Origin: Minisyncoccota bacterium
GTDB lineage: Bacteria > Patescibacteriota > Minisyncoccia > Phycocordibacterales > UBA918
Reading direction: 5' to 3'
Length of the DNA stretch: 52,628 nucleotides
NCBI GenBank assembly: GCA_036275695.1
Contig: DASUDI010000033.1
Location: 1 to 52,628, forward strand
The notes beneath the pieces are model-generated. The model made no database searches. It was not told where the DNA came from and saw only the letters and a list, made by a program, of their open reading frames with translations. A program made the translations under genes and the position numbers. Position 1 is the stretch's first letter; each line of letters starts with the position of its first letter. Positions 1 to 52,628 of this stretch are shown one piece after another.

Positions 1-632
1 GGTTTTGGCTTCGTGAAGACAAAGCACATCCTGAGCCAAAGCCACTCCTTATCTCTGCATTCATTGCCGGAATGCTCGTTGTTGCAGCGGTGCTACCTCT
101 CCAACAGTATGCAATGAGTCGATTTAGTGGTAACGAACTGATCTTTGTCTGGGTCATTATTGAAGAAATCCTTAAATATACTGCAGCGCTCATCGTGGTG
201 TTCTGGCATAAGGCTGTTGATGAACCAATCGACACCATCATCTACATGATTACCATTGCTCTTGGATTTTCCGCACTCGAAAACACACTCTTTATTTATA
301 ATCCCCTCAGTCAGGGAGATACGCTCAATTCTGTCCTTACGGGAAATTTCCGCTTTTTGGGGGCAACACTGCTCCATGTACTCGCTTCAGGGACCGTTGG
401 GGTATTCATGGCACTTGCCTATTATAAGCGGGATATCGTGCGTATTCTCTCTGCAACCCTTGGCTTATGCATTGCTATCCTATTGCACGCACTATTCAAC
501 TTTTTTATAATGGACGCAAGCGGTAATACCGTCCTCGGGGTCTTTATTTTCGTGTGGATGGGGATTATTGTCCTCTTCCTCATTTTTGAGAAAGTTAAAA
601 TTATTGAAAGAATTCATCGCACCGTTCTATGA
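1..632 (+). CDS. PrsW-family intramembrane protease-like membrane protein (5' end cut by window edge)
   Basis: Frame 3 is open from nt 3 (FWLREDKAHPEPKPLLISAFIAGML...) into the listed ORF 72..632. It is a multi-TM protein with EEILK, GFSALEN and LLHALFN motifs, as in PrsW (EExxK / HxxxN). Its TGA stop overlaps the next ATG (ATGA at 629-632). Confidence 0.7.
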   Translation, partial: FWLREDKAHPEPKPLLISAFIAGMLVVAAVLPLQQYAMSRFSGNELIFVWVIIEEILKYTAALIVVFWHKAVDEPIDTIIYMITIALGFSALENTLFIYNPLSQGDTLNSVLTGNFRFLGATLLHVLASGTVGVFMALAYYKRDIVRILSATLGLCIAILLHALFNFFIMDASGNTVLGVFIFVWMGIIVLFLIFEKVKIIERIHRTVL

Positions 633-1144
633 TAAAAAAACCTTCATTCCTTGAGCGCCTCACCGGAGGCACGAAGCTCAAAGCACAAGACGATGAATTT
701 GAGGATGAAACAGAAGTGAAGGTTGGCATGATGGATGCTGATATGAGTGAACCGAGTGCCGGCAACTCATGGGGTGATGAGTCTGAGAGTGACGCGCAAG
801 AAGGCGAACTTCCTGTCGACATGTATCAAACACGTGACTCGATTGTCATTCGTGCACTTGTTGCAGGAGTAAATCCCGAAGACCTCGATATTGCGATTAC
901 CCGTGACATGGTCACACTCAAAGGAACACGTGAAGAAAACCAAGAGGCACCTGACGAGGACTATTACCACCGCGAACTTTTCTGGGGCTCATTCTCTCGC
1001 ACCATTCTTCTCCCTGAGGAAATTGTTATTGATGAAGCAGAAGCGAAGGAGAAGCATGGTCTCCTCGAGATTATCCTCCCTAAACTCGACAAAGAACGAA
1101 GTGCTCGCCTCACGGTAAAGAGCCATCACATCAACGTTAAATAG
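629..1144 (+). CDS. Hsp20/alpha-crystallin small heat-shock protein with acidic N-terminal extension
   Basis: 171 aa. Alpha-crystallin core: VDMYQTRDSIVIRALVAGVNPEDLDIAITRDMVTLKGTREE...GSFSRTILLPEEI...KHGLLEIILPK. The N-terminal ~60 aa are rich in D/E. Confidence 0.9.
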   Translation: MIKKPSFLERLTGGTKLKAQDDEFEDETEVKVGMMDADMSEPSAGNSWGDESESDAQEGELPVDMYQTRDSIVIRALVAGVNPEDLDIAITRDMVTLKGTREENQEAPDEDYYHRELFWGSFSRTILLPEEIVIDEAEAKEKHGLLEIILPKLDKERSARLTVKSHHINVK

Positions 1145-1161
1145 TTGATAGTCTATAGACG

Positions 1162-1192
1162 CGAAACCCCGCCTTTGGCGGGGTTTCGTTTA
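1162..1192 (+). terminator. Rho-independent terminator after hsp20
   Basis: 12-bp stem cgaaaccccgcc / ggcggggtttcg with loop tttg, followed by ttt. Confidence 0.7.
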
Positions 1193-1520
1193 TGCAGTCT
1201 CAAGATGAATTGGCTGGTGGTCTGAAACGATATCAGGGAGAACTTCAAAGTGTTTTACATTGACCTCAGGACCGGCAAAGAGGTAGTCTGAGTACATCTG
1301 TTTATCATCGGGGAACCTTTCTCATGTATTGAGTGAGAGTATGTTCATGCAGGACGATTATAGCATTTTCAGTTAAAACCGTTTGAGCCCGCCCTCGGCA
1401 CAAAATCGCTGAGGGGCGGGCTCGGCGCAGGTCACTAAGCAAAATTGTTCACTATGTTCCAATTTTGCTAAGTGCCTCCTGCCCTGCCTCGGCTTCGCCT
1501 CCGGCTTTCGAGCCCTTGCG

Positions 1521-1567
1521 CACCGATACCAAAACACACCCGCGAAGGGTGTGTTTTGGTATCGGTG
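1521..1567 (-). terminator. 21-bp perfect hairpin abutting the 3' end of tRNA-Phe (terminator or processing structure)
   Basis: caccgataccaaaacacaccc (1521-1541) pairs perfectly with gggtgtgttttggtatcggtg (1547-1567), with loop gcgaa. No clear U-tract follows on either strand. Confidence 0.45.
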
Positions 1568-1638
1568 CTGAGGGGCGGGCTCGAACCGCCGACCCTTTGT
1601 TCTTCAGACAAATGCTCTACCAACTGAGCTACCTCAGC
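1566..1638 (-). tRNA. tRNA-Phe (anticodon GAA)
   Basis: The reverse complement folds as a cloverleaf. Acceptor GCTGAGG/CCTCAGC; D arm GCTC-AGTTGGTA-GAGC; anticodon stem TTTGT/ACAAA with loop CTGAAGA; T arm GGCGG-TTCGAGC-CCGCC; discriminator A. CCA is not fully encoded. Confidence 0.95.
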
Positions 1639-1713
1639 ATGTGCGCATATTGCGCACACAGATAGTATCATATTTTGCGTATACGTACAGCCCGCCAGGA
1701 TGTTATAGTGGAT

Positions 1714-2016
1714 TTATTCTGATACGTAACCAGGGAATATGTGCGTAAACCCCTTTAAACCAGGTATTTCGCCAAAACCTTCACGGAAAACTTCATAATT
1801 TGCTCCCAGTACTTCAAAATAGGGTTCAAGAATATAAAAATAAATTGCAAATGGGAGACCTATAATTATAGCAATCCACACACCCTTAAAAATCATGCCC
1901 CATATAGTCTGGCGGTATATTTTTTTTAGCAACTCATTATTTTCTCGAACCAATACCGCATTCTCACGGATAAGTTTCAGCATTTCATCATGGTCACTTT
2001 TCTCCTTTTCGCTCAT
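1714..2016 (-). CDS. small hypothetical membrane protein
   Basis: 100 aa. Charged helical N-terminus, then one or two hydrophobic helices (IWGMIFKGVWIAIIIGLPFAIYFYIL). No family recognised. Confidence 0.55.
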   Translation of the reverse strand: MSEKEKSDHDEMLKLIRENAVLVRENNELLKKIYRQTIWGMIFKGVWIAIIIGLPFAIYFYILEPYFEVLGANYEVFREGFGEIPGLKGFTHIFPGYVSE

Positions 2017-2095
2017 AGTTTCATTATATCAAGTATGCGCCCTGTATGGCACCCAGACCTTAATAACTGAATAAAGTATGCTACTATACGCTCGC

Positions 2096-2167
2096 GCCTT
2101 CATAGTTCAATGGATAGAACGATTCCGTCCTAAGGAAGAGATCCTGGTTCGATTCCGGGTGAGGGCA
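2096..2167 (+). tRNA. tRNA-Arg (anticodon CCT)
   Basis: Acceptor GCCTTCA/TGAGGGC; D arm GTTC-AATGGATA-GAAC; anticodon loop GTCCTAA; T arm CCTGG-TTCGATT-CCGGG. It resembles E. coli argW. One 27-43 mismatch. Confidence 0.88.
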
Positions 2168-2172
2168 CAGCA

Positions 2173-2203
2173 AAACCCCCATAGAAAAATTCTATGGGGG
2201 TTT
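2173..2203. terminator. bidirectional terminator hairpin between tRNA-Arg (+) and ORF 2209..2577 (-)
   Basis: 14-bp stem aaacccccatagaa / ttctatgggggttt with an A/T run on both sides. Confidence 0.7.
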
Positions 2204-2208
2204 ACCAT

Positions 2209-2577
2209 TTAAATAACTGAAATTTCCTCACCTTCGTATGCCCGGAAATACGGGATTCTTTGGTACGTAGGGACGTATTCAAGACACCCTGCGAGAAACC
2301 AACCCGCAACACAGACCATTTGCTCCTCCCCTTCTTCCCCAAAACAGGGTGCTGTAAAAATCTTGCGAAGGACAGCAATATTTTGAGATACATCTTCCCC
2401 ATTCTTCCAAACCCACTGATCGTAGCGCCCACCCGCGTAGAAAAGAATCCTCGCGAAGGATGACCACGGATTATCAATCTCAAAGAAACATTCTGGGCAC
2501 ATTGAAACCAATTCAATGCTGTTGTGTTTACCGAAAGTCAAAGGATGCTCATTGCGACGAAATTGGTCTAAAAGCAT
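2209..2577 (-). CDS. hypothetical cytoplasmic protein
   Basis: 122-aa ORF bounded by the terminator at its 3' end. Contains a CPEC motif. No family recognised. The overlapping ORFs 2202..2516, 2260..2463 and 2279..2467 are judged spurious. Confidence 0.55.
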   Translation of the reverse strand: MLLDQFRRNEHPLTFGKHNSIELVSMCPECFFEIDNPWSSFARILFYAGGRYDQWVWKNGEDVSQNIAVLRKIFTAPCFGEEGEEQMVCVAGWFLAGCLEYVPTYQRIPYFRAYEGEEISVI

Positions 2578-2776
2578 TTGACACCTCCACGATGAAAAAT
2601 ACCAAGATCAACCATCATCCTTTTTAATTATACCATAAAATTGATTATTATAGTACACTCTACTTTCCCTAAATTTGTATGCTTACCGTGCATAAACCCA
2701 TAAACAATTCTAGGCAAATGGAAAAATAAACCGTACTTGAAAAAGTAATTTAGCTAAAATTCAATACGTCGTCACC

Positions 2777-3010
2777 CTAAGCAAGTAATTCTCGAATTTT
2801 GATTTCATCAAAACCAACCACAACATCGTCGTCAATACGAATAACTGGCACACCCATCTGCCCCGTAAGATCAATCATTTCTTTCCGCTTCTCAATATCA
2901 CTTGCTACGTCATAATTTGTATACGAAATACTGTGTGTATCAAAATATTCTTTTGCGAGATGACAGAAATGACAAGTTGGTGTGCTATATATAGTAACGG
3001 TTTTTTGCAT
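2777..3010 (-). CDS. glutaredoxin-like (NrdH/YruB-type) thiol-disulfide protein
   Basis: 77 aa. TIYSTPTCHFCHLAKEYF carries a CxxC motif, and GVPVIRIDDDVVVGFD is a typical glutaredoxin-fold C-terminus. Confidence 0.85.
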   Translation of the reverse strand: MQKTVTIYSTPTCHFCHLAKEYFDTHSISYTNYDVASDIEKRKEMIDLTGQMGVPVIRIDDDVVVGFDEIKIRELLA

Positions 3011-3061
3011 ATATAAATTATGTTATCAATAATGGACGCATCCAGTATATCAAAAATACAT

Positions 3062-3463
3062 TTAATTGAAACCCAGCCAACTCCAGAAACCACTTTGTTT
3101 CGTCACCGTAGTTGCGTGCGTGGTTGTCGGACTGTTTGTTGCTTGTGTTCGATTGTCACGTTCGTCTATCAGAATGACTACCTGCTCACCCTCCTTGGCA
3201 ACATCAAACCTACTACGCAGTTCCTCTTCGACACCGCGCTCATCACTGAGGTGGTTTACTTTTGCTTGTAATGCCTCCGCGCGCATTTCAAGCTCAACAA
3301 GTTCCGCTTTACGTACATCAAGTCTTTCACGCATGTCGCGCGAAGCAACAAACCGATGATACACTGAAACCGTAAGTAGTATTGAGACAAAAAATAGAAA
3401 AAAAATGAATGGTTTTCCAAACAATATACGTCGCAACTTCCGCTTTTCATGAAAATCAAACAT
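3062..3463 (-). CDS. septum formation initiator (FtsB/DivIC-like) protein
   Basis: 133 aa. Single N-terminal TM followed by a coiled coil (RERLDVRKAELVELEMRAEALQAKVNHLSDERGVEEELR) and the DivIC-type motif VAKEGEQVV. Confidence 0.7.
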   Translation of the reverse strand: MFDFHEKRKLRRILFGKPFIFFLFFVSILLTVSVYHRFVASRDMRERLDVRKAELVELEMRAEALQAKVNHLSDERGVEEELRSRFDVAKEGEQVVILIDERDNRTQATNSPTTTHATTVTKQSGFWSWLGFN

Positions 3464-3482
3464 GTGCTACTATTGTACCATC

Positions 3483-3593
3483 ATGAGTATATTATTTCAC
3501 AAGAAGACCAAGAAAGTAATTCAATGGATTTGGACCGTTATTGCGATTCTTATTATTTTGAGCATGATTCTCGCGTTCTCTGCAGGTCAATAG
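3483..3593 (+). CDS. possible 36-aa single-TM micro-protein
   Basis: ATG...TAG ORF not in the track (under 60 aa): MSILFHKKTKKVIQWIWTVIAILIILSMILAFSAGQ. It lies in an otherwise empty intergenic gap and has a basic N-terminus plus one clean TM helix. Confidence 0.3.
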   Translation: MSILFHKKTKKVIQWIWTVIAILIILSMILAFSAGQ

Positions 3594-3649
3594 TTTGAAA
3601 CTTTTTAGGTGGCTTTAGTACTGTGGCCACTATTATATTTACAATTACG

Positions 3650-5440
3650 TTACTCAGACTTCACCATCTTCATAAATACATCCTGGGGAATGTGCACATT
3701 ACCTTTTCCGCGCTCAAGCATTTTCTTTTTACCCTGCTTCTGCTTTTCGCGTAATTTCATCTTCCGCGTAATGTCACCACCATAGAGATGTGCGGTCACG
3801 TCCTTTTTAAGCGCGGAGAGCGTGCGTGAGGCAATAACCCTCCCCAAAGCACGAGCTTGAATCTTCGTAACAAACATTTGCCGAGGTAATGTATTGTATA
3901 ATTTTTCCACCACCGCTTTTGCTTCAATTTCAGCGCGCATGATACCTATCACGCGAGAAAACGCGGGGACAATCTCCTCCGCGACAAGCACATCGAGCCG
4001 ACACACCTGCGCGGAGCGCATCTCTGCTATTTCATATGAAAGTGACGCATAGCCACTCGTCACGTTTTTTAATTTATCAAAAAAATTACGCATCAGCTCT
4101 CGGAGTGGCATTTCGATACTGAGCATATTGCGTCCATCCTTAAAAACCTCTGTATCAATAACTCCACCCTCGTGTTCATAAAGTAACGTCATCACATTTC
4201 CCATGTACTCAGGTGGCAAAATAATATGTGCGAGCACCCAGGGTTCTCGGATATCAACCTTCGTGCCGTAATCAGGGAAACGCGATGCCGCATATACTTC
4301 TTCCACGCGCCCATCCGCATGGGTAATTTCATACACGATAGAAGGTGCGGTAATCACAATCTCAATACTGAACTCACGTTTTAATCGTTCGGTTATTATT
4401 TCAAGATGCAACATTCCCAAAAAGCCACATCGGAAACCGCGACCGAGCACACCCGACGATTCTTCTTCATATGAAAGTGACGAGTCAGAGAGTCGCAGCC
4501 TATCGAGTGCTTGTTTGAGCATGGTAAAATCATCTTGACTTTGCGGAAATACCGATGCCCACACCACAGGTGGCGCTGCGGTATAACCCACGAGAGGAAG
4601 ACTTTGACTTTTATCGAGCGCAAGGGTGTCACCCACTGAGGCGATGCCTGGCTCTTTGATTCCTGTGACGATATACCCTATTTCTCCTTCACGGAGTTCA
4701 CTGACAGGATGCTCCTCGGGTGACAATATACCCACTTCAAGTACGGTAAACGCGCGGCGCGCGGCAATGAAGCGTATGGTATCCCCTTTTCGCACAACAC
4801 CATCAAAAACGCGCATATACACGATAATGCCTCGATGATTTGAATACTGAAAATCAAAAATAAGTCCCCGATAACTTGACTGACGTGCGGGCGCAGGCGC
4901 GGGAATACGTTCACAGATAACATCAAGCAGCAGCGCGACACCCTCGCCTGTCTTTCCTGAAACATACATAATATCCTCTAGCGCACATCCGAGAAGTTGC
5001 ACCACTTCAGCACCAACCTCCTCTTTTCGAGCATGTGGGACATCTATTTTTGTAAGCACTGGTATAATAGTCAGCCCCTCATCTTTTGCCATTTGCAGTA
5101 CCGAGAGTGTCTGCGCTTGTATACCCTGCGTACTATCGACGAGCAAAAGCACCCCCTCAACAGCCTTTAATGCGCGGGAAACTTCATAGGAAAAATCTAT
5201 ATGTCCTGGTGTGTCGATAAGGTTGATTTCATACGGCACACCATGATGCAGGTGGGACATACGTACAGGCTGCATCTTGATGGTGATTCCTCGCTCACGC
5301 TCAAGATCCATTGAATCAAGTATCTGATCCTTCATCTTGCGCGCCTCAACGGTACCCGTAATTTCAAGCATTCGGTCTGCCAACGTTGATTTACCGTGGT
5401 CGATATGCGCGATAATAGAAAAGTTACGTATATGCTTCAT
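3650..5440 (-). CDS. lepA: translation elongation factor 4 (LepA)
   Basis: MKHIRNFSIIAHIDHGKSTLADR..., DTPGHIDF, and the full-length LepA C-terminal domain. The track ORF starts 4 codons earlier at a GTG (5452). The ATG at 5440 matches the canonical LepA N-terminus. Confidence 0.95.
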   Translation of the reverse strand: MKHIRNFSIIAHIDHGKSTLADRMLEITGTVEARKMKDQILDSMDLERERGITIKMQPVRMSHLHHGVPYEINLIDTPGHIDFSYEVSRALKAVEGVLLLVDSTQGIQAQTLSVLQMAKDEGLTIIPVLTKIDVPHARKEEVGAEVVQLLGCALEDIMYVSGKTGEGVALLLDVICERIPAPAPARQSSYRGLIFDFQYSNHRGIIVYMRVFDGVVRKGDTIRFIAARRAFTVLEVGILSPEEHPVSELREGEIGYIVTGIKEPGIASVGDTLALDKSQSLPLVGYTAAPPVVWASVFPQSQDDFTMLKQALDRLRLSDSSLSYEEESSGVLGRGFRCGFLGMLHLEIITERLKREFSIEIVITAPSIVYEITHADGRVEEVYAASRFPDYGTKVDIREPWVLAHIILPPEYMGNVMTLLYEHEGGVIDTEVFKDGRNMLSIEMPLRELMRNFFDKLKNVTSGYASLSYEIAEMRSAQVCRLDVLVAEEIVPAFSRVIGIMRAEIEAKAVVEKLYNTLPRQMFVTKIQARALGRVIASRTLSALKKDVTAHLYGGDITRKMKLREKQKQGKKKMLERGKGNVHIPQDVFMKMVKSE

Positions 5441-5480
5441 ACTATATGGCACACTCTACCACAAAGTACAGAAATTCACA

Positions 5481-7169
5481 TTACACCGAAAGCATATCCT
5501 CGTCCTGGGGTGCTATCACCTCACCACTCTTAACAAGACGCTTCTTAAACATGCGCAACACTTCAAAAAACTCTCTGTTTTTGAAAAGATACTGCACCGC
5601 CGCAAAACCAATGATACCTACAACACCCGCGAGTAACCCCTGAAAAAATACGGAGAAAAAGGTGTCTGTCTTGAATACATGGACGAAATAATTAAGTGCA
5701 CTATACGCAAGATATCCCGCAAAAAGAGACGCGCCTGCTGTTTGTATGAGCGGTTTTACAAATACCGTAAGCGAAATATGTATCTGTTTACGTGCAAGTA
5801 TCAAAATACATATACTGTGGGCAAAAAGTCCCACCGAGTACCCAATGGGAAGCGCGAGCACCTCAATACCCGCCACTCCTTCAAGACGCATAAGTCTTTC
5901 AAAAAAAAGACGACATGAATCAGATACAAGTAGCACAAGATACATACCGTACGCGACACTCATAGTAATACTTGATGAAAAAATCGTAACAAAAAATGGT
6001 AGCCGTGTATTCCCCACCGCGTAGAGCGCGCGCACAATGAGCAAGTGTATTGCCTGTGACGCGAGTGAAAGGATAAAGAGCGCGAGTATTGCGGCAGTGA
6101 GACGTGTGTCATTCCAATCAAATGCTCCCGTACCGAGTACTGAACGCACAAACTGCGCGCGAACCACGACAAACAACACAATCACAGGGAGTGACCAGAA
6201 AATAATGTGACGGAGGGTGCTGGTAATATAATTTCCAAAAACATCCATCCGCTTTTCTGCAAACAATTTTGCGAGGTGTGGAAATGCTGCGACTGAATAA
6301 CTCACACCAATAATAGCGAGTGGCACTGACTGTAAGTTATACGCAAACTGAAAAACCGCAACCGATCCAGATACCATACTGCTCGCAAACGCAACGAGTC
6401 CCAATAACACAATCTGATGAAGCGAAAGTGTGAGCGCCCGGAAAAATGACGTACGGAGCACTTCAAAAATATTTGACGTATCACGCAATCGCACCAATCT
6501 CGGCATAAGTGAAGTCTTCGCCACAAAAGGTATCTGAATGATAAGGTGCGCGCTCGCTCCCAAAACCACGCCCCACGCAATTCCCGCAACACCCACTATC
6601 GGATACAGCGCCACCAATCCCACAATAATACCCACATTATAGAGGAGTGGACCAATAGCGTACACAATAAAGCGATACCGCATCTGAGTTACCACCCCAA
6701 AGAGACTTGAAATACCAAGCAAAAATGGTTGCACAAGGAGAATGCGCATGAGCAAAATAAATGTATCATGTTCACCTGAGAATCCAGAAAAAAATGTTTC
6801 AACAATCACAGGCGCGCAGAAAAATATGAGTAGTGCCAGTGCTATATACACGTAAACAAACAGTGTAAAAATTTGTGACAAAAACTCACGTGCTGAAGCA
6901 TCACCATTTTTTTCTAATTTATTTGTGACAAAGGGTACAAGCACATATACTGAAAGCGCTGACGCGAATACGACATACAGGAGATCGGGGATACGAAACG
7001 CGGCGTAATACAAATCTAGTTCTACTCCCGCACCAAACTGATGCGCAAGTAATCTATCGCGTACAAGCGCGAGTAACTGTGAGCCAAACGTAAATAACGC
7101 AAGAATATACGCAGCCTGATGAAGGTTGCGTACTTCTTTGTACATAGCGTGAAACATTTTTTGTACCAT
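5481..7169 (-). CDS. murJ: lipid II flippase MurJ (MviN family)
   Basis: 562-aa polytopic protein. N-terminus ...LALFTFGSQLLALVRDRLLAHQFGAGVELDLYYAAFRIPDLLY is typical of MurJ. Confidence 0.88.
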   Translation of the reverse strand: MVQKMFHAMYKEVRNLHQAAYILALFTFGSQLLALVRDRLLAHQFGAGVELDLYYAAFRIPDLLYVVFASALSVYVLVPFVTNKLEKNGDASAREFLSQIFTLFVYVYIALALLIFFCAPVIVETFFSGFSGEHDTFILLMRILLVQPFLLGISSLFGVVTQMRYRFIVYAIGPLLYNVGIIVGLVALYPIVGVAGIAWGVVLGASAHLIIQIPFVAKTSLMPRLVRLRDTSNIFEVLRTSFFRALTLSLHQIVLLGLVAFASSMVSGSVAVFQFAYNLQSVPLAIIGVSYSVAAFPHLAKLFAEKRMDVFGNYITSTLRHIIFWSLPVIVLFVVVRAQFVRSVLGTGAFDWNDTRLTAAILALFILSLASQAIHLLIVRALYAVGNTRLPFFVTIFSSSITMSVAYGMYLVLLVSDSCRLFFERLMRLEGVAGIEVLALPIGYSVGLFAHSICILILARKQIHISLTVFVKPLIQTAGASLFAGYLAYSALNYFVHVFKTDTFFSVFFQGLLAGVVGIIGFAAVQYLFKNREFFEVLRMFKKRLVKSGEVIAPQDEDMLSV

Positions 7170-9625
7170 TATTCAGTGGGCGGTGCCTCAACATCACTCT
7201 CCTTTGGTGGTGTATTTACGGGTGTTACTAGTGAAGTATCGGGTGGTATTGTTGTATTCACTTCACCTGATTGACCAGTTGACGGTGTTTGTTCTTGAAC
7301 TACCTGTTGTGGCTGAGTGCGTAGATTTGCGAGTGAACCTTGTGTAGTAAGTATTTCGATGAGGTTCGCGACTTCAGTATTATCAGGATTAAGTTCATAT
7401 ACTTTTTGTAATTGCGTGAGCGCATCCTGTGAACGACCCTTAATGTCATATGCCAACGCAAGTAGATAGCGAGCATTTGCATATTGTGGATCAAGTGTAA
7501 CCGCCGTTTCAAAGGCACTAATGGTGGCGTCTACATCATTACGCGCGCTTTCAAGGACGCCAAGTTGGTAATAACGAACTGGATTTTGTGGATCAAGCGC
7601 AATGGTTGCTTTTGCTGAATCAATCGCTTTTTCAATATCGCCCTTTGATATTTCCAATTGCGTGAGGAGGTAATATGCCTCAGTAAAATCAGGTTTGAGC
7701 GCTATCGCGTCGTTGATATATGAACGCGCTTTCTCATAATCCCCTTTACGCACCTCAACAACTGCTAATTCAAGGTGTGGCAATGGGTTTTTAGGATTGA
7801 GCTCACGATATTTAGTGAAAGCCTCAGTTGCAAGCTCGTGCGCACCCTCTATATTAAGTGATGCAAGTATACTATATACACCCGCAAGTACCGCCCAGTT
7901 TGCAGGATCCTGAGGATCGATACGTGTCGCCTCACGTGCAAAACGAACGCCATTTACCATCGCACTGTTAAACTCTTGTTTTTGTTCATCATTTGGTTCC
8001 TGCACTACCGAAAGTGTATTTAAACGTGCAAGCTGATACTCCGCGATGCGACGAGCAAACAAATCATTTGAAGCGAGTGAAAGCGCGCTCAACACCTCTC
8101 GCTCAAGCTCATCAATAGATTTTCCTGACTCCATACTCTGCACACTTCCATTAAACGTATACAATGAAGCATACTGACGAGTCGAAAGGTACATTATGGA
8201 TACTGAACCAATAATAACAATTACCACACCGAAAGTAAGCAGAAAGCCAAGTTGTCGATTGTTGCCAATAGAAATATATTTACCGCTCTCAGTGCTTAAT
8301 TCAGAAAATGCATGAATTGATATTCCGGTAAGAAGCGCTCCAAGGATAAGTACCACCATACCAGGAACGTAGGTAAATGACATACCCCATATATATGTTG
8401 CCCCCACAAATGATGATACAGCAATGAAGTACCAAACTTTATCTTGCTTTGTTGAACGCAGTAATCTTTGAAGACCGGTTATCACATAGACAAGCACAAA
8501 GAGTACCCATGATATTCCACCAAATACTCCCGTGGTTACGAAAAATGTGGGTATATAGCCACTTCCCGCATTGAAATCAGTATTCCAAAATGGAGTCGCA
8601 TTTATCGAAGGATCCTTGTGTAAACGCCACGCATCCACAAACTTATTTGGACCAATACCTAGAAATGCTTTATCGACATATACTCCACGCGCTATATCAG
8701 AAGTTGCTTCAAGTGTCGGTCGCACCTCAATGTAAGAAACATCAGTATACTGCGCGACCCACGCGCCTAAGGAAGCGCCACCAATAATAAAAAGAATCGA
8801 CACAGCAAATATGCCGAGTGACGTAAAAAGTGATACCGTATTAGTACTTTGCGTGCGAATAAGGGAAAGTTGCGCTCCTGCAAATCTCTCTTTTCCTAAT
8901 GAATACAAAACGAGTGCAAGACTTGTAAGCCCGATAACAATCCACACAAAAAAGAAGTTGATGACTGCCAAAAGTGTAACCGATAGCACGCTCACAAAAG
9001 CAAAAAACACCTTCCCGAGACGCGAGAGGGTAAGCTGTTCAAGGGCAACAAGTGAAAGAATAACCGTGAGACCTAAAAATAACGCGAGATCATTCCACGA
9101 ACCCAATGGCGATGAAGTAATATCGTTGAAGACACCAAATGACATGATATCAGCACCAGTGATAAGTCGTGTAATGTGATATACCGAAAGTACAACTGTA
9201 CTTAATGCAAGGAATAAAAATAAGCGCACCGTAATCGCTTTCGTGGGGCGTAATATAAGCCATGTCGTACTAATAAATGCAATCAACGCAACAAATACTG
9301 AAGAATGTATACTAAAATAATCACCCACAAATGAATCAAAAAAGTCACCTGACAGCATCGATGATGCAAAAGTAATGGCTGTAATCATCCACAACATCAC
9401 AAGCGGATATGAGATACCAATACGAAGAATACCCGTACGAAGCACCGAGAGACTAAAAAGTACTAACGCAACACACAGCGTGCCAATAACCAAAAGTGCC
9501 TTAGTATACTCAAAAGGAGCCTTGCTTATCGGCAAGAAAACAAGTGGTAAAAAACCGAACACCACCGCCAGCATATTGTATGCGACCGTGCGAAGTGAAA
9601 TATCAACTTTATCAATTTTTGGCAT
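7169..9625 (-). CDS. large membrane protein: O-antigen ligase/polymerase-like polytopic domain fused to C-terminal TPR repeats and a Pro/Thr-rich tail
   Basis: 818 aa. About 480 aa with at least 10 TM helices, then repeated TPR-like units (ARSYINDAIALKPDFTEAYYLLTQLEISKGDIEKAI...ALDPQNPVRYYQLG...). Its TAA stop overlaps the murJ ATG by 1 nt (TAATG). Confidence 0.65.
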   Translation of the reverse strand: MPKIDKVDISLRTVAYNMLAVVFGFLPLVFLPISKAPFEYTKALLVIGTLCVALVLFSLSVLRTGILRIGISYPLVMLWMITAITFASSMLSGDFFDSFVGDYFSIHSSVFVALIAFISTTWLILRPTKAITVRLFLFLALSTVVLSVYHITRLITGADIMSFGVFNDITSSPLGSWNDLALFLGLTVILSLVALEQLTLSRLGKVFFAFVSVLSVTLLAVINFFFVWIVIGLTSLALVLYSLGKERFAGAQLSLIRTQSTNTVSLFTSLGIFAVSILFIIGGASLGAWVAQYTDVSYIEVRPTLEATSDIARGVYVDKAFLGIGPNKFVDAWRLHKDPSINATPFWNTDFNAGSGYIPTFFVTTGVFGGISWVLFVLVYVITGLQRLLRSTKQDKVWYFIAVSSFVGATYIWGMSFTYVPGMVVLILGALLTGISIHAFSELSTESGKYISIGNNRQLGFLLTFGVVIVIIGSVSIMYLSTRQYASLYTFNGSVQSMESGKSIDELEREVLSALSLASNDLFARRIAEYQLARLNTLSVVQEPNDEQKQEFNSAMVNGVRFAREATRIDPQDPANWAVLAGVYSILASLNIEGAHELATEAFTKYRELNPKNPLPHLELAVVEVRKGDYEKARSYINDAIALKPDFTEAYYLLTQLEISKGDIEKAIDSAKATIALDPQNPVRYYQLGVLESARNDVDATISAFETAVTLDPQYANARYLLALAYDIKGRSQDALTQLQKVYELNPDNTEVANLIEILTTQGSLANLRTQPQQVVQEQTPSTGQSGEVNTTIPPDTSLVTPVNTPPKESDVEAPPTE

Positions 9626-9694
9626 ATATATTATTAAAAATTATTTTTGCAATTAAAACATGTCGCTGACAGTAATTTGGTCCATCATAACATA

Positions 9695-9725
9695 CAAACA
9701 GACACCCGAAATGGGTGTCTGTTTG
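9695..9725 (-). terminator. hairpin terminator downstream of RNase P RNA
   Basis: 13-bp perfect stem caaacagacaccc / gggtgtctgtttg with loop gaaat. A U-rich tail follows on the minus strand. Confidence 0.6.
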
Positions 9726-9726
9726 T

Positions 9727-10120
9727 ACGTCTATAAGCCGAATTCTGTGCCCATGAAGACATGGGTATGATCATTTACCTAGGTGTGCAGTTACCTACAC
9801 ACTCATGCAGTTCTTTACAGGAAACATAAATATATTTTTGTTACCCGCAACACGACCTTGCACGCAGGTAAGGATTTGGCCGTTTCACTTTTATGTCACC
9901 ATAAAACTCATCTCACATGTGTGAGATGCCCTTTCCTTTCGAAAAAAGGCGTCTCTGCTCGCACCTCGTGGATTACTCCAGACGGGAGTTACCCGCTACC
10001 CTGCTCCTAGTGCCATCTTTGCTTACATGAACGGTGTTTGCATAATCTCTACTATAAACAAAGATGACACTAGGACGTGTTCGGACTTTCCTCTCTACGT
10101 ATTCACATAGAGCGATCATC
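9727..10120 (-). ncRNA. rnpB: RNase P RNA (bacterial type), 5' boundary approximate
   Basis: The minus strand reads ...AGAGAGGAAAGUCCGAACAC... (universal P4 5' strand, 10081-10093) and ...CCCAUGUCUUCAUGGGCACAGAAUUCGGCUUAUAG (P18-like hairpin plus P4 3' strand ACAGAAnnCGGCUUA, 9731-9770). Also present are a GUGAAAC element, a long helix CCUAGUGUCAUCUUUG/CAAAGAUGGCACUAGG and a hairpin CAUCUCACA-CAU-GUGAGAUG. Confidence 0.85.
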
Positions 10121-10156
10121 AACGTCCTTGAATTATATCACAATATAACTCTTATA

Positions 10157-10639
10157 TCAATCTATATAAAGTTCGACCTTAAGCCCCTCTCGTATATTAA
10201 AGGTGTCAGAAAAATGTATTCCTGTTTCTATGAGATACTTTGCTGGTCTTGGAGGTCTAAACTTTTCAGGATACGTACTTGGAAGTACATTTTTTTGAAT
10301 TGATATGACCTTTAAATTTTCATCAATCCAGACAAGGTCAATCGGAAAAAGCATATCTTTCATCCAAATCTCAGGGTATCCTGCATTAGGAAAGATAAAA
10401 AGCATTCCATCATATTTTCCTAGATCTTCACGTCCTGAAAGTCCGCTCACTCTACTCTCTGTGGTTGACGCAATCTCAACCTCAAGAAGTACCTCGCCAA
10501 TTTTGACTGCTGAAACATTCGGTATAAAAAAATCTTTTATTGAAATGGCATCGCGCTGCGTGTACAAAAGTGCGATAAGTACAACACTGCCGATAATTAT
10601 CAGTACTGTTTGTATTTTATTTAAAATAAATCCTACCAT
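10157..10639 (-). CDS. DUF192 domain protein, membrane anchored
   Basis: Motifs EVEIASTTESRVSGLSGRE...GMLFIFP...WMKDMLFPIDLVWID...YLIE are typical of DUF192. I place the start at the ATG at 10639 (MVGFILNK...), which overlaps the upstream stop by 7 nt. The track's longer N-terminus runs through the upstream gene. Confidence 0.8.
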   Translation of the reverse strand: MVGFILNKIQTVLIIIGSVVLIALLYTQRDAISIKDFFIPNVSAVKIGEVLLEVEIASTTESRVSGLSGREDLGKYDGMLFIFPNAGYPEIWMKDMLFPIDLVWIDENLKVISIQKNVLPSTYPEKFRPPRPAKYLIETGIHFSDTFNIREGLKVELYID

Positions 10640-11046
10640 GGCCAAAATGTAATTATTGATAATCCACCGTATATACTTATTAGCGCGTAGCCACTTTGTA
10701 CAAAAACGTATGTATATGGACGACTCTCCCAAATCGCAGCCTGCACATATGAAAAACAAACACACAGAGTAATTATCCCTCCGAGAACTCCAAGTGAAAG
10801 CGTCTCTTTTGTCACATACATCAAAAACGCAAGTGTGAGGAAGAATATGTACTGTACCATTACGCCTTTTATAATGGCGCGTACCATTTCTTTTGATGAA
10901 AGTACATCGCTGCCTACACTATTCCCCAATGAAGCAAGCCATATATTTCCAAATGCAACAGGCGAATACCAAACACTTCCTACCGCAACCGCCATAAGCG
11001 CGCTTACGAGTACAGAGACCTCGTTGATATATTCAAACATACACAT
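10633..11046 (-). CDS. DUF1761-like membrane protein
   Basis: 137 aa with 4 TM helices. N-terminal LVSALMAVAVGSVWYSPVAFGNIWLASLG resembles the DUF1761 signature. Confidence 0.6.
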   Translation of the reverse strand: MCMFEYINEVSVLVSALMAVAVGSVWYSPVAFGNIWLASLGNSVGSDVLSSKEMVRAIIKGVMVQYIFFLTLAFLMYVTKETLSLGVLGGIITLCVCFSYVQAAIWESRPYTYVFVQSGYALISIYGGLSIITFWPW

Positions 11047-11104
11047 TCAATGGTAACATACACGTGAGTTAGGCATGCGCGCCTGAGGTGTACAGCAAAT
11101 TGGA

Positions 11105-11764
11105 CTACCTGATGTGTCGTAGTCGCCTTCGAAGAAGCCACCCCACTATCACCGCCCCTACGAGTAAGGGTATAAATATAAATGGAGACTGAATGATTGA
11201 AATTTGAGATTTTCCAAAAAACTCTTTCACGCCCGCAATTCTCCGAATGAGTTCAATGTAACCAAGCACCACCTCTTCTCGCTTACCAATCACCAATACG
11301 TACTTTTCTTTATTATCCGCAGAATGAACCTCAACACGGTATGTTCCTGCGGGGAGTTCTTTTTCAAATTGAGGACCATGGCGATACGTATCACCACCAA
11401 AAAACTCGTATGCCGCTTCCCATGAAGCATCTTTTGCCTGCAATCGCGCAATCTCTTCAACACGTCCACCCGCTTGGGGTAATTTTATAATAATTCCAGA
11501 CGGTGTATTGGTCTGACCCTCAATGTCTGGCACCAAAATTTCGGTATATAAGGTAAACGGCTCGCGTGCAATAATTTCATAGGTGTGCGGGAAATTATTG
11601 AGTGTGCCATAGAATGCTTGTGAAAGTAATGGGTCATCAACCCGTATCACATCATCAACATTTTTTTGATTCATGATCATCGGCGTATGCGCATACGTAA
11701 TCATCACACCGCCACACACATACACAAAAATAGGTACCGCAATAAATCTCAGGAATTTTCTCAT
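11105..11764 (-). CDS. hypothetical exported protein with C-terminal membrane anchor
   Basis: 219 aa. N-terminal signal-like helix, C-terminal TM plus a basic tail (LLRRRLRHIR). ATGA overlap with the upstream gene. Confidence 0.6.
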   Translation of the reverse strand: MRKFLRFIAVPIFVYVCGGVMITYAHTPMIMNQKNVDDVIRVDDPLLSQAFYGTLNNFPHTYEIIAREPFTLYTEILVPDIEGQTNTPSGIIIKLPQAGGRVEEIARLQAKDASWEAAYEFFGGDTYRHGPQFEKELPAGTYRVEVHSADNKEKYVLVIGKREEVVLGYIELIRRIAGVKEFFGKSQISIIQSPFIFIPLLVGAVIVGWLLRRRLRHIR

Positions 11765-12276
11765 ATTTCAATATTACCAGCGTAAAAAACATCAAAAAAG
11801 TCTTGAAGTGTATCAAACAACACATCTCCATCAAGTGACTGCTCGCACGAATCAAAATGATACATTTCACCACGCGAAAGGATATCGTATTGGAAGGCAA
11901 TACCGTCAGAAATAACGGGGCACTCGCCGTCAAAAGGTTTGTGTGCATCTGTCTTTAATTGCCCAATCGCATCCCGTAAATCTGCCATCTCAACCTTCGT
12001 AACACTACCCTGTTTTTGTGCAAATGTGCCCTGCTCATCAATGTAACGATAGGTATACGTTCCATCATTTTTAATGCGATATTGTGGACAAGCGTTACCG
12101 GCCATAGCACATCCTCCGTACATACGCGCGGTAATCTCGATCCCCGTAGCAGACGCCTCGATACTATCCCCACCACCCTCTCCTGTATGCACCGTAAGAT
12201 ATGTTATCCCCCCAGTCACCATTCCAAAAAAAAATGTTGTGGCAAACAGAATGTAAATATGTCGAGTCATACTCAC
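11761..12276 (-). CDS. hypothetical membrane-anchored protein (Cys-containing extracytoplasmic domain)
   Basis: 171 aa. N-terminal TM (IYILFATTFFFGMVTGGITYL). No family recognised. Confidence 0.55.
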   Translation of the reverse strand: MSMTRHIYILFATTFFFGMVTGGITYLTVHTGEGGGDSIEASATGIEITARMYGGCAMAGNACPQYRIKNDGTYTYRYIDEQGTFAQKQGSVTKVEMADLRDAIGQLKTDAHKPFDGECPVISDGIAFQYDILSRGEMYHFDSCEQSLDGDVLFDTLQDFFDVFYAGNIEI

Positions 12277-12341
12277 ATAAGCATAACGCGTTTTATTTTT
12301 TATACAAATGCGTTACTATACTTCCTGCGCTTATGCGCCAC

Positions 12342-12428
12342 GGAGAGGTGGCAGAGTGGTTTAATGCACCACCTTGGAAAGGTGGCATACGGGAAACCGT
12401 ATCGCGGGTTCAAATCCCGCCCTCTCCG
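12342..12428 (+). tRNA. tRNA-Ser (anticodon GGA)
   Basis: Acceptor GGAGAGG/CCTCTCC; anticodon stem CCACC/GGTGG with loop TTGGAAA; long variable arm ATACGG-GAAA-CCGTAT; T arm GCGGG-TTCAAAT-CCCGC; discriminator G. Confidence 0.95.
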
Positions 12429-12527
12429 CAATTTTTGCACCTTTTTTAAAACTAATTCCTTGTCAGGATATGATTGTAGAAATCGATAATAATACCGCAT
12501 GATGCGCATAAAATGCACAAGGCAGAT

Positions 12528-14564
12528 TTATGACATAAACCCTATTGGGACAATCTCTACGGTAGTGGTGTCGATACCACTTGGACAATTTAGGGTAAAT
12601 TTAGTTTGCGCATATATCCTAACTGGAATACTTCCATTTGATAAAACGTTTTGATTTAGAGTACCGCCACTCAGAGTACAGCTTATTGCGGCAGGTTCAG
12701 GTACCTCATAATTTAACATTACTTCCCCACCAATTTCTGAAATACGTTTATTTGCAGTGAGAGTGGGAATTCCACCATTAGAAGTTGTTTCTATGCTTAC
12801 TGTTCCAGTAATTTTTGGAGTGCCATCTTTTGAACATAATACAGTGTAAGCAAACGACCCAACGGTATTTGCTGAAACAATATCATCGCTACCTGCGATA
12901 TTATCCGATGTCTCAAAACCTGTACCACTACCTACGCATACATCAACATTGGTTGCATTCCATTTAGCTTTGAGTGGCATATTCATTGCGACCACCTTAC
13001 TACCACTATTACTTAAAACACATCCACTAATAGCATCACTATCACAAACTTCAAAACTGAGTGTTGGAGGAGAGCCAACGGTTATTGAGTGCTGGGTACA
13101 GTTAGGTAACTCCTTTGTCCCCTCATCAATTTCATTGTACGAATCGACACAATGTTGCAATATAAGCGAACCTGGCATCGTGGGTACAAAACTAACTAAG
13201 TCTTCCTTAACATCATCAACCGCCAGTCCGTCATGCGTACTAAATGGATTAATATTTACCCATGAATTACCATTATCTATGCTAAAAGAAAAATTATCAG
13301 AAAATGCACCTGCGGGTGTTCTACCTATATTTTTTACTGACGCACGTAAAGTAACAGTTGAATCTTGTGTGGGTGAACCGATACTAGTTACATCAAATAT
13401 TGAAACTAAATCAGGTTTCAAATCACATCCAGTTGTAGTTGTGTATACACCAATGCCACCAGAACTATCTACTGAAACAGCTACGAGTTTTGAAAAATCT
13501 GTTGTGGATTGTGGTTCGACACCCCAAATTTGAGCTGTACTGGGTAGGGGTGGCTTTAGTATTTGGTAAAGTCTTCGGGGATTAACTGGATCGCTCACAT
13601 CGTATACATATATTCCTCCATCTCCACCACTCACATACATAATATCACTCTCAATATGCAATTCTCGTGGGGAACCACCACCGGGAACTGATATGGTGTT
13701 GATTAGAACAGGTGTCGTGGGATTACTAATATCATAATAACTTATTCGTTCCTGAAAATGATCTGCGACAAATAGAACACTATTTTTTACAGAAACACCA
13801 TAGGCAAATGTATTAATATCATAGCCAGTCGTTACTCGTGCAACTTCAGTTGGAATTAAAGGATTTGAAATATCAACTATTGAAAATCCATTCCTTCGCA
13901 TAGCAACATATGCATAATTTCCTGTTACTTCTATATCATGAGATATGACAGCACCGAGGTTTTTATTTACTACCATCACTGGGTTTGCCTTATCGGTAAT
14001 ATCAACAACAACAAGACCGCCCCCTGCTGCAAGATACGCATACGATCCAATAACTTTTACATCCCATGTTTCTTTTGATGTAATTGATTTAAGTGGTAAT
14101 TTCCCCACAAAAGTTGGTAGCGCTGGATTTGACACGTCTACAATAACTAACCCTCCTTGATATGTAGTGAGATATGCATAATTACCTACCACATCTAAGC
14201 CCACAACATCATTGCCCCACGTATTGTTCCTAACCTCAGCCGGACTATAACTAGAAAAAAATGAAACCTGAACAATGTTACTAGGATCTGAGATGTCATA
14301 AATATACAATCCTTCAGATGTATCTGACCCTGAAGCACCTGCATAGAGCAAATTACCAACACGTTTAAGTGCCTGTGGAGTAGCAAAAGATGTTCCAGAC
14401 CACGCAGTTTCAGTATCATTTATCACAGCAGTATTTGCGTCGCACACAAACTCTGATGGTGACTGAGCAAAGCTAAACGACACATTAGTAAAAGTAAACA
14501 CTATTAACACCAGAAAAAATGTGTAGGAACTATGAATTTGGACCAATCTAATAGTTGTATACAT
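12528..14564 (-). CDS. secreted LVIVD-repeat beta-propeller surface protein with C-terminal Ig/CARDB-like region
   Basis: Repeats GGLVIVDVSNPALPTFVG, GGLVVVDITDKANPVMV, GFSIVDISNPLIPTEV, ISYYDISNPTTPVLI and IYVYDVSDPVNPRRL. Signal peptide MYTTIRLVQIHSSYTFFLVLIVFTFTNVSFSFAQS begins at the ATG at 14564. The track ORF extends to 14615. Confidence 0.8.
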   Translation of the reverse strand: MYTTIRLVQIHSSYTFFLVLIVFTFTNVSFSFAQSPSEFVCDANTAVINDTETAWSGTSFATPQALKRVGNLLYAGASGSDTSEGLYIYDISDPSNIVQVSFFSSYSPAEVRNNTWGNDVVGLDVVGNYAYLTTYQGGLVIVDVSNPALPTFVGKLPLKSITSKETWDVKVIGSYAYLAAGGGLVVVDITDKANPVMVVNKNLGAVISHDIEVTGNYAYVAMRRNGFSIVDISNPLIPTEVARVTTGYDINTFAYGVSVKNSVLFVADHFQERISYYDISNPTTPVLINTISVPGGGSPRELHIESDIMYVSGGDGGIYVYDVSDPVNPRRLYQILKPPLPSTAQIWGVEPQSTTDFSKLVAVSVDSSGGIGVYTTTTGCDLKPDLVSIFDVTSIGSPTQDSTVTLRASVKNIGRTPAGAFSDNFSFSIDNGNSWVNINPFSTHDGLAVDDVKEDLVSFVPTMPGSLILQHCVDSYNEIDEGTKELPNCTQHSITVGSPPTLSFEVCDSDAISGCVLSNSGSKVVAMNMPLKAKWNATNVDVCVGSGTGFETSDNIAGSDDIVSANTVGSFAYTVLCSKDGTPKITGTVSIETTSNGGIPTLTANKRISEIGGEVMLNYEVPEPAAISCTLSGGTLNQNVLSNGSIPVRIYAQTKFTLNCPSGIDTTTVEIVPIGFMS

Positions 14565-14576
14565 ATATATATATAT
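14563..14576. repeat. (TA)7 dinucleotide microsatellite at the start codon of the LVIVD gene
   Basis: The plus strand reads atatatatatatat (14563-14576). On the minus strand it lies immediately 5' of, and overlaps, the ATG at 14564. An A9/T9 tract lies at 14630-14638 in the same upstream region. Confidence 0.9.
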
Positions 14577-14716
14577 TACACCTTCTGTGCTCGCCCGCAC
14601 ATACATAATATCCACAAAATAACTATCTTAAAAAAAAATCAGTATCAGATGGCAGAATATACAACCTCATTCGCGGCAAACCACAGGAAACTAGGTGTTT
14701 ATGATCATGGTGAGTA

Positions 14717-14745
14717 TAAAAAAAGCCCCCTACTGGATAGGGGGC
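14717..14745 (-). terminator. Rho-independent terminator of gene 14797..15300
   Basis: Stem gcccccta / tagggggc with loop ctgga, followed on the minus strand by a run of 8 T. Confidence 0.75.
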
Positions 14746-14796
14746 GAAAGTCTTGCGTACAGTTTTGATATGAGTCATGTTTAGTTATTCTCATAC

Positions 14797-15300
14797 TCAC
14801 GCGCGCAACTCGCGCTTGCGCTTTTTCCACAGTGCGTTACTTGTCCTTCGCTGAAACCGACCGTTTGTAAGCATGCGACTTTTTGATTGGCAAGACTTTC
14901 TCAAAAGTCCTTGTGTATCGATATTCTCTCGATACACCCATTCAACATAGGAGAGAATCTGCCAATGTAATACTTCGCTGGGTTGATTCATGCTCAAAAC
15001 ACACAAACCACGTTTGATTTTATGTGCGTACTGTGTCTCGAACATGGAAGCGCCACTGTCAGAACTCTTGATTTGGAAAAGGCAAACAAACTTTTTCATT
15101 TCAGGCAGTGCTTGAAATTTCACAATGAAATCGATTTGATTTATGTCAGAGTTTCTCGTTCTGTTGCTCGTGCTTGTTTGTTGAATCGCAACTAACTGGT
15201 AACCTCCACTATCTGAAGGATATACCTGCCTGAGTATTAATTTAAAACCATGTTCTGACATTCTCCCCCTTTTCTGCGGGTCATCCTGAGCCTTACTCAT
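14797..15300 (-). CDS. hypothetical protein, possible PD-(D/E)xK nuclease-fold core with strongly basic C-terminal tail
   Basis: I place the start at the ATG at 15300, which has a GGAGG 7 nt upstream (the track starts at a TTG at 15333). The order SEHGFKLIL ... QIDFIV ... CLFQIKSS fits an E...D...QxK pattern. The tail is RRTSNALWKKRKRELRA. The functional call is weak. Confidence 0.6.
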   Translation of the reverse strand: MSKAQDDPQKRGRMSEHGFKLILRQVYPSDSGGYQLVAIQQTSTSNRTRNSDINQIDFIVKFQALPEMKKFVCLFQIKSSDSGASMFETQYAHKIKRGLCVLSMNQPSEVLHWQILSYVEWVYRENIDTQGLLRKSCQSKSRMLTNGRFQRRTSNALWKKRKRELRA

Positions 15301-15381
15301 TGCGACACCTCCATATCTATATTTTCCTAGCAAACTATACCTACGATTTAAAATCCGTCAAGACATTGTTTCGTACATCCT

Positions 15382-16453
15382 CTAAAGACCTATCTTAGGT
15401 GGACATTGGTAACAAATGTCTGCGTCAATTATCAAATTACCATCACCTGACGCGGCACTATCCGCACCAACACCATCTTCAACAAAATCATTACATGATG
15501 TCTGATTATATGCGATATTGTTTTCAATAATTTCAAAAGCTCCACTACTATCTATGCACAAGTAACCTTTTTTTCTAAGGGTGACGTCAGTGCGTAATGG
15601 GATACATTGTCATAGCAGGCGTACACCTTATCAGACAAGTATTTTTTAGTCTCACTATCAGTACAAAAACCTTCATAACTACCGAAAATGTTACGGTCGT
15701 TATGGTTAAAATTGTAGTCGTCATAATATAGTTGTGCCTGTGCACTTACATTCTCCAATGTTGATTTTAATCGTGCGTCCTCACATTTATTTTCATCGTA
15801 TGGAATGAAAGTGACATAAATTAAAACGTACATACCTAAAACTACAACGTAGAAAATACCAACTAGTACTATCATTGAAATTAATGATACGAAATAGCGA
15901 AGTTTTTGCTTCCCAACCCCTCCGCGATAAATACTCCAAATTTGTTCTGGCGTAAAATTATCTGGAACCACTAACGTTCCAGAAAATCTATCATGCCAAC
16001 CCACAGTTGGATAATTGCCATAAAATAAAAATGATACTGATTCAAAAGGAATGTAACGCGCAAATGACCTGCGGGCCAAAGCTGAAAGGCTAGGTTTCTC
16101 TCCCCCAATACTCACAACCTTTGTACCTGTAATCATCTTACCGATAGTTTTCTGAAGAAGTGCTTCAAAAATAAAGTGGTACATAAAGAGTGCAACAAGC
16201 AGGGGGCTCACACCTACATTCAAAGTAGTATATTCAAGGAACACAAATGCCAGAGGATAACCAATGGCAAAGCGAAAATAAACTTAGCAACATTATCTAC
16301 TACATTGTGTATTAAACGTTACAATAGTGACGCGGGTAAAACAAACTGTGAGCCATGAGGACTTTGCTGCACATCAAGTACATTCCCACAACGGTGACAA
16401 AATATTGCATCCGAAATGTTCTGTGTACCACATTTTGCGCAATACCTATCCAT
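15382..16453 (-). pseudogene. disrupted gene: zinc ribbon + RDD membrane domain + pilin-head-like C-terminal domain, split over three reading frames
   Basis: Piece 1 (16453..16319): MDRYCAKCGTQNISDAIFCHRCGNVL...PASLL, then an in-frame TAA (16319-16321). The same frame continues RLIHNVVDNVAKFIF, which is the start of an RDD motif. The frame changes somewhere within 16220-16285 into track ORF 15552..16244 (RDD TM region ...WHDRFSGTLVV, TM helix, then pilin-like DARLKSTLENVSAQAQLYYDD...SYEGFC). A -1 frame change at the A7 run (15568-15574) continues for 61 more codons: GYLCIDSSGAFEII...CYQCPPKIGL, stopping at 15382. Confidence 0.65.
15567..15573 (-). other. in-frame A_AAA_AAG heptamer (dnaX-type -1 slippery sequence) at the frame break
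   Basis: The minus strand reads ...TTA GAA AAA AAG GTT ACT TGT GCA TAG in the zero frame. After a -1 slip the reading is GGT TAC TTG TGC ATA GAT AGT AGT GGA... It is not known whether the shift is functional. Confidence 0.3.
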
Positions 16454-16624
16454 TCAAATTTCTAAGAGAACATTGATATTGTAACAAAGTTTATATATCG
16501 TGTCACAATTAATACTAACCACAAACGCCACATGAATACGTACAATTCATTTGTACCAACACATTAATTTAAACTTCTACACATTTTACATATACCCGTT
16601 CGTAAATTTTTATCCATGCATAAT

Positions 16625-16650
16625 AAAACACCTCCCGAGGGAGGTGTTTT
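16625..16650 (-). terminator. Rho-independent terminator of the GGDEF gene
   Basis: Stem aaaacacctcc / ggaggtgtttt around loop cgag. The minus strand follows with TTTTATT. Confidence 0.75.
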
Positions 16651-16662
16651 GGGTTGTTTCTG

Positions 16663-17211
16663 TCACCCAAGCAGTGTGACAGCGTTACGACCACTTACTT
16701 TTGAGCGATACATTGCCCGATCTGCGTCTCTCAAAAAATCTTCAAGACACCGATGGTGCATTGCATAGCCCACCACACCCACGCTTGTCGTCACCGGAAT
16801 CTTGAAACGGGAAATGCGTTCGATTTTCCCTCGTATTCTCTCCATAAGAATACGAGCTTCTTCTGAGTTTACATCACTCATCAGCACAGCAAACTCATCT
16901 CCATGGAGACGGGCGACAACATCGGTCGAGCGGACACTTTTTTTTAACATATCCGCAAATGCCAAAATCGCCTGATCACCAGTGTCATGCCCGTGCGTGT
17001 CATTGATAATCTTAAAATGATCAATGTCAAGAAACGCCAGTGCGAAGTTCTCACCCTTGCGCTGGAAATTCGCCTTGAGCGCACGAAATCTCACGTCGAG
17101 AAATTGCTTATTTGGCAATCCCGTCAAGACATCGGTCATGAGCATTTTCTCAAGCTCATGAATTTTATGCTCCAACTCTTGACACCGTGAACACTTATTT
17201 TCTACGTTCAT
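16663..17211 (-). CDS. minimal stand-alone GGDEF-domain protein (HGDEF variant) with short N-terminal coiled coil
   Basis: LTGLPNKQFLD..., FLDIDHFKIINDTHGHDTGD, RSTD-x5-HGDEF (16891-16905), SVGV, ADRAMYRSKVSGRN. I place the start at the ATG at 17211, which has a GGAGG 8 nt upstream. The track start at 17274 adds 21 implausible residues. Confidence 0.85.
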   Translation of the reverse strand: MNVENKCSRCQELEHKIHELEKMLMTDVLTGLPNKQFLDVRFRALKANFQRKGENFALAFLDIDHFKIINDTHGHDTGDQAILAFADMLKKSVRSTDVVARLHGDEFAVLMSDVNSEEARILMERIRGKIERISRFKIPVTTSVGVVGYAMHHRCLEDFLRDADRAMYRSKVSGRNAVTLLG

Positions 17212-17352
17212 TAAAACCTCCAGAAGAAAAACAAATCTAAGGTAGATTATACCATATATTATAGTTTTTTTCAACCAAAGGGACTGGGGTGCGTCTCGGA
17301 AACGACCTCAGAGGGGACGCCATCAAAATGCTATACTTAAATATAATTTTGG

Positions 17353-18246
17353 CTACACCATTTCACGGAGGCGCTTGATGCGCTCCTGCGCGGGTGGGTG
17401 TGTCTGAAACAGACCACCTATTTTCTCACCAATACTTCTATTCCCTGCACCAAATGGATCAGCGATGAATAGGTGCGCTGTTGCGTGACTTGCGCGTTGC
17501 ATGGGTTGTCCGTAGCGTGATATTTTTTCGAGTGCGGAAGCAAGACCTTCAGGATAGCGCGTCAAAAGCGCACCCGAGGAATCAGCAAGATATTCACGCT
17601 TCCTTGAAATTGCTAACTGAATAAGTTGCGCCGCGATGGGTGCTAGAATAATGCCTATGATACCCACAATTAAAAAAATCGGATTTTTTTGCCTATCATC
17701 TCCTCCCCCAAACATAAGCGCGCGTGTAAAAAAATCTGCAATCATCGCTACAAATCCCGCGAGCACCACCGCAACAGTCATAACAAGCATATCGCGGTTT
17801 CCAATGTGAGAAAGCTCATGCGCTATAACTCCTTCAAGTTCAGAACGATCGAGCATTGCGAGGAGACCGGTCGTAGCAGCCACCACCGCATGTTCCGGAT
17901 TGCGTCCCGTAGCAAACGCGTTTGGTGCAGAGTCGTGCATTACATAAACTTTGGGCATTGGAAGACCAGCCGTAATAGAGAGATTCTCCACAATGTTCCA
18001 TAAATCGGGGTACTCACTCTTAGTAACCGCTTTGGCGCCGGTCATGCTTAGTACCATCTTATCTGAGAACCAATAACTCCCCACATTCATGAGAAGTGCG
18101 AATATAATCGCACCATACATAATTGCGGGGGAATTCATATACCAACTAATTCCATATCCGAGCGCAATCACTAACACAAGAAAAGAAATCATGAGAAACC
18201 ATGTTTTTCTAATATTTTCTCCTTGATGGGTATATAATGTCGCCAT
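17353..18246 (-). CDS. htpX: HtpX-like M48 zinc metalloprotease
   Basis: 297 aa, TM helices, the HELSHIGNRD zinc motif and the C-terminal THPPAQERIKRL typical of HtpX. Confidence 0.9.
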   Translation of the reverse strand: MATLYTHQGENIRKTWFLMISFLVLVIALGYGISWYMNSPAIMYGAIIFALLMNVGSYWFSDKMVLSMTGAKAVTKSEYPDLWNIVENLSITAGLPMPKVYVMHDSAPNAFATGRNPEHAVVAATTGLLAMLDRSELEGVIAHELSHIGNRDMLVMTVAVVLAGFVAMIADFFTRALMFGGGDDRQKNPIFLIVGIIGIILAPIAAQLIQLAISRKREYLADSSGALLTRYPEGLASALEKISRYGQPMQRASHATAHLFIADPFGAGNRSIGEKIGGLFQTHPPAQERIKRLREMV

Positions 18247-18383
18247 AATATGATGTGTATTCTCTAATAATTATTACGTTCCTAAAACAGGAAATATTTC
18301 ACATGAGAAAATAGTAAACTCCTGCCGTTCACATGCGTCTAACTCAATTGGGCACAATGAAAATGATCTTTCGTATGTTATTC

Positions 18384-18755
18384 TTAGTCATCAAGTCCTG
18401 CGCCGTGATCATGTGAACTATATTCAGTATCTGAAGACCACGAAATATATTGATGTTTCGTGTACCCGCCTTTTTCAGAAAGACTATGTGAGACAGCGCC
18501 ACTTAGCATTTCATCCGTAATACCAAATTCTTTCTTTACCGCATCGATGGTAATGACAAGATCCGCCATTTCTTTAAGAAGATTTTCTGGGTTTTTTTGA
18601 TTTGAAACCCCTGTTGCTTCTTCGAGTACCTTTCTAATTATTTCTCTCCGAAATTCAGCATCTTCCACTACTCGTATCTCGCACTCAAACCCCTTATTTC
18701 GAATTATTTCAGGTACATTGTCACGACACAATTTGTTGTAGTATATTTTTTCCAT
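18384..18755 (-). CDS. MazG-like / phosphoribosyl-ATP pyrophosphohydrolase-like NTP pyrophosphatase
   Basis: N-terminal YNKLCRDNVPEII (KLVRDxIPEII type) and an all-helical body ending EMADLVITIDAV. Confidence 0.6.
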   Translation of the reverse strand: MEKIYYNKLCRDNVPEIIRNKGFECEIRVVEDAEFRREIIRKVLEEATGVSNQKNPENLLKEMADLVITIDAVKKEFGITDEMLSGAVSHSLSEKGGYTKHQYISWSSDTEYSSHDHGAGLDD

Positions 18756-18781
18756 AAATACAGACTTGATTTAGAAAACAA

Positions 18782-19366
18782 TTAAAATCGAACTTGAACA
18801 TTTTCCCGCGCTATATCACCTTCGTTCAATTCAAAGTAAGGCTCTTCTTTAAAGCTAAACATATTTCCAATAACATTTGAAGGGAATGCTTGGAGTGCAA
18901 TTTTAAGGTCGCGCGCGTTTCCGTTATAAAAGCGGCGCGCGGCTTGGATTTTGTTTTCAGTATCTGAAAGCTCCCGTTGTAATTCGAGGAAATTTGTATT
19001 TGCTTTGAGGTCTGGATACGCTTCAGCAACTGCGAGGAGTTTACCGAGTGATGCCGTAAGTGCTTGCTCTGCTCCCGCCATAGACGCAAGGGTTTCCGCA
19101 TTTATGCCCTTGGGATCAACGTGAACCTTTGTCGCTTCTGCGCGCGCATTCGTAACAGCATCGAGCGCTTCTCGTTCGTGTGCCGCATATCCTTTTACTG
19201 TCTCAATGAGGTTAGGGATTAAATCATATCGACGTTTGAGTTGCACATCAATATCCGCCCACGCCTCTTTTGTACGCTGAATAAGTTTTACAAATTTGTT
19301 ATAGGCAAAAATCACCCATACAATAATAATTGCTAAAATAATTACAATAATAGTATTTGTTGACAT
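18782..19366 (-). CDS. lemA: LemA family membrane protein
   Basis: N-terminal TM, then YNKFVKLIQRTKEAWADIDVQLKRRYDLIPNLIETVKGYAAHERE...RFYNGNARDLN-like core. I place the start at the ATG at 19366. Confidence 0.88.
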   Translation of the reverse strand: MSTNTIIVIILAIIIVWVIFAYNKFVKLIQRTKEAWADIDVQLKRRYDLIPNLIETVKGYAAHEREALDAVTNARAEATKVHVDPKGINAETLASMAGAEQALTASLGKLLAVAEAYPDLKANTNFLELQRELSDTENKIQAARRFYNGNARDLKIALQAFPSNVIGNMFSFKEEPYFELNEGDIARENVQVRF

Positions 19367-19453
19367 ATGTATATGTACTTTAATGAAATAGTTGAACACA
19401 TATATTATAGCACCTGCGACAGTCATGTGAAATAGTCTACATACCGCATATAG

Positions 19454-19488
19454 AAAAACCCAGAGACGCTTCGCGTCTCTGGGTTTTT
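19454..19488 (-). terminator. Rho-independent terminator of groES-groEL
   Basis: Stem aaaaacccagagacgc / gcgtctctgggttttt. Confidence 0.8.
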
Positions 19489-19511
19489 CAACGTTAGATT
19501 AACTTTCTTCG

Positions 19512-21149
19512 TTAGTACATACCGCCCATACCACCCATATCAGGTGCCTGTGGTTTTTCTGGTTCTGGAATATCTGCAATCGCGACTTCCGAAGTGAGTA
19601 ATATTGCAACCGCGGAAACGGCATGTTGCACACCCGCACGCTCCACCTTCACAGGATCAATAATTCCCGCTTTTATCATATCATCTACCATTTCAGCTTT
19701 AATGCCATCATACCCCGCACTACCGCCCTTATCCTTCACCTTTTGCACGATAACCGCTCCATCATGCACACCCACGTTATGCGCAAGTTGTTTAAGTGGC
19801 TCTTCAAGTGCCTTTAAAACAATTTTATATCCAATGAGTTCATCTCGACCCATAGTGGTATCCATACGTGACTCTACTACACCCGCTGCGCGCGCAAGCG
19901 ACGTCCCTCCACCCGCAACAATTCCCTCTTCTATTGCCGCACGAGTCGCATTTACCGCATCCTCAATCTTGAGTTTGAGATATTTCATTTCAGTCTCTGT
20001 CGCTGCGCCAACCTTAAGGACTGCCACACCACCAGAAAGTTTTGCAATACGCTCCTCAATCTTTTCTTTATCAAACTTTGAATCAGTCTGTGCGAGTTGC
20101 GCGCGAAGTGTATCAACACGTGTTTGAATCGCCTCCTTACTTCCCGCACCTCCCACGATTACGGTTTTCTCTTTTGTTGCTACGACACGATTTGCTTTTC
20201 CAAGTTGATTGAGTTCAGTCTTTTCAAGCGTAAGTCCCAATTCTTCGGTAATTACCTCACCTCCGGTCATTACGGCGATGTCATTAAGAATTTCTTTCTT
20301 TCGATCTCCATAACCCGGCGCCTTCACCGCAAGCACTGAAAATCCTCCACGAAGTTTATTAACCACAAACGTAGCGAGTGCCTCTCCATCGACATCATCT
20401 GCAATGATAACCAACTCTTTTTTTCCCGTCTGAGCCACCTTTTCAAGAAGCGGAAGAATCTGCTGCGCAGAACTTATCTTTTTATCGGTAATGAGCATAG
20501 ATGCATTTTTATATTCTGCCTCCATGCGCTCAGGATTAGTAACCATGTATGGTGAAACATATCCGCGATCAAACTCCATTCCTTCGGTAAACTCGGAGTC
20601 AATACCAAATGACTGTGACTCCTCAACCGTTACCACACCATCCTTACCTACCTTTTCAATAGTTTCAGCAATTTTTGCACCTATTTCTGCACTCTCTGCC
20701 GAAATAGTCGCAACCTGCTTCACTTCCTCTGAGGTTGATATTTGCACCGCCATATCGTGAAGTGCCTTTACTACGTCAGTACACGCGCGCTCCATACCCA
20801 CACGCACCGCCATCGCATTCACGCCCATTGTCGTATGTTTCAATCCCTCAGCAAAGAGTGCTTGGGTGATGATTGTTGCCGTAGTCGTACCATCTCCCGC
20901 GAGATCATTCGTCTTATTTGCAACTTCCTTAATAATCTCAGCACCCATATTCTCAAATTTATCCTTAAGAACAATCTCTTTTGCGATAGAGACTCCGTCA
21001 TTGGTGATGGTGGGCCCTCCATACCCTTTGTCAATCATGACGTTACGTCCGCGTGGACCGAGAGTCACTTTTACGGCGTTTGCGACCGTATCGATACCCT
21101 TCTTCACACGCTTCTTTACATCTTCACCATAAATTACTTCTTTTGCCAT
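19512..21149 (-). CDS. groL: chaperonin GroEL
   Basis: 545 aa: AKEVIYGEDVKK...VTLGPRGRNV...AGDGTTTAT..., with the C-terminal GGMGGMY tail. Confidence 0.98.
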   Translation of the reverse strand: MAKEVIYGEDVKKRVKKGIDTVANAVKVTLGPRGRNVMIDKGYGGPTITNDGVSIAKEIVLKDKFENMGAEIIKEVANKTNDLAGDGTTTATIITQALFAEGLKHTTMGVNAMAVRVGMERACTDVVKALHDMAVQISTSEEVKQVATISAESAEIGAKIAETIEKVGKDGVVTVEESQSFGIDSEFTEGMEFDRGYVSPYMVTNPERMEAEYKNASMLITDKKISSAQQILPLLEKVAQTGKKELVIIADDVDGEALATFVVNKLRGGFSVLAVKAPGYGDRKKEILNDIAVMTGGEVITEELGLTLEKTELNQLGKANRVVATKEKTVIVGGAGSKEAIQTRVDTLRAQLAQTDSKFDKEKIEERIAKLSGGVAVLKVGAATETEMKYLKLKIEDAVNATRAAIEEGIVAGGGTSLARAAGVVESRMDTTMGRDELIGYKIVLKALEEPLKQLAHNVGVHDGAVIVQKVKDKGGSAGYDGIKAEMVDDMIKAGIIDPVKVERAGVQHAVSAVAILLTSEVAIADIPEPEKPQAPDMGGMGGMY

Positions 21150-21185
21150 AGTTATGTGATTTTGTGAATTTTAATGAGTAATTAT

Positions 21186-21512
21186 TTATGAAATTATGCC
21201 GAGAATACTTGACGCGGACACGATGTAGAGTTCTTCGCCTCCAATCTTAACCTCATCATATCCATATTTTGAGAATACAATACGATCTCCCTCCTTCACG
21301 TCCATGGGAATACGCTTTTCTCCATCTTCATCCCACTTTCCGGCTCCTACCGCAACAACAATACCTTGCTCTGGTTTTTCCTTACTTACGGTATCGGGAA
21401 TAATAATTCCCGACGCTGACTTTGTACCCATCTCCTCTTCCGTGAGACGACGCACTACCACACGATCAAGAAGTGGCGTTATATGGGTACCTTGTTTTGC
21501 TTCTGAACTCAT
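21186..21512 (-). CDS. groS: co-chaperonin GroES
   Basis: 108 aa: [12 protein letters not shown]...GIIIPDT...GIVVAVG...[10 protein letters not shown]... Confidence 0.95.
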
Positions 21513-21706
21513 ATATAAACTATTATTATCCTTACATACCTATTAATGTGCTCGATATTATAATCGTTGTATATATTATGTCCAGGAATTCATCTTTATA
21601 GATTTTACGAAACGTAATATTAGGAAATTTATCATACTTGACGCATACACAGGTGCCAGTACACACACTTCACATTTTGAGTAGACTATGATAGTATCTC
21701 CGTGAC

Positions 21707-21937
21707 ATGGAGACCGTCCGTATTATACTTCCATACGTGCAAATCATACTATCCGTTTTGCTTGTATCCGCAATTCTCCTGCAACAGCGTGGATCAAGTA
21801 TTGGTGGAGCACTTGGTGGAGACAATTTCAGCGCGACATATCACAAGCGTCGAGGAGCGGAACTCTTTTTGTTTCGTATTTCAGTTGTACTTGCCATGCT
21901 TTTTGTGGCATCAACTCTCATAAGTCTTATTATTTAG
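21707..21937 (+). CDS. secG: preprotein translocase subunit SecG
   Basis: 76 aa with two TM helices. LLVSAILLQQRGSSIGGALGG is typical of SecG. Confidence 0.8.
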   Translation: METVRIILPYVQIILSVLLVSAILLQQRGSSIGGALGGDNFSATYHKRRGAELFLFRISVVLAMLFVASTLISLII

Positions 21938-22075
21938 ATTATCTAGACGAAAAGAAATACATCCGTACACCTTGGGGTCTACATTCTTTTTGTGGTGTTT
22001 TATGGACAGAAAAAATATCATATCTAGATTATTATTAACTTATCGCATCTCTATTGAATTGCATTCAACATATAC

Positions 22076-23812
22076 ATGTTTGGCGACACACGTAAAAAAG
22101 AGAGAAAATCTTTTGTCCACCGATACTTTGCGCACCTTCACTCACTCAGAGCAAGTGACGCACTCGTTCTCAAAATAGCATTACTTGCCAGTGGTATTTT
22201 CCTCATGCTCTTTTTAATTGATGTAAGTAAGGAATACAGCGTGAGCGTGGCGACTTCTGGTGGTTCATATACGGAAGGTATTGTAGGAACACCACGCTTC
22301 ATAAATCCAGTACTTGCAGTTACACGCGCGGACAAAGATGTGACTGCCCTTGTATATGATGGCCTAATGAAAATTGATCCACAGGGCAATCTTGTACCAA
22401 ACATTGCGGAATCAGTAACGGTATCAGAGGATGGACTCACCTACAACATTATCCTCAAACAGGGTGTTCAGTTCCACGATGGAGTGGCACTTACCGCACG
22501 AGATATCCTCTTCACCATAAGTCGCATACAAGACCCCGTACTCGCAAGCCCACTTCGTGCAAACTTTGATGGCATTGTGGTTGAAGTACTGGGTGACTAT
22601 GAACTCAATTTTGTGCTTCCAAGCCCATACGCACCCTTTATAGAAAACCTTACATTTGGCATTCTCCCTGAACACATTTGGAAAGATGCGGGTACAGAGG
22701 AGTTTCCATTCAGTCAGCACAATAGTGAACCAATCGGCACAGGACCGTACGTTGTACAACAAATCGTACGCAATTCATCAAGCATCCCCGAGGAGTACGT
22801 CCTAAGCGCATTTGAACATTATCATAAGGGAAGACCGAAAATTGACACCATTGTATTGCGATTCTATGCCACGGAAGAAAAATTACTCAATGCGTTCACC
22901 GAAGGATTAATTGATGGCGTTGCGGGTGTGCACCCAAATAACACAGTATCGTTTGGGTCACCTGAAAAAACACATCACCTTGAACGCATTCCGCTTCCCC
23001 GCGTCATTACACTTTTCCTTAATCAAAACAAAAATCCAGCACTTCGTGACTTATCCGCCAGAACAGCGCTCGACGCCGTTATTGATAGAGATGAACTCAT
23101 TCGTCAAACATTACGGGGATATGGAAATACCACAAGCACCCCTATACCAAAGGGATTTGGTATTGAAACTCAACCAACAGCCCCACCCATCACTACTGAT
23201 GATGCTCGTGCTATACTACGAGACGGTGGGTGGGAATTCTCTTCAGATGAACAAGTTTGGAAAAAAGATATTGATGGTGTAAGTACACCACTTACCGTCA
23301 CCATCTCAACGGTAAATACTCAAGATTTTGAGTCGACCGGAGAATTTCTTAGAACAATATGGGGTGAGCTCGGTGTACCCGTAACAGTGAAGCAATTCGA
23401 ACAGACCGACCTCACACAGGCAATTATACGACCACGAGATTTTGAGACACTTCTCTTTGGTACACAGCTCGGACGTTCACTTGATTACTACGCATTTTGG
23501 CACTCATCACGAAAGAATGACCCGGGCCTTAATGTCGCGCAGTATGCGAATATCACCACCGATGCCCTTCTTGTCGATTTAAGAAAAGAACAAGATACCG
23601 AAAAAAGACGGTCCGCCATACAGGCATTCGTAGAAGAGTTAAAAAAGGAAGTGCCGGCCATTTTCTTATACACCCCAGAGTTACTCTATGTATTCCCTAA
23701 CAAGATACATAACGCGTATTTTACTGGCATATCTGAGCCTCACGAACGATTTATGAATATCTCAGATTGGTACATAGAGACTGATTCAATATGGAAGCAA
23801 TTTGCATCATAG
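22076..23812 (+). CDS. family-5 (peptide/nickel type) ABC substrate-binding protein, N-terminally membrane anchored, orphan
   Basis: 578 aa. One TM, then GTPRFINPVLA...ALVYDGLMK.D.QGNLVPNIAES...DGLTYNIILKQGVQFHDG is a typical SBP_bac_5 start. No permease or ATPase gene is adjacent. Confidence 0.8.
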   Translation: MFGDTRKKERKSFVHRYFAHLHSLRASDALVLKIALLASGIFLMLFLIDVSKEYSVSVATSGGSYTEGIVGTPRFINPVLAVTRADKDVTALVYDGLMKIDPQGNLVPNIAESVTVSEDGLTYNIILKQGVQFHDGVALTARDILFTISRIQDPVLASPLRANFDGIVVEVLGDYELNFVLPSPYAPFIENLTFGILPEHIWKDAGTEEFPFSQHNSEPIGTGPYVVQQIVRNSSSIPEEYVLSAFEHYHKGRPKIDTIVLRFYATEEKLLNAFTEGLIDGVAGVHPNNTVSFGSPEKTHHLERIPLPRVITLFLNQNKNPALRDLSARTALDAVIDRDELIRQTLRGYGNTTSTPIPKGFGIETQPTAPPITTDDARAILRDGGWEFSSDEQVWKKDIDGVSTPLTVTISTVNTQDFESTGEFLRTIWGELGVPVTVKQFEQTDLTQAIIRPRDFETLLFGTQLGRSLDYYAFWHSSRKNDPGLNVAQYANITTDALLVDLRKEQDTEKRRSAIQAFVEELKKEVPAIFLYTPELLYVFPNKIHNAYFTGISEPHERFMNISDWYIETDSIWKQFAS

Positions 23813-23857
23813 CGAGCATTTAAATTCAATTTAAACATAATCACAACATACATAACT

Positions 23858-25801
23858 ATGGAACACAACAACACAACACCGCAAAAACGCGCATTTACAC
23901 AAAACCGCACTCACAGGAGCGAAAACGCATTTTCATCATCTTCACGCAATAGTCAACGCAATCGTATGGCACACGGAAATAGTACTCGACAAACACCCGA
24001 TAAATCACGCAATAGCAATCGGAAAGGTGGAGGTAGACATCAAAAGCGAACCATGTCGAACCCCGCACTCACGCATCGCATTGCCGCAGCAGACAGCAAG
24101 GTACCCGTCATACCACCACTTACCGATCATGACACGGTTCGCATCATTCCACTTGGTGGTGTTGAAGAAGTGGGAAAAAACATGACTGCCGTTGAAACAG
24201 CGGACGACATACTCATTTTTGACGCAGGTTTTCAATTCGTATCATCAGAAAATGACGCGCCAGGGGTAAATTACATACTTCCCAACACGCAATACCTTGA
24301 ACAAAATAAAGACAAAATACGTGGACTCATCATTACGCACGGTCACCTTGACCACATCGGTGGTATCCCGTTTCTTATTGAGCGCATTGGTAACCCACCT
24401 ATTTATACCCGATACCTCACCTCACTCATGGTACTCAAACGCCAAGAAGAATTTCCTCATCTTCCAAAGGTGAATATGAATGTTGTTGAAATCGGACAAC
24501 GTATTAAAATTGGAAATACCTACATCAAGCCCTTCCCTGTTACCCACTCAATCCCTGACTCCATGGGTATATCAGTAGAGACAACACATGGAAATATCGT
24601 CATCTCAGGTGACCTCAAGCTAGAGCACGATGAAGGTATTCCGTCCGACAAAGAAAAAGAGGTGTGGGGTGGTGTTGGAAAAGATAAAAACATACTCTTT
24701 ATAGGAGACTCAACAAATGCTGAGCGTGACGGGTTTTCCATCCCTGAGGTGCGCGTACACACCAACATAGAGAACATTGTCCGTAACGTACGGGGACGAC
24801 TTATCGTGGGGACCTTTGCGTCACAATTTGAGCGCATGATCCGCATCATCATGATATGTGAGAAACTTGGCAAGAAAATTATCCTTGAAGGGCGGAGCAT
24901 CAAAACAAATCTTGAAATTGCTGAACTTGCGGGACTTCTCAAAGTATCAAAAGGTACCATCATCCCAATCCAAGAAATCGATAATCACCCATCAGACAGG
25001 ATTGTTATCCTTGCAACAGGTGCTCAGGGCGAGGAGTTTGCTGCGCTCATGCGTATCGCCACCGAGCGACACAAGTTTATACGACTCACAGAACGAGACA
25101 CCATCATGCTTTCCTCTTCGGTGATTCCTGGAAACGAATTGTCAGTACAAAAACTTAAAGACAATCTCTACCGTCGTGGCACACACATCATTCATTATCG
25201 CGCGTCTGATGTTCACTCAACTGGACACGGGAACTCGGGAGAATTGGTATGGATCCGTGAACAAGTAAAGCCAACCTTTGTGATGCCCGCATACGGTTAT
25301 CACTCGATGATTCGTTGTCATGCATACGCGCACATTGAGGCTGGTTTTCCAAAAGAGAATGTCATTCTTGCAGATAATGGAAGCGTGATTGATATCAAGC
25401 ATGGTACCGAACTCACCATCAAGAAGGAGAAGGCGCCATCAGAAATAATGATGGTAGATGGTTTCACCGTTGGCGCGCGACAAGAGGTGGTTATTCGCGA
25501 CCGCCAATCACTCGCGGAAGATGGTATGTTTGTTATCATCGCAACCGTAAACGCGAAAACGGGGCAACTCCGCAAGTCACCAGATATCATTTCTCGTGGG
25601 TTTGTGTATCTTCGTGAGAATCAGCAGTTACTTTCCGAAGCACGCATTCTCATCAAGAAAACCGTTGAGAAAAATACTGCGAAATCACATCCCATTGACC
25701 TCGACTACGTAAAGGACGAGATAACCGAAGTGGTATCCGCGTTTCTTCTCCAAAAGACAAACAAAACACCTATGGTGATACCGGTACTCATCGGCATTTA
25801 G
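23858..25801 (+). CDS. rnj: ribonuclease J with ~92-aa basic low-complexity N-terminal extension
   Basis: VRIIPLGGVEEVGKNM, ITHGHLDHIGGIPFL (metallo-beta-lactamase HxHxDH), beta-CASP and a C-terminal domain. The N-terminal tail is rich in R/N/S/Q/T. Confidence 0.92.
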   Translation: MEHNNTTPQKRAFTQNRTHRSENAFSSSSRNSQRNRMAHGNSTRQTPDKSRNSNRKGGGRHQKRTMSNPALTHRIAAADSKVPVIPPLTDHDTVRIIPLGGVEEVGKNMTAVETADDILIFDAGFQFVSSENDAPGVNYILPNTQYLEQNKDKIRGLIITHGHLDHIGGIPFLIERIGNPPIYTRYLTSLMVLKRQEEFPHLPKVNMNVVEIGQRIKIGNTYIKPFPVTHSIPDSMGISVETTHGNIVISGDLKLEHDEGIPSDKEKEVWGGVGKDKNILFIGDSTNAERDGFSIPEVRVHTNIENIVRNVRGRLIVGTFASQFERMIRIIMICEKLGKKIILEGRSIKTNLEIAELAGLLKVSKGTIIPIQEIDNHPSDRIVILATGAQGEEFAALMRIATERHKFIRLTERDTIMLSSSVIPGNELSVQKLKDNLYRRGTHIIHYRASDVHSTGHGNSGELVWIREQVKPTFVMPAYGYHSMIRCHAYAHIEAGFPKENVILADNGSVIDIKHGTELTIKKEKAPSEIMMVDGFTVGARQEVVIRDRQSLAEDGMFVIIATVNAKTGQLRKSPDIISRGFVYLRENQQLLSEARILIKKTVEKNTAKSHPIDLDYVKDEITEVVSAFLLQKTNKTPMVIPVLIGI

Positions 25802-25807
25802 CCACCG

Positions 25808-25850
25808 ACACATACACACACGCGCCCTCTGGGCGCGTGTGTGTATGTGT
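25808..25850 (+). terminator. 20-bp perfect inverted repeat downstream of rnj (terminator or 3' stabiliser; no U-tract)
   Basis: acacatacacacacgcgccc (25808-25827), loop tct, gggcgcgtgtgtgtatgtgt (25831-25850). Confidence 0.45.
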
Positions 25851-25897
25851 GTACACCTTCCATTACCCACACCCCTGATTTCTAGTACACTGTACAC

Positions 25898-27103
25898 ATG
25901 CCTTCACCTATTACCTCAGAGCGCGGAAGAATTGATGCGTGTCTCCGTTGTGGTTTTCGCGCATTTTACAGCACGCTCATATTTTTCTCTCTTCACTGGG
26001 CAATGGTTCTTTATATCAACTCCTCATTCTTAGAGCATTTCTTTGAAACTAAAACTATCAGCATGCTCTATATTGTCGCAGCACTTATCACCATGCTTGG
26101 TTTTTTTATCTCCCCAACACTCTTACGTCATACGGGGAGTATACGCCTTATCACCACATTTACCCTCACGGAAATGGGTGCGCTCGTCACAATGGCATTT
26201 ACGCAGACACCCTTGTTGGCACTCATCGCATTCTTAGTACATGCTTCTGTCACCCCACTTATCCTTTTTTCAATGGATATGCTTATAGAGAGTATGATTG
26301 GTGAAAATGAATCCACCACAGGGTCAAAGCGAGGTATCTTTCTTACCATTGCCAGTGGCTCACTGGCACTTTCTGCATTAGTAATGGGTTTTATGATTGG
26401 CAACGTATCATCAGATTTCACCCTTGCATACCTCACCGCAACAATACTACTGTTACCATTCTTATTTAAACTGCACTATAATTTTGGAGCATATCAGGAC
26501 CCACACTACACTCCATTCAAAGTAATTGAAACCCTGAGTGTTTTCTGGCATAACAAAGATATTAGAAATGTATTTTTTTCTAATTTATTATTGCAATTTT
26601 TCTTTGCGTGGATGGTTATCTATACCCCCGTATACCTTGCCACAGAAATGAACTTCAATTGGGAACAGATTGGTATCATATTATTTTCTGGTCTCATAGC
26701 CTACGTACTACTCGAATACGTCATTGGATATCTTGCTGACACCTATTTTGGTGAAAAAGAGATGATGGCAATTGGATTCATGGTCATGGCTGTGTCCACA
26801 TCCAGCTTCTTGTTTCTACCATCAGGCGCGCTCTTACTCTGGATGGTTACGATGTTCATGACTCGTGTTGGTGCAGCCTTTGTAGAGACCACAAGCGAAA
26901 GTTATTTCTTTAAGCAGACAGGCGGTTCTGATGCGCGCACGATAGGTGTGTTTCGTATCACTCAGCCACTTGCCTATATACTTTGCCCCATCGCAGGAAG
27001 CGCGCTTCTCTATCACCTCGATTTCGCTTTTACCTTTGTCGTTGTCGGAATACTACTTGTTCTTGGATTATTTTTTTCAATGGCACTCCGCGACACAAAG
27101 TAA
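25898..27103 (+). CDS. MFS-type transporter
   Basis: 401 aa with about 12 TM helices in a 6+6 arrangement. No specific subfamily recognised. Confidence 0.65.
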   Translation: MPSPITSERGRIDACLRCGFRAFYSTLIFFSLHWAMVLYINSSFLEHFFETKTISMLYIVAALITMLGFFISPTLLRHTGSIRLITTFTLTEMGALVTMAFTQTPLLALIAFLVHASVTPLILFSMDMLIESMIGENESTTGSKRGIFLTIASGSLALSALVMGFMIGNVSSDFTLAYLTATILLLPFLFKLHYNFGAYQDPHYTPFKVIETLSVFWHNKDIRNVFFSNLLLQFFFAWMVIYTPVYLATEMNFNWEQIGIILFSGLIAYVLLEYVIGYLADTYFGEKEMMAIGFMVMAVSTSSFLFLPSGALLLWMVTMFMTRVGAAFVETTSESYFFKQTGGSDARTIGVFRITQPLAYILCPIAGSALLYHLDFAFTFVVVGILLVLGLFFSMALRDTK

Positions 27104-27106
27104 ATA

Positions 27107-27925
27107 TCACGGAAGTTGGTACGTGCGCCTATGCTTACACACCAGCCCCTCTTGCATCAGGCGTTCAAGTTGCGCGTCTACGCGAAGTTCATCAAACGCG
27201 CTGAGTATTTTGTGGAGCGATGGGCGCGATTCTCCGCGCGCGACGAGCGCGCGTAGAATCGCGCCCCGAATTTGTCTATCTGAACCACGAAATGTACTCT
27301 GCTTTACATATCCTCTGCTTTGCGCGTTTGGATTTCCATACGTCTTTTTAATATATGCCCCATAATCCATGAGTGCGTAATACCACGTACGCACATCTTG
27401 TTGTGGAAGTGTACGCGTGACATACACCAAAATGTCTCTATCAGAAACATCAAATGCATTCTCAAAAAAATACCTGAGATATACGCTGCGGATATTAGTT
27501 TCAATAACAGGCACAGCAATCTGATACGCAAACGCAAGTACCGCGCCCGCGGTATAGGGACCAACCCCCGGGAGGGTCAGTGCGGTAGTATACGAACGAG
27601 GAAAATGCCCTTGGTGCTTGTCTACCACCTCACGAGCACATGTATGGAGCATGCGTGCGCGTCTATTGTATCCAAGCCCCTGCCACGCGCGCAAAACCTC
27701 GCCAAGTGATGCGTCTGCGAGCCTTTGCCAGGTTGGAAACTGTGTTAAAAAATTATTATAAAATGGAATTACCCGCTCTACTTGCGTTTGCTGCAACATA
27801 ATCTCCGAGACAAGAATGTGATAAGGGTTTTTTGTCTTACGCCACGGAAGGCTCCGCCTTCCGTGGCGTCTATAATACTCCCACACCAAAGCAACAAATT
27901 CGAGTTCCTTTTTATTCATACACAC
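27107..27925 (-). CDS. MutY-like HhH-GPD adenine glycosylase homolog lacking the Fe-S cluster loop and the NUDIX-like domain
   Basis: LPWRKTKNPYHILVSEIMLQQTQVERVIPFYNNFLTQFPT...LRAWQGLGYNRRARMLH...LPGVGPYTAGAVL aligns with the E. coli MutY N-terminal domain. There is no four-Cys motif. The protein is 272 aa. Confidence 0.8.
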   Translation of the reverse strand: MCMNKKELEFVALVWEYYRRHGRRSLPWRKTKNPYHILVSEIMLQQTQVERVIPFYNNFLTQFPTWQRLADASLGEVLRAWQGLGYNRRARMLHTCAREVVDKHQGHFPRSYTTALTLPGVGPYTAGAVLAFAYQIAVPVIETNIRSVYLRYFFENAFDVSDRDILVYVTRTLPQQDVRTWYYALMDYGAYIKKTYGNPNAQSRGYVKQSTFRGSDRQIRGAILRALVARGESRPSLHKILSAFDELRVDAQLERLMQEGLVCKHRRTYQLP

Positions 27926-27934
27926 GCACGCAAA

Positions 27935-28618
27935 CTAAATGGTATATACCACATCCTTACGCTCAACAACAATCGGCCATTTTTTTGATAACGCGTACTC
28001 ATAGAGTGTACGATTTGGGTTAAAACATATGGGCATTTCAACTGATTCTAAAAGTGGTATGTCACCATCTGTATCACCCACACCGATAGAACCATCATGG
28101 ACACAATTTTCCTTTTCAAAAACACGCGCCACAACACGTGCTTTATCCGCAATAAATTCTTGTTCAATAACTTTCCCCGTAAAAAGATCACGTGGACCTA
28201 TCTCATATATTCTTCCATACACCTTATCAAAACCGTACGACGCGCAAAAATCATCGAGGAGCGTCTTGGGAGACTGTGATATTGCGACCACAAAATACCC
28301 TTTGCTTTTTAAATCACGCACAAAGTCTCGCGTATATCGGTACGTGCGTTTACGATGTACGCGCACCACCTCCTTTCCCACATCGGCAAAAGTACCGTAG
28401 TGCACTCCTTTAATGTGTATAAGAAACGTCTGTATAATCGCTTCGATATACGCATCGTATGATCCCTCTCGATTCCTCCACGCCTCATACGCATGCCCAT
28501 ATTGTTCGCGTGCCTGTACAGGAAACACACCCCACGTGATACACGCTTCCACCACCTCCACAAGAAGACTCGAGCGAAACACTGTCCCGTCAATATCAAA
28601 AAATGCCACCCTTTTCAT
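27935..28618 (-). CDS. HAD-IB family hydrolase (phosphoserine-phosphatase-like)
   Basis: MKRVAFFDIDGTVFRSS (DxDGT), ...VVAISQSP..., GVGDTDGDIPLL. I place the start at the ATG at 28618. Confidence 0.8.
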   Translation of the reverse strand: MKRVAFFDIDGTVFRSSLLVEVVEACITWGVFPVQAREQYGHAYEAWRNREGSYDAYIEAIIQTFLIHIKGVHYGTFADVGKEVVRVHRKRTYRYTRDFVRDLKSKGYFVVAISQSPKTLLDDFCASYGFDKVYGRIYEIGPRDLFTGKVIEQEFIADKARVVARVFEKENCVHDGSIGVGDTDGDIPLLESVEMPICFNPNRTLYEYALSKKWPIVVERKDVVYTI

Positions 28619-28629
28619 ACTCACACATT

Positions 28630-29529
28630 CTACACCACTTCGATAAAAACAGGGCGTAGTTCCTTCCATTCCGTTTTGGTAAGCGTGCGTTCAGAATATA
28701 TACCTGAATCAGGATTATTTACCTCTGTAACAGTGATTGATTCATCAGGAAACACTGCCTCAATATATGCCAAATAACCAATCTCATCGTCATCTGCATA
28801 TTCCATAATGCTTCCCGCTTTTGGGTTGAGCGTCATATATACACCATGTACACCCTTCAATATATTGTGCCAATTTCCGGGCGTGCGTGGACGTACCTCG
28901 GGCCACGCTATCTGTCTCCCCCGCTTCCATAGACGATACACAATGTACTCTCCCGCTTGCAAGGGGAACTCTGAGCGTCCAAGACCAAATGGGTCTTTTA
29001 TAAGAGCACGTATGCCTGCCGTGCTTGGATTATCGACAGAATAGTGTGTTCCAGAAATAAGTACCGGAAAAATCTGAGACGCATTTTCAGTAATGTCCTC
29101 ATATAACACCCACCCACGCATCTCTTTCCATGCGACAGGATAAAATCTTCCTTGTGGCTCGCCAACAAGTAATAGTGAGCCATAGGGGATGCGCACTATT
29201 TCATCATCATACGATATTGTCGCGTGTGCAAAGAGTGGTGTATCAATAGTGGATACATACATGACGGTTCCGTGTGTAAAGCTAACATCCTGCGAACGAG
29301 TAGTGCTCACTCCATGGTGCTGTGGTGGTGACACCTGACGTGTGACCGGAATTATCGGAGACGGAAGTGCCTGTGTAGGTCTTGCATATTCGTCCCGACC
29401 TTCTACCGCATTCTGTGAGGATCGTTCATCCGCGTATACGTACGCACGCACCACGCGGACTGAATACGCAATTATTGCCTCGTAAAGCATATCAATAAAC
29501 TGAACCGTTAGGTAGGGTATGCGCATCAT
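28630..29529 (-). CDS. SH3-like + CHAP/NlpC-P60-like domain protein without any cysteine (probably non-catalytic wall-binding protein)
   Basis: The C-terminal part, LQAGEYIVYRLW...PGNWHNIL...PKAGSIMEY...IGYLAYIEAVFPDESITVTEVNNPDSG, has the spacing of a CHAP domain. The mid region GEPQGRFYPVAWKEMRGWVLYEDI is SH3b-like. I place the start at the ATG at 29529 or 29526. The track N-terminus overlaps nth. Confidence 0.5.
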   Translation of the reverse strand: MMRIPYLTVQFIDMLYEAIIAYSVRVVRAYVYADERSSQNAVEGRDEYARPTQALPSPIIPVTRQVSPPQHHGVSTTRSQDVSFTHGTVMYVSTIDTPLFAHATISYDDEIVRIPYGSLLLVGEPQGRFYPVAWKEMRGWVLYEDITENASQIFPVLISGTHYSVDNPSTAGIRALIKDPFGLGRSEFPLQAGEYIVYRLWKRGRQIAWPEVRPRTPGNWHNILKGVHGVYMTLNPKAGSIMEYADDDEIGYLAYIEAVFPDESITVTEVNNPDSGIYSERTLTKTEWKELRPVFIEVV

Positions 29530-29584
29530 TGCACACACTATACACCCACCACCCCACTCGTGGTATCTTGACCAGGAGTCAGTC

Positions 29585-30253
29585 CTAGTGTGCTTTTGGC
29601 CATACCATACACGCCTCAGGGTATATTGTGGTAAGTGGATGATTGTTACAATCATGCTTCCGTGCAGGACAATAGTCTCTCCCATAGTGTACGAGTCGAT
29701 GATTAAAATACCACCACTCTGAACGTGGCATAATACACATCAAATCTCGCTCAATCTGAATTGGATTTGTATAATCAGTAAGATTAAAGCGTATCGCAAA
29801 TCTCCGCACGTGAGTATCTACCGCGATACCCTCGTGTAATTGAAACACGTTTGAAAGTATCACGTTTGCGGTCTTACGCGCGACACCCGGAATAGTGAGT
29901 AATTCTGACATGGTACGTGGCACTTCGCCATTATAGTGTTCCATAATCACCCGCGCAGCATTTCGAATGTTCTTTGCTTTATTTCGGTAAAACCCGCATG
30001 AAAAAATTGCACGCTCCATATCTTCTTGCGATGCATCGCGATACGATACGATCGTGGGGTATTTTTTAAAAAGAGTCTTTGTCACACGATTCACACGTTC
30101 GTCGGTACACTGAGCCGAAAGTACCACTGCCACAAGTAGTTCCCATGTATTACTGTGATTGAGTGCAATAACAGGCTGTGGATAAAGTTTTTTGAGTATG
30201 TGGTTCATGGCGCGCACCCTTCGGGTGCGCGCCTCACGTAAATCGGCGCGCAT
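29585..30253 (-). CDS. nth: endonuclease III (Nth)
   Basis: VAVVLSAQCTDERVN, LTIPGVARKTANVIL (catalytic K), IAVDTHVRRF (catalytic D). The C-terminal Cys motif is CPARKHDCNNH...C. I place the start at the ATG at 30253, just inside the terminator of the upstream gene. Confidence 0.88.
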   Translation of the reverse strand: MRADLREARTRRVRAMNHILKKLYPQPVIALNHSNTWELLVAVVLSAQCTDERVNRVTKTLFKKYPTIVSYRDASQEDMERAIFSCGFYRNKAKNIRNAARVIMEHYNGEVPRTMSELLTIPGVARKTANVILSNVFQLHEGIAVDTHVRRFAIRFNLTDYTNPIQIERDLMCIMPRSEWWYFNHRLVHYGRDYCPARKHDCNNHPLTTIYPEACMVWPKAH

Positions 30254-30270
30254 GCATACCAGTATATACA

Positions 30271-30307
30271 ACATTATAGCCACCGCATAGAGCGGTGGCT
30301 ATAATGT
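30271..30307 (-). terminator. 16-bp perfect hairpin terminator after the DUF378 gene
   Basis: acattatagccaccgc / gcggtggctataatgt with loop ataga. Confidence 0.65.
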
Positions 30308-30329
30308 TGTCAAAACTAAAAAAACACCG

Positions 30330-30563
30330 TTACGGTGTTGTTGACGTGCTACTTTTAGAAACACAGGTTGCACATGACGACTTATGTGTCAGCAACTCAT
30401 AGAGCGCCGAGAGTCCTACAAGGATATACACCACCATTGCAAGAGTACCTGAACCAAAAATCTCTTCTACAAGATTTTGATTAAAGACGCCCACAAAAAG
30501 CCAATTTAAACCTCCCACGACGAGAAGCGTAAATGCAATTCTGTGAACTATTTTTTTGTTCAT
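30330..30563 (-). CDS. DUF378 family small membrane protein
   Basis: 77 aa. IAFTLLVVGGLNWLFVGVF...LVYILVGLSALYEL is typical of DUF378. Confidence 0.8.
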   Translation of the reverse strand: MNKKIVHRIAFTLLVVGGLNWLFVGVFNQNLVEEIFGSGTLAMVVYILVGLSALYELLTHKSSCATCVSKSSTSTTP

Positions 30564-30660
30564 ATATAATTACCTATTTGATAATACACCTCTGTTCAGT
30601 ATATCATCACACACTAATAAATATGGGTGATATATGACGATGCAGTGGATATTACAAAAC

Positions 30661-31797
30661 CTAGGAACGAGCCATTCGATACCCACGCTGAACCAGAATA
30701 CCCAAGGATATAGAAACAATTCCCAATAGTGTAAGCCCACCAATAACGGGAACAAATGAGAGTAGCGCGCACGTAACCACACCGAGAATTGGTGTCAGAA
30801 ACCACACTTCCTTATTTTTAAATAAAAGAACTTGTATAAATTTTCCGAGACCGATAACACCGAGAATACCTGATATACTCACAAGTGATACGTAGGCAAT
30901 GAGCAATGCAATTCCTGCAATAAATCCCACAATGCTTATCATGAGCAACACAGAAATAAATGGTGTCGCAATCAGTACACCAAGTCCAATGAGTCCATGC
31001 ATGCCAAGGTGGTCATCGGTATCTCGCACAAATCGTTGCACTATCGATGGTGCAAGTACATAGACGATAAACGCAGCGAATAATACCATTATAAAAAACA
31101 AAATATCACTGTTATAGTGTGACTGAGTCACAACATCTACCTCACCTACTTTTTGCACCACACCACTCACCACCGCACCTTGCGCGCGCGTTATCTCACT
31201 TCCACTTCGGTACGATACATCACCGTGAATATCCGCCTTATCACCTAATACAAGACTTTGACTTGCGGTAAAATCTACCCCTCCTTCAACCAGTCCATTA
31301 ATTCTTACATTTTCAGCATTTCCATGGATGTTACCTTTTATTGGGGCCTCAATGGTCATATTGGTTCCCCAAAAAAGCACATCACCATCGATTGAGGCGG
31401 TTGATAAGATATCAAGACTACCCCCCATCACGACGACATCACCCTTAACGTGAGAGGCAATTACCACACTACCCCCCAAGACACGTAAATCGTCACCAAC
31501 GTCACCATGTATTTGCGCTGTCCCAGAAATGAGCGTCAGATCGTGCTCTGTGGAGTTATTAATAGTCACCTCCATGCCCACGACAAACGCGTCTTGATTT
31601 GATTTTCCCGAAATACTCACATTTGACCCCGCAACGTAGAGATCACCATCAACTACCTGCGTACCGTCAATTGAGATCGTTTCACCTGCACGCACCACCG
31701 GACCAGCAGGTTCGGCAGCAAACAAAAAATACGGTGTCGTAATCGCGATAAGAATAAGTACGATAAATGCTTGTTTCATGAATGTGAATGATACCAC
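30661..31797 (-). CDS. exported bactofilin-like (polymer-forming, beta-helical repeat) protein with C-terminal multi-TM anchor
   Basis: Signal peptide (...YFLFAAEP), about 200 aa of G-D-V/I-rich repeats (DGDLYVAGSNVSISG, GDVGDDLRVLGGSVVIASHVKGDVVVMGGSLDI...), then about 4 TM helices. Confidence 0.55.
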   Translation of the reverse strand: MVSFTFMKQAFIVLILIAITTPYFLFAAEPAGPVVRAGETISIDGTQVVDGDLYVAGSNVSISGKSNQDAFVVGMEVTINNSTEHDLTLISGTAQIHGDVGDDLRVLGGSVVIASHVKGDVVVMGGSLDILSTASIDGDVLFWGTNMTIEAPIKGNIHGNAENVRINGLVEGGVDFTASQSLVLGDKADIHGDVSYRSGSEITRAQGAVVSGVVQKVGEVDVVTQSHYNSDILFFIMVLFAAFIVYVLAPSIVQRFVRDTDDHLGMHGLIGLGVLIATPFISVLLMISIVGFIAGIALLIAYVSLVSISGILGVIGLGKFIQVLLFKNKEVWFLTPILGVVTCALLSFVPVIGGLTLLGIVSISLGILVQRGYRMARS

Positions 31798-31829
31798 ATT
31801 TTTACTTTTTTTCCAGTGTATATGTTAGT

Positions 31830-32234
31830 TTATTTAAAACACGGCATTAACTTAATCCCTTCAAGTGGTGTTGGCGCCGCGCCATTAATAATCTCATTGA
31901 AACGCGAGGATGAAACTGCGTCCTCGGCGCACGTAATCATATCTTTTGTTACCGTAATGTGATCCCCTTTAACTCCAAAAGAATTTAGAATTGCTTGCTG
32001 TGACGATGTGAGTGTGCTTGTTTCAATGGTGATAGATTCATCCGCATTTTTTGTTACTGCGGATTGTGATACCGTGGAAGACGCATCCCCACCAACAACA
32101 TCACGATGTTCAACTGTTGATTGTGGCGTCACCTCCTCCAATTTCTGAATCGTATACCACACGTACACCCCAAGTCCAATTCCCACACTTAATAACACCA
32201 CAATTACTCCTAACAAGATTTTGATTATTTTCAT
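31830..32234 (-). CDS. hypothetical membrane-anchored protein
   Basis: I place the start at the ATG at 32234 (MKIIKILLGVIVVLLSVGIGLGVYVWY), which overlaps the upstream stop (ATGA). The track N-terminal extension is implausible. Confidence 0.55.
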   Translation of the reverse strand: MKIIKILLGVIVVLLSVGIGLGVYVWYTIQKLEEVTPQSTVEHRDVVGGDASSTVSQSAVTKNADESITIETSTLTSSQQAILNSFGVKGDHITVTKDMITCAEDAVSSSRFNEIINGAAPTPLEGIKLMPCFK

Positions 32235-32422
32235 ACTATGATAGCAGTATATACTATTGGTCGTTGCAACACATATACCAGAACAATACCAATAGCCACT
32301 AACGCAAGTGTGAGCAAAAATAATGTGAGACGAGCGGGTGATACCTCCCATTGACCCGTATACCAATTTCTTGCGAATACGAATGGAAAAATGAAGCGAA
32401 GTATGCGCATAGTGAATGTCAT
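32231..32422 (-). CDS. 63-aa hypothetical membrane protein
   Basis: ATGA overlaps at both ends tie it into the glycosidase operon. One or two TM helices. Confidence 0.5.
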   Translation of the reverse strand: MTFTMRILRFIFPFVFARNWYTGQWEVSPARLTLFLLTLALVAIGIVLVYVLQRPIVYTAIIV

Positions 32423-33432
32423 GTATCTCGTGAAAATAGTTGTTTAGCTTTTTCCCACATCTCAGAGTGTCCTTGCATTTTCAACCAATACCACCACTCA
32501 ATACCCCAAAGATACTGAGTTTCGAAACGGGTATCGCGTGCGTACGCAATAATCTCATCAAACTTTTCAGCATCCATACGCGTGTACTGTATCTCAATTG
32601 GTACCTCGGTAACTGGTTCAACGAGCCACGGTTCTAGTGACAGTTCTATAAGAAAAGTTTGCTTTTCTCCATGCAAAAGTGACATTACATTCTCCTTCAC
32701 GCGATAAAACCATGGGGGGAGCACGGTCTTAAATCTACCTAACTCAGGATTCCAAAAATACACATACACGCTTGTTCCAAACGCATCACCATTTTTATAC
32801 GCCCCATTCCACATACCGAGATTTCCACTATCTGTTACCAAAATTGGTCGCGTTGGATCAAGTGAGCGCACGAGCGCAACTTCTTCTTCAAGAAACGCTT
32901 CATCAAGATCACCGCAGTGTTCATTGGCAAACGCATTAAGATATGGTTCATTTTCTACCTGCCAATGTGTAATCGCGGGAGAATCTTTATATCGATTCAC
33001 CACGTCGGTAATATACTGTCGTATCTCTTGTTTCTGCTCTTCCCAGGTAAGAGATTGCGCCCAGGTGGGTACATGACACTCAGGCCACCGCGGAAGCCGT
33101 CTTCCTACACCAAAAATAACTCGAGCGCCTGCTTGTTCTGCTTTTTTTATATCTCGATCCATCCACTCAAAAGTATAGACATCACGCTTTTCTTCAATCA
33201 GCGTCCAGTGCGCGCTCATGCGCACATCGCGAATATGTAAATCGTATAAAAGTGCGTCAAATACCTCATGTTCATCGAGCCCAAGTTCGCGCACATAGGG
33301 AACGCTATATGTCATTCCATAATTAATATCTCTGGGTCTTTCCTTATACGCAAGGAGCGTGAATGCGCAGGAGAAAATGAAAAACACTCCAAACAATGCT
33401 GCTACAATACGAAGCAATCTCTTTCGGTTCAT
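32419..33432 (-). CDS. membrane-anchored clan GH-A (TIM-barrel, GH5/GH42-like) glycoside hydrolase
   Basis: N-terminal TM. WQVENEPY has the acid/base NEP motif typical of clan GH-A. Confidence 0.6.
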   Translation of the reverse strand: MNRKRLLRIVAALFGVFFIFSCAFTLLAYKERPRDINYGMTYSVPYVRELGLDEHEVFDALLYDLHIRDVRMSAHWTLIEEKRDVYTFEWMDRDIKKAEQAGARVIFGVGRRLPRWPECHVPTWAQSLTWEEQKQEIRQYITDVVNRYKDSPAITHWQVENEPYLNAFANEHCGDLDEAFLEEEVALVRSLDPTRPILVTDSGNLGMWNGAYKNGDAFGTSVYVYFWNPELGRFKTVLPPWFYRVKENVMSLLHGEKQTFLIELSLEPWLVEPVTEVPIEIQYTRMDAEKFDEIIAYARDTRFETQYLWGIEWWYWLKMQGHSEMWEKAKQLFSRDT

Positions 33433-34367
33433 TATCTAAATAATACCAGAAAGCCGATGGCAATAACAGCCACAAATACGGACTTTTTGAGGATAGAATC
33501 TTTATGATACACCTCTCCTCGAATTGGCAGATTGGGGATGAATGTAAACATAATACCAAGTATCAAAATAAATATATACTGAATGCCACCAAGTGCTTGC
33601 ACAACCGCGACATCACCAAGATCAGTCGCTTTCAAAATAAGTATCGTTGAAATGCCTGCGAGTAACTTATTGAAGGCTATAAGTACTCCTGCTTTTTTGC
33701 TCGATGATTTTGTTTGATTTTTAATACGTTCATAGTTGCTCGGAATCATAAGGAGAGAGAGTGCAAAAAACATAAATGCGATACGCGACCAGAAGAATGC
33801 ATCATCAAAATTTGTGACAAGGAAAAGACCTTTAATTACCACATAGTGAAATGCAAAATATATTCCCGCATGAAGTGCCAGAAACGCGGTTTTTCGATTA
33901 AAGGTAAATCGTGAAACCAAGAAAGTTCCGAGCGCGAGCACGAACACTCCCAATCCAAAATTTGCCGACATGGCTCCTCCTATAAAAAAATGTCCGAGTC
34001 CGAATGATGCAATCGCGGAAGTGGCACCAATCACCGGCACCACATCGGCAGCGTCGTTTTTTTGCAGTGCGATAAACATAGACACAAGTGCCATAAAAAA
34101 TGTATATGCCGCAAGATACGCAAGAGCGATTACCTCGAGTGTCGGCGTGTGTATATTTGAAAAAGATGGAATGTGAAGTGCTTCAAATGGCAAAGGTATA
34201 AAACTGAAGAAATAGACTACAATCCATACCCCCGCAATAAGACATGTATAAAACGCGTATACAAATGGTTGTGGGAGCATTTTCTCATCGGAGACAATGC
34301 GTTTGTCCAAGACCGCAACAAACGCATTTAAAAACTGTGCTATAACCGCGAGGGTAATCCAATTCAT
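33432..34367 (-). CDS. polytopic membrane protein, EamA/DMT-like
   Basis: About 10 TM helices. I place the start at the ATG at 34367 (MNWITLAVIAQFLNAFVAVLDKRIV), which overlaps the GH1 stop by 7 nt. Confidence 0.5.
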   Translation of the reverse strand: MNWITLAVIAQFLNAFVAVLDKRIVSDEKMLPQPFVYAFYTCLIAGVWIVVYFFSFIPLPFEALHIPSFSNIHTPTLEVIALAYLAAYTFFMALVSMFIALQKNDAADVVPVIGATSAIASFGLGHFFIGGAMSANFGLGVFVLALGTFLVSRFTFNRKTAFLALHAGIYFAFHYVVIKGLFLVTNFDDAFFWSRIAFMFFALSLLMIPSNYERIKNQTKSSSKKAGVLIAFNKLLAGISTILILKATDLGDVAVVQALGGIQYIFILILGIMFTFIPNLPIRGEVYHKDSILKKSVFVAVIAIGFLVLFR

Positions 34368-34372
34368 TATGG

Positions 34373-35611
34373 CTATTCTACCGCATTTTGTTCGCAAATG
34401 CGCTTATACACATAGGCAGAAGGTCGAATAGTTCGTTCTTGTGTTTTAAAGTCAATCGCGACAAGACCAAAACGCTTCTCAAAACCAAGTGCCCATTCAT
34501 AATTATCAAGCAGTGACCAGTACATGTGCCCACGCACATCAGCGCCACGCTGTGTCGCGCGCCACGTCGCGCGTACCTGTTCAGTGATATACGAGGCACG
34601 ATGCACATCCCGCTCATCCGCGATTCCTGATTCAGACACGTAGAGTGGTCGCCTGTACTTCCAGAGCATCATGAGCGCGTGTTCAAGACCTTCTGGGTAA
34701 ATATCCCAATCCATATCAGTCTTTTCATATACGCGCGTATCACCATATTTTTTATGAAAATAGTAATTGAGACCCACTGAATCACACTTCCTATAAACTC
34801 TACTCATAAACACATGTGTCCAAAAATAGTTCGCCATCGCCGCGATTACAATATTAAGTGGGTTGCGGTTTGCGTGAAAATAAATTACATGTTTCACCAC
34901 ACTCACATCGAGGTTTTGATTTTTTGACTTAATGTAGTCGTATGCGCGATTATGCGCACGCGCGAGATTTTTCATGACTCGCAAATACAAAAATAATGGT
35001 CGGATACCTTTTTTTGCGCGCGATTCATACGTACGTCCTGAGTTAGTAATCGAAATCGCATCACTAAGTGAAAATCGCTTAAAAGGAGGCCAACTTCCGC
35101 GAAGCCAGCCATTCGAACCAAATACGTTGGGTTCATTCATGGTTGAGAAATGTATACAAAGATCACCAAGGTGCTCGGTCACATAAGCACAGTATCGAGC
35201 AAATATCTCTGGTGCGTCCGCGCGCTCAAATCCACCTGTTTTTGAAAACCATAACGGGAGCGTAAAGTGCCACAGCGTAATGAAAGGAACCATATCTCTC
35301 GCGTGCAATGCCTTCAGTACCGAGCGGTAATGTTCAATCGCATCCATATCAAATACTCCCTCCTCTGGCTCAATACGTGCCCACTCTACCGAAAACCGAT
35401 GAGCAGTATGACCGAGCGATTTTGCAATATTAAAATCTTCTTCATAGCGATGATAGTGGTCACACGCGTCACCACACACAGGCACACGACCTTCACGTGC
35501 CGCTTCAGCCCAATCTGTATGCTCTATTCCACCCTCCACCTGATATGCGGCAGTTGCTGCTCCCCACAGAAAATCTTTTGGAAACTGTTTTTTTATTTCT
35601 TTTTCTAGCAT
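34373..35611 (-). CDS. GH1 beta-glucosidase family protein
   Basis: FLWGAATAAYQVEGG, FSVEWARIEP, TMNEPN (acid/base), YVSESG (nucleophile region), WSLLDNYEW. Confidence 0.9.
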   Translation of the reverse strand: MLEKEIKKQFPKDFLWGAATAAYQVEGGIEHTDWAEAAREGRVPVCGDACDHYHRYEEDFNIAKSLGHTAHRFSVEWARIEPEEGVFDMDAIEHYRSVLKALHARDMVPFITLWHFTLPLWFSKTGGFERADAPEIFARYCAYVTEHLGDLCIHFSTMNEPNVFGSNGWLRGSWPPFKRFSLSDAISITNSGRTYESRAKKGIRPLFLYLRVMKNLARAHNRAYDYIKSKNQNLDVSVVKHVIYFHANRNPLNIVIAAMANYFWTHVFMSRVYRKCDSVGLNYYFHKKYGDTRVYEKTDMDWDIYPEGLEHALMMLWKYRRPLYVSESGIADERDVHRASYITEQVRATWRATQRGADVRGHMYWSLLDNYEWALGFEKRFGLVAIDFKTQERTIRPSAYVYKRICEQNAVE

Positions 35612-35637
35612 GAACCGAGTATACCAAAAATAGAGCC

Positions 35638-36342
35638 CTATGGCATATGTTCATATCGCTGTATAAACATGGTTGGTGCAAGATATGTATACCACCTCTC
35701 ATACAATTTGTATGTTGCAATAGTATCTGACATTGCGTGGTGTGCGATATCGCGGAACTTTTTCATCCGAAAAAGTTCCGCGATATCCTCCCCACTCACC
35801 TGCTCATTATCATACCCAACACCAAACGCGTCACACGCGAGACGCAGTGATGGCCATCGTGATAGTGCTCCATACCACGTACACTGATCAAGTAAATCAA
35901 CATGAAATACACCCGTCTGTTGTGATAAAAAACGCTTCTTCGTAATTTCAATACGAGGACGCACTCCACACATCGCGCTTCTTAGTGAGAGATACGGCAC
36001 GTCAAACATTCTTCCGTTGTAGGTGACAAATGTATCATAGTGCGTGGCGCCCTCCCAAAAATCCTCGAGCATTTCTTTTTCGGTACGCCGATGCCATGTG
36101 AAGTCACCATATTCATATCCATCTTCTATGTCTACTGCATATACAATACCCTTTTTACGTTCTACATCATACATACTCAGCGCGACAATCTCACCCGTAA
36201 ATGGTGAGAGCGGTAATCGTTCTTTCACACGCATGCGATCCTCATCGGTGTGAGCGTTCCGAAGTAGCGCATGATGCACAGTCTCTGAAAACAATTCCCA
36301 CGGCTTTGCGACTGTTTCAATATCGAATACGAGCGTTGCCAT
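35638..36342 (-). CDS. RNase H-fold 3'-5' exonuclease-like protein (PolB-exonuclease-related)
   Basis: MATLVFDIETVA (ExoI DxE), ...YNGRMFDVPYL (ExoII), ...HHAMSDTIATYKLY (ExoIII). I place the start at the ATG at 36342. Confidence 0.65.
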   Translation of the reverse strand: MATLVFDIETVAKPWELFSETVHHALLRNAHTDEDRMRVKERLPLSPFTGEIVALSMYDVERKKGIVYAVDIEDGYEYGDFTWHRRTEKEMLEDFWEGATHYDTFVTYNGRMFDVPYLSLRSAMCGVRPRIEITKKRFLSQQTGVFHVDLLDQCTWYGALSRWPSLRLACDAFGVGYDNEQVSGEDIAELFRMKKFRDIAHHAMSDTIATYKLYERWYTYLAPTMFIQRYEHMP

Positions 36343-36347
36343 ACATA

Positions 36348-37379
36348 CTAACCACCGGTAACGATGGGTCGTGGCGTCCCCATAAAACATGAGACAGTGT
36401 ACGGGTAGGTGTCCGTCATGTGATAATGGTACATATACGTTGCGATACCGTCCCATGTAATAATGTGCGCATGCCCATTGCACGCGTCAAGTGACTGCAC
36501 ATCGACAGGCGCTCCATTCTCCACCTGAGGATATATACCAAATCCATCGAGCGCATAACCAACACTTCCGTTATCATCCTTTTTGACGCACGTGCTCTCT
36601 GTGTGGTAGTGGTACACTCCCTGCGTATCGACATGTCCATTGCACGCGTCAAATCGTGAGTGCGCGCGCGCATCATAATCGCCTGAAAGTACTCCGCTGT
36701 ATATCAACGCACCTGAATGAAGTACTCCCACCGCTTCCCCTCGTGGCACACACGATACCTGTGACGCGCGCACCGGCACGCGTGGTATATCGAGCATGAA
36801 GGACTGTACTACAGATGCGTGAATATTTATGCCATCATCGGGCGATGTGGGGAAAGTACCCATTGCGTGTTTCGGTATACCATTCGTGTTTATCACACGC
36901 GCGGTTCCGGTGGCATATATCGTATACAAACTCGGTATCGTATACACACCCTCAATCACCGATTTCTTTGTCTCGTCATAAACTCCATCTGTAATCCACG
37001 TAGTTTCAGTAATAGGGGCTACGTCCACACCTTCGCCGGCACATGCATATAGAGATCCCTTACGCGGTGCGCTACTTACAGAGGCACCTACAAATGAATG
37101 TTCCGTTTTTAACACATGCGTCTCCTCATAATCAGTCTCTGCGACATCATCACTGCTCGTGTCAGCACGGAGTGATTCGCGCACGCGCTCAATAAATGCC
37201 ACACGATTTGCATGAGTGACAGGTGTTGATTCCGCGACACCATACACCGACTCTGATTCAACAAATACGTTATCAGTATGTATTGCGTTGTGATACATTC
37301 CCCGAATACTACACAAAAGCACAATCAAGAGCGCGATAGAGAGTAGCGCGGCAATGTAAGCATGCTTTGTACGAATCAT
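36348..37379 (-). CDS. YHYH-domain exported protein
   Basis: N-terminal TM. ACNGHVDTQGVYHYHTES and ACNGHAHIITWDGIATYMYHYHMTDTYPY. Confidence 0.7.
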   Translation of the reverse strand: MIRTKHAYIAALLSIALLIVLLCSIRGMYHNAIHTDNVFVESESVYGVAESTPVTHANRVAFIERVRESLRADTSSDDVAETDYEETHVLKTEHSFVGASVSSAPRKGSLYACAGEGVDVAPITETTWITDGVYDETKKSVIEGVYTIPSLYTIYATGTARVINTNGIPKHAMGTFPTSPDDGINIHASVVQSFMLDIPRVPVRASQVSCVPRGEAVGVLHSGALIYSGVLSGDYDARAHSRFDACNGHVDTQGVYHYHTESTCVKKDDNGSVGYALDGFGIYPQVENGAPVDVQSLDACNGHAHIITWDGIATYMYHYHMTDTYPYTVSCFMGTPRPIVTGG

Positions 37380-37437
37380 AACCTGTATAGTACCTCATGC
37401 GAGTGCTGGTATGCTCAGACAACTGTGGGTACCTTAC

Positions 37438-38727
37438 CTATTTCACCACGACATCTTTGGGAACCTTAGTTGGATCTACAAAAAATCCTTTCAGATCCTT
37501 TCTGCCAATAATAATAGGAAAACGAAGGTGACTTCGTTCGGTATACGTTGCAACAGTTTTGATGTACGTGCCTTTGAGACGAAAATACAACTGAACGGTT
37601 TTGCGTTTTTGCTGCCCACTCCCTGAACGTACATGCACTAGTTTATGGTGTAAATCAAGCCCTAATTCATGCACCAAATCTACATCGATTGAAGTACGGT
37701 ACGCTCCCGTATCAATTTTCGCATGTACGGTCTTTCGTTTTTTGTCGCCAATGATGGTTATTTTTTCAATTACACCGAGCATTTGGTTTTCCACTTCAAC
37801 TTCTGCAAGGGTGTGGTCTGCGAAAAGCTTCTGCGCGAGCTCAACTGCGCGCGCCACAGAAGGCACGTGCACATTGGCAACACGTTCTAGACGAGTGCGA
37901 AGTGAATCATCATTCGCAATCTGAATAGAAAGTCCGGGGCGCGCATTTACCTCCAATACCAAAGGCCCTCGTTCTTTATCAAGGACAATATCAATTCCCA
38001 CAAAACCAAGTTTTGATGCTTCCTGCGCGCGCACTGCAACAGTAAGTATCTTTTCCCAATTGGGAATCTTAATACCTCGCACCTTTATCTTCTTTCCGGG
38101 TATGTGTGTCACACGATCTCCACGCGCCACTCCATAGGTAGTTATGCCCGTGCGCATATCAATACCAATACCCACCGCACCAAGGTGGAGATTTGCCTTA
38201 CCACTTGAATGCACTGTTGGGATACGGAGCATTGCCATCACGGGTATCTTATTGCACACAATGACACGGATATCGGGAACACCTTTCTCAGTGAGCTTTT
38301 TGAAAAAAGGATGAATAAGAACACGTTCTTCGATGAACGCGGTATCAGGTAAATTATTCAATGAATACGCGCCGTCAAGCGCGCCGAATATTTCTGCTTC
38401 AAGACCAACAAAAGTGATATGTTCCTTTTTTGTACCAACACCCTCACTTCCATTCCACTTCCCCACGCACACAATACCCCTTCCGCCATATCCGTGTGAG
38501 GGTTTCAGTACAAAATGTTTTGGGAGTGACTTCCAGTCAAAATCACGAACTTCGTTGAGTGAATTGAAACGCGCGATGAAATTTGTCGTAGGTACGCCAT
38601 GTTTGAGCAAACGCTCTTTCGTCAGTAATTTATCATCCGCGATAAGTTTATACTTACGTTTATTAAACGCGCGGATATAGAGATAATTTCGCGCGTTTAT
38701 GCCAAGTACTGACTTACTTACTGCCAT
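37438..38727 (-). CDS. alpha-L-glutamate-ligase-like (RimK-related) ATP-grasp enzyme fused to a C-terminal retropepsin-like (RimB / 'Zn_protease' family) domain
   Basis: N-terminal LGINARNYLYIRAFNKRKYKLIADDKLLTKERLLKHGVPT..., KPSHGYGGRGI, GIDIVLD...PLVLEVNARPGLS (ATP-grasp). C-terminal IIGDKKRKTVHAKIDTGAYRTSID...FPIIIGRKDL, with DTGA at nt 37702-37713. Confidence 0.8.
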   Translation of the reverse strand: MAVSKSVLGINARNYLYIRAFNKRKYKLIADDKLLTKERLLKHGVPTTNFIARFNSLNEVRDFDWKSLPKHFVLKPSHGYGGRGIVCVGKWNGSEGVGTKKEHITFVGLEAEIFGALDGAYSLNNLPDTAFIEERVLIHPFFKKLTEKGVPDIRVIVCNKIPVMAMLRIPTVHSSGKANLHLGAVGIGIDMRTGITTYGVARGDRVTHIPGKKIKVRGIKIPNWEKILTVAVRAQEASKLGFVGIDIVLDKERGPLVLEVNARPGLSIQIANDDSLRTRLERVANVHVPSVARAVELAQKLFADHTLAEVEVENQMLGVIEKITIIGDKKRKTVHAKIDTGAYRTSIDVDLVHELGLDLHHKLVHVRSGSGQQKRKTVQLYFRLKGTYIKTVATYTERSHLRFPIIIGRKDLKGFFVDPTKVPKDVVVK

Positions 38728-38729
38728 AC

Positions 38730-39641
38730 TTAATCACCTAGGGTGTTAAATCGAAAATACTCAAAGAGGCGCAATCCAAAATATCGACCAATAATGATAT
38801 TCATGGGTATCACCAAGAGTACTATTTCAGGATAGAGTATGAGTATGTCTTGAACCGTATAACTCGACGAAAGAAAGTACCCAACTAATCCCAAAATTAA
38901 TGTGGTTCCCGTAATGGTAAATGTCTCACTTGTACTCTTATGGAGTTGCACTGATACGATAGAGTCGCCTATGAGTATCAAAATGAGAATGGGGAAAATT
39001 GAGAGACTTAACACTTGTGTAAAACCAACCATTAACGCAAACGTAAGTGCCAAAAATACAAACAGCGCGAGGAGAAGCATTGAGAGCGAGCGCTTCGGAT
39101 AAAACATGATTTTAGCGCGTGTTAAAAGTAGCCGAGATATGTACGCGGCGCAAAGAATTGCTGCAAGAATAATGAGTCCCACCACGATACCCACTGACAC
39201 AAGCGCGAACGCAAGTGCGACTGGTATGAGCATATCAAGCGTGGGCAAACCAATTACCACACGCGTCAAACTCACTAACGTTGCGAGGAATGGAGTAAGG
39301 AGTATCAAAAAAATAGTATTCGCGGGTATCCCCATCTCAACTGCACGTTGCACCCAATATGCCATGAATGAAAAAATCCCCGGTGAATCTACCTTACGAT
39401 CATCAAAACGAGAGATAATTGCTTCTTTTTCAGGAAGTTGCTCTGGCTGGGTGACGTTATTGTTGCGTGCATCAACTACATTTATCTGGTCGATGATATT
39501 TGCGATTGTCGATGAGCCGGCCACAGAAGATGAGGTGCTCTGCGTATTCATTTCAGCACCAGTGATGTCCTGAGCTGAGGTTGCCTGGGTACCAAGGATG
39601 CAGAAAAAAAATATATACGCACTCAATAGTTTTATTTTCAT
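38730..39641 (-). CDS. 7-TM membrane protein (7TM module of the '7TM_transglut' type, without a transglutaminase domain)
   Basis: Signal peptide, Ser/Thr-rich linker, then seven hydrophobic helices. Sits 1 nt and 2 nt from its neighbours. Confidence 0.6.
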   Translation of the reverse strand: MKIKLLSAYIFFFCILGTQATSAQDITGAEMNTQSTSSSVAGSSTIANIIDQINVVDARNNNVTQPEQLPEKEAIISRFDDRKVDSPGIFSFMAYWVQRAVEMGIPANTIFLILLTPFLATLVSLTRVVIGLPTLDMLIPVALAFALVSVGIVVGLIILAAILCAAYISRLLLTRAKIMFYPKRSLSMLLLALFVFLALTFALMVGFTQVLSLSIFPILILILIGDSIVSVQLHKSTSETFTITGTTLILGLVGYFLSSSYTVQDILILYPEIVLLVIPMNIIIGRYFGLRLFEYFRFNTLGD

Positions 39642-39642
39642 A

Positions 39643-40899
39643 TTACCACTGTGGCAAAATTTCTAATGCTTGTAAAGTTGTCACCTGTGCTTCATTGAGC
39701 GGGTCATATTTCCCGATAAATAAAGAACTATACAGATGAGGATTTTTTACGAGAAGATTCCAAATACCTACATTGCCTTCGAGATACACAATATCGCGCG
39801 TAAAGACTAACCCAGTGCACTGTCCCGTGGTTCCTCTAAATATACGTGCACACACCTCCCACGCCAACTGTTCTGCGCGTACACGGGTGTGCGAATCATG
39901 CGTGCGTGTAAGCGTGTAATAATCTACCATACATTCAAATACTGAACGGAAATCACGTGGCGTACCATCAAGTCCCACCGCTAAAGAAAGTGCGAAGTAA
40001 CGATCAAAACCATAGAACTCTGACGACCCTTCGATTTGTTGCTGCGCATATCCCGCAAGCCCCTCCTCACCACGCAGATATCCCGCGAGCCCATACTCAA
40101 GAAGTTTTAGTGACTGCTTCGCGCCCTCGTGCGCGCGTCTCACATGTACACCAATCTCGTGCTCCGCGAGTGCGCGTGCGCGCGTTTCTGTAAACAAAAT
40201 CTTCCGCTCACGGAGTGCAGAATCAGGTGGAATATACACACATTTATGTTGAGAGTGCACAGAGAATATTCTCCGTCTGGGATCGATGCGTACACTCCAC
40301 CCGTCAATCTCATAATTCATGAGTGTTTTGAGAAATATATCTTTTGTTTCCTCCGCAGAAATGACAATACCATCTGTCTCTGATATTTCTGGGAGCATAT
40401 CTGGAGACACAATATCATGCGTCATAGAGATTTTTGAAGTAATCGCATGCATCCTCAATTGCGCATCTCGATGAGAAGATGGCACCTGCATATTGGAAAC
40501 CTGTGCGTGAATTCTATGTGCCACATACGAAAAAAAAGATTTTTTAGGCGCCCCGTAGAGTGTCACACTATGTTCAAAAAAACCAATATCGTCACCAACG
40601 CGCGTACACTCAAACATCATAAGTCGCGTTAAATGCGCGTCAATTTTATCGATATACAATCTATAAATGTACGGGTTTGTCTCTTCGCGTGATATTAATG
40701 CTCTGAGTGCGTGGAGTGCTGAAATTTTTTCTCTCTGACTTGTGGTGGTATCACACACAAAACGCGGATTCTCAATTTTATGTTCAAGGAAGCGTTCTTG
40801 TTCATATTTTGGCACATGCACCAAATCACGTAACCACGTAGTATCTGCTGACACCGTAATTTCTAATAACTGCTGATACCACCGCGAGTCAATTGGCAT
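39643..40899 (-). CDS. DUF1704 / MATCAP-like metallocarboxypeptidase ('QEGLA motif' family)
   Basis: HEIGVH (HExxH, nt 40144-40161), followed 26 aa later by GEEGLAGY (nt 40054-40068). Length 418 aa. GNVGIW and YDP occur near the C-terminus. Confidence 0.75.
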   Translation of the reverse strand: MPIDSRWYQQLLEITVSADTTWLRDLVHVPKYEQERFLEHKIENPRFVCDTTTSQREKISALHALRALISREETNPYIYRLYIDKIDAHLTRLMMFECTRVGDDIGFFEHSVTLYGAPKKSFFSYVAHRIHAQVSNMQVPSSHRDAQLRMHAITSKISMTHDIVSPDMLPEISETDGIVISAEETKDIFLKTLMNYEIDGWSVRIDPRRRIFSVHSQHKCVYIPPDSALRERKILFTETRARALAEHEIGVHVRRAHEGAKQSLKLLEYGLAGYLRGEEGLAGYAQQQIEGSSEFYGFDRYFALSLAVGLDGTPRDFRSVFECMVDYYTLTRTHDSHTRVRAEQLAWEVCARIFRGTTGQCTGLVFTRDIVYLEGNVGIWNLLVKNPHLYSSLFIGKYDPLNEAQVTTLQALEILPQW

Positions 40900-41005
40900 A
40901 TCCTATCTGAAATCTAAATATGAGTGCGAACTCTAACGCACACGAGAGTAATGCTACTTTCTGCTATTTTACCATACATTCCGACACAAGTATACTAAGT
41001 AGATT

Positions 41006-41755
41006 TCACATAAGTACCTTAGGGTGTTTTCTACTCCACGCGTAAAACGCAATACCAGCTGCAACAGACGCATTCAGAGATTCGATTGTGGTAGCGGTAG
41101 GGATATTCAGTAATATATCGCAATGTTCCCGTGTCTTTGAACGAATACCATCAGATTCATTGCCAAGTAGTAATACTGAGGGTTTCTCAAAACCTTCTTC
41201 ATGGAGTGCGTGCGGGCCTGCTCCTTCTAAGCCATAAATCCAAAACCCCTTCTTTTTGAGATCAATAAGCGTCTGATTTATATTTGCAATGCGTACCATC
41301 GGAATACGAAATACCGCACCCACTGAAACTTTGATAACTGTTCCAGTCATCTGTACTTGCCGATGTTCTGGAATTAACACTGCGCGTATGCCAAACGCAG
41401 CCGCCGAACGGATAACCGCTCCCACATTATGTGGATCCTGCACCTCCCCAAGCACCACAAACGCGGTATCGTTTGTGACGTCACATGCGCGCATAAAGTC
41501 ATCATAATCAGATACGAGTCTCTCACTCTCTATCTCCGCGACACACCCTTGATGCACCGCATCTTTGGGTATTCCCTGAGGTAACTTTGCCGTATTGAGT
41601 AATGTGATAGGTATGTGTCGTTTTGTAAGCATCTCCCGTGCGGCGTCTGTAAGGGACGACTCAGAAGCGTACACGCGAAGCACCACATCTGGGCGAAGCA
41701 AAATCGCGTCGTGTACCGCATGTTTCCCATAAATATGGATTCGTGAATCATTCAT
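41006..41755 (-). CDS. rlmB: SpoU/TrmH-family rRNA 2'-O-methyltransferase (RlmB-like)
   Basis: IYGKHAVHDAIL N-domain; VLGEVQDPHNVGAVIRSAAAFG; LLLGNESDGI; IPTATTIESLNASVAAGIAFY. Confidence 0.85.
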   Translation of the reverse strand: MNDSRIHIYGKHAVHDAILLRPDVVLRVYASESSLTDAAREMLTKRHIPITLLNTAKLPQGIPKDAVHQGCVAEIESERLVSDYDDFMRACDVTNDTAFVVLGEVQDPHNVGAVIRSAAAFGIRAVLIPEHRQVQMTGTVIKVSVGAVFRIPMVRIANINQTLIDLKKKGFWIYGLEGAGPHALHEEGFEKPSVLLLGNESDGIRSKTREHCDILLNIPTATTIESLNASVAAGIAFYAWSRKHPKVLM

Positions 41756-41841
41756 TAATCATGAGTCTATCGCGATAGCGCGCATCTGTGAAGTGTGTTG
41801 CAGAACACGGTATCGTATGTTCTACTTATTTCACGTTCACT

Positions 41842-42549
41842 ATGCGCGAAAAGAAAAAAAATGGGAAAGTCTTCTGGGACAAAGAATACAGCAATGCGGA
41901 GCATCTAGCACTTTCAATGCGACACAGCGAGGACTTGGAAAAGTTTACGCGTTGGCTTACGCGCGAATCAGGAAAAAGCGTGCTCAATGTGACGAACTCT
42001 GTATTAGACCTTGGGAGTGGCAACGGACGTAATCTAGTCTGGCTTTCTGAAACTTTCGGTATGCGAGGCGTTGGGTACGATCTTTCATCGACCGCAGTCC
42101 GTAATGCTGAAATCTACGCACAGACACATCATCTTCCACTCATCTACGAAGCACGCTCAATCGCGGGGACGTTTTCGATTTCTGATGCGTCACAAACACT
42201 CGTACTTGATATGATGACTTCGCATGTCCTTAATGAGACCGAGCGCACATTTTTCTTTAATGAAGTGCTCCGGGTACTCAAGCCTGGCGGTTACTTCTTC
42301 TATAAAACATTCCTCCTCGATGAAGACATTCACGCAAAACGACTACTCCGTGAGTATGGCACCGATGAAAAAAATACTTACATACATCCAAAAATCGGTA
42401 CCGCTGAACACGTAATCTCCGAGAACGACATTGAAACACTTTTTATGCCACACTTTATAGTCCATAAAATATACAAATCACATCGCCACAAAGGAAAAGA
42501 CGCGAAACGCAGAAGCATTGTCGTGTACGCACAAAAGCCACTCTTTTAA
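41842..42549 (+). CDS. class I SAM-dependent methyltransferase
   Basis: VLDLGSGNGRN (motif I), LKPGGYFFY (post-II). I place the start at the ATG at 41842. Confidence 0.75.
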   Translation: MREKKKNGKVFWDKEYSNAEHLALSMRHSEDLEKFTRWLTRESGKSVLNVTNSVLDLGSGNGRNLVWLSETFGMRGVGYDLSSTAVRNAEIYAQTHHLPLIYEARSIAGTFSISDASQTLVLDMMTSHVLNETERTFFFNEVLRVLKPGGYFFYKTFLLDEDIHAKRLLREYGTDEKNTYIHPKIGTAEHVISENDIETLFMPHFIVHKIYKSHRHKGKDAKRRSIVVYAQKPLF

Positions 42550-42579
42550 CAAGCGCCACTTCACCACAACATCTGAGAC

Positions 42580-45036
42580 TTAGATATGTCCCTCAAAGTC
42601 TTTTTCCGTGAATTGTAATCGTGAACCCCTTGGTAAGTTATCGGCAATAACTTTTTGCGCGATACGTTCTTCGAGAATATCCTGAATCGCTCGGCGCAGT
42701 GGACGTGCGCCATACTCAATGTCAAACCCCCGCTTCACAATAACATTTACGAGTACATCATCGATCACAAGTTCATACCCACGTTCACGCATACGCGTAG
42801 CGAGTTCTCCAAGCATGAGACGAGCAATCTCCTTCTGTGCTTCATAGTCAAGTGTCTCAAAAAGTATAACCGCGTCAAATCGATTGATAAGTTCTGGCTT
42901 ATAGATACCTCGCTCAATAATTGAGTCTATAATGTGGTCACGATGATCCGCAGGGCGCTTTCCACTTTGAATAAGTTCAAATATCAAGTCACTCCCTGCG
43001 TTTGAGGTGGCGATGAATATGCTATTGCGGGCGTTAATCTCAACACCACGAGCATCAGTAAATTTTCCCTCATCGAGAATTTGCAGGAACAAATCGTGCA
43101 CTGATTTTGAAGATTTTTCAAACTCGTCGAGAAGCACGACCGCATAGGGATGCTCGCGTAGCGCTGACGAGAGCGCGCCCGCCTCATCAGGGGAACCTAT
43201 GAGGCGGACGAGCGCATCATGGCCACTAAACTCTGACATGTCGAAGCGAAGCATACGGTCCTCGGCCCCAAAAAAAGTATGCGCGAGTGCTTTTGCGGTT
43301 TCAGTCTTCCCCACGCCCGTAGAGCCAAGAAAGAGAAAAGACGCAATTGGTCGTTCGCTGCTCTGAATGCCTGCTCGTGCTCTACGCATTGCACTCGCAA
43401 TCGCACGTACCGCGTCATGTTGCCCCACAACCCTGTCATGGAGTACATTTTCTAAATTAAGCAATATATCACGCTCACCCTCATCAATGGGACCTGTAGG
43501 TATGCCTGTCTTACTCCGCACCACTTCATCTACAAAGTTTTCAAGAATGAGTTTATGTTCAGACTGTTCAGCGCGTGCCGCGATTTCAGCCATGAGACTC
43601 ACGGCTTTATCGGGCATCACTCCATCAACGATATATCGATCGGCACTTTCCGCAATATGCACAATGGCTGGATAGGTAAAAAACACATGATGGTCATGTT
43701 CGTACCCCCACGTTACGTCTTCGAGTACCCGTACCACACTCAACATATCTGGATGTTCCACCAAAACAGGGCTGAAATATTGTAGTAACTGTTGTTTTGT
43801 TTCCATAGATTGGTGGTAGGTGCCCGGATCGACGGTTGCCACAACTTGTATATGTGGCGCATTGAGAAATCGATCCATAAGTTCAATACCATTTACCCCC
43901 AGAGCGCTCGCGCTTTCTATAAAAGCATTAAATTGTTCAATAACCAGAATGATATTACCCGCCCGCACCGCTTGTGCCATGAGTGTAAGAAACGCAATTT
44001 CAAACTGTTCTTTTGAGTTGTGGGTCGCAATAAACGCATCGGTATCAAATACTATGAGTCGTTTTGCTTCAAGTGACGCAACTGATTTCCCTTCACGCAT
44101 TCGCTTCCCTAGCTCAATGAGTAAATCCATCGTGCCCACACCTGGATCTCCTACCAAGAGCACGTTCGCTGACTTACTGCGCGCAAGCACTGCCTCAATT
44201 TTCGCAATAACCTCATTTGCGTAAGCAGAATCATTTATAAATAATGAAAGCGCTGACGTAGTATTGATATCTCGCATATACTTACGCAACTCATACGCAA
44301 CCCCAAACGAAAACTCTCTTCCGACACCTCGTATCTTTCCAAGATTATCTCTACTCCACCAGCGAATATGGTTCTTGTGGAGGAGGCGAACGCGTGATAC
44401 CCATTCGCTTGCTCCAAGAAAAATATCCTCTGTGACACCATGTGAAAAAAGAAATTGTGAGAATGCGGTATCGCGCTCATACAGGAATGATCCGATATCA
44501 TGAAGTGAGAGAAACGTATGCTCGGGAATTATTACCTCATTTTCCGATACCTTATCTCGTGGTGTTTTAAGAAACGCATCAATGGTTGAGGGGGCAATAC
44601 CGAGGCGAAACAAAGTCTCTCTCCCATAGGGCGACATCAGAAATCCAAATGCCAAATCACCTTTTGCTTCGTAACATGCCTGCGCCGCTTCCATAGTAAT
44701 TCCAGAAACATCACTATACGTCTCGGTAAGTATTGTTTGCAACCCCCTAAAATACAACGTGTTATAAAAGAGATTAGATATAAAGAGCACACTCCACGGC
44801 CCCATAAGTATAAGAAATAGCGCGGTAAAAAAACGTGCCTCCGTGAGGACGACCTGTGTGACAAGCACTTCTGCGTGTAGAGACGCCATAAACGCATACC
44901 CCATGAGTACACACAAAAGTACTAATTCAATTCCTCCAATAACCCGTAATAAAATACGACGCTTCTTTCGCGAAATAAACGCATCAAACGCAATGGCGGG
45001 GGCATAGGCGCGAATTTCAGATTGAATGGTACTCAT
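42580..45036 (-). CDS. membrane-anchored Clp/Hsp100-family AAA+ ATPase with a degenerate first nucleotide-binding domain
   Basis: Two N-terminal TM helices, then a Clp_N-like segment. D1 has GDPGVGTM (nt 44128-44151) instead of GxPGVGKT, and ILVIEQF instead of hhhhDE. D2 is intact: GSTGVGKTETAKALA, VVLLDEFEKS, KPELINRFD. The start ATG at 45036 overlaps the upstream stop (ATGA). Confidence 0.85.
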   Translation of the reverse strand: MSTIQSEIRAYAPAIAFDAFISRKKRRILLRVIGGIELVLLCVLMGYAFMASLHAEVLVTQVVLTEARFFTALFLILMGPWSVLFISNLFYNTLYFRGLQTILTETYSDVSGITMEAAQACYEAKGDLAFGFLMSPYGRETLFRLGIAPSTIDAFLKTPRDKVSENEVIIPEHTFLSLHDIGSFLYERDTAFSQFLFSHGVTEDIFLGASEWVSRVRLLHKNHIRWWSRDNLGKIRGVGREFSFGVAYELRKYMRDINTTSALSLFINDSAYANEVIAKIEAVLARSKSANVLLVGDPGVGTMDLLIELGKRMREGKSVASLEAKRLIVFDTDAFIATHNSKEQFEIAFLTLMAQAVRAGNIILVIEQFNAFIESASALGVNGIELMDRFLNAPHIQVVATVDPGTYHQSMETKQQLLQYFSPVLVEHPDMLSVVRVLEDVTWGYEHDHHVFFTYPAIVHIAESADRYIVDGVMPDKAVSLMAEIAARAEQSEHKLILENFVDEVVRSKTGIPTGPIDEGERDILLNLENVLHDRVVGQHDAVRAIASAMRRARAGIQSSERPIASFLFLGSTGVGKTETAKALAHTFFGAEDRMLRFDMSEFSGHDALVRLIGSPDEAGALSSALREHPYAVVLLDEFEKSSKSVHDLFLQILDEGKFTDARGVEINARNSIFIATSNAGSDLIFELIQSGKRPADHRDHIIDSIIERGIYKPELINRFDAVILFETLDYEAQKEIARLMLGELATRMRERGYELVIDDVLVNVIVKRGFDIEYGARPLRRAIQDILEERIAQKVIADNLPRGSRLQFTEKDFEGHI

Positions 45037-45422
45037 AAAAATAAAAGTGCTACTCCATACACAACACTCACGAGCGCGAGTACAGGCATGCATACCCACA
45101 CGACAAGAAATACCAATAAACTAAGACATCCGACCACGAGAAATACCAAACCTGCGGATATAAAAAAGATACGCACCAATGCTCCAAAAACACGAGATAG
45201 CATATTCATCAAGAATGTCTCAAGAATATCCTCAAAACCTGTACGGTGATACTCGTCAGTCATACGCTTCCAGGGAGCAAAGAGTGTGCGCATGAGTAAC
45301 GGAATTGAGAAAAAATGGATTGCAAACCACATAAGATTACCCCACACATTGAGCATGTCTCGAAACGCGCGTGTGTAGTACCACGCCATAAAATCAAGAG
45401 TAAAAAAATATGGCAATCTCAT
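45033..45422 (-). CDS. hypothetical membrane protein translationally coupled to the Clp-like ATPase
   Basis: 129 aa with about 3 TM helices. ATGA overlap with the downstream gene. Confidence 0.6.
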   Translation of the reverse strand: MRLPYFFTLDFMAWYYTRAFRDMLNVWGNLMWFAIHFFSIPLLMRTLFAPWKRMTDEYHRTGFEDILETFLMNMLSRVFGALVRIFFISAGLVFLVVGCLSLLVFLVVWVCMPVLALVSVVYGVALLFL

Positions 45423-45475
45423 ATTTTATAGTATACGCCATGGAGATGAGCATTGTGGGGCGCTATAAACAGATA

Positions 45476-45504
45476 CGCGAAAAATCGCAAAGCGATTTTT
45501 CGCG
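45476..45504 (-). terminator. hairpin terminator
   Basis: 13-bp stem cgcgaaaaatcgc / gcgatttttcgcg with loop aaa. Confidence 0.6.
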
Positions 45505-45512
45505 CAACCTCG

Positions 45513-45737
45513 TCAAAAAGTCTCCTCTTCTTCCCTTATAACGCACAATGCTAAATCAATAATACGTATCTCATCGTCATCAAGTCGTCCAGAGCGCATG
45601 GAGTCTAAAACGCGCCCCACCTCATCGCGATGGTATCCCTTATCAACAATCTCTTGTGCCTTCTTGAGTAATTGATTATCTTCAGGCGTACTTTTACGTA
45701 ATGTTTTTTCAAAAAGTGCCACGAAAGGATGTGCCAT
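45513..45737 (-). CDS. small hypothetical cytoplasmic protein
   Basis: I place the start at the ATG at 45737 (MAHPFVALFEK...). The longer track ORF would run into the terminator hairpin at 45770-45805. Confidence 0.5.
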   Translation of the reverse strand: MAHPFVALFEKTLRKSTPEDNQLLKKAQEIVDKGYHRDEVGRVLDSMRSGRLDDDEIRIIDLALCVIREEEETF

Positions 45738-45769
45738 AATGTTTGCATAGTACAGGAAAAATAAAAATA

Positions 45770-45805
45770 AAAAAGCCACGACACCTTCGGTGTCGTGGCT
45801 TTTTT
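45770..45805 (-). terminator. Rho-independent terminator
   Basis: 16-bp stem aaaaagccacgacacc / ggtgtcgtggcttttt with loop ttcg. Confidence 0.75.
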
Positions 45806-45815
45806 ATAAACTATC

Positions 45816-46079
45816 CTAGAAAAATCCTCGATGCATCATGCCACCATACATCAGTGGTGCCATGAGCAATGAGAGTAATGGTGCAATAAAAAGCACAAAG
45901 AGTGTGAACGCGCACGCGAGACCAACACCAAGCCCAAACCCAAACTTTATACCCGTTGAGACATCAAGGTTTTTGTGGTGATGGGTTCCATTGCATGATT
46001 CGCGACCACACGTGACACATGCGCTCTTCTTAGTTTGAGTTACCGCAACGTGTTCATCCATCTTTTTTTCAGTGTCCAT
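45816..46079 (-). CDS. small membrane protein with Cys/His-rich N-terminus
   Basis: 87 aa: CVTCGRESCNGTHHHKN, then a Gly-rich TM and a Met-rich tail (MAPLMYGGMMHRGFF). Confidence 0.5.
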   Translation of the reverse strand: MDTEKKMDEHVAVTQTKKSACVTCGRESCNGTHHHKNLDVSTGIKFGFGLGVGLACAFTLFVLFIAPLLSLLMAPLMYGGMMHRGFF

Positions 46080-46172
46080 AATGATGATATATACTATATT
46101 ACCAATAAGTCCTCATAGTATACACTGCGATGCGTAATTTCACATGCCCTGCTCGTGCACAACAACCTGACT

Positions 46173-46200
46173 TTGACTATTTTCATAAATATGTTATTAT
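46173..46200 (+). promoter_or_regulatory. sigma70-like promoter for the DEAD-box helicase
   Basis: TTGACT (46173-46178), 16-nt spacer, TATTAT (46195-46200). This leaves a leader of roughly 110 nt. Confidence 0.4.
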
Positions 46201-46315
46201 ATCAACAAGCTTTTGATTCTCGTGTGGGGCTCGTAAGCTGCAGATACCCATCTGATTTTAATACCTGCACAAGCCCCGTAGCACTCGCTACACCCAAACC
46301 TTACATAACACAATA

Positions 46316-47650
46316 ATGCAAACATCAGAAAACCGAACAAATCGGCGTAGTCGTTCTTTTAATGGACGAAACTCACGCCCACGTACTCAATCAACAAGTG
46401 GTCTCGCAACTACTCGTGTTGAGTACCGAACACACCGCAAGGAAGCATCTGCCACGCAACATGCCCGCCCTAAACACCGCCATGGTGGCGTTTCGCAATC
46501 ACGTAATACACGCGGACAACATCGTTCATCGCGCGGAAGGGTCCTTCCTACATTTGACCCATCACGCTTTATCAACAAAAACCCCACAAGTGTAGCGCAA
46601 GAAACCTATAAGCACATTCACACGTTCAGTGACTTTGGGCTTGATAGAGGTATTGTGCGCACCCTTTCGACTCTTGGTATTACCGCGCCATCTCCTATTC
46701 AAGACATGGTTATACCTGAAATACTCAAAGGGCATGACGTGGTGGGACTTGCTGAAACGGGCACAGGAAAAACTGCGGCATTTTTACTTCCACTCATTCA
46801 TAAAACACTCAAAGAATATAATCGACAGACGCTCATTCTCGCTCCAACGCGTGAACTTGCAATTCAGGTGGATGCGGAACTTAAACGATTAAGTAAAGGT
46901 TTCAAACTTTTTTCAGTGGTATGTGTTGGCGGTGCAAATATCCGCCCACAAATACAGATGCTTCGAAAGCGCAATCATTTCATTATTGGTACGCCAGGTC
47001 GCGTGCAAGACCTTATGGACCGTGGCAATCTCGACACCAGTCGTGTTACCACTGTCGTACTCGATGAAGCAGATCGCATGCTCGACATGGGATTCATTGT
47101 CCCTATACGTCAAATATTAAGCACTACGCCAGCTGACCGCGAGACATTGTTTTTCTCAGCAACAATGGACACGCGTACGCAAGGACTTGTGCATGACTTT
47201 TTGCGTGACCCCGTCACCATATCCGTAAAAAAGAAGGACGTGACTGACAGCATAAAGCAAGATGTAGTCCCCTACGACCAACACCGAAAATTTGAGACAC
47301 TGCTGTTACTTCTCCAGAATCCAAATTTTCAGCGCATTATCATCTTTGGAGCGATGAAACATAGCGTTGAAAAACTTACTGAAGAATTGCGCGCGCACGG
47401 TATTAAGGCAGAATCGATACACGGAAACAAGAGTCATGGACAACGACAGCAAGCCCTCCGTGTGTTTAAAAGCGGTAACGCACGTGTACTCGTTGCGACT
47501 GATGTCGCGGCTCGCGGTATCCACGTTGATGACGTGAGTCATGTCATCAATTACGACCTTCCTGCGACATTTGAGGACTACGTACACCGTATTGGACGTA
47601 CCGGTCGCGGTAGTAAACGTGGCGAAGCGCTGACGTTCGTACCACAATAA
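46316..47650 (+). CDS. DEAD-box ATP-dependent RNA helicase with ~100-aa basic low-complexity N-terminal extension
   Basis: Q motif (FSDFGL...PSPIQ), AETGTGKTAAF, PTRELA, VLDEADRMLDMGF, SAT, ATDVAARGIH, HRIGRTGRG. Confidence 0.92.
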   Translation: MQTSENRTNRRSRSFNGRNSRPRTQSTSGLATTRVEYRTHRKEASATQHARPKHRHGGVSQSRNTRGQHRSSRGRVLPTFDPSRFINKNPTSVAQETYKHIHTFSDFGLDRGIVRTLSTLGITAPSPIQDMVIPEILKGHDVVGLAETGTGKTAAFLLPLIHKTLKEYNRQTLILAPTRELAIQVDAELKRLSKGFKLFSVVCVGGANIRPQIQMLRKRNHFIIGTPGRVQDLMDRGNLDTSRVTTVVLDEADRMLDMGFIVPIRQILSTTPADRETLFFSATMDTRTQGLVHDFLRDPVTISVKKKDVTDSIKQDVVPYDQHRKFETLLLLLQNPNFQRIIIFGAMKHSVEKLTEELRAHGIKAESIHGNKSHGQRQQALRVFKSGNARVLVATDVAARGIHVDDVSHVINYDLPATFEDYVHRIGRTGRGSKRGEALTFVPQ

Positions 47651-47665
47651 TATATGACACCAAAT

Positions 47666-47693
47666 AAAAGCCGACATGTGTATGTCGGCTTTT
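47666..47693. terminator. bidirectional terminator between convergent genes
   Basis: Stem aaaagccgacat / atgtcggctttt with loop gtgt. Confidence 0.75.
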
Positions 47694-47703
47694 ATGTATG
47701 CAT

Positions 47704-47931
47704 CTAAATCTTTTCTATTTCCTTTAAGTCGTTATCAGGAACATACAGCATCAGCATTCCGACAATAATACCGCCTAAACCAGTCCACCCTCCATAACCA
47801 CCAAAAAAATGTGCGTCAACTGCGTCGAGTACGTACCACACTCCCCGCCATACAAGCACAATACCCACCACAATGAAAAGACGGCTTAAAAAATAATGTG
47901 GATGCTTGTGTTTCTTTTTATCAGGTAACAT
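47704..47931 (-). CDS. 75-aa hypothetical two-TM membrane protein
   Basis: LFIVVGIVLVWRGVWYVLD and GLGGIIVGMLMLYV helices. Confidence 0.5.
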   Translation of the reverse strand: MLPDKKKHKHPHYFLSRLFIVVGIVLVWRGVWYVLDAVDAHFFGGYGGWTGLGGIIVGMLMLYVPDNDLKEIEKI

Positions 47932-47945
47932 ATGTGTACAGTATA

Positions 47946-48386
47946 CTACATACCATCATCAGTATCACACATGTGTGTGAGTGCGCGCATGCCTTCACGA
48001 ATATGATTTGTACGCTCATCAAGCTCAATCATAACCTGCTCCTCCAACGTCATGAGCGTATCGATATACTCGTCCATCAAAAGTCGTAACTCCACTCCAT
48101 CATCATCTGTATGCCTTTCGAGCATACGATAACACGCTTGAAGTTCACGATACGAACGTTCTATTTTATCAAAGGGCACCTGATACTGGTCCCTGAAAGC
48201 ATCACACGAATCCATAAGTTCTTCCCACTTTCCTCCATAGGGACCAAGAAGCGCGAGTGAGTCAGCGCCCATACACGACTTGTGATAATCGAGACGTTCA
48301 AATCGAAAACGTATCTTTCTAATACCCGCAGCCACCGAAGTGATACGCTGTTCAAAATATGGAAGTGTGTATATTTCCATGTTCAT
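47946..48386 (-). CDS. hypothetical helical cytoplasmic protein
   Basis: 146-aa acidic protein. No family recognised. Confidence 0.5.
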   Translation of the reverse strand: MNMEIYTLPYFEQRITSVAAGIRKIRFRFERLDYHKSCMGADSLALLGPYGGKWEELMDSCDAFRDQYQVPFDKIERSYRELQACYRMLERHTDDDGVELRLLMDEYIDTLMTLEEQVMIELDERTNHIREGMRALTHMCDTDDGM

Positions 48387-48500
48387 ACTATATAGCGTAC
48401 CCCCTCTCTACATCGCTGTACACCCTCCACAGTGTATAGCGATTTCGCGACACGGTGCACAGACGTTCAAAAATAACTTGTTGCGTATCGTATGCATCGG

Positions 48501-49736
48501 CTACTCGTACCGTAGTGCCTCGATAGGACTTTTCTTTGAGGCCTTTGATGCTGGGTACATACCAAAAACAAGACCGACAATAACCGAGACCCCCACGCCC
48601 AGCACCGTGCCAAATATCGGAAAGACAAAAACCCAATCTTCCGCAATAGTACGCGCGAGCACCGATGCTGCAATAAAAGAGACTAGGGCGCCTAATATCA
48701 CACCCACAACACCCCCCATACCGGTGAGTATCATAGCCTCTACAAGAAACTGCGATAATATGTCCTTATTCCTTGCACCCACCGCTTTCCTAAGACCGAT
48801 TTCCTTGGTTCGTTCTGAAACAGAGACAAGCATGATATTCATAATACCAATACCTCCCACGACAAGTGATATAGCCACTACCGCGACTAGAAATGCGGTA
48901 AACACGTTCACAATTTGATTGATACGCTCCATGACACTTTCCTGTGTCTGTACATTAAAATCACTTGTTTCGTCAAAAGCAATTTGATGTTGGTCGCGAA
49001 GTGTCTGCGTAACATCGTATACCACCTTCTCGACATTTTGTACTGAATCCGCGCGCACAATTACTTCGTTATAGTAATTGGTACCTGTGATATATGTTTG
49101 CGCGGTAGTGTCAGGAATGAACGCAATTTGACCGATCTCAAATGGACCCACTGCAGAAGTTTCTTCAAAAACACCGACCACCCGAAACTGCTGCCCTTTT
49201 ATTTGAACATACTTCCCGACTGCGGATTCATTCCCAAAAATATCAAACTTAATTTCATTACCAAGTACAATACTTCGAGATTTTTGTTCTCTATCTTCCA
49301 CTGTATAGAGCTCACCTTCTGCCATGCCAATATTGAGCACCTGGGCAAAAAAAGCAGCGTCTCCGCCCATGATTGTGGCACGGTATGCCTCACCTCGATA
49401 CTTAATGGGATCGGTAACGATGAGAGATGGTGATACTGAGACTATATTTGGTACATTCTCTTTTCGTTTTAGTGCTTCAACATCATCTTTGGTGAGTGAT
49501 TGCGCATAAAGAGTTGCCGTAATATCAGCATTATCTTCCCCTGGACGAATGGTAATTGTTTCCGCGCCAAGGCCACTCACCTGATCAAGAATGAGTCGCT
49601 GGGCCCCCTCACCAAGCGCCATAATAATAACAATTGACGCCACACCAATAACGATACCGAGAATTGTAAGCGCGGAGCGCACTTTTTGCGCTTTGAGTCC
49701 ACCGAGTGCTGTTTTGAGAACATATCTAAATCTCAT
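48501..49736 (-). CDS. MacB/FtsX-family ABC transporter permease
   Basis: N-terminal TM, a large MacB_PCD-like periplasmic domain, and a C-terminal FtsX 3-TM bundle (ERTKEIGLRKAVGA...). Confidence 0.9.
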   Translation of the reverse strand: MRFRYVLKTALGGLKAQKVRSALTILGIVIGVASIVIIMALGEGAQRLILDQVSGLGAETITIRPGEDNADITATLYAQSLTKDDVEALKRKENVPNIVSVSPSLIVTDPIKYRGEAYRATIMGGDAAFFAQVLNIGMAEGELYTVEDREQKSRSIVLGNEIKFDIFGNESAVGKYVQIKGQQFRVVGVFEETSAVGPFEIGQIAFIPDTTAQTYITGTNYYNEVIVRADSVQNVEKVVYDVTQTLRDQHQIAFDETSDFNVQTQESVMERINQIVNVFTAFLVAVVAISLVVGGIGIMNIMLVSVSERTKEIGLRKAVGARNKDILSQFLVEAMILTGMGGVVGVILGALVSFIAASVLARTIAEDWVFVFPIFGTVLGVGVSVIVGLVFGMYPASKASKKSPIEALRYE

Positions 49737-49738
49737 GT

Positions 49739-50458
49739 CTATTTTTTGAAATACTCTGACGCGTTTCTCCTCTGCACTATGGGTGCGTCACTCACCACCA
49801 ACCCATCACTAACACGTATCATTCTATCCGCATGCTCCGCGGTGAACGTCTCATGCGTAACCAATATAACGGTATGACCAAGTTCATCATGAAGTCTTTG
49901 TAGTGTTGCCATCACCGCCTGCCCTGACTTTGAATCAAGGTTCCCTGTTGGCTCATCGGCAAATATAACCTGAGGATTGTTTACGAGCGCGCGTGCGATT
50001 GCGGTGCGCTGTTTTTCGCCACCCGAAAGTTTGCTCGTCTCAAAGTCAAGTCTATGTGTCATACCTACAATTTCTACCACTTCTTCAATGCGCCTCCTCC
50101 ACTCAGATTCTAGGACGTTTGAGTACATAAGCGGAAGCTCAATATTCTCATACACTGTCTGACGCGAGAGCAAATTAAAAGACTGAAACACAAAACCTAT
50201 TTCGGTATTTCTTATGTGCGCGACCTCGGTATCATTCATTGAAGAGAAACTCACTCCATTAAAAAGAAATGTGCCACTGGTAAAGTCGAGGAGTGAGCTA
50301 AGAATGTGAAGTAGTGTTGATTTTCCAGATCCTGACGGACCCATAATAGAAATAAATTCACCTTTTTCGATGGTAAAAGTAACGCCTTTGAGTACCTGTG
50401 TCTCTACGTCACCCTCAATAAATGTTTTTTTTAGGTCCTTAACATAAAACAAACTCAT
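49739..50458 (-). CDS. ABC transporter ATP-binding protein (MacB/LolD type)
   Basis: GPSGSGKST, LSGGEKQRTAIARAL, IFADEPTGNLD, LVTHE. Confidence 0.95.
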   Translation of the reverse strand: MSLFYVKDLKKTFIEGDVETQVLKGVTFTIEKGEFISIMGPSGSGKSTLLHILSSLLDFTSGTFLFNGVSFSSMNDTEVAHIRNTEIGFVFQSFNLLSRQTVYENIELPLMYSNVLESEWRRRIEEVVEIVGMTHRLDFETSKLSGGEKQRTAIARALVNNPQVIFADEPTGNLDSKSGQAVMATLQRLHDELGHTVILVTHETFTAEHADRMIRVSDGLVVSDAPIVQRRNASEYFKK

Positions 50459-50460
50459 AC

Positions 50461-52062
50461 CTAGGATTTCTTAAGCAATGCAAGTGCTTCGGTTGTTGCA
50501 AAAGTTATGATGCGTTCACCTTCACGCAAACCTTCAGTGATTTCGGTGAAACCATTAGTTCCTCGTAAACCAGTACGTACGGCGACTCTTTCAAGTGAGT
50601 TATCTTCTTTGATTACCCACACAAACTTCCCTTCAGCATCCTCGTATACCGCTCGACTTGGTATCGCGATTACGTCCTCACGAATTGCTGAATGAATATC
50701 AATTTGTGCGGTAAAACCATCCTTGATACGGGTATCGTCTGTGGTAAGTACCAACACAATTGGAATGACTCGTACTCCATTCACCACCGATACGCGCGGT
50801 GCTATTTCACTCACGGTAGCATCTAACTTAATGTCCTCAAATGCATCCAGTGTCACCACCGCAGTATCGCCAATATTTATTTCAGCGATATCAATTTCAG
50901 AAAGATTCACGCCAACCTCAAATGATTCCTCAGAAATAAGATCAATGAGGGGGACTCCTGCGCTTACTGACTCTCCAGGTTCTGCGTGAACAGTAACCAC
51001 CACACCCGAAAAAGGTGCCGTGATCAGCGTATTTTGATACAGCGCGCGCGCTTGCGTGACCAGTGCCTTCATCTGCTCTATGAGCGCGCGTTGCGCGCTT
51101 ATTCGCTCTTCTCGTGCAGCACCTGATGCCTGTGACAATTGCGCCTCTGCTTGCGCGAGTGATGCTTCTGCACTGCGCACAGTACCTTCAGCTACCGCAA
51201 GCGCGACGTCGCGTGCTTTACGCGTAGCATTATAGGTGTTCAGGTTTGTAAGGTACGTACTTGATTTTGTATTTGGAATACGAATTTCCCATTCTGTGCT
51301 TGGCGCAAAATTATCAGGGAACTGTACGCGCAAACCCAGTGACCCAAGTGGCACAGATGCTATCGTAGAGACTTCTGCAATTCCACTCTCACTACCACTA
51401 TATCGGAATGAAGATCCAGATGGTGCGCCAGAACTATATAAAGAAATAGTATACACACCATCATTTCCTGTATAAGTACCTGAGACGGTTGGTGGTGTAT
51501 ACACATAATCAGTGTTTTCTCGTTTTTCACTTAAAAGTTCAGCCTGTAATGATCCAGACCGCACTACGCGCTCAGCGTTTTCAACAAGAAGCTCTTGCTG
51601 CACGGTAACCTCGTCAAGATTCTTTTTCGCATTTTCAAGAGCAATGCGTGCTGTTTCGACTGCACGTTCATAAATGGCACGGCTCGACACATCTGCTCCC
51701 GTTAGCATCTCATCCAAACGGATTTCCTCAGCGCGTAGTCGTGCCTCGGCAGACGCAACATCACTTTTTGCGCGCTCATCATTGAGTGTTGCCAACACAT
51801 CACCTTCGGCAACCACATCACCTTCGGCAACTTGTATATGCATGATTTGTCCGCTCGTCTGAAATGCAAGATTTACTGAACGTACTCCCTGCACAAAACC
51901 CGTTTCATTCACCATTTCCTCTACGGTACCTCGTGTTACTTCACCTACTTCAACACCCTCAGGTAACGTCTCAGTATCTCGAAAAATGTACCACGCACCA
52001 ACAACGCCAATGAGGCAAACGCTCAGCAGTAGATATGTTCTTACCCTCAAAAATTGAACCAT
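50461..52062 (-). CDS. HlyD/MacA-like periplasmic adaptor with a long inserted domain
   Basis: N-terminal TM, lipoyl/barrel-sandwich motifs (IMHIQVAEGDVVAEGDVLATL), long coiled coils, and C-terminal beta-barrel/MP domains. Confidence 0.8.
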   Translation of the reverse strand: MVQFLRVRTYLLLSVCLIGVVGAWYIFRDTETLPEGVEVGEVTRGTVEEMVNETGFVQGVRSVNLAFQTSGQIMHIQVAEGDVVAEGDVLATLNDERAKSDVASAEARLRAEEIRLDEMLTGADVSSRAIYERAVETARIALENAKKNLDEVTVQQELLVENAERVVRSGSLQAELLSEKRENTDYVYTPPTVSGTYTGNDGVYTISLYSSGAPSGSSFRYSGSESGIAEVSTIASVPLGSLGLRVQFPDNFAPSTEWEIRIPNTKSSTYLTNLNTYNATRKARDVALAVAEGTVRSAEASLAQAEAQLSQASGAAREERISAQRALIEQMKALVTQARALYQNTLITAPFSGVVVTVHAEPGESVSAGVPLIDLISEESFEVGVNLSEIDIAEINIGDTAVVTLDAFEDIKLDATVSEIAPRVSVVNGVRVIPIVLVLTTDDTRIKDGFTAQIDIHSAIREDVIAIPSRAVYEDAEGKFVWVIKEDNSLERVAVRTGLRGTNGFTEITEGLREGERIITFATTEALALLKKS

Positions 52063-52147
52063 ATATACAGTAGTATACAGGATGCAAAAATAATTTTATG
52101 CACTTTCACACACTCAACTCAACACATAGTAAAACAATTCATATGCC

Positions 52148-52558
52148 TCAGAGCAAAAAAGCCACAATCGCCACAATAACACCTATGAGTAGAGCGTATA
52201 TAATGATGCGCCACGCTTTTCTCTTATCCCTATCACGAAATGCCACGTGCGATATGGAATCTGTTTTCCCAATGTCACCGAAATTAAAGAGTGCGGCTAT
52301 GCCAAAATACGCGCAAAAATGCATGTGTGCTTGTAAAAATCCCATTGCCGATATTGTTGCGGGGACAAATAGGGTCAATCGCCAGTACTCAGAAACATTA
52401 AACCACATAAGCACTAACCAAAGTGCTATGGTGATCACAAGTCCACACCACCCAACCCTTTTTCGAGCATCAATCTCTGCCTGACCTATATTGCACACAC
52501 CCGGAATGTATGTATTTGTGGACTCATATGATTTACGACTACTCCTATTTATAACCAT
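52148..52558 (-). CDS. hypothetical 3-4 TM membrane protein
   Basis: 136 aa with clear TM helices. Preferred over the antisense ORF 52098..52484, whose translation is low-complexity and lacks structure. Confidence 0.5.
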   Translation of the reverse strand: MVINRSSRKSYESTNTYIPGVCNIGQAEIDARKRVGWCGLVITIALWLVLMWFNVSEYWRLTLFVPATISAMGFLQAHMHFCAYFGIAALFNFGDIGKTDSISHVAFRDRDKRKAWRIIIYALLIGVIVAIVAFLL

Positions 52559-52628
52559 AAAATATTCAATAGAAGCATTGTACCACTAATCCATACTTAT
52601 ATCTTTGCTATACTTCATATATGAATTT

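What the first reader, a model, noticed from the sequence alone, without database searches (positions are those of the whole stretch)
37438..40899. Compact three-gene 'write/erase' peptide-tail module: MATCAP/DUF1704-like carboxypeptidase, 7-TM protein, RimK-related ATP-grasp ligase fused to a retropepsin
Three same-strand genes are separated by only 1 and 2 nt, so they almost certainly form one translationally coupled unit.

Gene 1 (39643-40899) carries HEIGVH followed by GEEGLAGY. This is the HExxH plus QEGLA-type signature of the DUF1704 family, whose animal member MATCAP is a tubulin C-terminal tyrosine carboxypeptidase.

Gene 2 (38730-39641) is a signal peptide, a Ser/Thr-rich linker and a 7-TM module.

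Gene 3 (37438-38727) is an alpha-L-glutamate-ligase-like ATP-grasp enzyme, a relative of RimK. RimK adds C-terminal Glu residues to ribosomal protein S6.

An ATP-grasp amino-acid ligase paired with a C-terminal metallocarboxypeptidase is the same logic as the eukaryotic TTL/TTLL versus MATCAP/CCP cycle. As far as I recall, this gene association has been noted only in comparative-genomic and family-annotation work in proteobacteria. No substrate, signal (the 7-TM partner suggests membrane sensing) or physiological role has been defined. Finding it in a streamlined genome suggests it is not dispensable baggage.
Basis: partly seen in the sequence, partly recalled or inferred. Interest (0 to 1): 0.8.

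Follow-up and report, generated by a model that had tools for sequence, protein, structure and literature searches.

The report
Rlo-like peptide ligase–peptidase membrane module
Three back-to-back genes in a tiny-genome (CPR) bacterium encode an enzyme that probably builds acidic peptide chains, two enzymes that probably cut them back, and a membrane partner. This is a compact variant, absent from the literature I could search, of a bacterial system recently tied to osmotic-stress survival, and it shows that bacterial relatives of the tubulin-trimming enzyme MATCAP usually sit beside such chain-building enzymes.

Summary
Three minus-strand genes, separated by 1 and 2 nt, encode a MATCAP/DUF1704 metallopeptidase, a 7TM_transglut membrane protein and an ATPgrasp_ST (TIGR02291-like) ligase fused to a RimB/RloA-type retropepsin. 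All catalytic residues are invariant. One correction: the metal motif is HExxxH, not HExxH.

The three genes stay linked in 20 of 35 CPR species loci while gene order and flanking genes change. The four domains also occur fused in several combinations, for example ligase::retropepsin::MATCAP and retropepsin::7TM::ligase. Across 80 species, 62 DUF1704 genes have an ATP-grasp ligase within 3.5 kb.

The ligase, 7TM and retropepsin parts correspond to the Pseudomonas rloABC operon (mBio 2025: hypo-osmotic tolerance; RloA cleaves poly-Glu) and to RimK/RimB. So "no role defined" is outdated for those parts, but still true for DUF1704.

Most likely this is a membrane-docked machine that makes an acidic alpha-peptide (probably poly-Glu) and trims it with an endopeptidase and a carboxypeptidase. 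Whether the chain is free, exported or a protein tail is unknown.

It is a new variant of a known kind, of moderate interest.

The parts
39643..40899 (-). Gene 1: cytosolic MATCAP/DUF1704-family (QEGLA-type) zinc metallopeptidase, 418 aa, with no signal peptide
   Evidence: PF08014 E=2.3e-25. TIGR02421 E=2.8e-22 but below its cut-off. A profile of 23 homologues hits the human MATCAP structure 7z5g at E=9e-8, with the catalytic motifs aligned.
40144..40161 (-). HEIGVH = HExxxH metal-binding/catalytic motif (H247, E248, H252)
   Evidence: Invariant in 23 CPR homologues. Aligns with HEIGTH of MATCAP. Coordinates verified.
40054..40071 (-). GEEGLA motif (G277-A282), the 'QEGLA' signature and a candidate third metal ligand
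   Evidence: G277, E278, E279, G280 and A282 are invariant. Aligns with TEEGLAS of MATCAP.
38730..39641 (-). Gene 2: membrane partner, 303 aa, homologous to the 7TM half of RloB but without the inactive transglutaminase domain
   Evidence: PF14402 E=1.7e-21. Matches only positions 313-504 of the RloB model NF052267. All 120 listed homologues are 287-345 aa and carry only PF14402.
39573..39641 (-). Signal-peptide-like N-terminus of gene 2 (MKIKLLSAYIFFFCILGTQATSA)
   Evidence: Read from the sequence. Modelled as a helix at residues 2-21.
39462..39572 (-). Low-complexity linker rich in S/T/N/Q (residues 24-60), inferred to lie outside the cell. It occupies the position held by an inactive transglutaminase, PKD or retropepsin domain in relatives
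   Evidence: 46% S/T/N/Q. pLDDT <50 for residues 24-42. Variable N-terminal domains in relatives.
38742..39323 (-). Seven-helix transmembrane bundle (residues 107-300)
   Evidence: AF2 pLDDT about 86-95 over most of the bundle. No structural neighbour in the PDB, best E=2.2. K/R residues cluster in the loops predicted to face the cytoplasm (sequence).
38748..38789 (-). Conserved cytoplasmic C-terminal motif GRYFGLRLFEYFRF, a candidate docking helix for the ligase
   Evidence: G285, R286, Y287, F288, G289, L290, R291, E294, R297 and F298 are invariant. The motif is conserved from CPR to a gammaproteobacterial MAG. In P0410 it is followed within about 20 residues by the ATP-grasp N-terminus.
37819..38727 (-). 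Gene 3, N-terminal domain: RloC-type ATP-grasp amino-acid/peptide ligase (ATPgrasp_ST, TIGR02291-like), residues 1-303
   Evidence: PF14397 E=5e-64 and TIGR02291 E=8e-79. K75, R154, N179, D246, E259, N261 and R263 are invariant, and D246/E259/N261 align with RimK GVDIL..MEVNASPG. The AF2 model's nearest folds are ArgX/LysX, RimK and cyanophycin synthetase at about 1e-10.
37777..37818 (-). Interdomain linker (residues 304-317), with no hydrophobic segment
   Evidence: pLDDT <50 for residues 309-317. Sequence DHTLAEVEVENQML.
37441..37776 (-). Gene 3, C-terminal domain: RimB/RloA-type retropepsin (residues 318-429). It is cytoplasmic, because it is fused to the ligase and no membrane segment intervenes
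   Evidence: PF05618 31.9 bits against a cut-off of 27. The domain profile hits RloA crystal structures 9g59 and 9g58 and also 2pma, best E=1.8e-5. It contains no cysteine, like cytosolic RimB (PMC12239564).
37705..37713 (-). Catalytic D339-T340-G341 of the retropepsin
   Evidence: K337, D339, T340, G341 and A342 are invariant. Aligns with AKMDTGAY of RloA.

Best explanation
This is a compact CPR (Patescibacteria) version of the Rim/Rlo class of ATP-grasp ligase plus peptidase systems, and it works as one membrane-associated complex.

- Ligase: the ATP-grasp domain of gene 3 uses ATP to add amino acids stepwise to a carboxyl terminus. The product is most likely an alpha-linked acidic chain (poly-L-glutamate or similar), either free or on an unidentified acceptor.
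- Endopeptidase: the retropepsin domain on the same polypeptide should pair into a dimer, as retropepsins do, through oligomers of the ligase. It would cut inside long acidic runs.
- Carboxypeptidase: gene 1, a cytosolic MATCAP-family zinc peptidase, would nibble residues from the C-terminal end.
- Membrane partner: gene 2 has its N-terminus outside and its C-terminus inside. It would hold the ligase at the membrane through its conserved C-terminal helix, and it either conducts the product across the membrane or couples synthesis to the state of the envelope.
- Role: by analogy with Rlo and with low-salinity induction in Photobacterium, the likely physiological role is osmotic or envelope homeostasis.

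Shown here: domain identities, intact catalytic residues, conserved linkage, the domain fusions and the predicted topology.

Inferred: the amino acid added, the nature of the acceptor, the division of labour between the two peptidases, the role of the 7TM protein and the physiology.
For: Domain identity and catalytic residues:
- Family hits are above Pfam thresholds and the catalytic residues are invariant.
- The nearest folds to the ligase are enzymes that extend protein or peptide C-termini: ArgX/LysX, RimK and cyanophycin synthetase.
- The retropepsin keeps K337-x-D339. It also keeps two invariant Arg residues, R375 and R398, that align with conserved Arg positions in RloA. They are 23 residues apart, as are RloA R114 and R137, whose mutation abolishes poly-Glu cleavage and in vivo function (PMC12239564, section 8).

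Linkage:
- Tight spacing of 1 and 2 nt.
- The same three genes occur in 20 of 35 CPR species loci, in two different gene orders, while flanking genes are not conserved.
- Fusions link all four domains: ATPgrasp_ST::retropepsin::MATCAP (P0416, P0446), ATPgrasp_ST::MATCAP (L041), retropepsin::7TM::ATPgrasp_ST (P0410) and retropepsin::7TM (P0411, P0384, P0472, P0379).
- A ligase lies within 3.5 kb of DUF1704 in 62 of 80 species.

Topology:
- Signal peptide, K/R-rich loops on the predicted inner side, and the P0410 fusion, which puts the ATP-requiring ligase at the 7TM C-terminus.

Literature:
- RimK makes poly-alpha-Glu, RimB stimulates it and trims the product, and a RimB-RimK hybrid is active (PMC11957791, sections 5 and 8).
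- Deleting rloB or rloC suppresses the phenotypes of the triple rloA1-3 deletion, so the ligase and the 7TM protein act upstream of the protease (PMC12239564, section 11).
- A QEGLA gene and its adjacent ATP-grasp gene are induced 27-38-fold at low salinity (PMC10308900).
Against: - There is no biochemistry for any CPR member, for any RloC-type ligase or for any bacterial DUF1704 protein. The amino acid added is unknown.
- TIGR02291 and TIGR02421 score below their equivalog cut-offs, so function cannot simply be transferred.
- Pfam names the ligase family 'sugar-transfer associated', which hints at a cell-surface polysaccharide context.
- The retropepsin segment between the DTG motif and R375 is about 30 residues shorter than in RloA, which may change specificity.
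- Here both peptidases are cytoplasmic, whereas RloA is secreted, so the Rlo logic may not transfer directly.
- 12 of 35 CPR DUF1704 loci have no ATP-grasp ligase, 7TM or retropepsin nearby.
- No acceptor or acidic-tailed protein was found in the window.
- I did not test directly that Pseudomonas RloC belongs to the same ligase subfamily as gene 3.
Confidence: 0.5

Rival explanations
1. Protein-tail write/erase cycle. The ligase adds residues to the C-terminus of one specific protein, as RimK does to S6 or TTL/TTLL do to tubulin. The retropepsin and the MATCAP-like peptidase remove them, switching that protein's activity. The 7TM protein is a sensor that sets the balance.
For: - RimK/RimB work this way on RpsF (PMC11957791).
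- The MATCAP family removes C-terminal residues from acidic tubulin tails (family description of PF08014; own knowledge).
- The closest folds, ArgX/LysX and RimK, act on protein C-termini.
- The RloA authors consider post-translationally polyglutamylated proteins to be possible substrates (PMC12239564, discussion).
Against: - No candidate acceptor is known. No protein in the window has an acidic tail or a poly-E/D run.
- The 7TM C-terminus is not conserved at its very end, and in P0410 it is occupied by the ligase, so it is not a general acceptor.
- Extracytoplasmic retropepsins in relatives (RloA) imply a product that leaves the cytoplasm, which fits a cytosolic protein tail poorly.
- RimK also makes free poly-Glu.
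Confidence: 0.22
2. Exported envelope polymer. The ligase makes an anionic peptide that the 7TM protein translocates to the cell surface as an envelope or capsule component, or as an osmotic counter-ion analogous to osmoregulated periplasmic glucans. The cytoplasmic peptidases only size the polymer or recycle the surplus.
For: - The retropepsin is placed outside the membrane in RloA and in the retropepsin::7TM fusions, all of which begin with a signal or anchor sequence.
- The extracytoplasmic N-terminal domain of the 7TM protein varies: PKD, inactive transglutaminase, retropepsin or an S/T-rich linker.
- Conserved charged or polar residues lie within the bundle: R127, D226, Q232, E272 and N281.
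- Phenotypes of the triple rloA1-3 deletion concern cell shape, beta-lactam sensitivity and hypo-osmotic survival (PMC12239564).
- Pfam labels the ligase family as 'sugar-transfer associated'.
Against: - The 7TM fold has no transporter-like neighbour in the PDB.
- In this CPR version both peptidases are cytoplasmic, so most processing happens before any export.
- No energy-coupling component is encoded.
Confidence: 0.2
3. Small-molecule or cofactor glutamylation. The ligase adds Glu to a metabolite, as CofF and MptN do for F420 and H4MPT, or makes a glutathione-like peptide. DUF1704 would hydrolyse that product.
For: - There are weak hits to MptN, CofF and LysX models.
- In non-CPR bacteria the DUF1704 partner is a glutathione-synthetase-like ligase (PRK12458) together with an N-formylglutamate-amidohydrolase-like domain.
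Against: - A retropepsin endopeptidase needs a long peptide. RloA needs at least 8 Glu (PMC12239564).
- The MATCAP family acts on protein and peptide C-termini.
- The membrane partner is not explained.
- The hits to the cofactor ligases are far below their cut-offs.
Confidence: 0.05
4. Chance adjacency, or an unrelated system such as anti-phage defence.
For: None beyond a single very weak PADLOC hit (E=0.0012, 17 bits).
Against: - Linkage is conserved across rearrangements.
- Multiple domain fusions exist.
- There is no credible defence-family hit.
Confidence: 0.02

Closest known systems
rloABC operon of Pseudomonas aeruginosa (Lormand et al., mBio 2025, PMC12239564)
   Same: - A 7TM_transglut membrane protein, a cytosolic ATP-grasp ligase and a RimB-like retropepsin are encoded together.
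- Gene 2 matches the 7TM half of the RloB model.
- The retropepsin domain's best solved relatives are the RloA structures 9g59 and 9g58.
   Different: - The retropepsin is fused to the C-terminus of the ligase and is cytoplasmic, with no signal peptide and no disulfide cysteines. RloA is secreted.
- The 7TM protein lacks the inactive transglutaminase domain.
- A MATCAP/DUF1704 peptidase is part of the unit, whereas the paper describes rlo as a three-gene operon (rloA, rloB, rloC).
- The host is a CPR bacterium, not a proteobacterium.
- Whether RloC belongs to the same ligase subfamily was not tested directly.
RimK/RimB and the RimBK hybrid (Little et al., JBC 2025, PMC11957791)
   Same: - An ATP-grasp alpha-L-glutamate-ligase-type enzyme works with a cytosolic retropepsin that cuts poly-Glu.
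- Ligase and protease can be fused in one protein.
- The metal and ATP ligands align with RimK.
   Different: - Gene 3 is not RimK: TIGR00768 scores 60.9 against a cut-off of 143.4, and the S6 ligase model scores 23 against 331.
- The domain order is reversed: ligase-N/protease-C here, protease-N/ligase-C in RimBK.
- Rim has no membrane partner and no MATCAP-like peptidase.
- No S6 link is shown here.
Eukaryotic tubulin tail cycle: TTL/TTLL ligases versus MATCAP carboxypeptidase
   Same: - The same two enzyme superfamilies are paired: an ATP-grasp amino-acid ligase and a PF08014 HExxxH/EEGLA metallopeptidase.
- The catalytic motifs of gene 1 align with the human MATCAP structure.
   Different: - Similarity to MATCAP is distant (E=9e-8 only with a profile). 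Similarity of gene 3 to TTL is marginal (E=3.5e-4).
- There is no tubulin.
- Extra retropepsin and 7TM components are present.
- The substrate is unknown.
- An evolutionary link is a hypothesis and was not tested here.
'Type I' bacterial DUF1704 clusters: N-formylglutamate-amidohydrolase-like + QEGLA protein + glutathione-synthetase-like ligase (for example Shinella plasmid CP069302.1, JQ506_01570-01580)
   Same: A DUF1704 peptidase lies directly adjacent to an ATP-grasp ligase. This holds in 37 of 45 non-CPR loci.
   Different: - The ligase subfamily is different (PRK12458, not TIGR02291-like).
- An FGase-like domain is present in place of a retropepsin.
- There is no 7TM partner.

Membership tests
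MATCAP / DUF1704 (Pfam PF08014) | Profile match above the Pfam gathering score | tested here: met
   89.8 bits against a cut-off of 27, E=2.3e-25.
MATCAP / DUF1704 (Pfam PF08014) | HExxxH metal/catalytic motif plus the downstream (Q/E)EGLA glutamate | tested here: met
   H247, E248, H252 and G277-E-E-G-x-A282 are invariant in 23 homologues. They align with HEIGTH and TEEGLAS of the MATCAP structure 7z5g.
MATCAP / DUF1704 (Pfam PF08014) | Carboxypeptidase activity on acidic C-terminal tails | not testable with these tools
   Requires an enzyme assay.
TIGR02421 'QEGLA motif protein' (NCBIfam equivalog) | Score above the curated cut-off | tested here: not met
   79.5 bits against 338.65. Gene 1 is a distant CPR branch, not an equivalog.
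RloB (inactive-transglutaminase 7TM protein) | 7TM_transglut membrane domain | tested here: met
   PF14402 scores 77.3 against 25. Gene 2 aligns to positions 313-504 of the 508-position model NF052267.
RloB (inactive-transglutaminase 7TM protein) | N-terminal periplasmic inactive transglutaminase domain | tested here: not met
   Only residues 109-300 match. Residues 1-106 are a signal peptide, a low-complexity linker and juxtamembrane helices. NF052267 scores 44 against a cut-off of 900. All 120 listed homologues carry only PF14402.
RloC-type / TIGR02291 alpha-L-glutamate-ligase-like ATP-grasp | Profile match and intact ATP-grasp catalytic residues | tested here: inconclusive
   PF14397 scores 216.5 against 31.4 (met). 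TIGR02291 scores 264.9 against a cut-off of 314.2, so just below. K75, R154, N179, D246, E259 and N261 are invariant. The Pseudomonas RloC sequence itself was not compared.
RimK (S6 alpha-L-glutamate ligase) | Match to the RimK family or equivalog models | tested here: not met
   TIGR00768 scores 60.9 against 143.4, and NF007764 scores 23.3 against 331. Only the C-terminal ATP-grasp core aligns.
RimB/RloA retropepsin-like peptidases (PF05618) | Profile match, D-T-G catalytic motif and conserved substrate-channel arginines | tested here: met
   PF05618 scores 31.9 against 27. The domain profile matches RloA structure 9g59 at E=1.8e-5. D339-T-G, K337, R375 and R398 are invariant.
RloA (secreted subclass) | N-terminal signal peptide, periplasmic location and a conserved disulfide pair | tested here: not met
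   The domain is fused behind a cytosolic ligase with no membrane segment between them, and it contains no cysteine. RloA3 and RloA2 models score 31.8 and 22, far below their cut-offs of 210 and 250.
RimB/RloA retropepsin-like peptidases (PF05618) | Homodimer that forms the catalytic Asp dyad | not testable with these tools
RimBK hybrid | Retropepsin at the N-terminus of a RimK-family ligase | tested here: not met
   The order here is ligase-N/retropepsin-C and the ligase is ATPgrasp_ST, not RimK. A true RimBK-like protein does occur beside DUF1704 in L027.
rlo-type operon (as a system) | 7TM_transglut protein, ATP-grasp ligase and retropepsin encoded together and acting in one pathway | tested here: inconclusive
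   Co-encoding is met and is reinforced by fusions. Action in one pathway is inferred only from Pseudomonas genetics (PMC12239564).

The most novel reading that the evidence does not exclude
The bacterial pairing of a MATCAP-family peptidase with an ATP-grasp ligase could be the ancestral 'writer/eraser' unit from which the eukaryotic tubulin tyrosination and glutamylation enzymes (TTL/TTLL and MATCAP) descend. In CPR bacteria the four-domain membrane version would then be a core osmotic or envelope-homeostasis device. It would polymerise cytoplasmic glutamate into an osmotically inert or exported polyanion and break it down again, under control of the 7TM protein.
Probability: 0.15. Interest if true: 0.8.

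Novelty: new variant of a known kind. Interest (0 to 1): 0.55.

Why it matters
- Mechanism of Rlo/Rim systems: Rlo and Rim have been shown to matter for stress tolerance, biofilm and antibiotic resistance in Pseudomonas, but their true product and the role of the 7TM protein are unknown. The fusions found here (ligase::retropepsin::MATCAP, retropepsin::7TM::ligase) indicate which parts are likely to contact each other and on which side of the membrane each sits.
- A third player: they add an uncharacterised component, the MATCAP-like carboxypeptidase.
- A working hypothesis for DUF1704: the near-universal adjacency of bacterial DUF1704 genes to ATP-grasp ligases gives this large 'hypothetical' family a testable function. 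It also suggests a prokaryotic origin for both halves of the tubulin-tail cycle.
- A minimal model system: the CPR version has only three genes, and its ligase is 59-70% identical to those of its Paceibacteria-type relatives, which makes it attractive for reconstitution.

Tried and rejected
- Nearby substrate: I scanned all likely genes of the window for poly-E/D runs or acidic C-termini and found none.
- 7TM protein as the acceptor: its extreme C-terminus is variable. It ends in D or E in 7 of the 14 distinct sequences of the long (>=300 aa) form, is mostly basic in the short (~215 aa) Moranbacteria-type form, and is occupied by the ligase in P0410. Rejected as a general acceptor.
- YHYH, exonuclease, DsbA, GH1 and methyltransferase neighbours as module members: they are conserved only among close relatives, so this is local synteny.
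- Anti-phage defence: PADLOC gave nothing credible.
- Fold of the 7TM protein: the model is confident but has no PDB neighbour, best E=2.2, so this gave no clue to function.
- Single-sequence searches against the PDB were too weak to be useful. Profiles were needed.
- Promoter and terminator scans: promoter-like sites were at the level expected by chance and terminator-like sites only modestly above it (12 found against 5.8 expected), and none was convincing. An extended -10-like TGGTAAAAT lies upstream of gene 1; this is a guess only.
- Literature: Iyer et al. 2009 (PMC3268129), the comparative-genomics paper most likely to have noted these associations, is not held. Several searches timed out. 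No paper in the library mentions MATCAP together with ATP-grasp. Accession-number searches returned only noise.

Full report
**Observation.**
The mechanical ORF list reproduces the three minus-strand genes exactly: g1 39643-40899 (418 aa), g2 38730-39641 (303 aa) and g3 37438-38727 (429 aa). One nucleotide separates the g1 stop from the g2 start, and two nucleotides separate the g2 stop from the g3 start. HEIGVH and GEEGLA are present in g1 at 40144-40161 and 40054-40071. The only factual slip is that H-E-I-G-V-H is an HExxxH motif, not HExxH.

**What the proteins are.**
- g1 is a member of Pfam MATCAP/DUF1704 (E=2.3e-25). Its best NCBIfam hit is the QEGLA family TIGR02421, but far below the equivalog cut-off.
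- In an alignment of 23 homologues, H247, E248, H252 and G277-E-E-G-x-A282 are invariant. A profile of that alignment finds the human MATCAP structure 7z5g at E=9e-8, with HEIGTH and TEEGLAS aligned to these motifs.
- g2 matches only the 7TM half of the RloB model. It has no inactive transglutaminase domain.
- g3 is an ATPgrasp_ST / TIGR02291-like ligase at residues 1-303 (E=5e-64 and 8e-79). A disordered 14-residue linker joins it to a RimB/RloA-type retropepsin at residues 318-429.
- The ATP-grasp ligands K75, R154, N179, D246, E259 and N261 are invariant, and D246/E259/N261 align with RimK.
- The AF2 model (pLDDT 81.6) is closest to ArgX/LysX, RimK and cyanophycin synthetase, which all extend peptide or protein carboxyl termini.
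- The retropepsin domain keeps K337-x-D339-T-G. A domain profile hits the RloA crystal structures 9g59 and 9g58 (E=1.8e-5).
- The domain has two invariant arginines 23 residues apart, R375 and R398, aligned with conserved Arg positions in RloA. That is the same spacing as RloA R114 and R137, which are needed for poly-Glu cleavage (PMC12239564, section 8). The domain has no cysteines, like cytosolic RimB.

**Organism and conservation.**
- All close homologues of the three proteins come from Patescibacteria/CPR: Kaiserbacteria, Nomurabacteria, Pacebacteria and Paceibacterota.
- The best 120 hits to the ligase::retropepsin fusion are 60-84% identical, nearly all over the full length.
- Against its Paceibacteria-type relatives, g3 is 59-70% identical, the membrane part of g2 56-67% and g1 33-45%. 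Neighbouring genes are 43-69% identical in the closest of those relatives.

**Linkage.**
- A scan of one genome per species returned 80 loci that encode a DUF1704 relative. I surveyed them with HMMs built from the window's own domains.
- Paceibacteria-type loci have the window's order: DUF1704, then 7TM, then ligase::retropepsin.
- Moranbacteria-type loci have a short 7TM gene (about 215 aa), then ligase::retropepsin, then usually one or two further RimK-like ligases, then DUF1704.
- In all, 20 of 35 CPR loci hold the full set, and 12 hold DUF1704 with none of the partners nearby.
- Flanking genes (DsbA, exonuclease, GH1, methyltransferase, YHYH) are shared only by close relatives, so the unit is made of the three genes themselves.
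- Outside CPR, 37 of 45 loci have a glutathione-synthetase-like ATP-grasp gene (PRK12458) directly adjacent to DUF1704. DUF1704 is often fused to an N-formylglutamate-amidohydrolase-like domain.
- An annotated example is Shinella plasmid CP069302.1, genes JQ506_01570-01580.
- Overall, 62 of 80 DUF1704 genes have a ligase within 3.5 kb.

**Fusions.**
- An exhaustive search with the retropepsin domain, followed by Pfam scans and context look-ups, showed that the four domain types are fused in many combinations:
  - ATPgrasp_ST::retropepsin::MATCAP (P0416 and P0446, about 800 aa).
  - ATPgrasp_ST::MATCAP (L041, 783 aa), next to a PKD::7TM protein.
  - retropepsin::7TM::ATPgrasp_ST (P0410).
  - retropepsin::7TM (P0411, P0384, P0472), and a doubled retropepsin::7TM (P0379).
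- L087 is an expanded operon with four ligases (one within the triple fusion) and two MATCAP-family domains.
- This network is strong evidence that the products work as one complex.

**Topology.**
- g2 has a signal-peptide-like N-terminus and a linker rich in S/T/N/Q. It then has a confident seven-helix bundle (pLDDT about 86-95 over most of it) with no structural neighbour in the PDB.
- K/R residues cluster in the loops that an N-out/C-in topology places inside the cell.
- The C-terminal motif GRYFGLRLFEYFRF is nearly invariant from CPR to a gammaproteobacterial MAG.
- In P0410 this motif runs within about 20 residues into the N-terminus of the ATP-requiring ligase. All retropepsin::7TM fusions start with a signal or anchor sequence.
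- So the 7TM N-terminus is outside and carries a variable domain: inactive transglutaminase, PKD, retropepsin, or here just a linker. The C-terminus is inside, beside the ligase.
- In relatives the retropepsin can therefore sit on either side of the membrane. In the window it is cytoplasmic, as is g1.

**What is known.**
- RimK makes poly-alpha-glutamate and glutamylates S6. RimB, a cytosolic retropepsin, trims these chains and stimulates RimK, and an N-terminal RimB::RimK hybrid is active (PMC11957791, sections 5, 8 and 13).
- In P. aeruginosa the rloABC operon encodes a secreted retropepsin, an inactive-transglutaminase 7TM protein and an ATP-grasp protein.
- The triple protease mutant dies in hypo-osmotic medium, and deleting rloB or rloC rescues it. 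RloA cuts runs of at least 8 Glu (PMC12239564, sections 8 and 11).
- In Photobacterium a QEGLA gene and the adjacent ATP-grasp gene are induced 27-38-fold at low salinity (PMC10308900).
- I found no paper that connects MATCAP/DUF1704 with ATP-grasp ligases. The 2009 comparative-genomics paper that may mention these neighbourhoods is not held. From memory, the TIGRFAM notes for TIGR02421 and TIGR02291 mention their adjacency in Proteobacteria.

**Most likely mechanism (confidence about 0.5).**
- The module is a membrane-docked ligase/peptidase machine.
- The ligase builds an acidic alpha-peptide, probably poly-Glu, at the cytoplasmic face of the 7TM protein.
- The fused retropepsin cuts long runs internally, and the MATCAP-like enzyme trims from the C-terminus.
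- The 7TM protein anchors the complex and either conducts or gates the product.
- A role in osmotic or envelope homeostasis is suggested only by analogy.
- Shown here: identities, catalytic residues, linkage, fusions and predicted topology. Everything about chemistry and physiology is inferred.

**Rivals.**
- Export of a surface polyanion (about 0.2).
- Small-molecule glutamylation (about 0.05).
- Chance adjacency or defence (about 0.02).

**Comparison and membership.**
- The module works like Rlo and Rim, but it is not a member of any named equivalog.
- Four defining features were tested and not met:
  - The TIGR02421, RimK and RloB model cut-offs (TIGR02291 falls just below its cut-off).
  - The RloB transglutaminase domain.
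  - The RloA signal peptide.
  - The RimBK domain order.
- It is best described as a new architectural variant of the Rlo/Rim kind, with a MATCAP-family peptidase as an integral third enzyme.

**Verdict.**
The finding is a new variant of a known kind, with interest 0.55. Its main value lies in the fusion and adjacency evidence. That evidence gives bacterial DUF1704 a testable function, constrains the architecture of Rlo-type systems, and hints at a prokaryotic root for the tubulin-tail writer/eraser pair.

Noticed in passing
P0461 (protein; Pfam): A 539-aa protein fuses a class I lysyl-tRNA synthetase (PF01921, E=2e-84) to a C-terminal RimB-like retropepsin. This combination is unexpected.
   Followed up: no
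L087:1870-10678: An expanded operon encodes PKD::7TM, ATPgrasp_ST::retropepsin::MATCAP (800 aa), three further ATP-grasp ligase genes and a second MATCAP-family gene (575 aa). This suggests that some versions build hetero-peptides with several ligases.
   Followed up: partly
L043-L086; L090:3457-7199 (Shinella plasmid CP069302.1): Outside CPR, DUF1704 forms a different conserved trio: an N-formylglutamate-amidohydrolase-like domain (fused or separate), the QEGLA protein and a 'glutathione synthase'-annotated ATP-grasp gene (PRK12458). It occurs in 120 plasmid or chromid records, mostly Sinorhizobium, and its members are annotated with unrelated names.
   Followed up: partly
L027:5408-9239; L040:120-5424: Saccharibacteria-labelled genomes pair DUF1704 with canonical RimK-type ligases and no 7TM gene. 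L027 also has a RimBK-like retropepsin::RimK fusion. L040 has three RimK-like genes and two DUF1704 genes.
   Followed up: partly
L014:3806-4762 and equivalents in L017, L019, L037: The second ligase in Moranbacteria-type loci hits the tubulin-tyrosine-ligase family (PF03133, E=7e-11) as well as RimK. It lies near a MATCAP-family gene.
   Followed up: no
P0365, P0367, P0374, P0382, P0389: Proteins of 220-270 aa contain two tandem retropepsin domains. These are pepsin-like pseudo-dimers that arose within this bacterial retropepsin family.
   Followed up: no
window 38742-39323 (model m7b11707324a5): The 7TM_transglut bundle is modelled confidently, but no solved structure resembles it (best Foldseek E=2.2). 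This widespread membrane fold has no experimental representative.
   Followed up: yes
window 36348-37379 and 35638-36483: A secreted or anchored YHYH-domain protein follows the module. The exonuclease ORF overlaps it by 136 nt in the mechanical ORF list, but the gene called in L005 is shorter (234 aa), so its true start is probably further downstream.
   Followed up: partly
window 1-52628: GC skew is negative throughout the window and nearly all likely genes lie on the minus strand. This is consistent with a single replichore with strong gene-strand bias.
   Followed up: no
L032:7962-10681; L015, L021, L024, L026, L028, L030, L031, L033, L035, L036, L039: Twelve CPR loci have DUF1704 with no ATP-grasp ligase, 7TM or retropepsin within the up-to-8-kb flanks held, although some contigs are short. 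L032 has two tandem DUF1704 paralogues. Gracilibacteria (L033) may use an alternative genetic code that would break my ORF calls.
   Followed up: no
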